Source of the DNA: Acidimicrobiia bacterium
GTDB lineage: Bacteria; Actinomycetota; Acidimicrobiia; IMCC26256; PALSA-555
Assembly (NCBI GenBank): GCA_040881685.1
Contig: JBBECS010000015.1
Location: 3,736 to 67,735 of the forward strand
DNA: 64,000 nucleotides
Reading direction: 5' to 3'
A program made the position numbers and the translations under genes. The notes beneath the pieces were generated by a model. The model had not been told where the DNA came from and ran no database searches. It was given only the letters and a program-made list of their open reading frames with translations. This document shows, piece after piece, positions 1 through 64,000 of this stretch. How positions within the stretch are numbered: the first letter of the stretch is position 1; each line of letters starts with the position of its first letter.

Positions 1-47
1 TCACGCACGAGGTAGCTGTCCTCCGCCACCACCACACGGATGGGCAT
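1..47 (-). CDS. response regulator, N-terminal fragment (partial, continues off the left edge)
   Basis: Minus-strand ATG at 47-45. Translation MPIRVVVAEDSYLVR looks like the start of a NarL/LuxR-type receiver domain. Only 15 codons are visible. Confidence 0.4.
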   Translation of the reverse strand, partial: MPIRVVVAEDSYLVR

Positions 48-54
48 TTCCGGA

Positions 55-150
55 GGCTACCGACCGCGGCGCAGGCACCGTGCGCCGCAGGTAGCCGTTC
101 GCCGAAGTGGAGCGGAGCGGCCCGGCGCGAAGCGCCGAGAGCGGGAAGAG
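55..150 (+). repeat. structured repeat copy D (long hairpin 55-96, then GAGCGG / CGGCGC-GAA-GCGCCG / GAGCGGGAAG)
   Basis: GGCTACC(55-61) pairs with GGTAGCC(90-96), and GCGGCGCA(66-73) pairs with TGCGCCGC(81-88). The 30-nt core 115-144 is identical to 27080-27109. The element ends about 20 nt before the GTG at 173. Confidence 0.75.
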
Positions 151-172
151 TGGGACGCTAGCGTTCACGCCC

Positions 173-2020
173 GTGAAGGCACTTCGTCTCGTCGCGGTCT
201 CGTTCGTCGTCGCCGGCTCGGTGCTCGTCTGTGCCGGGACCGCCAGCGCGGGTTCGAGCGAGGGGATCCGCAACTACGAGGTCGAGATCAAGATCGAACC
301 CACCGGCGCACTGCTGATCACCGAGACGATCGACTACGACTTCGGCGACTTCGCCGTCGACCGTCACGGAATCTTCCGCGACATCCCGGTGCGCTTCGAC
401 TACCCGAAGAAGGACAACACCGACCGGGTCTACGAGATCGAGGTTGTCTCGGTCTCAGGGTCGGAGGGGACACCCGACCAGTACGAGACCTCCGAGTTCA
501 CCGAGGGCAGCGTCGGGTTCTTCGAGATCAAGATCGGCGACGCCAACACGACGATCGAAGGCGAGCACACCTACGAGATCGTGTACCGGGTCAAGGGTGC
601 ACTCAACGGGTTCAGGGACCACGACGAGCTCTACTGGAATGCGATCGGCGACCAGTGGGGGGTGATCGTCGATCACGCCGTGGCCACGGTCGACGCACCC
701 GCCGACATCACGGCGATTCGTTGCTTCCAAGGCGCGTACAGCTCGACGGCGGAGTGCGAGCGGTCCTCCAGCGACGGCTCGACGGCGTCGTTCGCCGAGA
801 CCGACCTGTTCCCGTTCAACGCGATGACCGTGGTGATCGCACTTCCGAAGGGCGCGGTTCCGAACCCGAACAAGCAGCGGATCTTCGAAGAACGGTGGAC
901 GGTCGGGAAGGCGTTCGACCTCACGCCCACCACGGGCGGCCTCGCCGGTGGTCTGTTCCTGGCCGGCGTCGGTGGCTACGTGCTCGCGTTCCAGCGCTTC
1001 GGGCGCGATCGCCGCTACAAGGGCGGCGCCGTCGACCACGCCTTCGGCACCGAGGGCGGTCCCGACGAGGTCACCCCGTTGTTCGGTGCCGACGCGGAGA
1101 CCCCGGTGGAGTTTGTGCCGCTCGACGACCTGGGGCCCGGGCAGGTCGGGACGCTCGTCGACTTCCATGCCAACCCGCTCGACGTCACCGCGACCATCGT
1201 CGACCTCGCGGTGCGCAAGTACCTCCTGATCGAAGAGGTACCCACCGAGTCGAAGTGGCTCAAGAACGACTGGAAGCTCACGCGACTCAAGAAGTCCGAT
1301 GAGGACCTCAAAGACTACGAGAAAGCGCTCCTGCAGGGTCTCTTCCAGGGGCGCGACGACGGCGACGTCGAGCTCTCGGAGCTCAAGTACAAGTTCGCGG
1401 CCCGCATGCAGAAGGTGCAGGCCGCGCTGGACAAGGATGCCAAGGACCAGGGCTGGTTCATCAAGGACCCGAGCAAGGCGTGCGTGAGCATCGGCTGCCT
1501 CGGGATGGTGGTCGAGCTTGTCGGCATCGCGGTCACCGGGGTGCTGGCAGCCTTCACCAACCTGGGGTTGCTCGGGATCCCGATCATCATCCTCGGACTC
1601 ATCATCATGTTCAGTGGCGCCTGGGCACCGGCGCGCAGCGCGAAGGGGTCGGCGATCCTGCGCCGTGTGCACGGCTTCCGTCGGTTCATCGAGGAGTCCG
1701 AGAAGCCGCGCGCAGAGTTCGCCGAGAAGAAAAACCTCTTCTCTGAGTACCTCCCGTACGCCATCGTGTTCGGCGCGGTCGACAAGTGGGCCCGCACGTT
1801 CCAAGCGCTCGCGGGCGAGCCGCCCGACACGTCGTACTGGTACCGGTCGACCACACCCTTCGAGTACGTAGCGTTCTCGAGTGCCATCAACGGGTTCACC
1901 ACGACGACCGCGGGCACGCTCACGTCGAGTCCACCCTCCACATCGGGATCCAGCGGGTTCAGCGGCGGTGGTGGCTTCTCCGGTGGTGGCGGTGGCGGCG
2001 GCGGCGGAGGCTCCTGGTAA
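173..2020 (+). CDS. DUF2207-like membrane protein with Gly-rich C-terminus
   Basis: ORF 107..2020. A GTG at 173 gives MKALRLVAVSFVVAGSVLVCAGTASA, a signal-peptide-like N-terminus. The N-terminal domain reads YEVEIKIEPTGALLITETIDYDF..GIFRDIP. TM helices follow, then the tail SGFSGGGGFSGGGGGGGGGGSW. The start could also be the GTG at 107, which reads through the repeat. Confidence 0.8.
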   Translation: MKALRLVAVSFVVAGSVLVCAGTASAGSSEGIRNYEVEIKIEPTGALLITETIDYDFGDFAVDRHGIFRDIPVRFDYPKKDNTDRVYEIEVVSVSGSEGTPDQYETSEFTEGSVGFFEIKIGDANTTIEGEHTYEIVYRVKGALNGFRDHDELYWNAIGDQWGVIVDHAVATVDAPADITAIRCFQGAYSSTAECERSSSDGSTASFAETDLFPFNAMTVVIALPKGAVPNPNKQRIFEERWTVGKAFDLTPTTGGLAGGLFLAGVGGYVLAFQRFGRDRRYKGGAVDHAFGTEGGPDEVTPLFGADAETPVEFVPLDDLGPGQVGTLVDFHANPLDVTATIVDLAVRKYLLIEEVPTESKWLKNDWKLTRLKKSDEDLKDYEKALLQGLFQGRDDGDVELSELKYKFAARMQKVQAALDKDAKDQGWFIKDPSKACVSIGCLGMVVELVGIAVTGVLAAFTNLGLLGIPIIILGLIIMFSGAWAPARSAKGSAILRRVHGFRRFIEESEKPRAEFAEKKNLFSEYLPYAIVFGAVDKWARTFQALAGEPPDTSYWYRSTTPFEYVAFSSAINGFTTTTAGTLTSSPPSTSGSSGFSGGGGFSGGGGGGGGGGSW

Positions 2021-3165
2021 TGGCCGGTCCGCTCGCGGGAGTGAAGATCGTCGAGCTGGTTGGCATCGGCCCGGGCCCGTTCGCCGCGATGTTGTTGGCC
2101 GACATGGGTGCCGAGGTCGTGCGCGTGCACCGCACGGAGTCGGTGGCGCGGGGCTTCGATCCCGGTGGCGTGCCGGTGCTCGATCGCAATCGCCGCTCTA
2201 TCGGGGTCGACCTGAAGAACCCCGACGGCATCGAGACCGTGCTGCGACTCGTCGAGCAGGCCGACGCGCTCATCGAGGGGTTCCGTCCCGGCGTCACCGA
2301 GCGCCTCGGCGTGGGCCCCGACGATTGCATGGCGCGCAACCCCCGCCTCGTCTACGGCCGCATGACGGGTTGGGGCCAAGACGGCCCGATGGCCAACGCC
2401 GCCGGCCACGACATCAACTACATCTCGCTTGCCGGCGCTCTCGCACACTTCGGCCGTGAGGGCCAGAAGCCCACGCCGCCGATCAACCTCATCGGCGACT
2501 TCGGTGGGGGCGGCATGTTCCTCGCGTTTGGAACCGTCTGTGGAGTGCTGGAGGCGCGCGGGTCAGGCAAGGGTCAGGTGGTGGACGCGGCCATGGTCGA
2601 TGGTTCGGCCGTGCTCATGTCGATGATCTGGGGCTTCCGCGTGATGAACGCGTTCGACGAGGAGAACCGCGGCACCAACGTGCTCGACACCGGCTGCCCG
2701 TTCTACGACTCGTACGAGACCAAGGACGGCAAGCTCATCTCGCTCGGTTCACTCGAACCGCAGTTCTACGCCGAGCTGATGGAGAAGACGGGCCTCGCAT
2801 CCGAGGATCTCGGCGAGCAGATGGACCGCGACAAGTGGCCGAAGCTCCGCGAACGGTTCACCGAGCTGTTCAAGACCAAGACGCGCGACGAGTGGAACGC
2901 GATCCTCGAAGGCAGCGACGCGTGCTACTCGCCAGTGCTCACCATGACGGAGGCTGCGCAGCACCCGCACATCAAGGCGCGCGACACCGTCGTCGACTTC
3001 GAGGGGATCCTCCAGCCCGCACCGGCGCCGCGCTTCTCGCGCACAAAACCCGAGATCACCCGGAGTGCGGCGAAACCCGGGGAGCACACCGACGAGGTGC
3101 TCACCGAGTGGGGCTTCACCGGAGACGAGCTCGCCAAGCTCCGGGACGCCGGGGCGATCGCCTGA
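2020..3165 (+). CDS. mcr: alpha-methylacyl-CoA racemase (family III CoA-transferase)
   Basis: The ATG at 2020 overlaps the upstream TAA. MAGPLAGVKIVELVGIGPGPFAAMLLADMGAEVVRVHR, GHDINYISLAG, GKGQVVDAAMVDG and LEPQFYAELMEKTGL align along the whole length with AMACR/Mcr as I remember them. Confidence 0.85.
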   Translation: MAGPLAGVKIVELVGIGPGPFAAMLLADMGAEVVRVHRTESVARGFDPGGVPVLDRNRRSIGVDLKNPDGIETVLRLVEQADALIEGFRPGVTERLGVGPDDCMARNPRLVYGRMTGWGQDGPMANAAGHDINYISLAGALAHFGREGQKPTPPINLIGDFGGGGMFLAFGTVCGVLEARGSGKGQVVDAAMVDGSAVLMSMIWGFRVMNAFDEENRGTNVLDTGCPFYDSYETKDGKLISLGSLEPQFYAELMEKTGLASEDLGEQMDRDKWPKLRERFTELFKTKTRDEWNAILEGSDACYSPVLTMTEAAQHPHIKARDTVVDFEGILQPAPAPRFSRTKPEITRSAAKPGEHTDEVLTEWGFTGDELAKLRDAGAIA

Positions 3166-3216
3166 ACCGCTCGTCAAGCGCGAGTTCGGTTCAAACTCCT
3201 CTTGACGCTGATCGAA

Positions 3217-3233
3217 AGCGGCGTGTCACGCCG
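3217..3233. terminator. GC hairpin between convergent mcr and the HNH gene
   Basis: GCGGCGTG-T-CACGCCGC is a perfect 8-bp inverted repeat spanning the HNH gene stop codon. There is no U-tract. Confidence 0.3.
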
Positions 3234-4398
3234 CGCTGCTATGGGGTGGCGCCCGTAGGGACCAGGTGCTGTCGGTGTTGTCGATGACCTCGTAGCCGCG
3301 GTGGGTGATGAGGTCGTGGTGTTCGGGGCACACGTCGCCGAGGACCCGGTAGCTGGTGATTCGGTTGTCGGCGTAGCCGAGGGTGTGGTGGCGTTCGGTG
3401 GCGCGAGTGTGGTCGCAGTCGCGGATCTTGCAGACGCCGCCGTCACGTTCGTCGATGGCGATTTTCAACGCCTTGGGGACGTGACGGGTCGTGCTCACGA
3501 CGCTCTGGACGTCGACACCGTCGGTGATCACCAGCTCCAATAAGCCGTGCGACAGCACCTCTCGGGCGTAGTCGACGGGGACGGGCCCGACGCCGGGGAT
3601 CTCGCAGACGTCTTCGACCCCGTCGGCGGGACGGTCGAGGAGCTTGTCGAGGCCGACGCGTACGCGCACCACGGGCTTCGTGCTCGCCGGGACCTGCGCG
3701 CCGCGGGCCAGGGCGACGAGCGCGTCGAATCTGTACGCGGCCAGGGGTTGGTGCTCTCCCGTCTTCCGGGCGGCTTCGAAGGCTGCGCGGGCGAGTGGTT
3801 CGAGTGCTTCGAAGAGATCGGTGACCTCTTCGGTAGGACCCGAGAACGAGCCGTGGGTCGCGAAGCCGCGGGCCCAGCCGGCCAGGTGGCGTTCGTCGCG
3901 GGCGATCTTGCGGAGACGGTCCTCGTCGGACGCTGCCGTCACCACACGTTCCTTTGCTGCTCGAAGCTCCCGGAAGCCACGCTTGGTGGCTCGCAGCATC
4001 CGGCCTTCTGATGCAGGGTCGACCGACGCGGCTGCGGTGACCTGCGCCGCCTGCGCCAATGACACTTCCCCGGCGCGCAGCTTCTCGGCAGTTGTCGGGA
4101 GGTCGACCAGGCGATCGGCGGTGGTGAGCGTCTCGCGGGCGGCGTGCTCCGACGTACCGGTCACGTTGGCGAACCACTGCTCCGGCGACACCGCGTGTGA
4201 TGCGTTGCGCCAGGCGCCGGTGTCGACCGCGCGCTTGGCATGCAGCATCGTAATCGTCTGGGCGATCTTGACGATGTCGGCACTGACCTGCGCACACGAG
4301 ACCGCGTCCGCGCCTGCGTAGCAATCGGCATCAAGTGTCGCCGAGTACTCCTGCAGTCCGTCGCGGATGTCGACCAACGCGCTCATGACGTGCAGCAT
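3226..4398 (-). CDS. DUF222 + HNH endonuclease domain protein (REP13E12-like)
   Basis: The N-terminal helical region reads LHAKRAVDTGAWR..AERLVDLPTTAEKLRAGEVSLAQAAQV. The C-terminal HNH region reads CKIRDCDHTRATERHHTLGYADN...CPEHHDLITH. The alternative start ATG is at 4386. Confidence 0.85.
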   Translation of the reverse strand: MLHVMSALVDIRDGLQEYSATLDADCYAGADAVSCAQVSADIVKIAQTITMLHAKRAVDTGAWRNASHAVSPEQWFANVTGTSEHAARETLTTADRLVDLPTTAEKLRAGEVSLAQAAQVTAAASVDPASEGRMLRATKRGFRELRAAKERVVTAASDEDRLRKIARDERHLAGWARGFATHGSFSGPTEEVTDLFEALEPLARAAFEAARKTGEHQPLAAYRFDALVALARGAQVPASTKPVVRVRVGLDKLLDRPADGVEDVCEIPGVGPVPVDYAREVLSHGLLELVITDGVDVQSVVSTTRHVPKALKIAIDERDGGVCKIRDCDHTRATERHHTLGYADNRITSYRVLGDVCPEHHDLITHRGYEVIDNTDSTWSLRAPPHSSAA

Positions 4399-4429
4399 GG
4401 CAGGGGGGTGTGACAGTCAAGCCGCCTGT

Positions 4430-4478
4430 CAAGGAGAAATCTTGAGAAATCTCGAAAATCTCAAAGAAGATCTTCGAC
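4430..4478. promoter_or_regulatory. AT-rich island with nested inverted repeats upstream of the HNH gene
   Basis: GGAGAAATCTTGAGAAATCTCGAAAATCTCAAAGAAGATCTTCGA contains TTGAGA..TCTCAA and the 10-nt palindrome GAAGATCTTC. It is strikingly low-GC for this window and lies 32-80 nt upstream of the start at 4398. Confidence 0.3.
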
Positions 4479-4542
4479 GTGAGCATTTGCGGCGCGAGCG
4501 TTCACTCTCGGCGTGGACACTCCGGAGCAAGTGCGCGCATCG

Positions 4543-5673
4543 TCAACGCGAACGCGCACCCTCCACGAGCTCCCTCACCGCGAGCAACATCGCGTCGCGC
4601 GCATCGGGAGCGTCCGCGACCACCGTGATGTGTCCCAACTTCCGCCCTGCACGCGGTTTCTTCTGGTAATCGTGGAGCACTGCGGCGCCGACGCGCGCAA
4701 CCGCGGCAGCGTCGGACATCGTGCCGATGCAGTTGACCATCCCCGCGTACCCGCGCGCCTCTGTGGAGCCGAGGGGCATGCCGAGGATGGCGCGAAGGTG
4801 GTTCTCGAATTGGCTGGTGTCGGCGCCTTCGATGGTCCAATGGCCGGAGTTGTGCACTCGGGGCGCCAGCTCGTTCGCCAGGAGTCGACCGTCGTGCTCG
4901 AAGAGCTCGACCGCGAGCACGCCGACATATTCGAGGTCGTCGAGCAGGCGGTGGGCGATCGACTCGCCAGCAGCCTGGAGTGCCGGCGCCAGATCGGGCG
5001 CCGGCGCCCTGCTCTCGCGCAGGATCCCGTCCGCGTGCACGTTCTGGACGAGGGGATAGCACCGCGAGTCGCCGTCGAGGCCGCGCACAGCCAAGACGGA
5101 GAGCTCGCGCGTGAACGGGATGCGCCCTTCGAGGATCAGCGGCACGCCGCCGAGTGAGCCCCATGCCGCATCGACGTCGACCGCGTCGTTCAGTGCAAGT
5201 TGGCCCTTGCCGTCGTAGCCGCCGCGGCGCGTCTTGAGGATCGCCGGGAGGCCGATCTCGCGCACCGCCGCGTCGAGCCCGGCGCGGTCATCGATCGCCG
5301 CGTGCGGCGCCACCTCGATCCCGAGGCGTTCGAAGGTCTGCTTCTCGACCAGCCGGTCCTGGGCCACGTCGAGTGCCCGCGGGTCGGGGCGCACCGGCGC
5401 GTGCTTCGCGGCGGCGCGAGCGGCGTCGGCAGGTACGCCCTCCCACTCGTAGGTGACGACGGTCGCGCCCCGCGCCACCTCATGGACCGCGGCGAGGTCA
5501 CCGAGCTCGCCGACGACGAGGGGGCCGAGCGATCCGGCGGTGGCGTCGGCCGCCGGGTCCAGGAAACGGAAATCGATTCCGATCGGCTGGCCCGCGAGCG
5601 CGAGCATTCGACCCAGCTGTCCGCCTCCGAGCACCGAAACGACCGGGGTTTCCACGGAGGTCGTTGCTATCAT
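4543..5673 (-). CDS. purK: N5-carboxyaminoimidazole ribonucleotide synthase
   Basis: ATP-grasp protein with [15 protein letters not shown], an N-terminal glycine-rich motif of the PurK kind. The C-terminus reads [15 protein letters not shown] chose the start at the internal M ([19 protein letters not shown]) of ORF 4543..5772. Confidence 0.9.
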
Positions 5674-5770
5674 GGGAATCGCGACAGCGCCGTCGCCGAG
5701 GCCCACCCCCGGTCCCATCACGAGCGAGGACGCTGTGCAGCACTCCACCGGCTTCGGCCGGTCCCACACC

Positions 5771-10357
<4,587 letters not shown>

Positions 10358-10365
10358 TCCAAGAC

Positions 10366-11826
10366 ATGGGTGACGTGGCGGGCTTCATCAAGTGGGGCCG
10401 GATCACGCCCATGCGGCGTCGGGTCGACGTGCGACTGAACGATTGGCACGAGGTGTACGAGCCGTTTTCGCCCGAAGAGCTCGCGAAGCAGGCCGGTCGG
10501 TGCATGGACTGCGGTATCCCGTTCTGCAACAACGGGTGCCCGCTCGGCAACCTGATCCCCGACTGGAACGACCTCGTGTACCGCGACCACTGGCGCGACG
10601 CGATCGAGCGGCTGCATGCCACGAACAACTTCCCCGAGTTCACCGGTCGCTTGTGCCCGGCGCCGTGCGAGACGTCGTGCGTGCTCGGGATCAATCAGGA
10701 CCCGGTCACGATCAAGCAGGTCGAGGTGGAGATCGTCGATCGCGCATGGGGCGAGGGCTGGATCGAGCCCGTCACGCCGTCGGTTCGAACCGGCAAGCGC
10801 GTGGCGGTTGTCGGGTCGGGTCCGGCCGGGCTCGCAGCTGCACAGCAGCTGACGCGCGCGGGGCACGACGTGGTGGTGTTCGAGCGCGCCGACCGTGTCG
10901 GCGGGTTGCTCCGCTACGGCATCCCCGAGTTCAAGCTCGAGAAGCGGCACCTCGACCGGCGCCTCGACCAGATGCGAGCCGAGGGCACGGAGTTCCGAGC
11001 CAACGCCAACGTCGGTGCCGATGGTGTGGGCGGAGTGCCGCTGAGCGAGTTGCAGGAGTTCGACGCGACGGTGCTCGCGGGCGGGGCGACGGCCTGGCGC
11101 GACCTGCCGATTCCGGGGCGAGACCTCGGCGGCATCCACCAGGCGATGGAGTTCCTGCCGATCGGCAACCGCGTGCAACAGGGCGACCTCGCCGAGCCCA
11201 CGATCACGGCCGCGGGCAAGCACGCGGTGATCATCGGTGGCGGCGACACCGGTGCCGACTGTCTGGGCACGGTGCACCGTCAGGGTGCGCGCTCAGTGCA
11301 CCAGTTCGAGATCCTGCCGCGCCCACCAGAGACCAGGGCTCCCACCAACCCGTGGCCCACGTGGTCAAACATCTTCCGTGTGTCATCGGCCCATGAAGAG
11401 GGTGGTGACCGCGTCTACAGCGTGAACACAGAGCGGTTCGAGGGCGATGAGCACGGGAACGTGCGCGCGTTGGTGGCGCATGAGGTCGAGATGGTCGACG
11501 GCCGCTTCGACAAGATCGAGGGCACTGACTTCGAGCTTCCGTGCGAGCTGGTGCTCCTGGCGATGGGGTTCGTCGGCCCCGAGCGAGCAGGTCTGCTCGA
11601 TGGTCTCGGCGTCGACCTCGACGAGCGGGGCAATGTGGCCCGCGACGCGTCGTTCATGACGAGCATCTCGGGCGTGTTCGCGTGTGGCGACATGGGCCGC
11701 GGTCAGAGCCTGATCGTTTGGGCAATCGCCGAAGGGCGGTCGTGCGCGGCCGGTGTCGATCGCTTTCTCGCCGGGGAGACCTTGCTGCCGGCGCCGATCG
11801 AGCCGAGCGCGCGTCCGCTCCTATAG
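10366..11826 (+). CDS. gltD: glutamate synthase small subunit (NADPH)
   Basis: The ATG at 10366 is 9 nt after the gltB stop. Motifs are CMDCGIPFC, CPAPCETSCVLGI and VAVVGSGPAGLAAAQQLTRAGH. Confidence 0.95.
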   Translation: MGDVAGFIKWGRITPMRRRVDVRLNDWHEVYEPFSPEELAKQAGRCMDCGIPFCNNGCPLGNLIPDWNDLVYRDHWRDAIERLHATNNFPEFTGRLCPAPCETSCVLGINQDPVTIKQVEVEIVDRAWGEGWIEPVTPSVRTGKRVAVVGSGPAGLAAAQQLTRAGHDVVVFERADRVGGLLRYGIPEFKLEKRHLDRRLDQMRAEGTEFRANANVGADGVGGVPLSELQEFDATVLAGGATAWRDLPIPGRDLGGIHQAMEFLPIGNRVQQGDLAEPTITAAGKHAVIIGGGDTGADCLGTVHRQGARSVHQFEILPRPPETRAPTNPWPTWSNIFRVSSAHEEGGDRVYSVNTERFEGDEHGNVRALVAHEVEMVDGRFDKIEGTDFELPCELVLLAMGFVGPERAGLLDGLGVDLDERGNVARDASFMTSISGVFACGDMGRGQSLIVWAIAEGRSCAAGVDRFLAGETLLPAPIEPSARPLL

Positions 11827-12387
11827 CGCACCGCCGATGACGAGGAGCGGACGGGAGTCGTAGCCGAGGACGGCGGCGACCAGGCGCTTGATCGTCCCCG
11901 ACCGTTCGCGTTCGTACGCGCGAACCGCGCGGTTGTAGCTCTTCTCATCGGCGATGAGATCCTCGGGAAAGGCCGCGTGGAAGGCCAAGACTGCGGCCGT
12001 CACGGTTTCGTTTGCGCTGAGCCGATCCGACCCGTCGATATTGGCTTCCAGTCTGCGGGCCAGCGCTTCGAGCTCGTTCGCCGTCTCGGCTTCCCTCCCG
12101 GCGTCGCTGTGCGCCGGCCCCTTGAGTGCCAGGGTGAACCAGCGGCCGAGGACGGTGTCGAGGTCCTGGGTCACGGCGCGCTCACCGGCGCCAGCGTCGT
12201 CCATCACCGAGGCCAAGGCTCGGAGAGCCTCGTAGCGCGGCTTGAGCGAGGACCGGAGCGGGGTCCAGCGCGCATCCACCTGGTCGCGCGCATCACCGAT
12301 CTTGGGACCGATCAGCGCACCGGCAGCGATCACGGCGAGGACCGCCACGACGGCGACGATCACGAGCCAGCGCACGCGTCGCCTCAT
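11821..12387 (-). CDS. LemA-like membrane protein
   Basis: It has an N-terminal TM helix (WLVIVAVVAVLAVIAAGALIG), a helical body, and the C-terminal YNRAVRAYERE...LGYDSRPLL pattern typical of LemA. It overlaps the gltD end by 6 nt (convergent). Confidence 0.65.
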   Translation of the reverse strand: MRRRVRWLVIVAVVAVLAVIAAGALIGPKIGDARDQVDARWTPLRSSLKPRYEALRALASVMDDAGAGERAVTQDLDTVLGRWFTLALKGPAHSDAGREAETANELEALARRLEANIDGSDRLSANETVTAAVLAFHAAFPEDLIADEKSYNRAVRAYERERSGTIKRLVAAVLGYDSRPLLVIGGAL

Positions 12388-12472
12388 CGGAGGTTCGACC
12401 TTATCGGCGCGGGCGGCGCGATCCGTTGATGCTTACCAACGTGGCGACGCGCGTCGCGCTACGTGGCGTGCG

Positions 12473-13777
12473 TCACCCACCCGATCCTGGCGCAAGTGTG
12501 TACGTGCCCTGATATTCACCTTGAGAGAACGATTTCTCCGCGGTCCCCGACGAGCCGAAGCGACCCGGCAGGTCAGCGGGAGTGAACACCTCCGTCGTGC
12601 CGTCCTGGAACGACTGCGCGGTGCTGGAGCTCGCGCAGTCCGCGACGCCGGCCTCGGTGACCTGGAAGTTGGTCGCGCTGAAGCTTAGGGCAAAGTTGCG
12701 GTTCGGATCGTCGTCGTACCCGGCTGAGCCGGTCGCCGAACCGGAGATCTGGACGGTGAAGGTCGCCGCGGTGCGGTGATCCGCGATCTTTTGTCCACTG
12801 CTCAAGTCATAGCAGCCGCCATCGAACTCGACGGTTCCCGTACCGGTCCCGCTGATCGAGGTGCCATCGACCTTGAACGTCCCCCTCCATTGGACTCTCG
12901 TCGTGCTGTCCTGTGAGCCGCGGACGTTCTGGGCCTGGGCGTCGACGAACAGCTGCCACACCGTCGGTCCCTCGATACCACCGGGCGGGTAGATCGGCGT
13001 CTTGGAAACGACGACCACGATGATCGTGGTCGGGTCGAATCCCGGCCACTTCGGCCCGCGGTAGATGGGATCGCCGATCTTGGTGGGTTCGAGCAATGGG
13101 TTGCCGCACCGGCAGCGGGCCACGAGCTTGCCGTACTCGTCCACGAGCACGGCGGTGCCGGCTTGGAGCACGGATTGCAGGGGAACGGCGCGGCCGTTGA
13201 CGAACGTGTGGTTCGTGACGCGCGTGTCGTACTGGAGCACGGTCGGGATGAGACTCCGGACATACGTAGGGATGTCGCTGACCGAGATCCCGACGACACG
13301 CGCCCACTCGCGTCCCTGCGCCGAGTTGGCGGGATCGACGAGGAACGAGATGAGCTGCTCGCGATCGCACAGCCTGTTGTCGCCGGTGCCTCCGAACGGC
13401 GTGTTCCCCGGTGGCGGCGGCACGATGGTGTTCGGCGGGGTCGCGGCCGAGTCAGGCGAGAGCGGCGGGGTGAACGGGTCGTCGCTCACTGCCGCGATCG
13501 GCTCGAGCTTGATGGTTCGCTCTTTGGTGCCCTGCGCTTCGTCGCCCCCGCCGGACACCAGCACGGCGCCGCCGGCGCCGAGCAGGAGCGCGATGATGGC
13601 GACGATCGCGATCAGCTGGTTGCGGTTCGGTCCCTCATCCGTCGTCGGCCCGCTTCCGGACGGCGGTCCCGACGGTGGACCCTTGGGCGGTCCCCCCGCG
13701 GATGGACCCTTCGGCGGCCCCGAGGGCGGGCCCTTCGGTGGCCCGGACGGCGGCGGCCCACTCGGCGTGGTGCTCAT
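12473..13777 (-). CDS. membrane-anchored protein with Pro/Gly-repeat N-terminus and a Cys-containing extracellular domain
   Basis: The N-terminus reads MSTTPSGPPPSGPPKGPPSGPPKGPSAGGPPKGPPSGPPSG. A TM helix (LIAIVAIIALLLGAGGAVLV) follows. The ectodomain has CDREQLISFL...ARCRCGNPLL and a beta-rich C-terminal half. G/C-ending codons dominate in this frame. Confidence 0.7.
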   Translation of the reverse strand: MSTTPSGPPPSGPPKGPPSGPPKGPSAGGPPKGPPSGPPSGSGPTTDEGPNRNQLIAIVAIIALLLGAGGAVLVSGGGDEAQGTKERTIKLEPIAAVSDDPFTPPLSPDSAATPPNTIVPPPPGNTPFGGTGDNRLCDREQLISFLVDPANSAQGREWARVVGISVSDIPTYVRSLIPTVLQYDTRVTNHTFVNGRAVPLQSVLQAGTAVLVDEYGKLVARCRCGNPLLEPTKIGDPIYRGPKWPGFDPTTIIVVVVSKTPIYPPGGIEGPTVWQLFVDAQAQNVRGSQDSTTRVQWRGTFKVDGTSISGTGTGTVEFDGGCYDLSSGQKIADHRTAATFTVQISGSATGSAGYDDDPNRNFALSFSATNFQVTEAGVADCASSSTAQSFQDGTTEVFTPADLPGRFGSSGTAEKSFSQGEYQGTYTLAPGSGG

Positions 13778-13869
13778 CGCAGTTCCCCGCCCCGTCCGGT
13801 CATCGCCCGCCCCCCGCGCTGTCGGCCGTAGCCTAGAACCCCACCGCTTCGAAGCTCAATCGCTGCCGA

Positions 13870-14766
13870 ATGCTTCGCGGACTCGCTTCAGGGCGTGTTC
13901 GGCGTCGGACGCGTAGTGTCTCGCCCGTGAGCGACGGGGAGTTCACGGCGACGCACCAGGCGCCAGACGCGGGGCTCGAGACGTGGAACGCGCCGGATCC
14001 CGCCCAGAAGCCGGACAATCGGATCGAAGCTGCCCTCCCGGTGCACGTGCTCGAAGAGACAACCGGCTGGGCACACGTCCGGTGCAGCAATGGCTGGGAG
14101 ACCTGGGTCGACGCCGCCAAGCTCGTCGCGCTGGCGACACCAGGCTTCGTGCCCACCCACCAAGTGGTCGCGGCGGGGGTGGATGCGCGCGCGCGGCCCG
14201 ATATGGAGGAACCGGTCGCAGCGCGACTCGACGGCGGGCTGCCCGTGTCGATCGCCAACACCTGGGGCGGCTGGATGAAGGTGCACTTCGAGAACGGCTG
14301 GGAGACTTGGGTCGACCAACGTGGTCTCACCGCCGGTATCGCATCGGCAGTGGCCGGGGTCACCTCGGCGTCGCCGCTCGCGATGTGGCTGCCGATCATT
14401 GGTGCCGCGGTCGCGATCCTGGGCGGGTTCCTCGATTGGTTCCCGCAAACGTCGGCGTGGGACCTCGGGTTCGTCGGTCTGTTCACCCACGAGGGTCAGG
14501 ACCTCGCCAGCAACGACTTCAGCGGCGGACTGGTGCTGCTCCTGAGCGCGGGCGCGGCGCTCCCGCTGCTCACCCGCCGCCCGCTCCCGAGATGGTGGGC
14601 GCTCGCAGTCGCCGGGGTCGCGACCAACGTCGCGTTGATGGGCTTCGTCCTCTACTTCGACGTGAAGGTTCCTGGCCTGAGCATCGGCATCGGAATCTTC
14701 GTCACGTTGCTCGGTGGCATCGCGATGGCGGTCGGGGCGCTGATAGCGCCGCGCCGCGCAGGCTGA
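13870..14766 (+). CDS. membrane protein with two SH3b-like repeats
   Basis: The repeats are GWAHVRCSNGWETWVDAAKL and GGWMKVHFENGWETWVDQRGL, followed by 4-5 predicted TM helices. The start codon is uncertain. Confidence 0.65.
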   Translation: MLRGLASGRVRRRTRSVSPVSDGEFTATHQAPDAGLETWNAPDPAQKPDNRIEAALPVHVLEETTGWAHVRCSNGWETWVDAAKLVALATPGFVPTHQVVAAGVDARARPDMEEPVAARLDGGLPVSIANTWGGWMKVHFENGWETWVDQRGLTAGIASAVAGVTSASPLAMWLPIIGAAVAILGGFLDWFPQTSAWDLGFVGLFTHEGQDLASNDFSGGLVLLLSAGAALPLLTRRPLPRWWALAVAGVATNVALMGFVLYFDVKVPGLSIGIGIFVTLLGGIAMAVGALIAPRRAG

Positions 14767-14791
14767 GAGGCCCGTAGACCTACCCGAATGG

Positions 14792-14806
14792 GTTGCCGCC
14801 GGCAAC
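14792..14806. terminator. hairpin between convergent genes
   Basis: GTTGCCG-C-CGGCAAC lies in the 68-nt gap between the 14766 (+) and 14835 (-) gene ends. There is no U-tract. Confidence 0.3.
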
Positions 14807-14834
14807 GCCGTGCTCACCGGCCTGAGCTCAGGTG

Positions 14835-15611
14835 TCAGGAGCTCTTCGTGCCCCTGAAGCTGTAGATGCAGGTACGGCGTTGAAGGCTGTGGGTTTGGGT
14901 TCCCTTCACCTCGGTCGGTCGCGGAGCCTGATGGGGGAAGAAATCCCCTGTGAGGGTGAAGGTGATGTCTTCCACCGAGGCCGACAGGTCGAACTTCAGG
15001 CGGTTGGAGATGCTGCCGGTGAAGTTGATGCCGTTCACCGTGAGCTCGAGGACCTTGCCCTTGTGGTCGAAGACGACGGTATCCGTGAGGAGCGGATCGC
15101 AGTACTGGGGGTCGGGGAGGCTGGCGCCGCCGGCGTACTGGACGTTGAGGGCGTAGGTCCCCGACACGTCGACTCCGGCCGAGGGTGGCTGGGAGCCATC
15201 AGCCGAGCCGTCGTCCTTGGTCGCACCCGGGTTCGAGCCTTGCCTCCCGGAGTTGTCGTCCTGCTGTTGCAGACGTCCGAGGAGTTCTTTCGGGTCCACG
15301 GCGGTCGCGACCTCACCGTCTGCCGGTTCGTCGTCGGCGAAGAAGGACTGCCAGATCAAGGCGGCAATTGCGACGCCGATCAGCGCGAGCAGGATCAACA
15401 GAAACTCGAAGGCGCTCGTGATCGGATGGTCGTGGTACACCACTCCGAAGGCGCGCTTGCCCAGGGCCTGTTGTGCCGTGTTCAGCTCGTCAGCGGCATC
15501 AAGGGCAGCGCGCTGTGCCTCTGGCTGCTTGCGCTCGTACTCGCTGACCGCTTCCGCGTGGTCGGACGCGCGGATCGCGTCGCCAAGAGGATCCGAATCG
15601 CCAAATCCCAT
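14835..15611 (-). CDS. hypothetical single-pass membrane protein (last gene of a 3-gene unit)
   Basis: It has a charged helical N-terminus, a TM helix (FEFLLILLALIGVAIAALIW), an acidic/Gly linker and a beta-rich C-terminal domain. It starts 9 nt after the upstream stop. Confidence 0.6.
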   Translation of the reverse strand: MGFGDSDPLGDAIRASDHAEAVSEYERKQPEAQRAALDAADELNTAQQALGKRAFGVVYHDHPITSAFEFLLILLALIGVAIAALIWQSFFADDEPADGEVATAVDPKELLGRLQQQDDNSGRQGSNPGATKDDGSADGSQPPSAGVDVSGTYALNVQYAGGASLPDPQYCDPLLTDTVVFDHKGKVLELTVNGINFTGSISNRLKFDLSASVEDITFTLTGDFFPHQAPRPTEVKGTQTHSLQRRTCIYSFRGTKSS

Positions 15612-15620
15612 GTGGCGGCC

Positions 15621-15911
15621 CTAGTCGGGCATGGGTCCCTTGCCCGTGGCGGGCGCCTTCGCGTCGGGCATCGGGCCGGCACCGCTCGAAGGTCCTCCCG
15701 CCGTCGCGGGCGTAGGGTCTCCCTTGCGCTGCCGAACCGGACCGAACATCGCCCACAACACGCCCAGGATCACGAAGACCGCGATGATGATGTAGGGCGT
15801 GTTGGTGCCCATCGTGACCACCGAGTTGAGCACGAGCAGCACCGCCACTCCGAGGCCACCGAGCAGCCCAGCGAACAATCCGCGGATCGGATATCGCTTC
15901 GTTCCGTTCAT
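15621..15911 (-). CDS. small 2-TM membrane protein with Pro/Gly-rich tail
   Basis: MNGTKRYPIRGLFAGLLGGLGVAVLLVLNSVV...IIIAVFVILGVLWAMFG...GPMPDAKAPATGKGPMPD. Its ATG overlaps the upstream TGA by 1 nt (TGATG at 15913-15909). Confidence 0.55.
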   Translation of the reverse strand: MNGTKRYPIRGLFAGLLGGLGVAVLLVLNSVVTMGTNTPYIIIAVFVILGVLWAMFGPVRQRKGDPTPATAGGPSSGAGPMPDAKAPATGKGPMPD

Positions 15912-16474
15912 CAGACCGGCCTCCCCATGGCAGCGAAGAACAGCAACCCCCCGAGACCCACGAAGGCCAGAGAGACGTAGAACGTCGGCGACTTGACCAG
16001 CGAGCCGTTGATCTGGACGACGCCTTTCACGACGCACGACGCGCCACCACCCGACGCCGTGATCTCGATCTTGTACTTGCCGAGCAGCGGAGCCAGCCCG
16101 CTGAACTGGAAGTGCTCCTTCAGCGGCTCGACGCCATTGCCATCCGGGAGCTCCGCACTGCTCTCGATGTCACCGCCGAAAGCGGGGATCGGGCTGTTCA
16201 GGATCTTGACGTCCCACGTTCCGCCGGCGATGCCCGCGTCGACGCCCGCGTAGGTGTACTCGACCCTCCCGTCGACATCGATCTCGAACGGGTCAGCGTC
16301 GGTGCCGCCCGCGCCGGGAGCAGCACCGGTGTCGAGTTGCTTGCCCTCGCTGTCGAACGACGTGCCGTCGCCCGAGCATCCCTTTGCGTCCGCGGCCCCC
16401 GCCGGCCCGACCATCATCAGCCACGTGCTCAGTACGAAGCCAACGAAACCTGCCACCGCCAGAACTCGTCGCAT
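15911..16474 (-). CDS. secreted protein with C-terminal membrane anchor
   Basis: I chose the start at MRRVLAVAGFVGFVLSTWLMMVGPAGAADA (signal peptide). The body is beta-rich and the C-terminal hydrophobic segment is FYVSLAFVGLGGLLFFAAMGRPV. Confidence 0.6.
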   Translation of the reverse strand: MRRVLAVAGFVGFVLSTWLMMVGPAGAADAKGCSGDGTSFDSEGKQLDTGAAPGAGGTDADPFEIDVDGRVEYTYAGVDAGIAGGTWDVKILNSPIPAFGGDIESSAELPDGNGVEPLKEHFQFSGLAPLLGKYKIEITASGGGASCVVKGVVQINGSLVKSPTFYVSLAFVGLGGLLFFAAMGRPV

Positions 16475-16584
16475 GTCGCGTCCTCCCCCAAGGTGGACGG
16501 GAGGGTACGAGATCGCACGGTGTTTCGTCCAGGAGGGATCCCGGCCGAGAGTCATGGTCGCCGGGTGGCGGTGTCGGGGGTGGC

Positions 16585-17085
16585 GTGCGTGTCTCTCGTC
16601 CCGGTGCCGTCATCGCCGTGCTCTCTGCGGCCTCGGTCACGGGATGGTGGCTCGGTGACCAACGAAGCGCGGCCACCCCACAGGTGCGCGTCCTCGAGGT
16701 GATCGACGGCGACACGATCGTCGTCGCATTCGACGACGGGCACACGGACACCGTTCGGATTCTTGGTGTCGATACTCCTGAGACGCACCACCCGACCAAG
16801 GGCGTCGAGTGCTTCGGTCCCGAGGCGGCCGCCTACACGGAGCGTCGGTTGGCGGGAAGGACTATGCGGCTCGAGGGCGATGTAGAACCACGCGACCTGT
16901 ACGACCGTCGGCTCGCGTATGTGACCGTCGATGGTCACCGCTTTGATGACGAGCTGTTGCGCCGCGGCTTCGCGCGACTGCTGGTGATCGAGCCCAACCG
17001 GGCTCACGCTCGTGACTTGCTCGCCGCCGAGCTCGAGGCGCGGCGTGCGCGCCGCGGCCTCTGGGCGGAGTGCGGGAGCGAGTGA
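16585..17085 (+). CDS. thermonuclease (SNase-like) family protein, membrane-anchored or secreted
   Basis: VLEVIDGDTIVV...VRILGVDTPET...YDRRLAYV...LLRRGFAR...RRGLWAEC matches the staphylococcal-nuclease fold motifs. The GTG at 16585 gives an N-terminal hydrophobic segment, but the start is uncertain (ORF track: 16384). Confidence 0.8.
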   Translation: MRVSRPGAVIAVLSAASVTGWWLGDQRSAATPQVRVLEVIDGDTIVVAFDDGHTDTVRILGVDTPETHHPTKGVECFGPEAAAYTERRLAGRTMRLEGDVEPRDLYDRRLAYVTVDGHRFDDELLRRGFARLLVIEPNRAHARDLLAAELEARRARRGLWAECGSE

Positions 17086-17086
17086 C

Positions 17087-19090
17087 TCAGCTCGCGTGGC
17101 GACGGACGAGGTCCAGCACGGCCTCGGCGTGACGTTCGACTTTGACCGGACCGATCCCGGGGACCGCGAGCAATGCGTCGCGCGTGGCCGGTTTCACCGA
17201 TGCCACGGCCTTCAGCGTCGTGTCGTGGAAGATCACGTACGCCGGGACGCCTGATGCGTGCGCGAGGTTGCGTCGCCACTCCACGAGTGCGCCGAAGAGT
17301 TCTCCGTCGGGTTCGAGCTCGGCGTCGTCGGTGACCGCGCGGGCGAGCTGGGCCCGAGCCCGAGCGAGACCGCTCGCACCGTTGGCAATCGGCGCGGGCG
17401 CGCCCCCTGCTGAGCTTGCCGCCTCGATCGGGCTGAGCCACGGGCTCCGCGCTCGGCGGACGGTTCGGAGCCCCATGGTGCGCTCCTTTGCGTACGACAG
17501 GTGCAAGCACTGCTCGGCGCGGGTGAGCGCCACGTACAGCAACCGTCGCTCTTCCGCGCGCTCGGCCGGGGTCTCCGCGTGTGCGATGGGTACGTAGCCA
17601 CGCTCGAGGCCGGTCACGAACACCGTGTGGAACTCGAGGCCCTTGGCTCGGTGGAACGTGAGCAGCTCGACCGTATCGCCGCCGGGCTCGGGTGCTTCAC
17701 CGCGGAGGGCGGCGGCGAGATAGGCGACGAAGCCGTCGACGGCTCCCGGCCCCGCCTCGACGGCCAGGTACTCGTGCGCGAGGCGGACCAGCGCGTCGAC
17801 GTGTTCGCGTTGTTGTTCGGGCGCGTCGACGGCATCGGCCTCAAGGTCGATCACATGCTCCGCGAACGATCGGCTCGGCACGGCTTTGGCCGACTCGCGA
17901 AGGCGCTGGAGTGCGCTTGCGACCTCGGGACGCTCCAGGAACCGGGCGTCGCCGCGCACCTGGAACGGGATGCCGGCACGCGTGAGCGCCTCTTCGAACA
18001 CGGCTGACTGCGCGTTCGTGCGGTAGAGCACCGCCAGCGAGGACCACGCCACGTGTGGACCGTGCGCGGTTCGCAGCGCGTCGGCCACACCTGCGGCCTC
18101 GGCGGCGTCATCGTCGTACGCCGTGACGGTGGGCGCGGGGCCGCGCGGCGAGACGGCGCGGCGTGCCGGGCGCGGCCGGCCGGCATCGGCCAGGAGCGCT
18201 TCTGCCGCGGCGACGATCTCCGGCGAAGAGCGGTAGTTGCAGTCGAGGCGCACCACATGACCCCCGCCGAACCGGCGCGGGAACTCGGTGAGCTGCGTGG
18301 CGTCGGCCCCGGCGAAGGCGTAGATCGCTTGGTCGGGGTCGCCGACCACACACAGATCGTGACGATCGCCGAGCCAGCCGCGCAGGAGCCGGGCCTGCGC
18401 CGGCGTGATGTCCTGGAACTCGTCCACGAAGAGGTGCCGGAACCGCCATTGCTGTGTGGCGGCGAACTCGGTGTCTTGCTCGAGTGCATCGGCGCAACCC
18501 CACACGAGGTCGTCGAAGTCCACGAGGCGCTTCCGGCGCTTCTCGCGCTCGTAGCTCGCGTAGATGTCGGCGACCTCGCTGGCCGGACGCGGCGTGTCAC
18601 GACCCGAACGGGTCGCGGCCTCGACGAAGCCGTCGGGCGTCACCAAGCGCGCCTTGGCCCATTCGATCTCACCGGCGAGGTCGCGGGCGGCCACCGCCGC
18701 GGCCGCGCCGCGCCCACCTACGAGCGGGACGAGCAACCGCGCCTTGCGCGCCAGGACAACCGGCGTGTCACGACCGCGCTCCCCAGCGCGGCGCCGCAAC
18801 TGCGCCAGAGCAACCGCATGGATCGTCCCCGCAGTGACCCCCTCGACTCCCAACGTCCGGAGTCGAGTCTGGAGCACGCCCGCAGCCTTGCGAGTGAACG
18901 TGACCGCAAGCACATGCTCCGGATCGAGCCCGCCGGTCCGCGCCCGCCAAGCAATCCGCCGCGTGAGCACCCGAGTCTTCCCAGCCCCAGCCCCAGCCAA
19001 AATCGCCAAAGGCGCAGCCTCAGAAGTAACCGCCCCCCTCTGCCCCTCATCCAGCCCGTCGAGAAGCGCGGCGCGGTCCGGCACGTCCAT
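17087..19090 (-). CDS. UvrD/Rep-family DNA helicase with C-terminal HRDC domain (UvrD2-like)
   Basis: The Walker A region is ILAGAGAGKTRVLTRRIA. Helicase motifs run throughout (FVDEFQD, TFHRAKGLEF, LLYVALTRA). The C-terminal HRDC-like region reads LFGALVEWRRNLA..GVPAYVIFHDTTLKAVA..LLAVPGIGPVKVERH. Confidence 0.9.
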   Translation of the reverse strand: MDVPDRAALLDGLDEGQRGAVTSEAAPLAILAGAGAGKTRVLTRRIAWRARTGGLDPEHVLAVTFTRKAAGVLQTRLRTLGVEGVTAGTIHAVALAQLRRRAGERGRDTPVVLARKARLLVPLVGGRGAAAAVAARDLAGEIEWAKARLVTPDGFVEAATRSGRDTPRPASEVADIYASYEREKRRKRLVDFDDLVWGCADALEQDTEFAATQQWRFRHLFVDEFQDITPAQARLLRGWLGDRHDLCVVGDPDQAIYAFAGADATQLTEFPRRFGGGHVVRLDCNYRSSPEIVAAAEALLADAGRPRPARRAVSPRGPAPTVTAYDDDAAEAAGVADALRTAHGPHVAWSSLAVLYRTNAQSAVFEEALTRAGIPFQVRGDARFLERPEVASALQRLRESAKAVPSRSFAEHVIDLEADAVDAPEQQREHVDALVRLAHEYLAVEAGPGAVDGFVAYLAAALRGEAPEPGGDTVELLTFHRAKGLEFHTVFVTGLERGYVPIAHAETPAERAEERRLLYVALTRAEQCLHLSYAKERTMGLRTVRRARSPWLSPIEAASSAGGAPAPIANGASGLARARAQLARAVTDDAELEPDGELFGALVEWRRNLAHASGVPAYVIFHDTTLKAVASVKPATRDALLAVPGIGPVKVERHAEAVLDLVRRHAS

Positions 19091-19170
19091 CGGTCGAAGG
19101 TACGACGAGGGTGCGACACCGCCGCGGATGGGCTCTTCGACTCTTCAGCGGGGGCCATGGGATTTGTCCC

Positions 19171-19362
19171 GCCGCATTTGCGGCACCAAAGCCGCCCCGA
19201 GCGAAGCGAGGGAGGCGAGGGGGAGCACGAGGCGGGGCGAACCCCGAGGCCCCGCAACAACGTCCGGCGCGCAACATCCGGCGCGCGGCCTGCCCTTCCC
19301 CGTGAACAAAGTTGGGCCCCGAGTAGCCATTGCGCCGGAGCGCTCCGGACTCCTCGGGGCCC
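19171..19362. repeat. cluster of GC hairpins and repeat-family words in a 650-bp non-coding region
   Basis: The cluster contains GCCGCA-TT-TGCGGC (19171-84), GAGCGAAGCGAGG, GCACGAGGCGGGGC (also present in copy F) and GCGGGGC..GCCCCGC (19232-55). TCCGGCGCGC occurs twice (19263-72 and 19277-86). GGGCCCCGAG (19314-23) pairs with CTCGGGGCCC (19353-62) and encloses the palindrome CCGGAGCGCTCCGG (19335-48). Confidence 0.6.
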
Positions 19363-19646
19363 ATTCCCTTTGCACCAAGTCTCCACGTGGCGTCGCACCC
19401 GGGTGGGCGCGCCCGCCGCCGTTGCCGCCTTCCGGGCGGGACACCCGGTCGCCGGTCTCGACATCGGCACCGGCTCGCCGACCCGAAGGCCAGCTCGCCG
19501 ACCATCGACGCTTCCGACCCGTCTTCCGCTGGGTTCCTCGGGTTGCCCCTCGGAGGTCCGCACCGGTCCCGTGCCGTTCGCGTCGTCGGCATTGGGCACA
19601 GTAGGGACGTCCCGTCAACCGGTCAAGAGGAAATTCGCCCCAGAGA

Positions 19647-19700
19647 GCAGGCGAGCGCCCGGAGGCCCGCCGGGTATCCCGGCGGCGAGCGAGCGCGACC
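19647..19700 (+). repeat. structured repeat copy A
   Basis: GCAGGCGAGCGCCC..CGCCGGG-TAT-CCCGGCG-GCGAGCGAGCGCGACC, with the hairpin at 19668-19684. It lies 40 nt upstream of the next gene start. Confidence 0.7.
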
Positions 19701-19739
19701 AGCAAAGGGACGTCGAGAAGATTTCGAGAACGCGTTACC

Positions 19740-20120
19740 GTGCCGCGCGCCATGGTGAAGGTGTCGCGGCCGCGCTTCGAGGAGCTGGTTGCCGACGCGC
19801 TCGACGGGATCCCGCGGGAGATCTGGCTCGAGATGGAGAACGTTGCCGTGATCGTGGAGGACTGGCCGCGACCGGATCAGGTTGCGACGCCCGGCGGCAC
19901 GTTGCTCGGTCTCTACGAGGGTGTCCCCATGACCAAACGGAGCCCGCTCGGGTACAACGGCGCGATGCCGGACCGGATCACCATCTTTCGCGGGCCACTG
20001 TGTGCGCGCGCACGAGACGAAGACGACCTCGCCGCCCAGGTCCGTGTCACCGTGCTGCACGAGGTTGGGCACTACTTCGGGATGAGCGACGCGCGTCTGC
20101 GCGAGCTCGGGTGGGCTTGA
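19740..20120 (+). CDS. small zinc metallopeptidase family protein (Zincin_1/DUF1025-like)
   Basis: HExxH-type motif VLHEVGHYFGM near the C-terminus. The size and N-terminus (FEELVADALDGIP..VAVIVED) are typical of the family. The start is GTG 19740 or ATG 19752. Confidence 0.8.
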   Translation: MPRAMVKVSRPRFEELVADALDGIPREIWLEMENVAVIVEDWPRPDQVATPGGTLLGLYEGVPMTKRSPLGYNGAMPDRITIFRGPLCARARDEDDLAAQVRVTVLHEVGHYFGMSDARLRELGWA

Positions 20121-20129
20121 GGGAGCGCT

Positions 20130-21431
20130 GTGGCTGACCGGTGGCGCAACTGGGCCCGAAATCAGGAGTGCCGACCCGAGGCGGTCGAGCACCCAGCCTC
20201 CGAGCTCGAGGTGGTCGAGGCGCTGAGTCGCGCTCGGGCTGCAGGTCAGGCCGTGAAGGTCGTGGGCGCTGGCCACTCGTTCACCGATGCCGCGTGCACC
20301 GATGGCCGCTTGCTCTCGCTCGAGCACCTCGATCGCGTGGTGGGGGTCGACGAGGAGGCTGAGACCATCACGGTCGAGGCCGGCATGAGCATCAGCCGGC
20401 TCAACCGGGAGCTCGCCGCGCGGGGTCTCGCGCTCCCGAACCTGGGCGACATCGACAAGCAGTCCATCGCTGGCGCCATCGCAACCGGGACGCACGGAAC
20501 GGGCGGCGGGTTCGGTGCACTCGCCACGTTCGTGAGCGCGATGGAGCTCGTGACGGCTGACGGCGAGGTGCTGCGCTGCTCGGCTTCAGAAGAGCAAGAA
20601 GTGCTGCATTGCGCGCGTGTTGGCCTTGGTGCGCTCGGTGTGATCACCAAGGTGACGCTCCAAGGCGTCCCTGCATTCAACCTCCACCACATCGAGCAGC
20701 CGCGCCCCCTGGCGAGCGTGCTCGCGGAGCTCGAGGAGGCAGTCGCCGCCAACGACTACTTCGAGTTCTACTGGCTGCCTCACACTGATTCTTGCGCGAC
20801 GATCGCCAACAACCGGACCGACGAACCGGTACACGAGAAGAGCGCCTACAAGCGGTGGCGCGCGGAGGTGTTCTTCCCGAACGTGTTCTTCGGCGCGCTC
20901 GTCGCGGCCGGCAAGGTCGCACCGACGCGCATCCCGAAGCTCGCGGAGGTCGTGGCTGGGAACCTCGGCCGCACGGAGCTGGTGAATCGCAGCGACCGCA
21001 TCTTCATCAGCACGCGGCTCATCCGGTTCGTGGAGATGGAGTACTCGATCCCTCGCGACCATGCCGTCGAGGCAGTGCTCGCGATTCGGGACCTCATCGA
21101 AGACGAGGACCTGCTCGTCTCGTTCCCGATCGAGGTTCGCTTCGTCGCCGCCGACGATGTGCCGCTCAGCATGGCAAACGGTCGCGAGTCGTGCTTCATC
21201 GCGGTGCACATGGCGCGCGGTGTGGCGTTCGATGAGTACTTCCGGGGCGTCGAGCGGATCATGACGGGTTTTCGCGGGCGGCCACACTGGGGGAAGCTGC
21301 ATTTCCAGAGCGCGGCGGAGCTCGGGCCGCGCTACCCGGAGTGGGACCGGTTCCTCACGTGCCGCGCGCGCCTCGATCCCGATGGTCGATTCGCCAATGC
21401 GTATCTGGACCGGGTCCTCGGTCCGGTCTAG
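20130..21431 (+). CDS. FAD-linked oxidase, D-arabinono-1,4-lactone / L-gulonolactone oxidase-like
   Basis: WRNWARNQECRPEAVEHPASELEVVEAL...VKVVGAGHSFT is the FAD_binding_4 region. The C-terminal ALO-type region reads GRPHWGKLH. Confidence 0.85.
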   Translation: MADRWRNWARNQECRPEAVEHPASELEVVEALSRARAAGQAVKVVGAGHSFTDAACTDGRLLSLEHLDRVVGVDEEAETITVEAGMSISRLNRELAARGLALPNLGDIDKQSIAGAIATGTHGTGGGFGALATFVSAMELVTADGEVLRCSASEEQEVLHCARVGLGALGVITKVTLQGVPAFNLHHIEQPRPLASVLAELEEAVAANDYFEFYWLPHTDSCATIANNRTDEPVHEKSAYKRWRAEVFFPNVFFGALVAAGKVAPTRIPKLAEVVAGNLGRTELVNRSDRIFISTRLIRFVEMEYSIPRDHAVEAVLAIRDLIEDEDLLVSFPIEVRFVAADDVPLSMANGRESCFIAVHMARGVAFDEYFRGVERIMTGFRGRPHWGKLHFQSAAELGPRYPEWDRFLTCRARLDPDGRFANAYLDRVLGPV

Positions 21432-21470
21432 AGGCGGCGGACCGCGAAGGGGGTCGGTAGAGTCCCGGCC

Positions 21471-22127
21471 ATGGCGTATCCCAAGCACCTCATCAACGAA
21501 GGCGAGTCCGTCGCCCTCGACCTCCGCCCGCACTGGTGGTTCTTCTCGAAGCACATCCTCACGGGCATCCCCCTCGTCATCGGGATCGTGCTCGTGACGC
21601 GGATCAACGACGACGACGTCAAGGATGTCCTCACCTACGTCGTCGGCGGCGCGGCGATTGTCTGGGCGCTCTGGCTCCTCGTGAAGTTCCTCGCGTGGAG
21701 CCGCACTTTCTTCGTGATCACGGACCAACGGGTGATCTTCCGCACCGGCATCCTCACGCGCCACGGCGTGGAGATCCCGCTCGAGCGGATCAACAACATC
21801 AACTTCCACCAAGGGATCTGGGAGCGGATCATCGGAGCCGGTGACCTCGAGATCCAGTCCGCCGGAGAGCAGGGCACGAGCCAGTTCTCCGACATCCGTC
21901 ACCCCGACGGCGTGCAGCAGGAGATCTACCGGCAGATGGAGGGTGACGCGAAGCGCGATGCCGGTCGCGGTGCCGATGCCATCGGCAAGGCAGTCGCCGA
22001 GGCGGTCGCGAAAGGCGGGTCGAGCATCCCCGACCAGATCGAGCAGCTCGCCAAGCTCCGCGACAAGGGCACGATCACCGAAGCGGAGTTCGAGAAGAAG
22101 AAGGCGCAGCTCCTCGACAAGATGTAG
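21471..22127 (+). CDS. bacterial PH domain (bPH_2) membrane protein with C-terminal SHOCT domain
   Basis: INEGESVALDLRPHWW is followed by two TM helices and FFVITDQRVIFRTGILTRHGVEIPLERINNI. The C-terminus IEQLAKLRDKGTITEAEFEKKKAQLL is SHOCT-like. Confidence 0.8.
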   Translation: MAYPKHLINEGESVALDLRPHWWFFSKHILTGIPLVIGIVLVTRINDDDVKDVLTYVVGGAAIVWALWLLVKFLAWSRTFFVITDQRVIFRTGILTRHGVEIPLERINNINFHQGIWERIIGAGDLEIQSAGEQGTSQFSDIRHPDGVQQEIYRQMEGDAKRDAGRGADAIGKAVAEAVAKGGSSIPDQIEQLAKLRDKGTITEAEFEKKKAQLLDKM

Positions 22128-22138
22128 TTGCGCGGGGG

Positions 22139-22678
22139 TTAGGAGCCGAGATCCACCTGGTGGATCAAGCCACGTTCCTTGCCGCCGTCTTCGATCACCG
22201 CGAGGTTGTCGACCGCCAACTCCCAGTCGAATGAGCGGTTCTCCAAGACCTGCATGATCTCGGGCAGGTGCTCACCGGCCCGCGGACCTTGAGCGAGGGT
22301 CACGTGCGGGACCCACGCATCGGGCGCGTAGTACGGCAAGCCAACACCGAATCCCGGTGTGCACCTCGCCCAGATCTGCTCGTGAAGCTCGTTGAGCTCG
22401 TCCGTGCGCGTCACCGACACGAACACGACCGGCTCGGTGCCCGTAAACACGTCGAAGCCCTTCGTCGGCACCTGGAACGGCGTCCGGTTGGCGCTCACGT
22501 CGTCGAGCTCGGGCCCCAGCGCGTCGAGGTCGTACTCATCAGCGACCACGTGGTACGAGAAGTGGATGAAGGGCTTCACGTAGCGAGGCCGCAAGCCGAA
22601 GCGTGCCTCGAGCTCCGACCAGATCGAGCGAACCTCATCGGCGTGCTCGTGGTCGATCAATGAGACGAGCGCGTTCAC
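22139..22678 (-). CDS. 2H phosphoesterase / 2'-5' RNA ligase superfamily protein
   Basis: Two HxS/T motifs are present (FIHFSY and PHVTLA) at the spacing expected for the 2H fold. The GTG start overlaps the galK stop (GTGA). Confidence 0.7.
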   Translation of the reverse strand: MNALVSLIDHEHADEVRSIWSELEARFGLRPRYVKPFIHFSYHVVADEYDLDALGPELDDVSANRTPFQVPTKGFDVFTGTEPVVFVSVTRTDELNELHEQIWARCTPGFGVGLPYYAPDAWVPHVTLAQGPRAGEHLPEIMQVLENRSFDWELAVDNLAVIEDGGKERGLIHQVDLGS

Positions 22679-23745
22679 GGGTCGAGGCTACGCCGCGCGG
22701 CCGCCGAGGCGCGGGCAACGAACGCGCTGGGTTGGAGTCCAGTGCCCTTCTGGTAGCGCTCGACCGTTCGCGCGAGCACGTTGTCGGCGCGGTTTCGCTG
22801 GCACAGCGCCACGACGCAGCCGCCGAAGCCGGCACCGGTGAGCCGGGCGCCGTACGCCCCGTCGTCGACCAGCAGCTCGACGAGCAGATCGAGCTCTGGA
22901 GTCGACACCTCGAAGTCGTCGCGCAAGCTCGCATGGCTGGCCAGGAGGATTGGCCCCAGCGAATTGACGTCGCCGGACCGAAGCGCGTCGGCGAACGCGA
23001 CCACGCGAGTGTTCTCGGTGACCACGTGGCGCGCCCGCGGATCGTCGCGCACCTGCTCGAGCGTCGCGTCGCGGAGGGTCTTGACGCCGAGGTCAGTCGC
23101 GGCGCGCTCGCAGGCAGCGCGTCGCTCTCCGTACTCACTCCTGGCGAGGGTTCGCGGCAACCCGGAGTGCACGACGAGGACCGCGAGCTGCGCAGGGAGC
23201 GGGATCGGCTCGACGTCAAGGCTCCGACAGTCGATGAGAAGCGCGTGACCTAACTCGCCGAACAACGACGCGAGCTGATCCATGAGCCCGCCAGGCACGC
23301 CCGTGGCCCTCACCTCGGCGTCGAGTGCGGCACGGGCCGCGTCGCGCCGGTCGAACTCGAGGCCACCGGCGTCCGCGAGGCCGAGCGTCAGGGCGACCGC
23401 GAGTGCTGAGCTCGACGAGAGCCCAGATCCGGCGGGCACGGTCGACGACACCGAGAGCTCCAGGCCCGGAAGACGTGCGCCACGCTCCGTGACGACCTGG
23501 ACCGCTCCGGCCACGAAGCGGCCCCACGCGGGCTCGATCGTGCTCGGCTCGTCGTGGCCGTCGGCCGCCACGTCGAGCACACCGTCGACGTCGAGCGACT
23601 GCGCGCGGACACGGTCTCCCGGGACGGTCTCGACGCTGAGCACACAGACGCGGTCGATCGCCATCGGGAGCACGAACCCCTCGCAGTAATCCGTATGGTC
23701 GCCGATCAGGTTCACGCGCCCCGGCGCGCGCCACTTCGTGCTCAT
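22675..23745 (-). CDS. galK: galactokinase
   Basis: MSTKWRAPGRVNLIGDHTDYCEGFVLPMAID is the galactokinase signature, and the GHMP motif is PAGSGLSSSSALAVA. I chose the start at ATG 23745 within ORF 22675..23949. Confidence 0.9.
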   Translation of the reverse strand: MSTKWRAPGRVNLIGDHTDYCEGFVLPMAIDRVCVLSVETVPGDRVRAQSLDVDGVLDVAADGHDEPSTIEPAWGRFVAGAVQVVTERGARLPGLELSVSSTVPAGSGLSSSSALAVALTLGLADAGGLEFDRRDAARAALDAEVRATGVPGGLMDQLASLFGELGHALLIDCRSLDVEPIPLPAQLAVLVVHSGLPRTLARSEYGERRAACERAATDLGVKTLRDATLEQVRDDPRARHVVTENTRVVAFADALRSGDVNSLGPILLASHASLRDDFEVSTPELDLLVELLVDDGAYGARLTGAGFGGCVVALCQRNRADNVLARTVERYQKGTGLQPSAFVARASAAARRSLDP

Positions 23746-23761
23746 GGTGCATACTCGCGCC

Positions 23762-24616
23762 ATGCAGAGGATCAAGAACTCCTGGGAGCTCGGCAAGATC
23801 TCATGGTCGGTGCTCAAGTCGGACCGAACGCTCACGTGGTTCCCCGTCCTCTCGGCGGTCGCGGCGCTAATCATCATCGGCGTGTTCGGTGGGCTCGTCG
23901 CGGCAACCGGGGTCGACTCGCGCGATGGCGGCGACAGCCTCGAGGGCATCGCCTACGTCTTCATCTTCGTGGGCTACATCGCGCTCGCGTTCGCCACCAC
24001 ATATTTCATGGGCGCGTTGGTGCACGCCGCGAACGAGCGGCTCGATGGGCGCGAGTCGAACTTCGGCGCGTCGATGAGCGCAGCGTCAGCCAAGATCCAT
24101 CGGATCCTCCCGTGGGCTGTCCTGTCGGCCACGGTGTCCGTCGTGCTCCAAGCCATCGAAGAGCGCCTCGGGTGGTTCGGAGTCTTGATCGCGCGGCTGC
24201 TCGGTGCCGCGTGGGCGGTGGTCACGTTCCTCACCGTTCCGGTGATCATGTTGGAGGATCTGGGACCGATCAGCGCGCTCAAGCGGTCGGGTCAGCTCCT
24301 CAAGAAGTCGTGGGGTGAGAACCTCGCCGCGCAGGCCGGCTTCGGGCTTCTCGGCATCGTGGCGATGCTTCCCGGCCTGATCGTGCTGGGCCTCGGCATC
24401 GCCTCGGGCAGCACCGTGGTCGCAATTGCGCTCGGAATCCCTGCCGTGGCGTGGCTGGTGGCCGTGATGGTCGTGATCTCGGCGATGAGCGGCATCTTCC
24501 GCACCGCGCTCTACCGCTTCGCGGTGGACGGCACCGCGCCTCCTGCCTTCGCAGACGCCGACCTCGGCAACGCGTTCGGTGAGAAGCGCCAGCGCGGCGG
24601 CGGCTGGCTGAACTAG
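23762..24616 (+). CDS. multi-pass membrane protein (DUF6159-like)
   Basis: MQRIKNSWELGKISWSVLKSDRTLTWFPVLS is followed by about 6 hydrophobic helices. The family assignment is from memory of similar N-termini. Confidence 0.65.
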   Translation: MQRIKNSWELGKISWSVLKSDRTLTWFPVLSAVAALIIIGVFGGLVAATGVDSRDGGDSLEGIAYVFIFVGYIALAFATTYFMGALVHAANERLDGRESNFGASMSAASAKIHRILPWAVLSATVSVVLQAIEERLGWFGVLIARLLGAAWAVVTFLTVPVIMLEDLGPISALKRSGQLLKKSWGENLAAQAGFGLLGIVAMLPGLIVLGLGIASGSTVVAIALGIPAVAWLVAVMVVISAMSGIFRTALYRFAVDGTAPPAFADADLGNAFGEKRQRGGGWLN

Positions 24617-24623
24617 CCCGTCG

Positions 24624-25544
24624 TCAGGCGAGCGCGGGCAGCACCTCGGCGGCGAAGCGGTCGAGGCCGTCGAGGTCGAACGGCGCCCGCAGGGCGATCA
24701 TCACCCAATCGGCACCCGCGTCGGCGTACTCGCCGAGCCGGTCCACGATCTCGTTCGTGCTGCCGGTCAGTGCGCTCGGACGGATCCAGTCGGTCATCCC
24801 GCCGAAGCGCTCGCCCAACTCGTCGTCGCTCCAGGCGAGCGTGAGGTTCACCGACTTCTCGATGCTTGCGGGGTCTGTGCCGACGTTCTCGCAGTGGTCG
24901 GTGAGCACCTGCACCTTGTGCCGGTACACGTCGGGGGGGATGAATGGCACGTTCCACCCATCGGCGTGCTGTGCCGCGATGCGCAGCGTCACCTTCTCGC
25001 CGCCGCCTCCGATCCAGAGCGGGAGCCGATCCTGCCGCGGCTTCGGGTCGCAGCGCGCGTCGCGCAACTCGTAGAACTCGCCGGAGAAGGTCGCCGACTC
25101 CTCAGTGAGGAGCAAGCGCATCACCTGGATGGCCTCGTCGGTGCGCCGCAGCCGCACGGGCACGGGTTCGAACTCCATCCCGTACGCGGCGAACTCACCC
25201 TGGTGCCAGCCCCCACCGAGACCCATGGTGATGCGACCGTCCGAGAGGTGGTCAAGTGTTACTGCCGCGTTCGCGAGCACCGCAGGGTGCCGGTACGCGA
25301 CGCAGTACACCAGGCTGCCGCAACGCACGTGCGCCGTCTCGAGCGCGAGTGCCGCGTGCGCCGCGACTGCCTCGAAGCACACCGAACCCGACGATGTTCC
25401 CTCCGCCGTCACGGTTGCGTCGGCCGCATAGAAGTGGTCCCAGATCGAGACCCACCCGAACCCCCGCGCGTCAGCGAGTCGCCACAACGCGCGCAGCTCG
25501 TCGACCGTCGTGTTCTGGAGGCCTGTGTGCACGCCGAACCTCAT
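24624..25544 (-). CDS. LLM-class (luciferase-like) F420-dependent oxidoreductase
   Basis: MRFGVHTGLQNTTVDELRALWRLADARGFGWVSIWDHF matches the LLM TIM-barrel pattern along its length. Confidence 0.8.
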   Translation of the reverse strand: MRFGVHTGLQNTTVDELRALWRLADARGFGWVSIWDHFYAADATVTAEGTSSGSVCFEAVAAHAALALETAHVRCGSLVYCVAYRHPAVLANAAVTLDHLSDGRITMGLGGGWHQGEFAAYGMEFEPVPVRLRRTDEAIQVMRLLLTEESATFSGEFYELRDARCDPKPRQDRLPLWIGGGGEKVTLRIAAQHADGWNVPFIPPDVYRHKVQVLTDHCENVGTDPASIEKSVNLTLAWSDDELGERFGGMTDWIRPSALTGSTNEIVDRLGEYADAGADWVMIALRAPFDLDGLDRFAAEVLPALA

Positions 25545-25574
25545 GCCGGGAGGCTAGAGGTACCGTTGGACGTG

Positions 25575-26393
25575 ATGCTCGAGATCGATTCCTGGCCGGA
25601 CCTGCGCGACCCGATCCTCGTCGCCGCGCTCCGAGGATGGGTGGACGCCGGTGAGGCTGGCGCGCTGGCGGCGGGGATGCTCGCGTCGCAGCTGGACGGC
25701 GCGCGTGTGTTCGGGAGCTACGACCTGAGTGATCTCGTCGACCTGCAACAGACGCGCCCCACTGTGTCCCTCGTCGACGGCGCGACGCGGCACATCACCT
25801 GGCCCGTGGTCGAGCTCACGGCCGGACGCGCCGATCGTGACGTCGTGGTGCTGACCGGCCCGGAGCCGTCATTGCGTTGGCCGTCGTTCGTGGAGGAGCT
25901 CACCGACGTTGCCCGTCGCCTGGGTGTCACGCAGGCCTTCACGCTCGGCGGCATGCCTGCCGTCGCGTCGCACCGGTTGCCGGTGAGCGTGCTCGCCACA
26001 GCCACGAGCCACTCGCTCGCGCAGGAGGTGGGCGCCATCCGGACCGATTACAGCGGCCCGACCGGCGTGCAGACCGTGCTCCAGCAGTCGCTCGGCGAGG
26101 CGGGCATCCCCGCCGTCGGCCTGTGGGCGCAGGTGCCCCACTACGTGTCGGGGAACGCGTCACCGCCCGCGGTGAGGGCGCTGCTCGAGCGGGTCCGCGA
26201 GATCGGCGGTGTGCGCGTCGACCTCACCGAGCTCGACGACCAAGCCGAGTCGTACGCCGAGAAAGTCGAGGAAGGGCTGGCCGACCGACCCGACGTCGCA
26301 GACCTCGTGCGCGCGATCGAAGCGCAGACTGCCGACGAAGTCTCCGGCGACGACATAGCCGCCGAAATAGAACGCTTCCTGCGCGAGCAGTAG
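25575..26393 (+). CDS. PAC2 (proteasome assembly chaperone-like) family protein
   Basis: PILVAALRGWVDAGEAGALAA...VVVLTGPEPSLRW...GGMPAVASHR...VGLWAQVPHYV. I chose the start at ATG 25575 within the long ORF 24894..26393. Confidence 0.75.
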   Translation: MLEIDSWPDLRDPILVAALRGWVDAGEAGALAAGMLASQLDGARVFGSYDLSDLVDLQQTRPTVSLVDGATRHITWPVVELTAGRADRDVVVLTGPEPSLRWPSFVEELTDVARRLGVTQAFTLGGMPAVASHRLPVSVLATATSHSLAQEVGAIRTDYSGPTGVQTVLQQSLGEAGIPAVGLWAQVPHYVSGNASPPAVRALLERVREIGGVRVDLTELDDQAESYAEKVEEGLADRPDVADLVRAIEAQTADEVSGDDIAAEIERFLREQ

Positions 26394-26460
26394 CTCCGAA
26401 TGAGCTGTGGGTTCTTCCTCTCGTCATACAGAAGAAATGGGTGCGCCCAGGGGTCGGCTT

Positions 26461-26535
26461 GAGGGCGGCAGGCCGGCGATGGTGGCGGTGGCCGTGGGCC
26501 GTCAGGCGTTGAAGTGCCGGAGGGCGGCAGGCCGG
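26461..26535 (+). repeat. 16-nt perfect direct repeat pair
   Basis: GAGGGCGGCAGGCCGG occurs at 26461-26476 and again at 26520-26535, inside the 335-bp non-coding gap upstream of the mhuD-like gene. Confidence 0.7.
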
Positions 26536-26729
26536 GGCAGGGACGGCCCACCGCCCATCCGGCGACGACCCGAGTGGCGCGAGCGACGCGTCACCGGGGC
26601 CGAACGCGCGTCGCGCGTCGTGCAGCGGCGCAACGCTCCCTCGTACCCTCCGAGTATGCGCCCGCTCCGGGTGGCCGGTCCAGCCGGACCGGTGGGCATT
26701 GCAGGGTCCCGGACAGGTAAAACCTTGGT

Positions 26730-27134
26730 ATGAGTGTCGTGCGCATCAATGCCATCAGTGTCCCCACCGAACGCGCCGAGGAGCTCGAACGCAGGTTCGC
26801 CGCTCGGGCGGGGGAGGTGTCGGGTTCGCCCGGGTTCGAGGCTTTCGAGCTCCTGCGGCCCAGCGACGAGCGCGATGTGTACCTCGTGTACACCCGCTGG
26901 AGGTCCGAGGAGGACTTCAACGCGTGGGTGAGCAGCCCGGCATTCGAGCACGGTCACCGAGCGCACGCGACCGAGGGGCCGGTCACCAGCCACAGCGAGC
27001 TGTGGTCCTTCGAGGTGATCCAGCACGAGGAGGCGAGCGACCGTGGGACGGGTACCCCGGACCGCAGCGAGCCGGGGCCAGAGCGGCCCGGCGCGAAGCG
27101 CCGAGAGCGGAATCAGGAGTCGGCCGCGGGCTGA
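26730..27134 (+). CDS. heme-degrading monooxygenase-like ABM domain protein (MhuD/IsdG-like) with a repeat-derived C-terminal tail
   Basis: MSVVRINAISVP..ELERRFA.RAG.V..SPGF..FELLRP......YLVYTRW.SEEDF.AW is close to my memory of MhuD. The last roughly 30 residues (..PDRSEPGPERPGAKRRERNQESAAG) are encoded by repeat copy E. Confidence 0.8.
   Translation: MSVVRINAISVPTERAEELERRFAARAGEVSGSPGFEAFELLRPSDERDVYLVYTRWRSEEDFNAWVSSPAFEHGHRAHATEGPVTSHSELWSFEVIQHEEASDRGTGTPDRSEPGPERPGAKRRERNQESAAG
27044..27110 (+). repeat. structured repeat copy E (inside the 3' end of the mhuD-like ORF)
   Basis: GGGACGGG-TAC-CCCGGACC, then GCAGCGAGCCGGGGCCAGAGCGG, CGGCGC-GAA-GCGCCG (27088-27102) and GAGAGCGGA. Positions 27080-27109 are identical to 115-144. 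Confidence 0.75.
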
Positions 27135-27158
27135 GGGTGCACCCGCCCGCCTGCACCC

Positions 27159-27521
27159 ATGAAGACGCTCCGCGACTTCCACGAGATCTGGGCGTACGCA
27201 GCCGTTGGCGCGAACGGCGTCGTGGGGATCGCCGCCCTCGTGGCCTGGCGGGTCGTCGAGGCCCGCGGCCGCTGGCTTTGGATCGCGGTCATCTCGGCCC
27301 AGGCCGCGATGATGGTGCAGGTCGTGATCGGAGTGATCCTTCAGAGCGGCAATGACTACCGCGCCGAGGACTTCCATATGTTCTATGGGTTCCTGGCCTT
27401 CCTGACCGTCGGGTTCGCCTACCAGTACCGCACACAGATGCGCGGTCGGCGCGAGCTGCTGCTCGGGCTCGCCGAGCTCTTCCTCATGGGCCTTGGCGTC
27501 CGGGCCATGCTCCAGACCTGA
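27159..27521 (+). CDS. hypothetical 4-TM membrane protein
   Basis: It has four hydrophobic segments and G/C-ending codons dominate in this frame. No family is recognised. Confidence 0.6.
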   Translation: MKTLRDFHEIWAYAAVGANGVVGIAALVAWRVVEARGRWLWIAVISAQAAMMVQVVIGVILQSGNDYRAEDFHMFYGFLAFLTVGFAYQYRTQMRGRRELLLGLAELFLMGLGVRAMLQT

Positions 27522-27534
27522 TCGTGAGGTTTCG

Positions 27535-28674
27535 ATGAGTGAGCGCGTGCGCGTGCTGTTGCTCTTCGGAGGGCGGTCGGCCGAGCACGACGTGTCGCGA
27601 GCGAGTGCCGTGTCCGTAGCCCGCGCCCTCGACCCAAAGCGCTACGAGGTCGTGCCCGTCGCCATCACGAAGGAGGGGTGCTGGCTGCTCGCGGGTGAAG
27701 CGCGTGCTGCGCTCGAAGGAGCCCGAGACGAGCTGCCCGCAGCCTTCCGCGTCGAGGGACTTCCCGTGGCGGAGATCCCCGACCCGGGCTCGCGCGCCCT
27801 CGTGCCGCTCGATGCGGGCGCGCTCGACGCCGACCAGCCGATGGAGTTCGATGTGGTGCTCGCGCTCTTGCACGGTCCCTACGGCGAAGACGGAACTGTG
27901 CAGGGCCTCTTCGAGCTCGCGGGCGTGCCGTACGTGGGGTCGGGGGTCGTTGGGTCGGCCGTCGCGATGGACAAGGTGATGATGAAGCGCGCGTTCGCAG
28001 CCGTCGGGCTTCCCAGCGCACGTTGGCTCGCGTTCCGCGATGGGCATGATCGCGACACGCTCGCGCGAGAGGTCGAGTCGACGCTTGGGTATCCGTGCTT
28101 CGTGAAGCCGGCGAACCTGGGATCGTCAGTGGGCGTGTCGAAGGCTGGCAACTCCACGGAGCTCCAAGGCGCGCTCGACGTCGCCCTGGGCTTCGACGAG
28201 TGGGCGCTGGTTGAAGAGGCAGTGGTCGGGCGCGAGATCGAGGTGGCCGTGCTCGGCGACGATCCTCCTGAGGCGTCCGTCCCGGGGGAAGTGGTTCCGG
28301 CGGATGACTTCTACTCCTACGCCGACAAGTACGAGGACGACGCAGCCAAGCTGCTCGCGCCGGCACCGCTGGAACCGTCACAGGCTGACGACGTGCGTGC
28401 GCTCGCCGTTCGGGCGTTCGACGCGTGCCGGTGCGAAGCCATGGCCCGCGTCGACTTCTTCCTCGAGGAGGAAGCTCGCGATGGCGGTCCGGGAAGGGGA
28501 TTCCTCGTGAACGAGGTGAACACGATCCCCGGGTTCACGACGATCTCGATGTACCCGCGGCTCTGGCAGGAGTCGGGACTGAGCTACTCGGCACTCCTCG
28601 ACCGACTCATCGACCTCGCATTTGCTCGCCATGAGCGGCGCGTGAACCGCGCCGGTCGACAGCGGGACGACTGA
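27535..28674 (+). CDS. ddl: D-alanine--D-alanine ligase
   Basis: MSERVRVLLLFGGRSAEHDVS, HGPYGEDGTVQGLFELAGVPYVG, FVKPANLGSSVG and FLVNEVNTIPGFT. Confidence 0.95.
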   Translation: MSERVRVLLLFGGRSAEHDVSRASAVSVARALDPKRYEVVPVAITKEGCWLLAGEARAALEGARDELPAAFRVEGLPVAEIPDPGSRALVPLDAGALDADQPMEFDVVLALLHGPYGEDGTVQGLFELAGVPYVGSGVVGSAVAMDKVMMKRAFAAVGLPSARWLAFRDGHDRDTLAREVESTLGYPCFVKPANLGSSVGVSKAGNSTELQGALDVALGFDEWALVEEAVVGREIEVAVLGDDPPEASVPGEVVPADDFYSYADKYEDDAAKLLAPAPLEPSQADDVRALAVRAFDACRCEAMARVDFFLEEEARDGGPGRGFLVNEVNTIPGFTTISMYPRLWQESGLSYSALLDRLIDLAFARHERRVNRAGRQRDD

Positions 28675-28680
28675 AACGCG

Positions 28681-28917
28681 CTACAAGTTGACGACTGGGC
28701 AGGTGAAGGTGCGCGTGATGCCCTCGACGCCCTGGATCTGGGAGACGACGAGCTTGCCGAGGTCGTCGAGGCTTTCCGCCTTGGTGTGCACGATCACGTC
28801 GTACGGGCCGGTGACGTCGTCGGCCGAGACCACGCCTTTGATCTTGCGGACCGACTCGGTCACGTGTGCTGCTTTGCCGACTTCCGTCTGGATCAGCACG
28901 TAGGCCGTGATTCCCAT
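28681..28917 (-). CDS. small Lrp/AsnC ligand-binding (RAM) domain protein
   Basis: The 78-aa protein MGITAYVLIQTEVGKAAHV..IKGV..ADDVTGPYDVIVHTKAESLDDLGKLVVSQIQGVEGITRT is a stand-alone AsnC_trans_reg-like fold. Confidence 0.7.
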   Translation of the reverse strand: MGITAYVLIQTEVGKAAHVTESVRKIKGVVSADDVTGPYDVIVHTKAESLDDLGKLVVSQIQGVEGITRTFTCPVVNL

Positions 28918-28980
28918 GCAGGCTCCCCTCATCTCCGCTCGCGCGTTGACGTTGCGAGCACGCTCGCCGGGAGCGTAGCC

Positions 28981-29622
28981 GTGACCGCGGCGATCGTCTT
29001 CAGCGACCGTGTCGAGGCAGGGCGACGCTTGGGCACCGAGCTCGTTTCCCGGCCCACGCCTGCGGACGCGATCGTGTGTGGCATCCCGCGAGGCGGTGTC
29101 GTGGTGGCTGCGGAGGTGGCGCGAGCCCTCGCCCGACCGCTGCGCGCGGTCGTGGCGCGCAAAGTCGGTGCACCCGGTCACGAGGAGCTGGCGGTCGGCG
29201 CCGTGGGACCAGACGGTGTCGCCGTGCTCGACGAGGACCTCCTGCGCCGACTCGGCGCTGACCGTGGCTGGATCGAGAACGCGCTCGAGCGCGCGCGTGC
29301 AGAAGTCTCAGCTCGCGTTGCCGAGTTTCCTGGCGTCGTGACGGCACCGGCCGTGCGCGGGTGTTCGGTGATCGTCGTGGACGACGGTGTGGCGACCGGT
29401 TCGACCGCGGCCGCAGTGGGCCGATGGCTCGGGCACGCCGGGGCTACGCACCGGTTGCTCGCCTTGCCCGTCGGCCCGCCGGACACCCTTGAGCAGCTGC
29501 GCGCCGACTACGACGAGGTGCTCGCGCTCGCGGCTCCGGCCGCGTTCATGGCCGTCGGCCAGTTCTACCGAAACTTCACCCAGACGACCGACGACGAGGT
29601 CCGGCGACTGTTGGGTGGGTAA
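28981..29622 (+). CDS. phosphoribosyltransferase family protein
   Basis: FSDRVEAGRRLG..L, CGIPRGGVVVAAEVA and the PRPP loop VIVVDDGVATGST. The GTG start at 28981 is uncertain. Confidence 0.75.
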   Translation: MTAAIVFSDRVEAGRRLGTELVSRPTPADAIVCGIPRGGVVVAAEVARALARPLRAVVARKVGAPGHEELAVGAVGPDGVAVLDEDLLRRLGADRGWIENALERARAEVSARVAEFPGVVTAPAVRGCSVIVVDDGVATGSTAAAVGRWLGHAGATHRLLALPVGPPDTLEQLRADYDEVLALAAPAAFMAVGQFYRNFTQTTDDEVRRLLGG

Positions 29623-29648
29623 TGCGGCGCCGGAGGCGCTGGCCAGGG

Positions 29649-29693
29649 AGAGAGCGACCGCGGCGCACGTATCGTGCGTCGCAGTGAGCGACC
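29649..29693 (+). repeat. structured repeat copy M (direct repeat - hairpin - direct repeat)
   Basis: AGAGCGACC, then GCGGCGCACG-TAT-CGTGCGTCGC (29660-29682, one G-T pair), then AGTGAGCGACC. It lies between the convergent PRTase and pckG ends. Confidence 0.75.
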
Positions 29694-29697
29694 GAGT

Positions 29698-31506
29698 TCA
29701 GGTGAGGCGTTCTTCGAGGGCGGCGAGCTCGTCACGCAGCTCGGTGGGGAGCCGGTTGCCGAACGAGGCGAAGTGCTCGTGGATCGTCGGCACCTCCCGA
29801 CGCCACTCGTCGGCGTCCACCTGGAGCGCCTCCGCCACACGGGCTTGATCGGTGCCGGACAGGCCGTCGAGCGCGAGATCCTCCGCCCGCGGCACGGCGC
29901 CGATAGCGGTGTCGGACGCGTCGGCGTCGTCTTCGAGCCGGCGGCAGATCCACTCGAGCACCCGTGAGTTCTCGCCATACCCCGGCCACAGGAACTCACC
30001 GTCGGCGTCCTTGCGGAACCAGTTGACGCCGTAGATACGCGGGAGCTTCGACTCGTCTGCCCGTTCGGGCATCGAGAGCCAGTGCTTGAAGTAGTCACCC
30101 ATGTGGTAGCCGCAGAACGGCAGCATCGCGAACGGGTCACGGCGCAGCTCGCCGAGCGCGCCGAACGCAGCCGCGGTCTGCTCGGAGCCCATGGTTGCGG
30201 CCACGAATACACCGTGTCGCCAATCACGCGACTCGAACACGAGGGGCACGGTGGTTGCCCGGCGGCCTCCGAACAGGAAGGCCGAGATCGGGACGCCTTT
30301 CACGTCGTCGTACTCGGGAGCGACGATCGGGCATTGGTCGATCGGCACGCAGAATCGCGAGTTGGGGTGTGCGGCGGGCGTGTCGGACTCCGGAGTCCAG
30401 TCGTTGCGCTGCCAGTCGGTGAGATGACTCGGCACGGGGCCGTCGATCCCCTCCCACCACACGTCGCCGTCGTCGGTGAGCGCGGTGTTGGTGAACACGG
30501 TGTTGCGCTCGATCGTGCGCATGGCGTTCGGGTTCGTCTCGTGGTTCGTTCCGGGCGCCACGCCGAAGAAGCCGTTCTCGGGGTTGATCGCGTAGAGCCG
30601 ACCGTCGGCGCCGATCTTCATCCATGCGATGTCGTCACCGACGCACTCGGCCTTCCAGCCGGGGACGGTGGGGATGAGCATGGCGAGGTTGGTCTTGCCG
30701 CACGCGGACGGGAACGCAGCGCCGATGTAGAAGGTCCGTCTCTTGGGTGACGTGAGCTTCAGGATCAGCATGTGCTCGGCGAGCCAGCCCTCGTCGCGGG
30801 CGATCACCGATGCGATCCGCAACGCGAAGCACTTCTTCCCGAGCAGCGCGTTGCCTCCGTAGCCCGACCCGTACGACCAGATCTCCCTGGTCTCCGGGAA
30901 GTGCACGATCCACTTGTCGTTGGGGTTACACGGCCAGATGGAATCTTCCTCGCCGGGCTCGAGTGGCGCACCGAGCGAGTGCAAGCAGGGCACGAACGGT
31001 CCGTCTTCGCCCAGCACGTCCAGGGCGGGGGTACCGGCGCGGGTCATCGAGCGCATGCTCACGGCCACGTACGGAGAGTCGGTGAGCTCGACGCCGACGT
31101 ACGACAGTGGCGAGCCCAGCGGGCCCATGCTGAACGGGACCACGTACATCGTCCGTCCCCGCATCGAGCCCTGGAACAGCCCCTGGAGCTTGGCCCGCAT
31201 CTCGGTGGGGTCCATCCAGTTGTTGGTGGGCCCGGCGTCGACCTCGCGCTCCGAGCAGATGAAGGTGCGGTCCTCCACCCGGGCGACGTCGCTCGGGTCG
31301 CTCGTTGCCCAGAACGAACCAGGCCGTTTCTGGGGATCCAGCTCGACGAGCGTGCCCGCCTCGACGAGCTGCTTGCACAGGAGCTCGAACTCCTCGTCGG
31401 AGCCGTCCAGCCAGTGGACCGACGTGGGCTCGCACAGCTCAGCCATCGACTCCACCCAGGCGAGCAGGCGGGGATGGGTGGTCGGAGCGTCGATCAGGAC
31501 CGACAC
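29698..31506 (-). CDS. pckG: phosphoenolpyruvate carboxykinase (GTP)
   Basis: Full-length match to the GTP-PEPCK pattern: [39 protein letters not shown] and [12 protein letters not shown]. Confidence 0.95.
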
Positions 31507-31612
31507 GGCGAGGAGAAGCCTCCTGGGCGAGAAAGGTCCGGGAATCCTACCGGTGTCCCGTCAGGCGGGCCGAAGCCGGTGCCCGGAGCAGACCGGTGGG
31601 TAGGTTGCACCC

Positions 31613-31870
31613 GTGAGCTGGCTGTCGTGGGTGGTGGTGGGGTTCCTCGCCGGCATCGCGGCCAAGGCGGTGACCGGTCAGCACCGGCCCGGATGCCTAG
31701 GCACGATCGTGGTCGGGATCGTGGGCGGGCTGCTCGGCGGCGCCATCTTCAAGGCGGCCGGCGACGAGGGCATCAACGACTTCAGCTTCCGGAGCCTGCT
31801 CGTCGCCTTCGTCGGGGCGAGCATCCTGCTCTTCGTGTGGAGCGCGCTGAGCAGCCGCGACCGCGCGTAG
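31613..31870 (+). CDS. GlsB/YeaQ/YmgE family stress-response membrane protein
   Basis: WVVVGFLAGIAAKAV..G....GCLGTIVVGIVGGLLGG in an 85-aa protein with a GTG start. Confidence 0.8.
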   Translation: MSWLSWVVVGFLAGIAAKAVTGQHRPGCLGTIVVGIVGGLLGGAIFKAAGDEGINDFSFRSLLVAFVGASILLFVWSALSSRDRA

Positions 31871-31882
31871 CGCCGACTGGCC

Positions 31883-32110
31883 TCAGACCTGGGCGGTGGG
31901 GAGGCCCATGTCGGCTTCGGCGCCGATGCGCACGTTGATCACGCGGCCGTCGGCGTCGAGCTCGAAGTTCACGCGCTGGCCCTGGCGCAGCATCCGGAAG
32001 ATCGACCCGGCGAGCGCACCCGACGCGAGCACGAGCTCAGCCCGGTCGGCGTCGCGCACGACGATCCCCTCGCCGGTCTGCGGGTCGTAGGTGCGGACGA
32101 CGCCCTGCAT
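31883..32110 (-). CDS. small cold-shock-domain-like (OB-fold) protein
   Basis: The 75-aa protein MQGVVRTYDPQTGEGIVVRD..AELVLASGAL.GS.FRMLRQGQRVNFEL has the CspA-like layout but lacks the aromatic RNP motifs. It starts 2 nt after the rpmB stop. Confidence 0.55.
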   Translation of the reverse strand: MQGVVRTYDPQTGEGIVVRDADRAELVLASGALAGSIFRMLRQGQRVNFELDADGRVINVRIGAEADMGLPTAQV

Positions 32111-32112
32111 CG

Positions 32113-32301
32113 TCAGGGCTTCTGCACCTTGCCCGCCTTCAGGCAGGAGGTGCAGACGTGCAGGCGCTTCGGGGTGCCGTTCACGACAGCCCGGACCTTC
32201 TGCACGTTCGGGTTCCAGCGCCGCTTCGTGCGCCGGTGGGAGTGGCTGAGGCGCATGCCGAACTGCGGCTTCTTGCCGCACACCTCGCAGACCGACGCCA
32301 T
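32113..32301 (-). CDS. rpmB: 50S ribosomal protein L28
   Basis: [38 protein letters not shown] chose the start at ATG 32301 within ORF 32113..32430. Confidence 0.9.
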
Positions 32302-32331
32302 GACAGATTCCTCGCAAACTCGGGGGACAGG

Positions 32332-32377
32332 AGCGAGCGACCGCGAGTCGGGTATCCCGGCTCGCAGCGAGCGACCC
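32332..32377 (+). repeat. structured repeat copy B (direct repeat - hairpin - direct repeat)
   Basis: AGCGAGCGACC, then GCGAGTCGGG-TAT-CCCGGCTCGC (32343-32365, one T-G pair), then AGCGAGCGACCC. It lies in the divergent rpmB/DAK2 intergenic region. Confidence 0.8.
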
Positions 32378-32404
32378 ATGTGGGGGCGATGGTAGCAAGC
32401 GCTC

Positions 32405-32434
32405 TGGGCCCCGCTCGGTTGGCGCGCCACTACG
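32405..32434 (-). repeat. second repeat type (CCCCGCTCG ... GCGCGCCACTACG)
   Basis: The 13-nt core GCGCGCCACTACG at 32422-32434 is identical to 57814-57826. Both are preceded by CCCCGCTCG (32409-17; 57786-94). The reverse complement carries the family word CGAGCGGGG. Confidence 0.55.
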
Positions 32435-32447
32435 ATTCCGCTGCGAA

Positions 32448-34088
32448 ATGGGGGACACGGGCACGCTGACCGAGTTGGACGGGGCCGCCCTGGCGCGGGT
32501 CGTGGCCACGTACCGCGACGCCTTGCGCAGCCATCAAGAGGAGCTCAACCGGCTCAACGTCTACCCGGTGCCCGATGGCGACACCGGCACGAACATGGCA
32601 CTCACGATCGAGTCGGTGTGCACCGAGGTCGGCAATCGCACCCGGATGGATGACGTGTGCAAGGCGATGGCCCACGGATCGCTCATGGGTGCCCGCGGCA
32701 ACTCGGGCGTGATCCTGTCGCAGATCCTGCGCGGGCTCTCCGAGGTGTTCGCCACACTGCCGGCCGTCACCGCCGAGCATCTGACCGCGGGGCTGCGCCA
32801 GGCCGCCGACGCGGCGTATCAGGCGGTCATGCGGCCGGTGGAGGGCACGATCCTCACCGTCGTGCGCACCTCGGCCGAGGCGGCCGAGGCCGCGCGTGAC
32901 GACGGCGCCAAGGCGTTGTCCGGCCTGCTCGAGCGCGTGACTGCCGCGGCGCACGACGCGGTGGCGCGCACTCCCGACCTGTTGCCGGTGCTCAAGGAAG
33001 CAGGCGTCGTCGACGCAGGCGGCCACGGCTTCGCGTTGATGCTCGACGCGTTCCTGCACATCGTCGACGGTCGCCCGCTGCCGGAGCCGCAGATCGTCAC
33101 GAAGCCCGCGGCGATCGCCGCGCATGAGCGTGGCGTCGACGTGTCGTCCTTGCGGTACGAGGTGATGTTCCTGCTCGAGGCCGACGAAGCGACGATCCCC
33201 GCGCTCAAGGAGACTTGGAGCGGCCTCGGCGACTCGATCGTGGTGACCGGCGGCGACGGTCTCTGGAGCTGCCACGTCCACACCGACGAGATCGGTGCCG
33301 CGATCGAAGCGAGCATCGAGGCGGGCCGACCGTCGAAGATCCGGGTGACCGACCTGATCGACCAAGTCGAGGAGGAACAGTGGGTGCGCGAAGCCCGGGC
33401 CCAGGAACCGCTGGGCGAAGCCGTCGAGCCGGTCACGACTGCGGTCGTGGCCGTCGCGGTCGGTGAGGGGCTGCAACGCCTGCTCCGCAGCGTCGGCGTG
33501 CACGAGGTGGTTGCCGGTGGTCAGTCGATGAACCCGTCGACCGCGCAGATCCTCGAAGCGGTCGATCGGGCCCGGGCCGATGCGGTGGTCGTGCTCCCCA
33601 ACAACAAGAACATCGTCGCGGTGGCCCAACAGGTGGACGACCTCACACAGCGCTCGGTCGCGGTCGTGCCCACGCACGCAGTGGTGGAGGCGCTCGCCGC
33701 GCTGGTGGCGTACGACCCCGACGCACCGCTGAAAGACAACATCTCGGCGATGACCGACGCAGCGGAACGCGTGCAGGCGGGCGAGATCACCCAAGCCGTG
33801 CGCGACAGCGTCGCAGAATGCGGTCCGATCGCCGAGGGCGACTGGATCGCGCTCACGCGCGACGGGATCCAGCTGACGGCTGCGTCGGCGTTCGACGCCG
33901 CGGTCGGGCTCCTCGAGCGACTCGTGAACGAAGAGAGCGAGCTCATCACCGTGCTCGTCGGTGCCGACGCCCGCAGCGCCGACACCACCCGCCTTCGAGA
34001 GCACGTGGGGCTCGAGCACCCGCACGTCGAGCTCGAGGTCCACGCGGGCGACCAACCCCTCTATCCGTACCTGATCGGGGTTGAGTAG
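32448..34088 (+). CDS. DAK2 domain fusion protein (YloV-like)
   Basis: [15 protein letters not shown] and [12 protein letters not shown] mark the Dak2 domain. A C-terminal DegV-like/YloV half follows. It has the conserved position upstream of recG. Confidence 0.9.
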
Positions 34089-34139
34089 AGCGCAGTGGAA
34101 CCGTCCTCGGATGAGCGGGACGGTGAAGCGGAGCGACCC
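34089..34139 (+). repeat. structured repeat copy H (H/I subtype)
   Basis: AGTGGAA, then CCGTCC-TCGGATGAGCG-GGACGG (34101-34123), then TGAAGCGGAGCGACCC. It lies 15 nt upstream of the recG GTG and is near-identical in layout to copy I. Confidence 0.7.
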
Positions 34140-34153
34140 ATAATGGCGACCTT

Positions 34154-36358
34154 GTGAATGAGCGCGTCGCGGCGGGGATCACCTTGCGCGAGCTGCGAGA
34201 CAAGCCTGCGTCCGACCTGCGCGCGGTGGGTTCGAAGTTGGCGACCCGGCTCGAGGCGATGGAACTCATGAGCGTGCTCGACCTGCTCGAGCACTACCCG
34301 CGTCGGTATCACGACCGCACCAAGGTCCAGGACATCGCCGAGCTGGCGATCGGCGAGGAGGCGACGGTCACGGGTGAGGTGAAGAAGGTCTCGGTGCGTC
34401 GACCGCGCAACCGCCGCCCCTTGGTGGAGATGGAGGTGTTCGACGGCACCTCCTACCTGCGGCTCACGTTCTTCAACCAGGAGTACCGGGCGAAAATCAC
34501 GGAAGGCACCGAGATCTCGGTCTTCGGCAAGGTCGACCTGTATCGCGGCCGGCGTCAGATGGTGAACCCCGCGCTCGACGTGCTCGGCAATCCCGGCGAG
34601 CAGACGACCGGCGTCCTGCTCCCCGTGTACCCCCAGTCGGGGAAGGCGGGTGTGCAGACGTGGGAGCTCCGGAAGGTTGCCGCGGAGCTGCTCCAGCGCG
34701 TTCGTGCTCGCGGGTTCGCCGACCCGGTTGATGTGGGCGTGCTTCGAGCGCGCGGCCTCGTCGATCGAACGACCGCCTATTCGGCGATCCACCGCCCTGA
34801 GACCTTGGGCGAAGTCGAGGTCGCCAAGGCGCGCCTCACGTTCGACGAGTTCCTCCGCATGCAGGTGGGCCTGGTCGCGCGCAAGCGTGCGCTCGAGCGC
34901 GATCGAAGTGGCATCGAGCATCAGGTCGACGGTCCGCTCGTCCCGGCGTTCCACGCCGCGCTCCCGTTCCCGTTGACTGACGACCAGCAGCGCGCGATCG
35001 CCGAGATCGGCCAGGACATGGCCGCGCCTGCGCCGATGCACCGGCTGCTCCAAGGCGAGGTGGGATCGGGCAAGACCGTGGTGGCGCTCACCGCGCTCCT
35101 GATGGCCGTGCAAGGCGGCTACCAAGGCGCGTTCATGGCGCCGACGGAGGTGCTCGCCGAGCAGCACGACCTCACGTTGCGATCGCTGCTCGACGGCCTG
35201 CACGTCCCGGCCGAGGGCAGCCTGCTGGGCGACCGGCCCATCGGCGTCGCCCTGCTCACCAACCGCACCGCGGCCGCCGAACGGCGCCGCATCGCCGACG
35301 GCTTGCGCTCGGGAGAGATCGACATCCTCGTCGGCACGCACGCGCTGATCTACGAGGGGGTCGAGTTCGCGCGCCTCGGCGTAGCGGTGGTCGACGAGCA
35401 GCACCGGTTCGGCGTCGAGCAACGCGACCTGCTGCGCGGAAAAGGTCCGCGGCGAGCGTCCCAAGGGGCGGCGCCGGGTATCCCGGCGCCTAGCGAGCCT
35501 GCCGAATACGGGGGATCCGACGTGCTCGTGATGACAGCGACGCCGATCCCACGGACGGCGGCGATGCTCATCTACGGCGACCTGGACCGCTCCGAGCTGC
35601 GCAGTCTCCCGGCCGGCCGTTCGCCGATCACCACCGAGATCGTGGGCCCGATGCCGATGGAGCGCACGCCGGTCTACGAGCGCCTGCGCGCCGAGGTCGA
35701 CGCCGGCCGCCAGGCCTACGTCGTGTGCCCGCTCGTGGAGGGTTCCGAGAAGCTCGAGGCCAAAGCGGCGACCGAGGAACACGCGCGGCTCGCGGCCGAA
35801 GAGCTTGCAGGGTTGCGCCTCGGCCTGCTGCACGGGCAGATGCCGTCGCGAGACAAGGAAGCGATGATGACGCGCTTCCGAGCGCACGAGATCGATGTGC
35901 TCGTCGCCACCACCGTGGTCGAGGTCGGAGTTGATGTGCCGAACGCGACCGTGATGATCGTCGAAGATGCTGATCGCTTCGGGCTCCTCCAGCTCCACCA
36001 GCTGCGCGGTCGCATCGGTCGCGGCGCGCACCGTTCGTGGTGCTATCTGCTCGCCGATCCGGTCACGAACGAAGCCAAGGCGCGACTCCAGGCGATGGTC
36101 AACTCCTCCGACGGCTTCGAGCTCGCGGAGCGCGACCTCGAGATCCGCGGCGAGGGCGCGGTGTTCGGCGAGCGGCAGTCGGGCTGGAGCGACCTCAAGC
36201 TCGGTCGCCTCCCGCGCGACGAGCCGATCGTGATGGAGGCCCGCGCCGTGGCCGAGTCCATCCTCGGCGCCGACCCAGAGCTCGAACGACATCCGCAGCT
36301 GCGTGAAGAGGTCGAGGATCTGCTCGGCGACGCGGTCGAGTTCCTCTTCAAGAGCTGA
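34154..36358 (+). CDS. recG: ATP-dependent DNA helicase RecG (carrying an in-frame repeat insertion)
   Basis: Wedge/OB N-terminus, then LLQGEVGSGKTVVA, VVDEQHRFGV, LVMTATPIPRT, HGQMPSRDKE and LHQLRGRIGRG. About 18-20 extra residues lie between the DEQH box and MTATPIPRT. Confidence 0.95.
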   Translation: MNERVAAGITLRELRDKPASDLRAVGSKLATRLEAMELMSVLDLLEHYPRRYHDRTKVQDIAELAIGEEATVTGEVKKVSVRRPRNRRPLVEMEVFDGTSYLRLTFFNQEYRAKITEGTEISVFGKVDLYRGRRQMVNPALDVLGNPGEQTTGVLLPVYPQSGKAGVQTWELRKVAAELLQRVRARGFADPVDVGVLRARGLVDRTTAYSAIHRPETLGEVEVAKARLTFDEFLRMQVGLVARKRALERDRSGIEHQVDGPLVPAFHAALPFPLTDDQQRAIAEIGQDMAAPAPMHRLLQGEVGSGKTVVALTALLMAVQGGYQGAFMAPTEVLAEQHDLTLRSLLDGLHVPAEGSLLGDRPIGVALLTNRTAAAERRRIADGLRSGEIDILVGTHALIYEGVEFARLGVAVVDEQHRFGVEQRDLLRGKGPRRASQGAAPGIPAPSEPAEYGGSDVLVMTATPIPRTAAMLIYGDLDRSELRSLPAGRSPITTEIVGPMPMERTPVYERLRAEVDAGRQAYVVCPLVEGSEKLEAKAATEEHARLAAEELAGLRLGLLHGQMPSRDKEAMMTRFRAHEIDVLVATTVVEVGVDVPNATVMIVEDADRFGLLQLHQLRGRIGRGAHRSWCYLLADPVTNEAKARLQAMVNSSDGFELAERDLEIRGEGAVFGERQSGWSDLKLGRLPRDEPIVMEARAVAESILGADPELERHPQLREEVEDLLGDAVEFLFKS
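35449..35503 (+). repeat. structured repeat copy C, in frame inside recG
   Basis: GCGGCGAGCGTCCCAAGG, then GGCGCCGGG-TAT-CCCGGCGCC (35470-35490, perfect 9-bp stem), then TAGCGAGCCTGCC. It is translated as RRASQGAAPGIPAPSEPA. Confidence 0.75.
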
Positions 36359-36918
36359 TGAAAGGACGCTTGCGGGTAGTCGCTGGTGAAGCGGGGGGAC
36401 TGCGTCTCGTCGCGCCGCCCAACTCGCGCCCGACCACCGACCGCGTGCGCGAGGCGCTCTTCTCCGCGTTGGGACCGGATCCCGTCCAGGATGCCGTCGT
36501 GCTCGACCTGTTCGCGGGGAGCGGCGCGCTCGCAATCGAAGCGCTCTCGCGTGGCGCACAGCGAGCGGTCCTCGTCGACGTCGATCGTGATGCCGAGGCG
36601 GCATGCGAGCAGAACATCCTGACGACCCGGTTCATGGATCGTGCGCGGGTCGAGCGCACCACCACCGAGCAGTTCCTCAGGCATCCACCCGTCGAATCGC
36701 CCTTCAACCTTGTGCTCTGCGATCCGCCCTACGAGCTGCCGGATGCGGAGGTGGCCACGGTGCTCCACTCGTTGCACGCCCCTGAGTGGCTGATGGGCGA
36801 CGCACTCGTGGTGGTGGAGCGGGCGGCGCCGACCTGGGAGCCGCCCGAGGGGTGGACGACCTCGTGGCAGCGCGGGTACGGCGATACGCTCGTGACGATC
36901 GTGCACGTGTCGTCCTGA
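36358..36918 (+). CDS. rsmD: 16S rRNA (guanine966-N2)-methyltransferase
   Basis: RVVAGEAGGLRL..P....RPTTDRVREALFS.L, DLFAGSGALAIEALSRGA and CDPPY. The ATG overlaps the recG TGA (TGATG). Confidence 0.9.
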   Translation: MKGRLRVVAGEAGGLRLVAPPNSRPTTDRVREALFSALGPDPVQDAVVLDLFAGSGALAIEALSRGAQRAVLVDVDRDAEAACEQNILTTRFMDRARVERTTTEQFLRHPPVESPFNLVLCDPPYELPDAEVATVLHSLHAPEWLMGDALVVVERAAPTWEPPEGWTTSWQRGYGDTLVTIVHVSS

Positions 36919-36939
36919 CCCGACGAAGGAGGGATCGGC

Positions 36940-37437
36940 GTGGCAACGGCGCTCTGCCCGGGCTCCTTCGATCCCGTCACCAACGGGCACCTCGACATCA
37001 TCGAACGCACGGCGCGGCACTTCGACACGGTGATCGTCGCGGTCATCCGCAACCCGCAGAAGTCCCAGTCGCTCTTCACCCTCGAAGAGCGCCAGGAGAT
37101 GCTGCACGAGGTGACCGCCCACCTGTCCAACATCAAGATCGAGTTCTTCAAGGGGTTGCTCGTCGAGTTCGCCAAGGACCACGGCGCGTCGGCCATCGTC
37201 AAGGGGCTGCGGGCCATCTCCGACTTCGACTACGAGCTCCAGATGGCGCAGATGAACCAGAGCCTGTCGGGCATCGACACCTTCTTCATCTCCACGAGCC
37301 CGCAGTACTCGTTCCTCTCGTCGAGCCTCGTGCGCGAGGTGGCGAAGTTCGGTGGCGACGTGTCGAGCATGGTTCCCGCCGTCGTCGCGAAGCGGCTCGA
37401 CGCCCGCTTCGGGGGGCCCAGCCGCGACAAGGCATGA
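36940..37437 (+). CDS. coaD: phosphopantetheine adenylyltransferase
   Basis: ALCPGSFDPVTNGHLDIIERTA and GLRAISDFDYELQMAQMN. Confidence 0.95.
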   Translation: MATALCPGSFDPVTNGHLDIIERTARHFDTVIVAVIRNPQKSQSLFTLEERQEMLHEVTAHLSNIKIEFFKGLLVEFAKDHGASAIVKGLRAISDFDYELQMAQMNQSLSGIDTFFISTSPQYSFLSSSLVREVAKFGGDVSSMVPAVVAKRLDARFGGPSRDKA

Positions 37438-37523
37438 GCCGAGCATTCGCGCCGCAGGTACCCTGCGGCGCACGAGGCGGGGCCTCAGCGGCCCGGCGCG
37501 AAGCGCCAGGAGCGGGAAGGTGA
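37434..37523 (+). repeat. structured repeat copy F, also a 29-codon intercistronic mini-ORF
   Basis: The ATG at 37434 overlaps the coaD TGA (ATGA). The ORF MSRAFAPQVPCGARGGASAARREAPGAGR ends at TGA 37521-23, which overlaps GTG 37520 of the next gene (GTGA). Hairpin 1 is GCGCCGCAGG-TAC-CCTGCGGCGC (37449-71) and hairpin 2 is CGGCGC-GAA-GCGCC (37494-37507). Confidence 0.75.
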
Positions 37524-38071
37524 GTGACCCGGGCCTCGGCCTCCCCCGATCATCGATCGCCGGTGCGCGTGGCCTCGAAGACCTCCTGTACGACCTGCGG
37601 GAGCTGATCGAGACGGCGCGCATGATGCCGATGTCGGCGTCTGTGCTCGTCAACCGCGACGAAGCGCTCACGCTCATGGAAGACGTGGTGGCGTCGCTCC
37701 CTGGTGAGCTGCGCGAAGCCCGCTTCTTGCTCAAGGAGCGCGACGAGTTCCTCGCCGAGGCCCAGCGCGAGGCCGCGGCCCTCATCGACTCGGCGCGGGT
37801 GCAAGCCGAGCGCATGGTCGAGCGGACCGAGATCTCGCGCGAGGCCCACCGCACGGCCGAGGAGATCGTCGCCAACGCCGAAGCCGACGCGCGTCGGTTG
37901 CGCCACGAAGCCGAGGACTACATCGACGCGCGGCTCGCGGCCTTCGAGGCTGGCCTCGAGCGGACGCTCGCGACGATCCGCAAGGGGCGCCAGCGTCTCC
38001 AGGTACCGCTCCCCGCGCCACACAGCGAGGACGACGAGCTCGCTCGCGATGTCTTCGACCAAGACACCTAG
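37520..38071 (+). CDS. coiled-coil protein (DivIVA/ATP-synthase-B-like; actinobacterial Rv2927c-type position)
   Basis: LEDLLYDLRELIETARMMPMSASVLVNRDEALTLMEDVV..LP.ELREARFLLKERDEF is followed by long heptad-like helices. The GTG start at 37520 is inferred, because the open frame runs further upstream through the repeat. Confidence 0.7.
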   Translation: MSDPGLGLPRSSIAGARGLEDLLYDLRELIETARMMPMSASVLVNRDEALTLMEDVVASLPGELREARFLLKERDEFLAEAQREAAALIDSARVQAERMVERTEISREAHRTAEEIVANAEADARRLRHEAEDYIDARLAAFEAGLERTLATIRKGRQRLQVPLPAPHSEDDELARDVFDQDT

Positions 38072-38120
38072 ATGGTCGCGCTCGGCCCGTTGAGCCCGTT
38101 CGGCTGCTCCGACGGTAACT

Positions 38121-38155
38121 GGGAAAATCTGGAAATCGGCGGTCGCTGCTAGGAT
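38121..38155 (+). promoter_or_regulatory. AT-rich patch / candidate promoter upstream of yceD-rpmF-plsX
   Basis: GGGAAAATCTGGAAATCGGCGGTCGCTGCTAGGAT contains TAGGAT as a possible -10 and an AT-rich stretch upstream. There is no experimental support. Confidence 0.25.
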
Positions 38156-38166
38156 CAGATGCCCAC

Positions 38167-38232
38167 CTCGAGCGGGCTCGGTGGAGCCGTCGGACCACCG
38201 ACGGAGGCGTTGCCTCGGCTCCCCCGCTCGAG
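38167..38232 (+). other. 66-nt nested stem-loop in the yceD leader
   Basis: CTCGAGCGGG (38167-76) pairs with CCCGCTCGAG (38223-32) and encloses CCGTCGG-ACCA-CCGACGG. It ends 36 nt before the yceD ATG. Confidence 0.55.
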
Positions 38233-38267
38233 CCACCTACGCACGGCCGCGGGCCGGCCGTCAGGCC

Positions 38268-38732
38268 ATGTCCGGATTCCGCATCGATGTCGCCGACCTG
38301 CTGTCGCACCCCGGTTCGCGGCGCGAGCTCACCCTGGCCGAGCCCGTCGCCGACTTGGTCGGCTCGGCGGCGCGCGTCGAGGGGCCGGTGCGGCTGGATC
38401 TCGCGCTCGAGCGCATCTCCGAGGGCATCGTGGCTCGCGGTATGGTGACCGCCCATTGGCAGGCCGAGTGCAGCCTCTGCCTCGGCGACGTCGAGCGCAG
38501 TCTCGAAGCGCACGTCGACGAGCTCTTCGAGCCCACCCCGGTCGAGGGCGAGACCTACCCGATCCAGGGCCACGAGATCGACCTGGAGCAGCTCGTGCGC
38601 GACGTGGTGCTGCTCGATCTGCCGCTCGCGCCGCATTGCGAACCGGAGTGTGTGGGGGCGTTGCCCGAGATCAACGACGACGACGACCCCACCGATCCCC
38701 GCTGGGCCGCGCTCTCCGAGCTCGAGCTCTGA
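38268..38732 (+). CDS. yceD: YceD/DUF177 family protein
   Basis: MSGFRIDVADLL...G.V.LDL.LERI.EGIVARG.V...W..EC.LCL....R.....V.ELF plus C-terminal cysteines. It has the conserved position upstream of rpmF. Confidence 0.85.
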   Translation: MSGFRIDVADLLSHPGSRRELTLAEPVADLVGSAARVEGPVRLDLALERISEGIVARGMVTAHWQAECSLCLGDVERSLEAHVDELFEPTPVEGETYPIQGHEIDLEQLVRDVVLLDLPLAPHCEPECVGALPEINDDDDPTDPRWAALSELEL

Positions 38733-38772
38733 CACCCGCCGCGAAGACCCGACCCGAGGAGCACACCACGCC

Positions 38773-38952
38773 ATGGCCGTCCCGAAGCGCAAGATCCCGA
38801 GGGCCAAGACCCATTCGCGCCGGTCTGCGAACCGCAAGCTCGACGCGCCCGCGCGCTCCGTCTGCCCGAACTGTCAGACGGTGAAGCAGCCGCACATCGT
38901 GTGCCCGAACTGTGGTTGGTACAAGGGCCGCCAGGCCGTCGAGGTGCAGTAG
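38773..38952 (+). CDS. rpmF: 50S ribosomal protein L32
   Basis: MAVPKRKIPRAKTHSRRSANRKL...CPNCQ...PHIVCPNCGWYKGR. Confidence 0.9.
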   Translation: MAVPKRKIPRAKTHSRRSANRKLDAPARSVCPNCQTVKQPHIVCPNCGWYKGRQAVEVQ

Positions 38953-38956
38953 CTCC

Positions 38957-39952
38957 GTGTCCACCTGCACGGTCGCCGTCGACGCGATGGGTGGCGACCG
39001 AGCCCCGGGCGAGATCGTGGCGGGCGCGTTGCGCGGCGTCGACGAGCTGGGCATCCGAGTGCTGCTCGTCGGCCGCGAAGAAGAGGTCACGCCACTGCTG
39101 TCGAACCCGGCGCCGGCGGGTGTGTCGATCCTCGACGCGCGCGACGTGATCGCGATGGACGACGAACCAGCCGGTGCGGTGCGCAAGAAGAAGAACTCGT
39201 CTCTCGTGCGCTGCGCGCAGGCGGTGCGCGACGGGTTGGCCGACGCGATGGTGAGCGCAGGCAACACCGGCGCCGCGATGGCCGCCGCATTGCTCCGCAT
39301 GGGGCGGGTGAAGGGCGTCTCCCGTCCTGCGATCGCGGTGGTGCTGCCGGTGCCCGGGCACGGCCACCAGATCCTCGTCGACGCCGGTGCCACGACGGAC
39401 GTCTCGCCTGAATGGCTGGTTCAGTTCGCGCTCATGGGCCGTGAATACGCACGGGTGCGGCTCGGTGTGGAGGAACCGACCGTAGGTCTCCTCTCGATCG
39501 GCGAGGAGCCGAGCAAGGGTGACGAGCTGCGCAAGCAGGTGCACCCGCTTCTCTCGGCGATGCCCGGCTTCGTCGGCAACGTAGAGGGCCGCGACTTCAT
39601 GCACGCCGGGACTGACGTGGTGGTCACCGACGGGTTCACCGGCAACGTCGCGCTCAAGAGCCTGGAAGGCGCGCTGCGCTCGCTCGCGAGCCTCGTATTC
39701 GGTGTGTTCGAGTCGTCGCCGGCGGCGAAGGCAGCCGGTGACGTGGTCATGCCGATGTTGCTCGAGGCGGCCGAGGCGTACGACCCCGATCTCACGGGTG
39801 GCGCGGTCCTGCTCGGCGTGAACGGGGTCTGCGTGATCTCGCACGGCGCCTCGTCGGAGACCGCGATCGTCAAGGCGCTCGGTGTCGCGGCCGATTGCGT
39901 TTCCGCAGACGTTCCGCAGCTCGTGCGCAAGGCGGTGGCGAATGCCGGCTGA
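38957..39952 (+). CDS. plsX: phosphate acyltransferase PlsX
   Basis: VAVDAMGGDRAPGEIVAGA, SAGNTGAAMAAA and TDGFTGNVALKSLEG. The GTG start at 38957 is inferred. Confidence 0.9.
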   Translation: MSTCTVAVDAMGGDRAPGEIVAGALRGVDELGIRVLLVGREEEVTPLLSNPAPAGVSILDARDVIAMDDEPAGAVRKKKNSSLVRCAQAVRDGLADAMVSAGNTGAAMAAALLRMGRVKGVSRPAIAVVLPVPGHGHQILVDAGATTDVSPEWLVQFALMGREYARVRLGVEEPTVGLLSIGEEPSKGDELRKQVHPLLSAMPGFVGNVEGRDFMHAGTDVVVTDGFTGNVALKSLEGALRSLASLVFGVFESSPAAKAAGDVVMPMLLEAAEAYDPDLTGGAVLLGVNGVCVISHGASSETAIVKALGVAADCVSADVPQLVRKAVANAG

Positions 39953-40250
39953 GACGCACCTCGAGCGTGGCCCGCTTGGTTCCGAGGAAGTGCTCGCGCT
40001 GATCCGCGATCAGCTTTCCGAGATCCTCGAGATCGACGAGTCGCTCGTCGTGCGCGAGGCGCGCTTCGCCGAGGATCTCGCGGCCGACTCGCTCGCGCTC
40101 ATCGAGTTGGTGGAAGCGCTCGAGCAGGAGCTGGGCGAGCGAACGGTGGGGTTCAGCGTGGACGACGAGGACCTCGCCGACCTCGCGACCGTGGGCGACG
40201 CGGTGGACTACATCGTTGCTCGGCTCGAGACAGGGAGCGCGGCGCCATGA
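39942..40250 (+). CDS. acpP: acyl carrier protein
   Basis: FAEDLAADSLALIELVEALEQELG carries the phosphopantetheine Ser in DSL. The plsX-acp-rnc-smc-ftsY order is the classic one. It has a roughly 20-aa N-terminal extension and overlaps the plsX end by 11 nt. Confidence 0.8.
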   Translation: MPAETHLERGPLGSEEVLALIRDQLSEILEIDESLVVREARFAEDLAADSLALIELVEALEQELGERTVGFSVDDEDLADLATVGDAVDYIVARLETGSAAP

Positions 40251-40996
40251 CGCGCGAGGACGAGCTCGTCCGGCTCGAAGGCGCCCTCGGCTACGAGTTC
40301 GAGGCGCGAGCCCATCTCGAAGCCGCGCTCGTCCATCGCTCGTACTGCGCTGAGCATGCAGAGGCGAGCCCGAACGAGCGGCTCGAGTTCCTCGGCGATG
40401 CCGTGCTCGGCCTGAGTGTCACCGACCACATCTTCGAGGTGTACCCGGAGCTTCCCGAAGGTGAGCTCACGAAGATTCGAGCGTCCGTGGTCAATGCCGA
40501 GGTGCTGGCGATCGTCGCCGCCGAGCTCGATCTCGGCAGCGCGTTGCTCTTGGCCAAGGGCGAAGACGCCTCGGGCGGACGTGCGAAGCCGTCGATCCTC
40601 GCCGACACCATGGAGGCCGTCATCGCCGCCGTGTACCTGGACGGTGGCCGCGAGTCTGCCGACCGCGTCGTGCTGGGGCTGCTCGGCGAGCGAATTCAAG
40701 AGAGTGCCGAAGGCCCTGGTCAGCGCGACGTGAAGACGCGTTTGCAAGAGCTCACCACGCAGCTCCTTGATGTTGTCCCGCGCTACGTCGTCACCGGCGA
40801 TGGGCCTGACCACTCCAGGAACTTCTACGCCAAGGTGATGTTGCGCCGAGACTGCTACGGCGAGGGCGAAGGTCGCACCAAGAAGGAAGCCGAGAAGGCC
40901 GCGGCGCGCGCCGCATGGCAGCGACTGCAAGCGGAACAGTCCGGGGAGATGCCCGCGCTGGCGACCAGCGCAGCGAGAGAAGGAAACGATGCCTGA
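40247..40996 (+). CDS. rnc: ribonuclease III
   Basis: NERLEFLGDAVLGL is the RNase III signature. The C-terminal dsRBD reads DVKTRLQEL...GPDHSRNFYA....GEGEGRTKKEAEKAAA. Confidence 0.95.
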   Translation: MTREDELVRLEGALGYEFEARAHLEAALVHRSYCAEHAEASPNERLEFLGDAVLGLSVTDHIFEVYPELPEGELTKIRASVVNAEVLAIVAAELDLGSALLLAKGEDASGGRAKPSILADTMEAVIAAVYLDGGRESADRVVLGLLGERIQESAEGPGQRDVKTRLQELTTQLLDVVPRYVVTGDGPDHSRNFYAKVMLRRDCYGEGEGRTKKEAEKAAARAAWQRLQAEQSGEMPALATSAAREGNDA

Positions 40997-41825
40997 GCTA
41001 CCGGAAGTCGAGGTCGTTCGACGAGACCTCGAGCGAGAGATCATCGGCAAGCGCGTGAAGGCCGTCGAGGTGGACGGCATGCGCTCCGTTCGCCGCCATC
41101 ACAACCGGAAGCAGTTCATCAGCCGGCTCGAGGGCAAGAGGTTCATCAGCGTCGAGCGGCGCGGCAAGTACCTCCTGTGCCGCATCGAGGGGAACGACGT
41201 GCTCGTCATCCATCTCGGCATGTCGGGCCAGCTGCTCCGGGCAAAGACCGGGCGAGACGCCAAGGCCAAGCACACCCATGTGACGATCACGTTCACCCAG
41301 GGTGGCCAACTGCGCTTCATCGACCCGCGCACGTTCGGTGAGATGTTCGTGACCGAGGTCGACGCGCTCGCGCGGGTCAGCGAGCTGTCCCACCTCGGGA
41401 TCGACCCGCTCGAGAACGCGATGTCCTGGGAGCAGTTCGGCAGCCTCATCACGAACAAGCACGCCAAGCTCAAGCCGCTGCTCATGGACCAGAAGTTCCT
41501 CGCCGGCATCGGCAACATCTACAGCGACGAGATCCTCTGGGGAGCGGGCTTGCGTTGGGATCGCATGAGCGACTCACTCTCCGCGCAGGAGGTGCGCCGC
41601 CTCTACCGGGCGATGGTCGAGACGCTCCAGGACGCCGTGAAGTACCGGGGGTCGTCACTCGCCGACATGCAGTACGTCGACCTGCACGGCAAGCCCGGCG
41701 AGTACCAGCTCCACCACAAGGTGTACGCGCACGACGGCGACTCGTGCCGTCGCTGTCGCCACGCGATCGTGCGCGAGCGCTACGGCGGTCGCTCCACCTA
41801 CTACTGCGAGGCATGCCAGGTCTAG
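40989..41825 (+). CDS. mutM: formamidopyrimidine-DNA glycosylase
   Basis: MPELPEVEVVRRDL at the N-terminus, and a C-terminal zinc finger CRRCRHAIVRERYGGRSTYYCEACQ. Confidence 0.95.
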   Translation: MPELPEVEVVRRDLEREIIGKRVKAVEVDGMRSVRRHHNRKQFISRLEGKRFISVERRGKYLLCRIEGNDVLVIHLGMSGQLLRAKTGRDAKAKHTHVTITFTQGGQLRFIDPRTFGEMFVTEVDALARVSELSHLGIDPLENAMSWEQFGSLITNKHAKLKPLLMDQKFLAGIGNIYSDEILWGAGLRWDRMSDSLSAQEVRRLYRAMVETLQDAVKYRGSSLADMQYVDLHGKPGEYQLHHKVYAHDGDSCRRCRHAIVRERYGGRSTYYCEACQV

Positions 41826-41831
41826 AGCCTT

Positions 41832-41879
41832 GGTCGCACTCGCTCGGCGCCCGGGTTACCCGGTCGCCGCCCTTCGGGC
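41832..41879 (-). repeat. structured repeat copy K (only clear inverted copy)
   Basis: The minus strand reads GCCC-GAA-GGGC, GGCGACCGGG-TAA-CCCGGGCGCC (one A/G mismatch), GAGCGAGTGCGACC. It lies between mutM and acyP. Confidence 0.65.
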
Positions 41880-41890
41880 CGGTCGCCGCG

Positions 41891-42172
41891 TTGACTGAGC
41901 CGGATCGTGTTCGCCGGCACGTCTGGGTCGATGGGCGGGTGCAGAACGTGTGGTTCCGTGACGCGTGCCGACGCGAGGCGTTGGCGCAGGGCGTCGACGG
42001 CTGGGTCCAGAACCTCGGCGACGGCCGTGTGGAGGCCGTGTTCGAGGGGCCACCCGAGGCCGTCGCCGTGCTCGTCGCCTGGTGCCAGGACGGGCCTCCG
42101 CGTGCGCAGGTCAGCCGGGTCGAGGTCCGCGACGAGCTCTTGGGAGCCGAGGACGGGTTCGCGGTGCGCTGA
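41891..42172 (+). CDS. acyP: acylphosphatase
   Basis: VWVDGRVQNVWFRDACRREALAQGVDGWVQNLGDGRVEAVFEGP is the acylphosphatase signature. The TTG start at 41891 is inferred. Confidence 0.8.
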   Translation: MTEPDRVRRHVWVDGRVQNVWFRDACRREALAQGVDGWVQNLGDGRVEAVFEGPPEAVAVLVAWCQDGPPRAQVSRVEVRDELLGAEDGFAVR

Positions 42173-42246
42173 CCTGCCCTGACGCCGGGTGCTCGGCATT
42201 CACGAAGCCCCTCGGTACGATCCGCTCGTGAACGCGATCGCGAGCC

Positions 42247-42329
42247 AGAGCGAGCGCTCGCGTCGCAGGTACCCTGCGGCGCAGCGAGCGGGGCCCGAGC
42301 GGCCCGGCCCGCAGGGCCGAGAGCGGGAC
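42247..42329 (+). repeat. structured repeat copy G, abutting the smc start
   Basis: AGAGCGAGCGCTC, GCGTCGCAGG-TAC-CCTGCGGCGC (42260-82, one T-G pair), AGCGAGCGGGGCCCGAGCGG, CGGCCC-GCA-GGGCCG (42305-19), AGAGCGGGAC. An open frame through it ends at TGA 42330-32, overlapping the smc ATG at 42332. Confidence 0.8.
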
Positions 42330-42331
42330 TG

Positions 42332-45232
42332 ATGTTCCTCAAGTCGCTCACGCTGAAGGGCTTCAAGTCGTTCGCCGAGAAGACGACGCTCGACTTCGAG
42401 CCCGGCGTCACCGTGGTGGTCGGCCCGAACGGATCGGGCAAGTCCAACCTCGTCGACGCCGTGGCGTGGGTGCTCGGCGCCCAGGGCCCGCGCAGCCTTC
42501 GAGGCGGGAAGATGGACGACGTCATCTTCGCGGGCACACCGCAGCGCCAGGCCCTCGGGCGCTGCGAGGTCACGCTCACGATCGACAACACCACCGGCTT
42601 GCTCCCGATCGACTTCTCCGAGGTCACGTTCACGCGCACGCTGTTCCGCACCGGTGAGTCGGAGTACGCGCTCAACGGGGTGCCGTGTCGATTGCTCGAC
42701 TTGCAGGAGCTGCTGTCCGACACCGGAATCGGTCGCCAGCAGCACGTGATCGTCGGTCAAGGACAGCTCGACACGATCTTGAACGCGTCGGCCTTCGACC
42801 GCCGCGGCATCGTCGAAGAAGCCGCGGGCATCCTGAAGTACCGCAAGCGCAAGGAGCGCGCCGAGCGGCGGCTCCTCACCACCGAAGGCAACCTGATCCG
42901 CCTCAATGACCTGCTGCGCGAGGTCAAGCGCCAGCTCACGCCCCTCCAGCGCCAAGCGGAGGCCGCGCAGAAGCACGGGAGCGTCGTCGGGGAGCTGCGG
43001 GCGATCAAGCTCCACTTGGCCGGCCACCAGATCGCTGGTTTCCAGACGCGCCTCGAGCGTCTGAACGACGAGCGGGCTGACCTCGCCACACGAGACGACG
43101 AGCTCCGAAGCCGTCTGCGCCAGCTCGACGACTCGGTGCTGGACGCAGAGCACTCGCTCACGGCACTCGGGGGCGATGGCGTCGCCGACTGGGTGGTGCG
43201 CGTCGAATCGCTGCGCGAGCGCGGGAGAGGTCTCGCGGCACTCGTCGGCGAGAAGCGTCGCGGTGTCCAGCGGGAGCTGACCGCCGCGGCCGACATGGGC
43301 GTCGCGGAGACCCTCGTTGCCGATCAGGTCGGGTTGCGCAACGAGCTCGAGACGCTCGACGCGCAGGTCGATGGGCTCACGCTGCCCGGCACCGATGCGC
43401 AGATCGCGGCAGACACGGCCGAGGAGACGCTGAGCGCGGCCGAGGATCGCTGGCGCGTCGCCGAAGGAGATGCGGCGCGCGCCCGCGCCCGCGCCGACGC
43501 CATGGAGCAGCAGCTGCGAGCGGCGCGCGCCGATGCCGCCACGGCGGAGCTGGACGCGATCGACGGTGTCGTTGGCCCGGTGATCGATCACCTCGAGATC
43601 GAGTCGGGTGCCGAGGCCGCCGTTGCCGCCGCGCTCGGCGAGGCGATGCGCGCCGTGGTCGTGCGCGCCGGCGACGCGGCGAGGTCGGCGGTCGAACGGC
43701 TGCATTCGGGCGACGCGCGCGCGCTCGTGCTCGTGGTCGATCCCGACCGCACGCCGTCCCTGCGCAGCGTTGATGCGCCGCCAGGCGCGCGCCCGGTGGT
43801 CGACCTCGTCCGCACGCAGGTTCCTGGTCTCGCCGAGGCGCTCGCGCGTCTGCTGGCCCGGTCGGTGCTCGTGGGAGACTGGCGCACCGCGCTTGACCTC
43901 GTGCTGGCTCGGCCCGATCTCGTCGCGGTGACCACCGACGGCGACCGGCTCGGTGGTGACGGCGTCTGGAACGTTGGAGGCGCGGCGGCCCCGGTCATTA
44001 CCCAAGCCGCGCTCGACGAGGCGCTCGCGCGGGCCGCGGCGGCCGACGTCACGCGGGCCGAGGCCCAGCGAACGGTCGAGTCGGCCCGGGCCGCCCTGGC
44101 TGCGGCGCGCGCGGCGGAGCTGCGGCGGGCCGCGGTCGAAGAGCGCCGCGCCGTGCTCGCGGCGCGCCTCGGCGAGGTCGAGGCGAGGCTGGCGGCCCGC
44201 GACCCCGAGACCAACGCGGTGGCCGAGCGCCAGCGCGTGTCGCTGCTCGAGCGCGACGCCTCGTTCGCAACGCTGACGCGCCGGCTGGCCGACCATCGCG
44301 CCGCTGTGGACGCGCTCCACGATCGTGTGCGCGAACGGCGACGCCGGCAGGCCGACGCGGCACGCTCGTCGGCGGAGCAACTCGACTCCCTGCGCACCGA
44401 GCGTGCCGAGCTCGAGCGTGGGCTCGGCGAGGTCCGTGAGCGCCAGTCGCGCGCCGAGATCGATGACGCCGAGACGCGGATCAAGCTGGAGAGCTCGGTG
44501 GATGTGCTGCGCACCGAGTTCGACGTGGAGCCTGCCGCCGCGCTCGATGCGCCCGCGCCCGCGGTGCCGGAGGGCACCACGCTCGCGGGCCGTGCTCGCG
44601 AGCTCGAGCGCGAGGTGCGCTTGATGGGCCCGATCAACCCGCTCGCGCTGGAGGAGCACCGCGCTCTCGAAGAGCGCCACGAGTTCCTCTCCGGGCAGCT
44701 CGAAGACGTGCGCTCGAGTCGCAAGGAGCTCACGCGCGTCGTGCGTGCCGTGGACGCTGAGATCGTGAAGGTCTTCGAGCAGGCGTTCGCCGACGTGTCG
44801 GAGCACTACATGCGGCTCTTCGCCACGCTGTTCCCCGGCGGCCAGGGTCGACTCCTGCTCACTGATCCCGAGAACCTCCTCGAGACCGGGATCGAGATCG
44901 ACGCCCGTCCGTTGGGCAAGAACGTCCGGCGGCTGTCGCTGCTGTCGGGTGGCGAGCGTTCACTTGCGGCGCTCGCGTTCCTGTTCGCGGTGTTCCGCGC
45001 CCGCCCGTCGCCCTTCTACCTGCTCGACGAGGTCGAGGCCGCGCTCGACGACGTGAACCTGCACCGGTTCCTCGATCTCGTCGACGAGTTTCGCGACGAA
45101 GCGCAGCTGGTGATCGTCACGCACCAGAAGCGCACGATGGAGGCTGGCGACATCCTCTATGGCGTCTCGATGCCGCCGGGCGGGTCGACCCGCGTCGTCT
45201 CGCAGCGCGTCAGCGACGTCGTCGAAGCCTGA
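42332..45232 (+). CDS. smc: chromosome segregation protein SMC
   Basis: MFLKSLTLKGFKSFA...GPNGSGKSN, long coiled coils, hinge (IDGVVGPVIDHLEIE..AVAAALG), and the C-terminal LSGGERSLAALAFLFA and FYLLDEVEAALD. Confidence 0.95.
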   Translation: MFLKSLTLKGFKSFAEKTTLDFEPGVTVVVGPNGSGKSNLVDAVAWVLGAQGPRSLRGGKMDDVIFAGTPQRQALGRCEVTLTIDNTTGLLPIDFSEVTFTRTLFRTGESEYALNGVPCRLLDLQELLSDTGIGRQQHVIVGQGQLDTILNASAFDRRGIVEEAAGILKYRKRKERAERRLLTTEGNLIRLNDLLREVKRQLTPLQRQAEAAQKHGSVVGELRAIKLHLAGHQIAGFQTRLERLNDERADLATRDDELRSRLRQLDDSVLDAEHSLTALGGDGVADWVVRVESLRERGRGLAALVGEKRRGVQRELTAAADMGVAETLVADQVGLRNELETLDAQVDGLTLPGTDAQIAADTAEETLSAAEDRWRVAEGDAARARARADAMEQQLRAARADAATAELDAIDGVVGPVIDHLEIESGAEAAVAAALGEAMRAVVVRAGDAARSAVERLHSGDARALVLVVDPDRTPSLRSVDAPPGARPVVDLVRTQVPGLAEALARLLARSVLVGDWRTALDLVLARPDLVAVTTDGDRLGGDGVWNVGGAAAPVITQAALDEALARAAAADVTRAEAQRTVESARAALAAARAAELRRAAVEERRAVLAARLGEVEARLAARDPETNAVAERQRVSLLERDASFATLTRRLADHRAAVDALHDRVRERRRRQADAARSSAEQLDSLRTERAELERGLGEVRERQSRAEIDDAETRIKLESSVDVLRTEFDVEPAAALDAPAPAVPEGTTLAGRARELEREVRLMGPINPLALEEHRALEERHEFLSGQLEDVRSSRKELTRVVRAVDAEIVKVFEQAFADVSEHYMRLFATLFPGGQGRLLLTDPENLLETGIEIDARPLGKNVRRLSLLSGGERSLAALAFLFAVFRARPSPFYLLDEVEAALDDVNLHRFLDLVDEFRDEAQLVIVTHQKRTMEAGDILYGVSMPPGGSTRVVSQRVSDVVEA

Positions 45233-45234
45233 GC

Positions 45235-46158
45235 GTGTTGCTGGGTGCGCTCCTCACGCAGGCCGCGGGGGAGAAGGTTGCGGCGTGCGGTCCCACCGCT
45301 GACCAGTCGTGGCTCTGCTCGACGGTCTACGAGATCACGGGCAACCGCGATGCCGCGGAGCTGGCCGACACGTTGGCGAGCCCGATCCGCATCGTCTTCA
45401 TCGTCGGGCTCGCGGTGCTTGCAACCTGGTTCTCCCGCCGACTGATCCGGCGGCTCGCGCGGCGGGTGACGACGGCACCGCAGATCGGGCCCCTGTCCGG
45501 CGCCCGCCGCGCGCAACGTATCGAGACCATGACGCATGTGACGAGCAGCATCGTCACCGTCCTCATCTCCCTGATCGCGTTGTTCGTCGTGCTCGGCGAG
45601 ATCGGCGTGGACATTGCGCCGCTGATTGCTGGTGCCGGCGTGATGGGCGTTGCGCTCGGGTTCGGAGCGCAGAGCATCGTGCGGGACTTCCTCTCCGGCT
45701 TGTTCATGGTGGGCGAGGACCAGTTCGGCGTGGGTGACGTGATCGATGTCGGCGGCGTCGTCGGGACGGTCGAGGGCTTCACGCTGCGGGTCACGCGGCT
45801 GCGCGACATCGAGGGGAGCGTCTGGCACGTGCCGAACGGCGAGATCAAGCGGGTGGGCAACCAGTCCCAGCAGTGGGCGCGCGCCGTGCTCGACCTCGCG
45901 GTCGCCTACGACACCGACATCCCGCAGGCCACCACGTTGATCGAAGAGGTGGTCGGCGCGATGTGGCATGACCCCGAGTGGACTCCGCAGATGCTGTCGG
46001 AACCTGAGGTGTGGGGTGTCGAGGCGTTCGTGCCCGAGGGTCCCGTCATCCGCACCGTGGTGAAGACCAAGCCGCACGAGCAGTGGAGGATCGCGCGCGA
46101 GATGCGCGCTCGCATCCTGGCGGCGTTCGACGAGGCCGGCATCCAGATCCGCCGGTAA
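45235..46158 (+). CDS. mechanosensitive ion channel (MscS) family protein
   Basis: Three TM helices, then LSGLFMVGEDQFGVGDVIDVGGVVGTVEGFTLRVTRLRDIEGSVWHVPNG. Confidence 0.85.
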   Translation: MLLGALLTQAAGEKVAACGPTADQSWLCSTVYEITGNRDAAELADTLASPIRIVFIVGLAVLATWFSRRLIRRLARRVTTAPQIGPLSGARRAQRIETMTHVTSSIVTVLISLIALFVVLGEIGVDIAPLIAGAGVMGVALGFGAQSIVRDFLSGLFMVGEDQFGVGDVIDVGGVVGTVEGFTLRVTRLRDIEGSVWHVPNGEIKRVGNQSQQWARAVLDLAVAYDTDIPQATTLIEEVVGAMWHDPEWTPQMLSEPEVWGVEAFVPEGPVIRTVVKTKPHEQWRIAREMRARILAAFDEAGIQIRR

Positions 46159-46211
46159 GGAGCGGAGCGGAGCCGTGCTCGGATGAGCGGGACGGCGGAG
46201 CGAAGCGACCC
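46158..46211 (+). repeat. structured repeat copy I (H/I subtype)
   Basis: AGGAGCGGAGCGGAG, then CCGTGC-TCGGATGAGCG-GGACGG (46173-95), then CGGAGCGAAGCGACCC. It starts at the mscS stop codon and is in frame with ftsY. Confidence 0.7.
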
Positions 46212-46233
46212 GGGAATTAGGATCAAACCAGCG

Positions 46234-47172
46234 ATGAAGCGCGGACGTGAACGCAAGAGCCGTCCGAAGCTGCGCGACCGCATGTCTCGCACGCGCGCTG
46301 GATTCGGGCGGCTGCGCGGCCGCGGGGCACTCAGCGATGAGCTGTGGGAAGACCTCGAGGAGACGTTGCTCCTCGCCGACGTCGGTCTCCCGACCACCGC
46401 CGTGCTCCTCGAGCAGGTGAAGGCGCGCGCCGCGGCCGACAAGGTTCGCGACGCGGATGCGCTCCCGGCGCTGCTGGAGCACGAGATCACCGCGGTCATG
46501 AGCCCCGACGCTGACCGCACGCTGCATCGCGCCCCGACCGGGCCGAGCGCTTGGCTCCTCGTGGGGGTCAACGGGGTGGGGAAGACGACGACGATCGCCA
46601 AGCTCGCGGCGCAGGAGATCGAGGACGGCAATCGAGTCGTGCTCGCGGCTGCCGACACCTTCCGCGCCGCGGCGGCAGACCAGCTCGCGCATTGGGCCGA
46701 CGAGCTCGGTGTTCACCTCGTGCGCGCGCAGGAAGGTGCTGACCCTGGGTCGGTCGCGTTCGATGCCGTGGAGGCTGCGGCATCGCGTGGTGCCGACGTG
46801 GTTCTTGTGGACACCGCCGGCCGCCTCCACACCAAGGCCAACTTGATGGCCGAGCTCGGGAAGATCGTGCGCGTGGTCGAACGGACGCCTAGTGGGCTGC
46901 ACGAGGTGCTGCTGGTGTTGGACGCGACGACCGGCCAGAACGGGTTGACGCAGGCGCGCGACTTCACCGAAGCGGTGGGCATCACGGGCGTAGTGCTGAC
47001 CAAGCTCGACGGCACCGCCAAAGGCGGCATCGTGATCGCGATCGAGCACGAGCTCGGCGTGCCGGTGAAGCTCGTGGGCATCGGCGAAACGCCCGACGAT
47101 CTCGTGCCGTTCGACCCTGCCGAGTTCGCCGCCGCGCTCGTGCGTGATGACACCGACTCGGGCGGGGAGTGA
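46234..47172 (+). CDS. ftsY: signal recognition particle receptor FtsY
   Basis: VGVNGVGKTTTIAKLA, DTAGRLH and TKLDGTAKGG. The start ATG 46234 (MKRGRERKS..) is preferred over ATG 46183, which lies inside repeat copy I. Confidence 0.9.
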   Translation: MKRGRERKSRPKLRDRMSRTRAGFGRLRGRGALSDELWEDLEETLLLADVGLPTTAVLLEQVKARAAADKVRDADALPALLEHEITAVMSPDADRTLHRAPTGPSAWLLVGVNGVGKTTTIAKLAAQEIEDGNRVVLAAADTFRAAAADQLAHWADELGVHLVRAQEGADPGSVAFDAVEAAASRGADVVLVDTAGRLHTKANLMAELGKIVRVVERTPSGLHEVLLVLDATTGQNGLTQARDFTEAVGITGVVLTKLDGTAKGGIVIAIEHELGVPVKLVGIGETPDDLVPFDPAEFAAALVRDDTDSGGE

Positions 47173-48518
47173 TGTTCGACACCCTCGCCGATCGCTTCGA
47201 GGGCATCTTCCGCCAGTTGCGCGGCAAGGGTCGCCTCTCGGATGCCGACGTCGACGCGGTGGCACGCGAGATCCGCCTCGCGCTTCTCGAAGCCGACGTG
47301 CACGTGAGCGTGGTCAAGCAGTTCGTTCGTCGCGTGAAGGAGCGCGCCGTTGGCGAAGATGTCACGAAGAGCCTCAGCCCCGGGCAGCAGGTGATCAAGA
47401 TCGTCCACGAGGAGCTCACCGCGACCCTGGGTGGCGCCGCCGGCAAGCTCCAGGGCGGTTCGCGTTCGCCGTCGGTCGTGATGCTCGCCGGGCTCCAAGG
47501 GTCGGGGAAGACCACCGCCGCAGCGAAGCTCGCCCGTCATCTGGAGCGTGACGGTAAGAAGGTGTTGCTCGTGGCGGCCGACCTCCAGCGGCCGGCGGCC
47601 GTCGAGCAGCTGCGTGTGTTGGGTGAGCGCGTCGGAGTTCCGGTCTTCGCGGAGCCGACCGACCCGGTGTCCGTCGCTCAGGCTGGTGTGGAGGAGGCGC
47701 GTCGCCTGGGATGCGGTGTCGTGGTCCTCGACACGGCCGGTCGCATCCAGGTCGACAGCGAGCTCATGGACGAGCTCGCGCGCATGCGGGACGCGGTCGA
47801 TCCCGACGACGCGCTGCTCGTGCTCGACGCGATGACCGGCCAGGAAGCCGTGAACGTGGCCGAGACGTTCGCCGCAACGATCGCGCTCACCGGTGTGATC
47901 TTGACGAAGCTCGACGGCGACGCGCGTGGCGGGGCTGCGCTCTCGGTGAAGGAGGTGACCGGGCTCCCGATCGTGTTTGCCGGCGTCGGCGAGAAGCTCG
48001 ACGCCTTCGAGCCGTTTCATCCCGACCGGATGGCGAGCCGCATCCTCGGCATGGGCGACGTGCTCACGCTCATCGAGAAGGCCGAGGCCACGTTCGACGC
48101 GGAAGAGGCGGCCAAGACCGAAGAGAAGCTGCGCAAGGGCGAGCTCACGCTCGAGGACTTCCTCGATCAGATGCGCCAGATGAAGAAGATGGGGCCGATT
48201 CAGAACATCATCGGGATGCTCCCTGGCATGCCCAAGGAGCTACGCGACGCCGACATCGACGAAGGCGAGCTCGGTCGGGTCGAAGCGATCATCTGCTCGA
48301 TGACCCCGGCCGAGCGGCGAGACCCGTCGCTCATCAACGGATCACGCCGGAAGCGCATCGCCACCGGCAGCGGCACGACCACCGCGCAGGTCAACGCGGT
48401 GCTCAAGCAGTTCAAGGCCGTGCAGCAGATGATGAAGCAGTTCACGCGGCCGGGGAAGAAGGGCCGCCGGGGTGGCATGGCGATGCCAGGAATGCCAGGG
48501 ATACCCCAGGGACTCTGA
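47172..48518 (+). CDS. ffh: signal recognition particle protein Ffh
   Basis: MFDTLADRFEGIF, LAGLQGSGKTTAAAKLA, DTAGR, TKLDGDARGGAALS, and a Met-rich M domain. Confidence 0.95.
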   Translation: MFDTLADRFEGIFRQLRGKGRLSDADVDAVAREIRLALLEADVHVSVVKQFVRRVKERAVGEDVTKSLSPGQQVIKIVHEELTATLGGAAGKLQGGSRSPSVVMLAGLQGSGKTTAAAKLARHLERDGKKVLLVAADLQRPAAVEQLRVLGERVGVPVFAEPTDPVSVAQAGVEEARRLGCGVVVLDTAGRIQVDSELMDELARMRDAVDPDDALLVLDAMTGQEAVNVAETFAATIALTGVILTKLDGDARGGAALSVKEVTGLPIVFAGVGEKLDAFEPFHPDRMASRILGMGDVLTLIEKAEATFDAEEAAKTEEKLRKGELTLEDFLDQMRQMKKMGPIQNIIGMLPGMPKELRDADIDEGELGRVEAIICSMTPAERRDPSLINGSRRKRIATGSGTTTAQVNAVLKQFKAVQQMMKQFTRPGKKGRRGGMAMPGMPGIPQGL

Positions 48519-48536
48519 ATCGCGTATCGTTCAGCG

Positions 48537-48734
48537 ATGCTGATGCTGAGGTTCGCGCTGCGGGTCGTGCTCTTCTTCTTGGCCTTGGGGATCGTCATCG
48601 GGATCGCGACACCGGAGACGGGGCCGACCGAAAAGATCGTGCTCGTGTTCATGCTCGTCGGCGTGTTGGCCGCCGGCATCCCCGCCGGCCGCATCGGTGT
48701 TCGTCACACGCAGTGGGGCGGGCTCGCCGACTGA
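48537..48734 (+). CDS. small hypothetical 2-TM membrane protein
   Basis: The 65-aa ORF has two hydrophobic segments and plausible codon usage. No family is recognised. Confidence 0.4.
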   Translation: MLMLRFALRVVLFFLALGIVIGIATPETGPTEKIVLVFMLVGVLAAGIPAGRIGVRHTQWGGLAD

Positions 48735-48859
48735 GTCGCGACCGGCTGGGAGGCGATCCGGCCATCTTCGCTAGGCTGCCCTCTCTGCGCACACGTGCCT
48801 GACGTCTGCGCCTTGATCGATCGAATCCTGTTGGACGTTTTGGAGAGGAAACACCGCTC

Positions 48860-49411
48860 GTGGCCGTGAAGATCCGCTTGATGCGGGTAGGGAAGACCAA
48901 GCAGCCCACCTATCGCGTGGTCGTGGCCGACGAGCGGTCGCCCCGCGATGGGCGGATCATCGAGACGATCGGCCACTACGGCCCCCGGGAAGACCCGTCG
49001 TACTTCGACCTCGACAACGAGAAGGCCCTGAAGTGGCTGCGCCAGGGTGCGCAGCCGAGCGAGCAGGTGCAGAAGCTGCTCACCGTCCACGGCGTGTGGG
49101 CCACCTTCGAGGCCGAGAAGGGCCGCAAGCCCGACACCAAGCTGAACCGCCGGGGTTTCCTCACCGGCAAGAACGTGACGCCGAAGCGCAAGAAGAAGGA
49201 AGTCCCGGAAGCCGCGGCACCTGCGGCCGACGCGCCCGCAGCCGAGGCGCCCGCCGCAGAAGCACCGGAGGCAGAAGCCGCGCCCGTAACCGAAGCCGCG
49301 CCAGCTACGGAAGCAGCGCCCAAAGCGGAAGCTGCAGCGCCCGAGCCGGAGGCGGCTGCCGAAGCGCCGGCCGCCGCGGCCGACGAGAGCGCGGAGGACG
49401 CGAGCGAATGA
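48860..49411 (+). CDS. rpsP: 30S ribosomal protein S16 with Ala/Pro/Glu-rich C-terminal extension
   Basis: (M)AVKIRLMRVGKTKQPTYRVVVADERSPRDGRIIE.IG.Y.P, followed by the low-complexity tail AAPAADAPAAEAPAAEAPEAEAAP.... Confidence 0.9.
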   Translation: MAVKIRLMRVGKTKQPTYRVVVADERSPRDGRIIETIGHYGPREDPSYFDLDNEKALKWLRQGAQPSEQVQKLLTVHGVWATFEAEKGRKPDTKLNRRGFLTGKNVTPKRKKKEVPEAAAPAADAPAAEAPAAEAPEAEAAPVTEAAPATEAAPKAEAAAPEPEAAAEAPAAAADESAEDASE

Positions 49412-49764
49412 TCGACGAAGACGACGACAACATCGGCAACCGGATCGACGACAACGAGTTCGAGGACGACGACGACGACCTCGACGACGACGTCGAGATC
49501 GGCGCCGAAGGTAACCGCATCACCGGCACGCGCGCACGCGCGGTCGTCGAGCACGTGGCCCGCTCGTTGGCGGACGACCCCGACGCGATTGAGGTCGACC
49601 TCTCGGAGCGCCGCGGCGAGGTCATGTTGCTCGTGCACGCCAACCCTGACGACATGGGCAGGCTCATCGGCCGTCGGGGACGGGTCATCCAGGCGATGCG
49701 CCAGGTGGCGCGCGCCGCGGGCGCGGCCGAAGGCATCAAGGCGACGGTCGACGTCGCGGAGTAG
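49408..49764 (+). CDS. KH-domain RNA-binding protein (YlqC-like) with an acidic N-terminal extension
   Basis: The C-terminal LLVHANPDDMGRLIGRRGRVIQAMRQVARAA is a KH GXXG motif. The first roughly 35 residues are almost all D/E/N. The ATG overlaps the rpsP TGA (ATGA). Confidence 0.85.
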   Translation: MIDEDDDNIGNRIDDNEFEDDDDDLDDDVEIGAEGNRITGTRARAVVEHVARSLADDPDAIEVDLSERRGEVMLLVHANPDDMGRLIGRRGRVIQAMRQVARAAGAAEGIKATVDVAE

Positions 49765-49777
49765 CGCCGCAACGGGC

Positions 49778-50248
49778 ATGCCCGACGAGGCGCCGGAACG
49801 GTTGGAGGTCGGGCGAATCGGCCGACCGCGCGGCTTGCGGGGCGACGTGACGGTCATGCTCGTCACCGACCGCAATGAGCGCATGGAACCGGGCGCGCAT
49901 CTCTTTGCCGGTGATTACACGATCGTCGTCGAATCATCCCGGCGCCATCGCGCCGGATGGGTCGTGCACTTCGCCGGGGTCGACGACCTCGCTGGCGCGG
50001 AAGCACTGCGGGGCCTGGTGCTCTCGGCCGAGCCACTCGACGCCGGTGACGACCCCTGGGTGCACGACCTCATCGGCTGCGAGGTGCGAGACACGGCCGG
50101 GCGCGCGCTCGGGACCGTGACCGCGGTGGAGGCCAATCCCGCCCACGACCTGCTGGTGCTCGAGGGCGGAGCGCTCATTCCGATGCCGTTCGTAGTCGAG
50201 CACACCCCCGGCCTGGTCGTCATCGATCCGCCCGAAGGTTTGCTCTGA
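49778..50248 (+). CDS. rimM: ribosome maturation factor RimM
   Basis: LEVGRIGRPRGLRGDVTV, a PRC barrel in the C-terminal half, and the conserved position between the KH gene and trmD. Confidence 0.9.
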   Translation: MPDEAPERLEVGRIGRPRGLRGDVTVMLVTDRNERMEPGAHLFAGDYTIVVESSRRHRAGWVVHFAGVDDLAGAEALRGLVLSAEPLDAGDDPWVHDLIGCEVRDTAGRALGTVTAVEANPAHDLLVLEGGALIPMPFVVEHTPGLVVIDPPEGLL

Positions 50249-50979
50249 TGCGCATCGACGTCTACACGGTGTTCCCCGAGTACCTCGACGGCGCGCTCGC
50301 GGCGTCACTGCTCGGCAAGGCGCGTGCCGCGGGCGTCCTCGACGTTCGCTTGCACGACCCGCGCGACTGGGCGACCGACGCGCACCGCAGCGTGGACGAC
50401 ACGCCGTTCGGCGGTGGAGCGGGCATGGTCATGACACCCGAGCCGCTGTTCGCCGCGGTGGAGGCGACCGAGCCGGAGCGGCCGCTGTTCCTGCTCTCGC
50501 CGAGCGGTCGTCGCTTCGATCAGCCGTTGGCGCGCAGCCTCGCCGGCGGTGCGGGTTTCTCGCTCGTGTGCGGGCGCTACGAAGGCGTCGACCAGCGCGT
50601 CGCCGATCATCTGTGCGACGACGAGCTCTCGGTCGGTGACTATGTGCTCGCCGGCGGCGAAGCCGCGGCGCTCGTCGTGATCGAAGCCGCCGCGCGTCTC
50701 GTACCCGGCGTCATTGGGAACGACGAGTCGGCCGAGCACGAGTCGTTCGGTGAACACCAGGGCCTGCTCGAGGAGCCGCAGTACACGCGCCCAGCGGAGT
50801 TCCGGGGCTGGTCGGTGCCCGAGGTCCTGCGGTCCGGCGATCACGCGCGGATCGACCGGTGGCGTCATGCCCAGGCCTTGCACCGGACCAAGGCCCGCCG
50901 CCCCGACCGCTTCCCCGCGGTGCTCACCCCCGAGGACGAGGCCGCGCTCGAGGAGTTCCCCCAGGAAGACGGCGCCTGA
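50248..50979 (+). CDS. trmD: tRNA (guanine37-N1)-methyltransferase
   Basis: MRIDVYTVFPEY, VDDTPFGGGAGMVM, CGRYEGVDQRV, SVGDYVLAGGE and GDHARIDRWR. Confidence 0.95.
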   Translation: MRIDVYTVFPEYLDGALAASLLGKARAAGVLDVRLHDPRDWATDAHRSVDDTPFGGGAGMVMTPEPLFAAVEATEPERPLFLLSPSGRRFDQPLARSLAGGAGFSLVCGRYEGVDQRVADHLCDDELSVGDYVLAGGEAAALVVIEAAARLVPGVIGNDESAEHESFGEHQGLLEEPQYTRPAEFRGWSVPEVLRSGDHARIDRWRHAQALHRTKARRPDRFPAVLTPEDEAALEEFPQEDGA

Positions 50980-51036
50980 ACCCACGGCGCCAAGCGAGCA
51001 GGCCCCCGCTACGATGGGTTCCCCGTCCGGCGAGTC

Positions 51037-51393
51037 TTGGAGATGTCGATGAATGCCACCGACCTGGTCGATGCCGCCCGGGTCCGCACCGACATCCCCG
51101 ACTTCGCGCCCGGCGACACCCTCAAGGTGAGCGTGCGAGTGGTGGAAGGTAACCGCGAGCGGATCCAGGTGTTCCAGGGTGTGGTGACGCGGCGCAAGGG
51201 AAGCGGAGTCCGTGAGACGTTCACGGTTCGCAAGATCAGCTTCGGGGTGGGCGTCGAGCGCACCTTCCCGGTCCACTCGCCGATCCTCGCCAAGATCGAG
51301 GTGGCAAACCGCGGCGACGTGCGGCGAGCGAAGCTCTACTACCTGCGCGACCGGATCGGGAAGGCCGCCAAGGTCAAGGAAAAGCGCGTTTGA
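51037..51393 (+). CDS. rplS: 50S ribosomal protein L19
   Basis: [32 protein letters not shown] and [21 protein letters not shown]. The start may instead be ATG 51049. Confidence 0.9.
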
Positions 51394-51412
51394 CCCGAGG
51401 ACCCGCGTCGTC

Positions 51413-51706
51413 GTGAGCTCCGAAGACCTGGAGCGCTACGAGACCGAGATCGAGCTCCAGCTGTACCGGGAGTATCGCGACGTTCTCCCGATGTTCGCGT
51501 ACGTCGTCGAGACGGAGCGGCGCTTCTATCTCGCCAACGGCGTCGAGGTGCACACCGAGAACGAGGGTGGTCAGCCGTACTTTTGCATCGAGCTGACCGA
51601 CGCGTGGGTGTGGGACATGTACCGGCCCGCTCGCTTCGTGGCCAATGTGCGCGTGCTCAGCTTCAAAGACGTGAACATCGAGGAGCTCGCGGGCAAGGAC
51701 CTCTAG
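51413..51706 (+). CDS. DUF2469 family protein
   Basis: (M)SSEDLERYETEIELQLYREYRDVLPMFAYVVETERRFYLAN is the typical N-terminus of this actinobacterial family. GTG start. Confidence 0.85.
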   Translation: MSSEDLERYETEIELQLYREYRDVLPMFAYVVETERRFYLANGVEVHTENEGGQPYFCIELTDAWVWDMYRPARFVANVRVLSFKDVNIEELAGKDL

Positions 51707-51710
51707 CCGG

Positions 51711-52073
51711 GTGAGCCGCGATCCTCGCCGGGCGCTCGGTGCGTCGGGAGAGGACCTCGCGGCCCGGTGGTATGCCAAACGTGGCTACCTGCTGCTCGAC
51801 CGGAACTGGCGCTGCCGCGAGGGTGAGCTCGATCTGGTGCTCTCGGCCAAACGGACCGTTGTGTTCTGCGAGGTCAAGACGCGTCGCAGTGACGCATTCG
51901 GTGCGCCGTTCGAGGCGGTCACGCCGACCAAGCAGCGGCGCTTGCGGGGGCTCGCGGCCCGCTGGCTCGACGAGCACCCGCAGCGAGGCGTCGATCTCCG
52001 CTTCGACGTGGCGTCGGTGTACGCGCCCCGTGGTGAGGCGCCGCGCGTCGAGGTGATCGAAGCGGCCTTCTAA
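51711..52073 (+). CDS. yraN: YraN family endonuclease-like protein (UPF0102)
   Basis: GEDLAARWYAKRGYLLLDRNWRCREGELDLV....TVVFCEVKTR. Confidence 0.85.
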   Translation: MSRDPRRALGASGEDLAARWYAKRGYLLLDRNWRCREGELDLVLSAKRTVVFCEVKTRRSDAFGAPFEAVTPTKQRRLRGLAARWLDEHPQRGVDLRFDVASVYAPRGEAPRVEVIEAAF

Positions 52074-52288
52074 CGCCGTTTCGTGCGAGCCGAGCGTTGC
52101 CAGCACGACGTGTGCCAGTGTCGGCGATCGTCGGGTGCGCGGCGTGGAACCACAACGGTGTGCCCTTCGCCGGGTCGGATCTCGTGGTCGCACCCGGGGC
52201 AGCGGTAAGCCTTGACCGCTTCGTACGGTTGCACGCGGCGGACGTCGACGCCGTCATCGGCGTCATCGGGGAACTCGTGGTCCGCCAC
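52070..52288 (-). CDS. small zinc-ribbon protein
   Basis: The 72-aa protein has CPGC...H..C ligand spacing (YRCPGCDHEI...HWHTSCW) and G/C-ending codons dominate. GTG start. Its stop overlaps the yraN stop. Confidence 0.55.
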   Translation of the reverse strand: MADHEFPDDADDGVDVRRVQPYEAVKAYRCPGCDHEIRPGEGHTVVVPRRAPDDRRHWHTSCWQRSARTKRR

Positions 52289-52296
52289 CTCGGCGA

Positions 52297-52380
52297 CTAT
52301 CCGAAGAACGCCCAGGCCAACAGCGCGGCGATCACCAACAGCCCGGCGGCGACGATCGCCGCGTCACCGGAGTGCTTCAC
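52297..52380 (-). CDS. candidate 27-aa hydrophobic micro-protein (below the ORF-track cutoff)
   Basis: GTG AAG CAC ... GGA TAG reads (M)KHSGDAAIVAAGLLVIAALLAWAFFG. 25 of 27 codons end in G/C. It ends 8 nt before the zinc-ribbon gene start. Confidence 0.35.
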   Translation of the reverse strand: MKHSGDAAIVAAGLLVIAALLAWAFFG

Positions 52381-52484
52381 GCGCGCCCGGAACGGGTTGT
52401 AGCCCACGGCGGTACGGTAGCGGCACGGAGATGCAACGGAGGCGTGGCCGGACGGCCGGGACGCCGGAGTGGAATCGACCCGAG

Positions 52485-53297
52485 ATGAAGTCGCTGAAGA
52501 CCTTGCTCGTCGATCGTGACGACCACGGCGTGGTCACGATCACGATGAACCGTCCCGAGAAGAAGAACGCGATGAGCCCGGAGATGACGACGGAGCTCAC
52601 GCACCTGCTCGACGAGATTGCCGACTCGCGCGATGACCGGGTGCTCGTGCTCACCGGCGCCGGCGACGCGTTCACGTCGGGTGCCGACCTCACGCCTGGC
52701 AAGGGCAGCGACAAGGAAAAGGGTTTCGGCACCGGTGGTGCGGGCACCGCACTGCACGGCATGCGCCGACTGGGCCGGTTGGTCCTGCGCCTGCACGACC
52801 TGCCGAAGCCGACGATTGCCGCGGTCAACGGGGCCGCAGTCGGTGCGGGGTGCAACCTGGCGCTCGGCTGCGACCTCATCATCGCGTCCGACGCCGCACG
52901 CTTCTCCGAGATCTTCGCCCGCCGCGGACTGTCGCTCGACGGCGGCGGCTCGTGGTTGTTGCCGCGACTCATCGGCCTGCACAAGGCGAAGGAGCTTGCC
53001 TTTCTGGCCGAGATCATCTCGGCCGAGGAAGCCGAGCGCTACGGCATCGTGAACCGTGTCGTCCCCGCTGGCGATCTCGAGGAGGTGGTCACCGAGTTGG
53101 CCCGCAAGATCGCCGCGCAACCGCCGATCCAGATCTCCATCACCAAGAAGCTGCTCAACCAGTCGTCGTCGGTGTCGATGGCCGAGGCCGTCGAGTTCGA
53201 GGACGTCGCCCAGACCCTCGCCTTCTCGTCACGCGACACCGCCGAAGCGATGGCGGCTTTCATCGAGAAGCGCGACCCCACGTTCATCGGGGAGTAG
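52485..53297 (+). CDS. enoyl-CoA hydratase/isomerase family protein
   Basis: VVTITMNRPEKKNAM, LTGAGDAFTSGADL, IAAVNGAAVGAGCNLALGCDL and F.EKR.P.F. Confidence 0.9.
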   Translation: MKSLKTLLVDRDDHGVVTITMNRPEKKNAMSPEMTTELTHLLDEIADSRDDRVLVLTGAGDAFTSGADLTPGKGSDKEKGFGTGGAGTALHGMRRLGRLVLRLHDLPKPTIAAVNGAAVGAGCNLALGCDLIIASDAARFSEIFARRGLSLDGGGSWLLPRLIGLHKAKELAFLAEIISAEEAERYGIVNRVVPAGDLEEVVTELARKIAAQPPIQISITKKLLNQSSSVSMAEAVEFEDVAQTLAFSSRDTAEAMAAFIEKRDPTFIGE

Positions 53298-53301
53298 CTC
53301 G

Positions 53302-54417
53302 TCAGCGCGGCCAGATCGCGCCTTGGGCGCGGTCGATCCAGCCGGTGCGCTCGAGCTCGAACAACGCGACGGCGACGCGTTCTGGAGTGAGAGCCGCGCG
53401 ACTCGCGAGCTGGTCTGGGGTTGCCGCGTCGCCCCCGAGTGCGCGGAGCAACGCGGCGCCGTCGGACCCTGGTGTAGGGCGCGCCGGCGCCCGGAGCGCG
53501 GGGGCACTCCCGTCCGAAAGGCCGAGCGCGACGAGCAGGTCACTCCACTCGAGGAGCGGTTGGGCGCCATCGGCGATGAGCTCGTTCGTGCCGTGCGCGG
53601 CGGGGTTGCGTCGGGATCCCGGCACCGCGAGCACCGTGCGGCCGTACTCGAGCCCGTACTGCGCGGTGATGCGCGCGCCGCCCTTCAGGGTGGCCTCGAC
53701 GACGACGACCACCTCGGCGAGCGCGGCGATGATGCGGTTGCGCACTGGGAAGCGCCAACGCTCCGGACGAGCACCGAACGCGGCTTCACCGACGACGATC
53801 CCGGCGGCGCGCACCCGCTCGTACAGCGATCGGTGGCGACGCGGGTATTCGATGTCAACCCCGGTCGCGACGACACCCACCGTGAGCCCGCCGGCGGCGA
53901 GTGCTCCTTCGTGCGCCGCCGCGTCGATGCCGATGGCCATGCCGCTCACGACCGTGATGCCGACCGCGCCCAGATAAGCACCGAGCTCGCGCGCGTCCGT
54001 CAGGCCGTGAGGCGAAGCCGCGCGAGTGCCCACGATTGCCACGCGGCGCGCCGCGAGCGCATCCGGCCGTGCCCCCTCGGCGAGGAGCACCGAAGGACGG
54101 TCGGGAACGGGATCATCGATCGGATAGTCGGGAGCGCCATCGACCCACACGAACGTCCCGCGCCGTGCAAGTCGCAACGCCATGCCATCCGCGTCGACCG
54201 AGCTCCGCCAGTCGCGAGCAAGAGCGATGCGGCTCGACATCATCGGGGTGCCGCGTTCCGCCGAGAGCTCGGCATCGGCTGCGCGACCCTCACGGACTGC
54301 GACGAGGGCCTGCCGAACGCTCCCGAAATGATCAACAAGTGCGCGCAGGCGGCCCGGTGTCATCTTCGGAAGGCACGCCAGCGTGGCCGCGGCCACCTCT
54401 CGGCTTGGTTCGGTCAT
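53302..54417 (-). CDS. dprA: DNA-processing protein DprA
   Basis: VAIVGTRAASPHG...VVSGMAIGIDAAAHEGAL...TVGVVATGVD..YP, with a C-terminal winged-helix-like tail. The ATG overlaps the comM stop (ATGA). Confidence 0.9.
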   Translation of the reverse strand: MTEPSREVAAATLACLPKMTPGRLRALVDHFGSVRQALVAVREGRAADAELSAERGTPMMSSRIALARDWRSSVDADGMALRLARRGTFVWVDGAPDYPIDDPVPDRPSVLLAEGARPDALAARRVAIVGTRAASPHGLTDARELGAYLGAVGITVVSGMAIGIDAAAHEGALAAGGLTVGVVATGVDIEYPRRHRSLYERVRAAGIVVGEAAFGARPERWRFPVRNRIIAALAEVVVVVEATLKGGARITAQYGLEYGRTVLAVPGSRRNPAAHGTNELIADGAQPLLEWSDLLVALGLSDGSAPALRAPARPTPGSDGAALLRALGGDAATPDQLASRAALTPERVAVALFELERTGWIDRAQGAIWPR

Positions 54418-55928
54418 GGCACGTCTTCGCGCAGCAGGGCGGCCCAGAGCACGTGGGCTTCCCGGACATCAGGTGAGTCGTCGAGGTCGGCCAGCGTGCG
54501 CGCCACGCGACGGATACGCGCCGCACCGCGACCAGTCATGCCTCGAAGCTCCGCCTGCGCCCGCCATGCGGCGAGCGCCTCCGGACTGAGAGGGACGAGC
54601 CGCTCGAGTGCTCCCGCCGGAATGTGGCCATTGGTTCGCCACGGCGTGCCCGTGAGACGCGCGTGCTGACGAGCTACCGCGCCCGTCACGCGCTCGCGAA
54701 CCGCTTGGGAGGACTCACCGGTCGAGTCGACGGCTTCGGGAGGACGCACGGCGAGCCGGAGATCGAAGCGGTCGAGCAATGGAGCCGAGAGTCGGCGCCG
54801 GTAGCGAGCCCGTTCACGCTCGCCGCATGCACATCCGGGCGGGCCGAGGCCACACGGGCACGGATTCGTGCACGCGACGAGCAGGAAGTCCGCGGGAAAC
54901 GTGAGTGTGATCGGCTGGCGCGCGATCCGCACGACCCGCTCTTCGAGGGGCTGCCGGAGCGCGTCGAGTGCACTCGGGGGGAACTCGCCCAGCTCGTCGA
55001 GGAAGAGCACGCCACGGTGGGCGAGCGTGACCTCGCCCGGGTTCGGGCGACCGGCCCCACCCCCGACGAGCGCGGGCACCGACGCCGTGTGATGCGGCGC
55101 GCGCACGGGTGGTCGGCGCATGAGCCCGCGAGGGGCGCGGCCAGCGACGGAGTGGATGCGGGTGGCTTCGAAGGCTTCGTTGTCGCCCAAGGCGGGCAGG
55201 ATCGTGGCGAGCCGACGGGCCAGCATCGTCTTGCCGGCGCCGGGCGGTCCGGTGAGGAGCAGGTGGTGGTGGCCAGCAGCGGCGACCTCGAGCGCGCGTC
55301 GCGCCCAGGCCAGACCACGCACGTCGGCCAGGTCAAGCGGTTCGGCATCGAAGGGCTCGTCATCGTCGCCACGCGCGGGAGGCGGCGGGGGATCGGGCCA
55401 GGCCGCTTCACCCTTGAGGCAGGCGCGCAGCTCCCTGAGCGAACGCGCGACCCGAACCTGTACACCGCGCGCGAGCGCAGCCTCTGCGGCATCGGCGTCG
55501 GGGACGATGACCGTGGCAACGCCGATGTGCACGAGTGCATCCACGAACGCGAGCGTGCCGGGGACCGATCGGACCGACCCGTCGAGTCCGAGCTCGCCGA
55601 CGACGCCGACGCCGTCGAGCACACCAGCAGGCAGCTCGTCGGCACCGAGCAGCAACCCGAGCGCGACCGCGAGCTCGAGGCCGGCGCCCGTCTTGCGTAC
55701 ACCGCCTGGCGCGAGGTTGACGGTGATGCGTTGCTGGGGCCACGGCAAGTCCGAAGACAGCAGGGCGGCGCGCACTCGCTCGCGTGATTCGCGAACCGCC
55801 GTATCGGGGAGCCCGACCAGGTGATACGCGGGCAGCCCCGCGGACACGTGGACCTCGACCGTGACGATCTGCCCCTCGACACCGAGCAGCGTGGCGCTGA
55901 CCACCGACGCGAGCACCGCGACCTCCAA
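54414..55928 (-). CDS. comM: Mg-chelatase-like ATPase YifB/ComM
   Basis: Lon-protease-like N-terminal domain, then LLLTGPPGAGKTMLARRL, GVLFLDELGEF, and Cys-rich CPCG...C.CG. The start is TTG 55928 or GTG 55919. Confidence 0.9.
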   Translation of the reverse strand: MEVAVLASVVSATLLGVEGQIVTVEVHVSAGLPAYHLVGLPDTAVRESRERVRAALLSSDLPWPQQRITVNLAPGGVRKTGAGLELAVALGLLLGADELPAGVLDGVGVVGELGLDGSVRSVPGTLAFVDALVHIGVATVIVPDADAAEAALARGVQVRVARSLRELRACLKGEAAWPDPPPPPARGDDDEPFDAEPLDLADVRGLAWARRALEVAAAGHHHLLLTGPPGAGKTMLARRLATILPALGDNEAFEATRIHSVAGRAPRGLMRRPPVRAPHHTASVPALVGGGAGRPNPGEVTLAHRGVLFLDELGEFPPSALDALRQPLEERVVRIARQPITLTFPADFLLVACTNPCPCGLGPPGCACGERERARYRRRLSAPLLDRFDLRLAVRPPEAVDSTGESSQAVRERVTGAVARQHARLTGTPWRTNGHIPAGALERLVPLSPEALAAWRAQAELRGMTGRGAARIRRVARTLADLDDSPDVREAHVLWAALLREDVP

Positions 55929-56089
55929 CGGAGAGCCGGTGCGAGCGCACCGGACCGGGCTGGCAGGTCGTCAACCGCGACCGCGACGGGTGGAAGGCAC
56001 CGTATGAGCCGGGTGTGACAGCACCGATCTCGGGCGCAGCGAGGCAGGTGGTGGTGTGGGAGGCCACGTTGAGTGGCTACCGTTTGCGG

Positions 56090-57001
56090 ATGCCCTGGGA
56101 TGTTGATGGCTATCTGGCCACGCTGGGCGGCAGGAGCCCCCACACCCAACGGGCCTACGAGCACGACGTTCGTGAGTTCGTGGGCTGGGCCGAGCGGGGT
56201 GGCTGCCCCGAGCCGGTGAACGCCGACCGCCGAGCACTGCGCCGATACCTCGCCTTTCTGGGCACTCGGGGTTTCGCCCGTCGCTCGGTCTCGCGCAAGG
56301 CGGCCGCGGTCCGGGCCTACCTCCGGCACCTCCACCGCCAGGGCGTGTTGCCCACGGATCCGGGCCGCGCCCTGCGCGCGCCGCGTGGCGACGCCCGGCT
56401 GCCGCGGGTCCTGCGGGCCGAGGAGGCCGCCGCGCTCCTCGACGGTGCCGGCGCGCGGGTCGACCTGCCCGACACGCTCGACGATCCGCTCGCCGCCGCG
56501 CTCGCGCGCCGTGACGTCGCCGTCCTCGAGGTCCTCTACGGCGCCGGGCTGCGCGTGAGCGAGTGCTGCGGTCTGAAGATCGAGGACTGCGATCTCCGGG
56601 CCGGGCTCGTCACCGTGCTCGGGAAGGGTGGCCGCGTCCGGCGCGTCCCGATCGGCGAGCCCGCGCGCGACGCAGTCACTGACTGGCTCAGTCGCGGCCG
56701 AGCCGTGCTGGCAACACCCGACTCACCGCCCGACGCGGTGTTCCTCGCGCGCCGAGGCGGTGCACTCTCCACGCGTGAGTCGCATCGCATCGTCGCCGCG
56801 CAGCCCACAGGCACGCGCGGCAAGCTCCATCCCCATGCACTTCGGCACGCGTATGCGACGCACCTCCTCGAGGGCGGCGCCGACCTGCGTGCGGTGCAGG
56901 AGCTGCTTGGTCATGCCGACCTGGCCACCACGCAGATCTACACGCACGTGACCCGCGACCGCCTCCGCGCCGTCTACGACGAAAGCCATCCCCGTGCCTG
57001 A
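56090..57001 (+). CDS. xerC: tyrosine recombinase XerC
   Basis: SPHTQRAYEHDVREF, LYGAGLRVSE, GKGGRVRRVP, HALRHAYATHLLEGGADLRAVQELLGHADLATTQIYTHV. Confidence 0.9.
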   Translation: MPWDVDGYLATLGGRSPHTQRAYEHDVREFVGWAERGGCPEPVNADRRALRRYLAFLGTRGFARRSVSRKAAAVRAYLRHLHRQGVLPTDPGRALRAPRGDARLPRVLRAEEAAALLDGAGARVDLPDTLDDPLAAALARRDVAVLEVLYGAGLRVSECCGLKIEDCDLRAGLVTVLGKGGRVRRVPIGEPARDAVTDWLSRGRAVLATPDSPPDAVFLARRGGALSTRESHRIVAAQPTGTRGKLHPHALRHAYATHLLEGGADLRAVQELLGHADLATTQIYTHVTRDRLRAVYDESHPRA

Positions 57002-57773
57002 CGATCCGGAGACGACCGCGCTCGTCAACGACCTCTGGCAGGTCTACAAGAAGGGCGGCACGACCGCGGCTCGCGAGCGCCTGATCATCCACTACTCGCC
57101 GCTCGTGAAGTTCGTCGCCGGCCGCGTTGCCTCCGGGCTCCCACAGAACATCGAGCAGACCGACCTCGTGAGCTACGGGATCTTCGGGCTCATCGACGCC
57201 ATCGACAAGTTCGAGCCCGAGCGCGGCTTCAAGTTCGAGACGTACGCGATCGCTCGCATCAAGGGCGCGATCATCGACGAGCTCCGCTCCATCGACTGGG
57301 TGCCGCGCTCGGTGCGGGCTAAGGCCCGTGCGGTGGAGCGCGCCTACTCCGAGCTCGAGAACGAGCTGCGCCGGAACCCGCAGGACTCCGAGGTGGCCGC
57401 GAAGCTCGGGCTCTCCGAAGACGAGTTCGGCCAGACGCTGTCGCAGATCTCGTTCACCGGTCTGGTCGCGCTCGACGAGCTGATCGGTGGCGGTAGTGGC
57501 GATGGCGGGGGTGGTTCCACGCTGGGCGACACGATCTCGGACGGTGGCCACAACCCGGTCGAGGCGTTTGAAGTCGACGAGATGAAGCACCTGCTCGCCG
57601 ACCTGATCAACCGGATGCCCGACCGCGAACGTCTCGTCCTCACCCTCTACTACTACGAGGCGCTCACCCTGGCGGAGATCGGCCAGGTGCTCGGTGTCAC
57701 CGAGAGCCGCGTGTGCCAGATCCACACCAAGGCGATCCTCCAGCTGCGCGCCCGTCTGGCCGACCCCGCGTAG
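56994..57773 (+). CDS. whiG: FliA/WhiG-family RNA polymerase sigma factor
   Basis: DLVSYGIFGLIDAIDKFEPERGFKFETYAIARIKGAIIDELRSIDWVPRSVR is the region 2 to region 3 stretch typical of the sigma-28/WhiG group. Region 4 reads LTLAEIGQVLGVTESRVCQIHTKA. The GTG overlaps the xerC end. Confidence 0.9.
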   Translation: MPDDPETTALVNDLWQVYKKGGTTAARERLIIHYSPLVKFVAGRVASGLPQNIEQTDLVSYGIFGLIDAIDKFEPERGFKFETYAIARIKGAIIDELRSIDWVPRSVRAKARAVERAYSELENELRRNPQDSEVAAKLGLSEDEFGQTLSQISFTGLVALDELIGGGSGDGGGGSTLGDTISDGGHNPVEAFEVDEMKHLLADLINRMPDRERLVLTLYYYEALTLAEIGQVLGVTESRVCQIHTKAILQLRARLADPA

Positions 57774-57785
57774 GCGCCCAGAAAA

Positions 57786-57836
57786 CCCCGCTCGACCTCT
57801 TCCCATTCGTCGCGCGCGCCACTACGGTGCGCTCGC
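57786..57836 (-). repeat. second-type repeat copy in the whiG to M23 gene spacer
   Basis: It carries CCCCGCTCG (57786-94) and GCGCGCCACTACG (57814-26, identical to 32422-34). CGGTGCGCTCGCAC is the inverted counterpart of CGGTGCGAGCGCAC at 55938-51. Confidence 0.5.
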
Positions 57837-57882
57837 ACTTCCTTTGGCTTCCCCGCCCGTGCTCTAGCTCCGGGGGAGGCCG

Positions 57883-59715
57883 ATGCCACCGCCTCGTTCG
57901 TTGGGTTGGCGCGTGCGGTGGCTCGCCTTCGCCACCCTCGTCGCAGTCGTTGCCACCGCACTGCCAGACGCGCCGGCCGGCGCTGACAGCTCGACTTGGG
58001 CTCCGCCGGTGCCTGGCGCCGTTGTTCGTCCGTATGTCGAGCCGCTCGCTCGTTTTGCGTCGGGCCATCGAGGCGTCGACTTCGCCGCCCCGGCCGGCAC
58101 CGAAGTTCGCGCCGCGAACGACGGCCGCGTCACGTTCGCTGGCACTGTCTCGGGCTCGCTCCATGTCGTGGTCGAGCACGCGGGCGGCATTCGCACGTCG
58201 TACTCGTTCCTCGCTCGCATCGAAGTCGACGAAGGAGCCGCGGTGCGCCGCGGCGAGACGCTCGGGATCGCCGGTGGGAGCGGGGGCGGTCACCGCCCCG
58301 GCGCCTTGCACTTCGGTACCCGGATTGGTGATCGCTACTTCGACCCGATGCTCCTCTTCGGACCGACGGATCTCACCGAGCTGGTGCGTCTCGTTCCTTC
58401 TGGGGTGCGTGTTCCATCCGACGAGACGTTCATCTGGCGCGAGCTCCAGGACGACGGCGACGACTGCGCGGGCGGCATCCCGCTGGTGGAACAGCTGTGC
58501 GACGCGGGGGAGGCGGTCGTTGGGGTCGTCGGCGAACGTGCCCGAGAGCTGTGGGAGCAGGTCGAGGACTTGGTCGACCTGGGGCTTGCCGCGCTGCGGA
58601 CGGTCGTGGAGGCGACCCGTGAGCTGGTCGAGCGGGTCGAGCGCGTCGCGCGCGACGTCCTCCAGACGCTGCGCGATGTGGCCAACAAGGTTGAACGCGC
58701 CGTCGAGGAGCTGGCCACCAAGATCGCCAACGGCGCGATCGCGGTCTTCAACGCCGTCGTCGAGGCAGGACGGAAGCTGTACGAACAGCTCACGTCGTGT
58801 CCACAGCCACCGCCGCGAGCGCACTCGAAGGGTTCGGGAAACGTCGCCGTCGCGGTTGGTGGTCTCGGCAGCTGGAGGCGGCGTCAGCAGCCGGACGCGC
58901 ATGGCGATGCATACGACGAGAAGTTCCAGACCCGCTGGCGGATGCTCGGCTACGACCGCGACGAGGTCGAGTACTTCTCCTACCGGCCCGGGTCACGGAC
59001 GTATGGCCCGAAGGACACCTTGAGCGATCTTCACGCGCAGGCGCGGTCGCTCGGGCGTCAGATCCAGGAGCAGGCACGTGCACATCCGGGCACGGCCATC
59101 GACCTTGTGGGCCACTCGCAGGGCGGGCTCGTCATCGACCTGTTTCTGACCGACGTCTACGGCGGCCACGAGGATGAATACCCACCAATCGACAACGTCG
59201 TGACGTTCGGTTCACCGCACGAAGGCACGCCCATCGCCGATCTCGGGCAGCAGATCAGCGATCACATGTTTGCCGGACCGATCGTGAGGTTGCTCGACCC
59301 GACCGACATCATCGGCGCGGAGTCCGTCGAGCAGATGACGTCGGACTCGGAGACGATCAAGAAGCTCTGGGACGCCGGCGAGGCTCCGGAGGACATTCGA
59401 TTCATCTCGATCATCGGTTCCGAGGATCCGATCGTGCCGTCCAACCGTGCCGACGTGCCGGGTGCGACGAAGGTCGTCGTACCGGCCGGCGCCCCGCTGT
59501 GGCCTGATGACCATTCGGCAGTGCTTCGCGATGACGACGCGATCAGCGCCGCGCAGGCACATCTGAGCGGACGCGCACCGGCCGACTCCTGCGGCTTGTT
59601 CACCGATGTCGGCGGCTGGCTCTACACGGAGCTCGTCGACAAGGTCAACGAGAGGATCTCGTTGACGCCCGGCGGCACCGCACATCCCTACAACCCGGAG
59701 TACTGGCGATCATGA
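57883..59715 (+). CDS. secreted M23 peptidase domain / coiled-coil / alpha-beta hydrolase (lipase-like) fusion protein
   Basis: Signal-like N-terminus WLAFATLVAVVATALPDAPAGA. The M23 region is GHRGVDFAAPAGTEVRAANDGRVTFAG...ALHFGTRIGDRYFDP. A helical linker of about 120 aa follows. The C-terminal domain has the nucleophile elbow GHSQGG and candidate Asp (GSEDPIVP) and His (PDDHSAV). The SD-like GGGGGAGG lies just upstream. Confidence 0.85.
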   Translation: MPPPRSLGWRVRWLAFATLVAVVATALPDAPAGADSSTWAPPVPGAVVRPYVEPLARFASGHRGVDFAAPAGTEVRAANDGRVTFAGTVSGSLHVVVEHAGGIRTSYSFLARIEVDEGAAVRRGETLGIAGGSGGGHRPGALHFGTRIGDRYFDPMLLFGPTDLTELVRLVPSGVRVPSDETFIWRELQDDGDDCAGGIPLVEQLCDAGEAVVGVVGERARELWEQVEDLVDLGLAALRTVVEATRELVERVERVARDVLQTLRDVANKVERAVEELATKIANGAIAVFNAVVEAGRKLYEQLTSCPQPPPRAHSKGSGNVAVAVGGLGSWRRRQQPDAHGDAYDEKFQTRWRMLGYDRDEVEYFSYRPGSRTYGPKDTLSDLHAQARSLGRQIQEQARAHPGTAIDLVGHSQGGLVIDLFLTDVYGGHEDEYPPIDNVVTFGSPHEGTPIADLGQQISDHMFAGPIVRLLDPTDIIGAESVEQMTSDSETIKKLWDAGEAPEDIRFISIIGSEDPIVPSNRADVPGATKVVVPAGAPLWPDDHSAVLRDDDAISAAQAHLSGRAPADSCGLFTDVGGWLYTELVDKVNERISLTPGGTAHPYNPEYWRS

Positions 59716-60863
59716 GCGCTCACCTTCACCGATTTGGCACGTTCCTCACGCTGTTCGTGGTGGTCGTCGTGCTCGCGGGACACCCCGCGGCACGCGCCGC
59801 GGAGCCGACGCTCGATGAAGGTTGGCAATCTTCCGGACCTATCGAACCGCAGTCGCTCGCGGCCGACGCGCAGGGCGCGGTGGCGCTCGGACGCACAGGT
59901 GAAGTCGTCGTCGTCGACGCCGCTGGCCTCGAGCGATGGCGGCGGACCATCGTGGCTGACGTCGACTTCGGCCCAGTTGCTATCGGCGCCGACCTCGTGG
60001 TCGTCACCGTCGACGACGAAGGACTGATCGCGTTCGAGCGGGCGTCGTCGGAGGGCCGGTGGGAGCACCTGGCTGCGGGTGCGCGCGACGTCGCCGTCGG
60101 CGCCACCTCCGACGGCACGAGCGCGGTTGCGGTCGTGAGTGACCTCGGAGTCCTCGAACTCGTGGATGGTGCGACGGGGACCGTGCGCTGGACGGCTGCG
60201 TTCCCGATCGCCGACGCGATCATTGCCGCGCGCACGTGGGTCGTCGGCGAACGCGTTGTGCTCTTCTGGACCGACGATGCCGGTGCTCATGTGCGGGCGT
60301 TCACCTCAGACGGCGGTAGTGAGAGCTGGGGGAGTGATTTCCCAGAGTCCTCGTCGATGGCCGCGGTCAGCGACGAGTCGGTCACGATCGCGGAGAACTT
60401 GCGGATTGACCGGCGCGAGCGGGTCGTGACCGAGATCCGCCACTTGGCAGTCCTGGATGGGAGCGAGCTCTGGGCGCGTCGCTCGCGCAGCAGGTCCCCG
60501 TACTCGAGCGGACTGGAAACCGTGGCGGCTCCACAGGGGATCGCGTTGGTGGACCTGGCTGGGAAGGTGACGGTGCTCGACCCGAGCACGGGGAAGGTGC
60601 GCTGGAAGATGGCGACCGGCCTCGTGCAATTCGAGGCCGAACCCCACGTCGTCGGCGAGGTGTTCGCCATGACGACCTACGGCACAGGGATCATGTTGGC
60701 CAACATGGCCGACGGCGACGCGATCTCCACCGATGCGCTCGACCCGACCCAGACCGCAGCGACCATCGAGGCGAGCGCCGCGGCCGGCGATCACCTTTAT
60801 CTCCTCGTCTCGCGGTTGTGGGGCGACCCTGAGATCTGGATGCTGCAGGCCGGCCCCGCCTGA
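59712..60863 (+). CDS. PQQ-like beta-propeller repeat protein, secreted
   Basis: Signal-like [20 protein letters not shown]. The repeated motif x-D-x-x-t-G-x-x-x-W appears as [44 protein letters not shown] and [12 protein letters not shown]. The ATG overlaps the upstream TGA (ATGA). Confidence 0.75.
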
Positions 60864-61005
60864 GAACCGGCTCGAGACCCCCACTACACTGACTCCTCGA
60901 CTCGGACCTTGGTCCGGGATCTCACACGCTCGCAGCAACTCTCAGGTCGTCGTCGCCCTCGGGCCTCGGCGCCAGCGGGCGGATGTACAACTTGAGGAGT
61001 CCCTC

Positions 61006-61962
61006 GTGGCTGTCGTCACCATGAAGCAGCTTCTGGAGGCCGGGGTCCACTTCGGTCACCAGACGCGCCGTTGGAACCCGAAGATGCGTCGCTTCATCTT
61101 CGGTGAGCGCAACGGCATCTACATCATCGATCTCCAGCAGACGCTCGAGCGCATCGACACTGCCTTCCGCTTCATCCGCAAGACGGTGGAGGACGGCGGC
61201 ACGGTGCTGTTCGTGGGCACGAAGAAGCAGGCCCAGGAGCCCGTGCAGAGCCAGGCCGACCGGTGCGGCATGCCGTACGTGAACTACCGGTGGCTCGGCG
61301 GCATGCTCACGAACTTCCAGACCGTGCACGCCCGCGTGTCCAAGCTCCACGAGCTCGACCGCATGGTGACGTCGGGCGAGACCGAGCAGATGATCAAGAA
61401 GGAAGGCCTGAAGGTCAAGCGCGAGCGAGACAAGCTCCAGCGCAACCTCGGCGGCATCACCCGCATGGAGAAGCTCCCCGACGCGGTGTTCGTGATCGAC
61501 ACCAAGAAGGAGCACATCGCGGTCACCGAGGCGAACCGGCTCGGCATCCCCGTCATCGCGGTGGTGGACACCAACTGTGATCCCGACATCATCGACTTCG
61601 TGATCCCCGGCAACGACGACGCGATCCGTTCAGCCACGCTCATGAGCCGCATCGTCGCCGACGCGGCCGACGAGGGCCGCCTGCTCGCGCAGCGCAAGGC
61701 CGGCCCGGCCAAGCCGGCGAAGGCCGACACGCCCAAGGCGCCGCCACCAAAACCCCTTGACCCCGAAGAGGCGGCGCGCAAGGCCGAGGAGCAGAAGCAG
61801 GCGCGTGATGCGGCCGCGGCTGCGCAGGCCGAGCGCGAGGCGAAGCTCAAGGCATCCAAGAAGGACGCGCCGCCCGACGACGCGCCGGCGGAAGCCGCAG
61901 CGGAGCCCGAGGCGGCAGTGGCTGACGAACCAGCTCCTGACGAGACGGCGGCGGCCACCTGA
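61006..61962 (+). CDS. rpsB: 30S ribosomal protein S2 with Ala/Pro/Lys/Glu-rich C-terminal extension
   Basis: (M)[45 protein letters not shown]. The GTG start at 61006 gives the canonical actinobacterial MAVVTM N-terminus. Confidence 0.95.
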
Positions 61963-62801
61963 TGGCCGAGTTCACTGCCGCGGACGTCGCGGCGCTGCGC
62001 AAGGCGACGGGTGCCGGGATGATGGACTGCAAGACGGCGCTCACCGAGAGCAACGGCGACATGGACGCAGCCAAGGACTGGCTGCGTACCAAGGGCCTGT
62101 CCGGATCCGGGCGAGCGCGCGCGGCCAACGACGGGGCGGTCGAGGTGATCGTCGATGGCAACGTGGGCGCGCTCGTCGAGCTCACGGCGGAGACCGACTT
62201 CGTGGCCAAGGGCTCCGTGTTCACGGACACGGTCACCAAGCTGGCGCGCCTCGCGGTCGAAGAGGCCAAAGAGGAGATCGCCAAGCTCGACTTCGAAGAC
62301 GCGACGGTCGAGGAGCACATCACCCAGCTCGCAGCCAAGCTCGGCGAGAACATCGGTCTTGGGCGCGTCGTGGTGTACGAGTCCGCCGACGGTCTCATCG
62401 ACGGCTACAAGCACATCCAGACCGGGCGCGGCACGATCGGCGTGCTCATGGAGCTCGCCGGCGTCGATCCCACTGACGCCAAGGCCAAGGAAGTCGCCCA
62501 CGACATCGCGCTGCACGTGGCCTCGGCCGCGCCGCGCTGGACGACCCGCGACGAGGTGCCGGCCGACGTGGTCGAGAAGGAGCGGGCGGTGCTCGAGGAG
62601 CTCACCCGCAACGAGGGCAAGCCCGACGCTGCGATCCCGAAGATCGTGGAGGGCCGCATCGGCGGCTTCTACAAGGAGAACGTGCTGCTCGAGCAGGCCT
62701 TCGTGCGTGACTCCAAGACGACGATCGGCAAGCTGGTGGAGGGTCTGGGCAAGGACGCCACCGTGCGCCGATTCGCGCGAGTGAAGGTCGGCGAGGACTG
62801 A
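61962..62801 (+). CDS. tsf: translation elongation factor Ts
   Basis: FTAADVAALRKATGAGMMDCKTALTESNGDMDAAKDWLRTKG. The ATG overlaps the rpsB TGA. Confidence 0.95.
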   Translation: MAEFTAADVAALRKATGAGMMDCKTALTESNGDMDAAKDWLRTKGLSGSGRARAANDGAVEVIVDGNVGALVELTAETDFVAKGSVFTDTVTKLARLAVEEAKEEIAKLDFEDATVEEHITQLAAKLGENIGLGRVVVYESADGLIDGYKHIQTGRGTIGVLMELAGVDPTDAKAKEVAHDIALHVASAAPRWTTRDEVPADVVEKERAVLEELTRNEGKPDAAIPKIVEGRIGGFYKENVLLEQAFVRDSKTTIGKLVEGLGKDATVRRFARVKVGED

Positions 62802-62804
62802 TCC

Positions 62805-63542
62805 GTGGCGCCCAAGAGCCAGTACCGACGAGTGGTGCTGAAGCTCTCGGGTGAGGCGTTCGCCGACACCACCATCGGCTACGGCATCGACGCCAAGGTC
62901 GTGCAGCGCATCGCCGACGAGGTGGCCAGCGCGCGCAGCGATCTCGGGGTGGACATCGCCGTCGTCGTGGGTGGCGGCAACATCTTCCGCGGCATGAGCG
63001 GGGCCAAGCGAGGGATGGACCGGGCCCGCGCCGACTACATGGGCATGCTCGCCACGGTCATCAACGCGCTCGCACTCCAGGACGCGCTCGAGGCGGCAGA
63101 TCAGCCCACGCGGGTGCAGACCGCCATCGCGATGGCCCAGGTGGCCGAGCCGTTCATCCCGCTGCGTGCGATCCGTCACATGGAGAAGGGGCGCGTGGTC
63201 GTCTTTGCCGCCGGCACCGGCAACCCCTACTTCACCACCGACACCACCGCAGCCCTGCGCGCCGCGGAGATCGGCGCCGAGGCGATCCTGAAGGGCACCC
63301 ACTCGGGTGTTGACGGCATCTACACGGCCGACCCCCGGAGCGATCCCAAAGCAGTGAAGCTGACCGAGGTGAGCCACTTCGAGGTCCTGAACCAACGGCT
63401 CGAGGTGATGGACTCGACCGCGATCACGTTTTGCATGGACAACGCGCTCCCGATCATCGTGTTCGACGTGATGGAGCCGGGAAACATCGCACGGGCGCTC
63501 CTCGGCGAGCCGATCGGCACGATCGTGCACACTGCGGTCTGA
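62805..63542 (+). CDS. pyrH: UMP kinase
   Basis: [41 protein letters not shown] and [14 protein letters not shown]. Confidence 0.95.
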
Positions 63543-63561
63543 GACGCGGGAGACTCGCCCC

Positions 63562-64000
63562 ATGGCCGACAACGAGCTCACCGACATGGTCGTGGAGGAT
63601 TGCCACGACAAGATGCGCAAGGCGATCGAGCACCTCAAGGGGGAGTTCGGCGCGGTGCGCACCGGGCGCGCCAGCGCGGCGCTCGTGGAGAAGCTGATGG
63701 TGGACTCCTACGGCGCGATGGTGCCGCTCCAGCAGCTCGCCGGGTTCAGCGTGCCCGAACCGCGCCTGCTGGTGATCTCGCCGTACGACAAGAACAACAT
63801 CAAGGGCATCGAGAAGGCGATCAACACCAGCGACCTCGGGGTGAACCCCAGCAACGACGGCGCGGTGATCCGCCTCTCGTTCCCGCAGCTCACCGAGGAG
63901 CGCCGCAAGGAGCTCGTGAAGGTGGTGAAGAACCGGGCCGAGGAGGGCCGGGTGGCGGTGCGCAACATCCGCCGGGAGGCTCGCAAGGATCTGGAGGCAC
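63562..64000 (+). CDS. frr: ribosome recycling factor (partial, runs off the right edge)
   Basis: The ATG at 63562 gives [60 protein letters not shown]...[17 protein letters not shown]. It is absent from the ORF track because no stop codon lies within the window. Confidence 0.9.

Follow-up and report, generated by a model that had tools for sequence, protein, structure and literature searches.

The characterised degenerate LytM domains (EnvC, NlpD, DipM and SpoIIQ) work through protein–protein contacts. In the M23 family two histidines, His216 and His247 of Campylobacter Pgp3, are strictly conserved and belong to the core catalytic machinery (PMC6978369), and the H247A variant of Pgp3 is catalytically inactive and was used to obtain substrate complexes (PMC6978369). 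EnpA H109A, changed at the counterpart of His247, is likewise inactive and is the protein that was crystallised. A second type of wall-directed protein is LysB of mycobacteriophage Ms6, which joins an N-terminal peptidoglycan-binding domain to a lipolytic alpha/beta hydrolase (PMC8309991). M23-domain genes can also be uncharacterised, as is Rv2891 of Mycobacterium tuberculosis (PMC8594824). Here we describe a gene of an Acidimicrobiia bacterium (assembly GCA_040881685.1, contig JBBECS010000015.1) in which a degenerate M23 domain is followed by a lipase-like hydrolase, within an analysed stretch of 64,000 nt that we call the window. Its product is a real, conserved, secreted-looking protein of uncultured Acidimicrobiia and an uncharacterised combination of familiar parts. 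We lean slightly towards reading it as a wall-tethered serine esterase/lipase that uses the degenerate M23 domain as a binding module and has a beta-propeller protein as its probable partner.

A fusion gene in the rpsB neighbourhood

The locus comprises the following features (positions in the window, all on the + strand):

56994..57773, +, upstream WhiG/FliA-type sigma-70 family gene (Pfam Sigma70_r2/r3/r4), a conserved neighbour that overlaps xerC by 8 nt
57883..59715, +, M23 / helical spacer / alpha-beta hydrolase fusion gene, 610 aa, ATG to TGA (stop codon 59713-59715)
57883..57984, +, probable Sec signal peptide, aa 1-34, with an Arg-rich n-region, hydrophobic LAFATLVAVVATAL and A-G-A before D35 (read from the sequence)
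57994..58362, +, M23/LytM domain, aa 38-160 (Pfam PF01551, E 2e-20; pLDDT >90)
58066-58068, 58078-58080 and 58309-58311, +, retained M23 metal-ligand positions H62, D66 and H143 (motifs GHRGVDF, ALHFGTR)
58207-58209 and 58303-58305, +, M23 general-base His positions, replaced by F109 and A141 (residue-by-residue alignment to Pgp3)
58291-58293, +, H137, a family-specific conserved His (census of 210 relatives)
58363..58407, +, conserved post-M23 segment, aa 161-175, with a 'DLTxLVRLVP' motif (alignment of 44 sequences)
58408..58710, +, variable amphipathic helical spacer, aa 176-276 (DSSP helices 181-189, 200-212 and 218-269)
58711..59607, +, lipase-like alpha/beta-hydrolase domain, aa 277-575, including a leading helix (277-304) and a helical cap (~450-498)
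58798-58800 and 59590-59592, +, conserved Cys residues C306 and C570
58864-58866, +, L328 in an oxyanion-type GGLGS loop
59116-59118, 59425-59427 and 59512-59514, +, putative hydrolase triad S412 (GHSQGG), D515 (GSEDPIVP) and H544 (PDDHSAV), from alignment and model
59608..59712, +, C-terminal tail, aa 576-610, poorly conserved (17% mean identity)
59712..60863, +, PQQ_2/BamB-like beta-propeller gene, 383 aa, product secreted or membrane-anchored (Pfam PQQ_2, E 3e-16)

A Shine-Dalgarno sequence (GGAGG) lies 5 nt before the ATG of the fusion gene, GC3 stays at 0.68-0.90 over the entire ORF and a frame break is absent. The product is 100% identical to a publicly deposited protein (P0001), and over 100 full-length homologues (36-71% identity) match it in size and in how the parts are ordered. 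Because the frame is uniform, an identical protein is public and hundreds of homologues are co-linear with it, we can rule out a frameshift, a pair of separate genes or an assembly artefact. An earlier sequence-only reading had proposed a single secreted-looking gene encoding M23 and then a lipase-like hydrolase, and frame, full-length homologues, Pfam and fold matches all agree with it. On reading aa 1-34, both a lipobox Cys and a twin-Arg motif are absent, the AF2 model of the protein has an N-terminal helix at 7-26, and Sec-dependent export is probable. Scans of positions 57600-61200 found no sigma-70-type promoter and returned two terminator-like hairpins within the ORF, which is chance level; an Rfam scan of 54000-64000 gave no match.

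All named two-domain relatives come from uncultured Acidimicrobiia/Actinomycetota genomes, and for a residue census we aligned 210 of these relatives, spanning 21-99.8% identity. The absence of a described precedent had also been suggested, and this stands for the literature, where searches on M23 + lipase fusions, DUF7379 and SCO5622/SCO5623 found no description. It does not stand for the databases: the architecture is present in hundreds of sequence clusters, is not rare within its own clade, and is labelled 'Peptidase family M23/Putative serine esterase (DUF676)' in the JGI automatic annotation of some relatives. Public annotation of these proteins reads "peptidoglycan DD-metalloendopeptidase family protein".

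The gene order xerC, sigma, fusion gene, rpsB, tsf persists down to genomes at 36% identity. Synteny confirmed the expectation that an M23 gene beside rpsB is general in Actinomycetota, and the fusion gene is the positional counterpart of this short, equally degenerate gene. Both occupy the site between xerC/sigma and rpsB, and their products share GHRGVD, the lack of general-base His, the retained last His and a conserved 'GH'. The short proteins, however, end after the M23 domain (~130-190 aa from the motif) and come without spacer, hydrolase domain or adjacent propeller gene. In the class Actinomycetes, unlike at the fusion loci, the short genes are transcribed divergently from rpsB and encode Cys in place of the first His of HxH ('CLHWG').

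Catalytic residues of the M23 module

With a mean identity of 66%, compared with 46% for the hydrolase, the M23 segment is more conserved than any other part of the product. It matches the Peptidase_M23 profile (PF01551) over residues 61-155 with 73.2 bits against a cutoff of 28.7, and its PDB profile matches, at E 5e-19 to 1e-12, include Pgp3 (E 5e-19), NMB0315, zoocin A and DipM. Like the canonical peptidases Pgp3, LytM, lysostaphin and MepM, to which it is homologous in sequence and fold, it has an HxxxD motif and retains the last His of HxH. The zinc motif reads H62-R-G-V-D66, with His in 185 and Asp in 203 of the 210 two-domain relatives, and the HxH motif reads A141-L-H143, with the second His in 205 relatives and the first in a single one. 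What separates it from the canonical peptidases is Phe and Ala in place of Pgp3 His216 and His247. A141 aligns with His247, a position at which relatives mostly have Val, Ala or Gly. The 'Y-x-H-L' strand reads Y107-S-F109-L, so that F109 takes the position of Pgp3 His216 and LytM His260, and here none of the 210 relatives has His, most having Phe or Tyr. Degeneracy had been suspected from the first HxH position; that suspicion was right and understated, given that both general-base histidines are missing. Because of this double loss the module is very probably no longer a working peptidase, and the aligned residues suggest that the chemistry has gone family-wide.

The closest PDB match of the domain (chains 6jn0/6jn1) is the engineered inactive H247A Pgp3 and not a natural Ala variant. 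EnpA was considered as a protein with natural Ala at the general-base position, as read from the PDB title "A109H mutant", and was rejected: the crystallised protein is H109A, and A109H restores the wild type.

One could still suppose that the M23 domain cuts cross-links by means of a non-canonical base (for example His137 or His94) while the hydrolase cuts a lipid or ester, which would give a bifunctional enzyme acting on two envelope layers. The metal ligands are mostly retained, as counted above, and the domain is very strongly conserved. His137, present in 165 of 210 relatives and near the metal site in sequence, could be a substitute general base, and the 'GH' of the short class Actinomycetes orthologues is at the same place. 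Against this, both core catalytic histidines are absent throughout the family, whereas mutating one such His was enough to obtain the inactive Pgp3 and EnpA variants. Moreover, H62 is replaced by Asn in 25 of 210 relatives (12%) with the hydrolase triad kept in all of them, which is what one would expect if selection does not act on metal-dependent catalysis; one further relative (L043) is without H143 and keeps the triad. We consider bifunctionality quite improbable, and the combined catalytic action on peptidoglycan and lipid that had been proposed from the sequence is unlikely for a module without both general-base histidines. Most likely the M23 module binds peptidoglycan and does not cleave it.

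Directly after the M23 domain, D163, L164, T165, V168 and L170 are invariant in the 44-sequence alignment, and the 'DLTxLVRLVP' motif stays recognisable in altered form in linker-less relatives ('IDAASAVHLVP', 'QDLSSAIRLAP'); the segment (aa 161-175) is modelled at pLDDT ~40. The spacer that follows had been described as a long coiled-coil. It is predicted to be helical, but at pLDDT 35-49 only, and its hydrophobic residues recur with a period that peaks at 3.6 rather than 3.5 residues. The span aa 181-276 has a mean identity of 24%, is 78-125 aa long among relatives and is nearly absent in three of them (L027/L028/L031), and a canonical coiled coil is therefore not supported. The gene context of the linker-less L031 consists of unrelated metabolic genes and is uninformative.

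An M23 fold without peptidase chemistry, combined with a long helical region, is reminiscent of EnvC, and in Foldseek the domain superposes best on the EnvC LytM domain (8c0j_B, target TM 0.83; 4bh5, 0.81), followed by DipM (7qrl_C, target TM 0.75), at 29-35% identity to EnvC and DipM. The protein might therefore be a regulator like EnvC, NlpD or DipM, with an M23 domain that binds and activates or scaffolds a wall hydrolase, such as an amidase, rather than peptidoglycan, a helical segment that might attach to a membrane complex, for example FtsEX, and a hydrolase that is an independent second function. Degenerate M23 domains are known as hubs for division proteins and for amidase activation (PMC9662197, PMC8594824), and the strongly conserved M23 surface would fit a conserved protein partner. 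However, H62, D66 and H143 are kept in most members of the fusion family but lost in EnvC and NlpD, and the domain order is the reverse of that in EnvC, in which the coiled coil is N-terminal. The helical region of the fusion is also dispensable and not heptad-periodic, and none of the three regulators carries a hydrolase such as the predicted catalytic one found here. The conserved neighbourhood of the fusion loci contains no amidase or ftsEX gene. A regulatory role of this kind is thus unlikely in our view, though it deserves to be taken seriously.

The hydrolase domain and the coupled propeller gene

Ser412, Asp515 and His544 are each invariant in all 210 two-domain relatives. In the model of the hydrolase domain (pLDDT 91.6, pTM 0.89) the nucleophile elbow G410-H-S412-Q-G414 runs from strand 406-411 through S412 into helix 413-426, D515 comes after strand 506-512 and H544 stands before helix 546-549, which is the canonical order of acid and His. 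The sequence-only choice of triad therefore holds, and the motifs quoted with it (GHRGVDF, ALHFGTR, GHSQGG, GSEDPIVP and PDDHSAV) are all present and on conserved positions.

At E <= 1e-3 the fold has 514 matches in the PDB, and the 50 best comprise lipases, esterases, monoglyceride lipases and a phospholipase. The best is MAS1 (5h6g, E 5e-11, target TM 0.63), with LipA, CALB and MAJ1 also among the nearest; every one of the closest solved structures is a lipase, with 12-20% identity to the domain. With MAS1 and MAJ1 of Streptomyces and with family I.1/I.2 LipA the domain shares the GHSQGG elbow and a 'G-[ST]-P-H-x-G-[ST]' motif after the next strand. It differs from these secreted bacterial lipases in its low sequence similarity and in its M23 module, which none of them has. 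In phmmer searches the best PDB sequence was MAJ1, with a marginal E of 0.002, and Burkholderia and Pseudomonas lipases gave non-significant values (E 0.03-0.09). Among Pfam families, DUF7379 (PF24096) reached 33 bits at a cutoff of 33, for residues 384-453 only, and is also listed in the precomputed annotation of P0001; matches of the C-terminal part to Palm_thioest, DUF915, Cutinase, PGAP1, Lipase_3 and DUF676 were borderline or sub-threshold. Conservation and model together point to the hydrolase module as the catalytic part of the protein, a predicted serine hydrolase. Esterase or lipase activity is only the most likely chemistry, given that lipase-like folds include acyltransferases, thioesterases and some peptidases.

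The ATG of the propeller gene overlaps the stop codon of the fusion gene (ATGA, a 4-nt overlap). The same arrangement is found in L001 and L002, and the propeller gene, usually translationally coupled, comes directly after the fusion gene in most fusion loci and is missing from four. The layout recalls lipA-lif, in which a lipase gene is likewise coupled to a downstream gene encoding an exported partner, although here the partner is a PQQ-type beta-propeller and not a helical Lif foldase. The propeller is probably a functional partner of the fusion protein, perhaps as a regulator, inhibitor or positioning factor.

P0092 (M23 + PQQ, 948 aa) was considered as a Rosetta-stone for a hydrolase-propeller complex and discounted: contig L003, on which the sigma, comM and rpsB genes are split, suggests indel errors, and with a 4-nt overlap between the two genes one indel would be enough to fuse them. 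P0151 (hydrolase + PQQ) may have the same indel origin.

The tightly coupled downstream gene also resembles an effector-immunity layout, and related hydrolase domains, which follow other helical N-termini as well (P0145, P0183), weakly match the T6SS phospholipase-effector family Tle3. This could indicate a secreted antibacterial or scavenging exoenzyme, with the M23 domain targeting foreign walls, the lipase their membranes and the propeller acting as a self-protecting inhibitor. Yet the Tle3 matches are sub-threshold, and the propeller gene is missing from four fusion loci. The fixed housekeeping position, the counterpart of a phylum-wide gene, implies that the gene is inherited vertically and acts cell-autonomously, in contrast to mobile polymorphic toxins. 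We regard such an exoenzyme as very improbable.

Proposed function and meaning for Acidimicrobiia

As a wall-tethered esterase/lipase, the protein would be exported via Sec to the envelope, where the degenerate M23 domain would most likely attach it to the stem peptides of peptidoglycan or, with lower probability, to a conserved partner associated with the wall. The variable-length amphipathic spacer would give the hydrolase access to a lipid or ester-linked substrate close to the wall or the membrane. Catalysis would be carried out by the C-terminal domain, with its Ser412-Asp515-His544 triad, Gly-rich oxyanion loop and helical cap, and the coupled propeller would regulate, inhibit or position it.

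This layout resembles Ms6 LysB, in which a non-catalytic wall-binding module is likewise N-terminal to an alpha/beta-hydrolase serine esterase with an ester-linked or lipid envelope target (PMC8309991). The binding module of the fusion is, however, a degenerate M23/LytM domain and not of the PG_binding_1 type, and its gene sits at a housekeeping site of the chromosome, whereas LysB belongs to a phage lysis cassette. Nor is the hydrolase cutinase-like: it scores 22.6 with Pfam Cutinase, for which the cutoff is 25.9, LysB does not occur among the 50 best matches in a viral structure library, and a LysB/cutinase relationship is not supported. Acidimicrobiia are not known to produce mycolic acids, and the substrate must hence differ from that of LysB.

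A more specific version of this idea is a device bridging peptidoglycan and lipid. The M23 module, non-catalytic but with a retained zinc site, would clamp a stem peptide and the spacer, its variable length serving as a ruler, would extend to a lipid layer. The lipase-like domain, in a device that includes the propeller, would remodel, release or transfer acyl groups on an undescribed wall-associated lipid or lipoglycan of Acidimicrobiia. We hold this to be a rather long shot. If true, it would point to an unrecognised envelope lipid component in Acidimicrobiia and provide the first functional handle on the rpsB-adjacent M23 clade. Rv2891, which presumably adjoins rpsB in M. tuberculosis, appears to belong to this clade.

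The residue census implies that the peptidase annotation is likely misleading for the whole family, given that M23 chemistry is very probably gone and the serine hydrolase is conserved. The rpsB-adjacent M23 gene has a position conserved across Actinomycetota and no known function, and one lineage has fused it to a lipase-like enzyme and added a propeller partner. The degenerate signature shared by short and fused forms, together with the fusion itself, offers a testable hint that the ancestral job was wall binding or targeting and not cutting. Current understanding is not overturned by these findings; the fusion family is a well-supported lead. Acidimicrobiia, abundant in metagenomes from freshwater, the sea and soil, are barely cultured, and a putative wall-tethered lipase encoded at a housekeeping site makes their envelope lipid chemistry worth examining.

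Architecture of the fusion gene

The gene at 57883–59715 is a single open reading frame of 610 codons on the + strand, running from an ATG at 57883, preceded at 5 nt by the Shine-Dalgarno sequence GGAGG, to a TGA at 59713–59715. Third-position GC is 0.68–0.90 in each 60-codon window, with second positions at approximately 0.5, and this uniformity indicates no frame change between the two halves. In a search of 5.8 billion proteins we found an exact match along with over 100 full-length relatives (570–640 aa, 36–71% identity), all with the M23 domain N-terminal and the hydrolase C-terminal. Given the steady frame and the co-linear homologues, the M23–hydrolase fusion is a real single gene, and a frameshift or two-gene artefact is ruled out. 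The sequence-only reading is thereby confirmed in its observation of one frame joining the two modules, and the five motifs it quoted are all present, on invariant or near-invariant columns of a 44-sequence alignment; its interpretation is partly supported. Terminator-like hairpins in the M23-coding region (58007–58052, +), two of them with T-rich tails, are probably due to chance (count of 2 versus 1.2 +/- 1.1 in shuffled sequence).

Segments of the 610-aa fusion protein (+ strand)
aa 1–34: putative Sec signal peptide, read from the sequence; Arg-rich, then LAFATLVAVVATAL, then A-G-A ahead of D35
aa 38–160: M23/LytM domain; Pfam E 2e-20, pLDDT above 90
aa 161–175: post-M23 motif DLTxLVRLVP; five positions invariant in the 44-sequence alignment, poorly modelled
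aa 176–276: helical spacer; predicted helix, pLDDT only 35–49
aa 277–575: alpha/beta-hydrolase domain; modelled separately, pLDDT 91.6, pTM 0.89
last 35 residues: C-terminal tail, variable

Residues 1–34 look like a Sec signal peptide, and inspection of this segment found no lipobox Cys. Mean identity is highest in the M23 domain (66%), followed by the hydrolase (46%) and the spacer (24%). Directly C-terminal to M23, the sequence DLTELVRLVP (58369–58398, aa 163–172; pLDDT about 40) may serve to dock either a partner or the hydrolase domain, and a related form of it persists in linker-less relatives.

The spacer had been described as a coiled coil, a description that the analysis does not support. 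Val, Glu, Ala, Leu and Arg are abundant in it, the helix prediction has low confidence, its length varies from 78 to 125 aa, and its hydrophobic moment peaks at 3.6 residues instead of 3.5 (1.81 versus 0.90, residues 200–269). In three relatives (L027, L028 and L031) only about 15–25 residues separate the two domains. Together these features speak against a canonical coiled coil and mark the spacer as a lineage-specific insertion, with the degenerate M23 and the hydrolase as the conserved core of the architecture. The spacer (58480–58800, aa ~200–305) has a weak profile match to apolipophorin-III (1eq1, E 5e-4), and further weak ones to designed helical bundles and apolipoprotein A-IV; in Pfam, ApoLp-III and Phasin_2 match it below threshold. 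These matches could hint at lipid-surface binding or may only reflect its Ala/Glu/Leu/Val-rich composition.

Catalytic state of the two modules

The best-supported model is one in which the protein, exported as its N-terminus suggests, would be docked non-catalytically by its M23 module, presumably through peptidoglycan binding, while the helical spacer of this lineage would give the hydrolase reach, the Ser-Asp-His hydrolase would act on an envelope substrate, either an ester or a lipid, and the product of the downstream beta-propeller gene (59712–60863, +) would be a coupled partner. Its observed basis is architecture, residue states, fold, conservation and synteny.

For the M23 domain, the best match to the family-derived profile is Campylobacter Pgp3 (E 5e-19), on which GHRGVD falls at H168xxxD172, Y-S-F109-L at Y-Y-H216-L and A141-L-H143 at H247-L-H249. 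The top-scoring PDB chains carry “ALHFG” because they are the engineered Pgp3 H247A mutant, a catalytically inactive variant used to obtain substrate complexes (PMC6978369). The same paper describes His216 and His247 as strictly conserved among M23 enzymes and assigns them to the core catalytic machinery; Enterococcus EnpA H109A is also inactive (PMC8269130). Residue states were counted in 210 relatives with both domains nearly complete (21–99.8% identity to the query, median 34%). The Pgp3 His216 position is never His in this set (Phe in 157, Tyr in 23) and just one relative has His at the His247 position, while most relatives retain the metal-ligand residues (H62 in 185, D66 in 203 and H143 in 205). 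The suspected degeneracy of the domain is thus borne out at both general-base positions, and the M23 module is very probably no longer a peptidase, judging from these substitutions. It shares the M23 fold and fails two defining catalytic features of the family. A bifunctional enzyme with a non-canonically active M23 domain would fit the retained metal ligands, and seems improbable with both general-base positions replaced. One caveat is His137 (58291–58293), a family-specific residue conserved in 165 of the 210 that may stand in as the general base or bind the metal as an additional ligand; it lies in a “GH” dipeptide, six residues ahead of the last zinc ligand, that also occurs in short orthologues of other Actinomycetota.

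H62 is replaced by Asn in 25 of the 210 relatives and single divergent members lack H143, and in every such case the hydrolase triad is intact, as expected if selection favours hydrolase and not M23 catalysis. As the most conserved segment, the M23 module must nevertheless have a specific role. Structurally it superposes best on the LytM domains of EnvC (target TM 0.81–0.83) and DipM, both non-catalytic. An EnvC-like activator or scaffold would agree with these superpositions and is a rather unlikely alternative to the docking model; the fusion M23 differs from EnvC and DipM in keeping its metal ligands.

The hydrolase is a lipase-like member of the alpha/beta-hydrolase fold. In its predicted structure the first core strand leads to a Gly-rich GGLGS loop, a classic nucleophile elbow runs from strand 406–411 through G-H-S412-Q-G-G to helix 413–426, D515 follows strand 506–512, H544 precedes helix 546–549, and the helices lying at 450–498 make up a cap. 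All 210 aligned relatives have Ser412, Asp515 and His544, and this module appears to be the conserved catalytic centre of the protein. The best Foldseek match in the PDB is Streptomyces MAS1 (5h6g, E 5e-11, target TM 0.63); other leading matches are the lipases Acinetobacter LipA, CALB, MAJ1 and LipC12, with monoglyceride lipases, one esterase and one phospholipase further down. Identity to the lipase matches is only 12–20%, sequence-only searches are marginal (best MAJ1, E 0.002), and Pfam gives DUF7379 at threshold and DUF676, PGAP1, DUF915, Palm_thioest and Cutinase below it. This pattern points to a distant, uncharacterised branch of lipase-like hydrolases in no characterised family. A relationship to phage LysB was not supported, the Cutinase match being below threshold and the top 50 matches in a viral structure library including no LysB.

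Searched alone among 1.84 billion representatives, the hydrolase domain returned 662 clusters (50% identity, E <= 1e-3). Both modules occur in 113 of the best 150 of these, which suggests a subfamily largely, though not exclusively, tied to the M23 fusion. The rest are mostly N-terminal fragments, and a few full-length proteins have different helical N-termini without a Pfam match. Four such proteins (P0145, P0176, P0190 and P0183; N-termini of 120–330 aa) may be secreted lipase effectors, and P0145 and P0183 have sub-threshold matches to the T6SS Tle3 phospholipase-effector family.

Locus and evolution of the rpsB-adjacent M23 gene

The gene order is comM (-), xerC, a WhiG/FliA-type sigma factor, the fusion gene, the PQQ_2/BamB-like propeller, rpsB and tsf. 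The propeller ATG overlaps the fusion stop by 4 nt (ATGA, 59712–59715) and xerC overlaps the sigma-factor gene by 8 nt (56994–57001); both overlaps suggest translational coupling inside a long co-directional block into rpsB–tsf. The order, extended by pyrH, frr and cdsA, is shared by relatives at 48% and 38% identity and is kept in most of ~27 fusion-type loci from species-representative genomes. All are uncultured Acidimicrobiia or “Actinomycetota” MAGs, apart from two oddly labelled bins. In these two (L038, titled Bifidobacterium breve, and L043, Burkholderiales) the fusion gene is followed by rpsB and tsf 50–69% identical to those of the window, with xerC also upstream in L038; given this actinobacterial arrangement, both contigs are probably mis-binned or contaminating.

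The propeller goes with the long form, is missing from four long-form loci, and is not beside either short M23-only Acidimicrobiia gene (L029, L030). A secreted antibacterial enzyme with the propeller as an immunity-like partner would fit the tight gene pairing and, with these four loci in view, seems very improbable; we favour the propeller as a coupled partner of an envelope-acting hydrolase. In P0092 (L003, 6001–8847) and P0151 the fusion-family domains are joined to a PQQ propeller in a single ORF, for P0092 probably through an indel artefact, given that L003 has split sigma, comM and rpsB genes and that the 4-nt overlap eases such joining.

Cultured Actinomycetes (Streptomyces, Amycolatopsis, Blastococcus, Kutzneria and Microbacterium) match the M23 part only. 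As the sequence-only reading had proposed for Actinomycetota, an M23 gene adjoins rpsB there: a short M23-only gene occupies the equivalent slot, rpsB to sigma/xerC, divergent from rpsB, an orientation in which the Acidimicrobiia differ. The short proteins have the degenerate signature GHRGVD ... TTYEPV ... GH.GC....CLHWG and no general-base His, which suggests that the loss of peptidase chemistry predates the fusion and marks the whole rpsB-adjacent clade. Short Actinomycetes orthologues (L032–L083, for example L058 6001–6354 and L064 6001–6507) place a Cys at the first position of HxH, with another conserved Cys 5–8 residues upstream; the two could be disulfide-bonded, or the metal site could be altered.

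Relation to known systems

The closest functional analogue is Ms6 LysB, whose N-terminus binds peptidoglycan and whose hydrolase is lipolytic (PMC8309991), although neither of its modules is homologous to those of the fusion protein. Literature searches found no description of the fusion, of DUF7379 or of the Streptomyces neighbours, and a review of M23 is silent on fusions to lipases or esterases; automatic JGI annotation already assigns both domains for some members. The NCBI name of members such as P0062, P0085, P0096, P0110 and P0117, “peptidoglycan DD-metalloendopeptidase family protein”, is probably misleading, given that the catalytic His residues are absent and the hydrolase domain unannotated. 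The general design of a wall-targeting module with a lipolytic hydrolase is known, and the fusion family is sizeable, uncharacterised and probably mis-annotated. From its locus tag, M. tuberculosis Rv2891 is presumably an rpsB neighbour. The literature lists Rv2891 among three M23-domain genes of unknown function (PMC8594824). The evolutionary link from the fusion family to a phylum-wide M23 gene of unknown function is useful.
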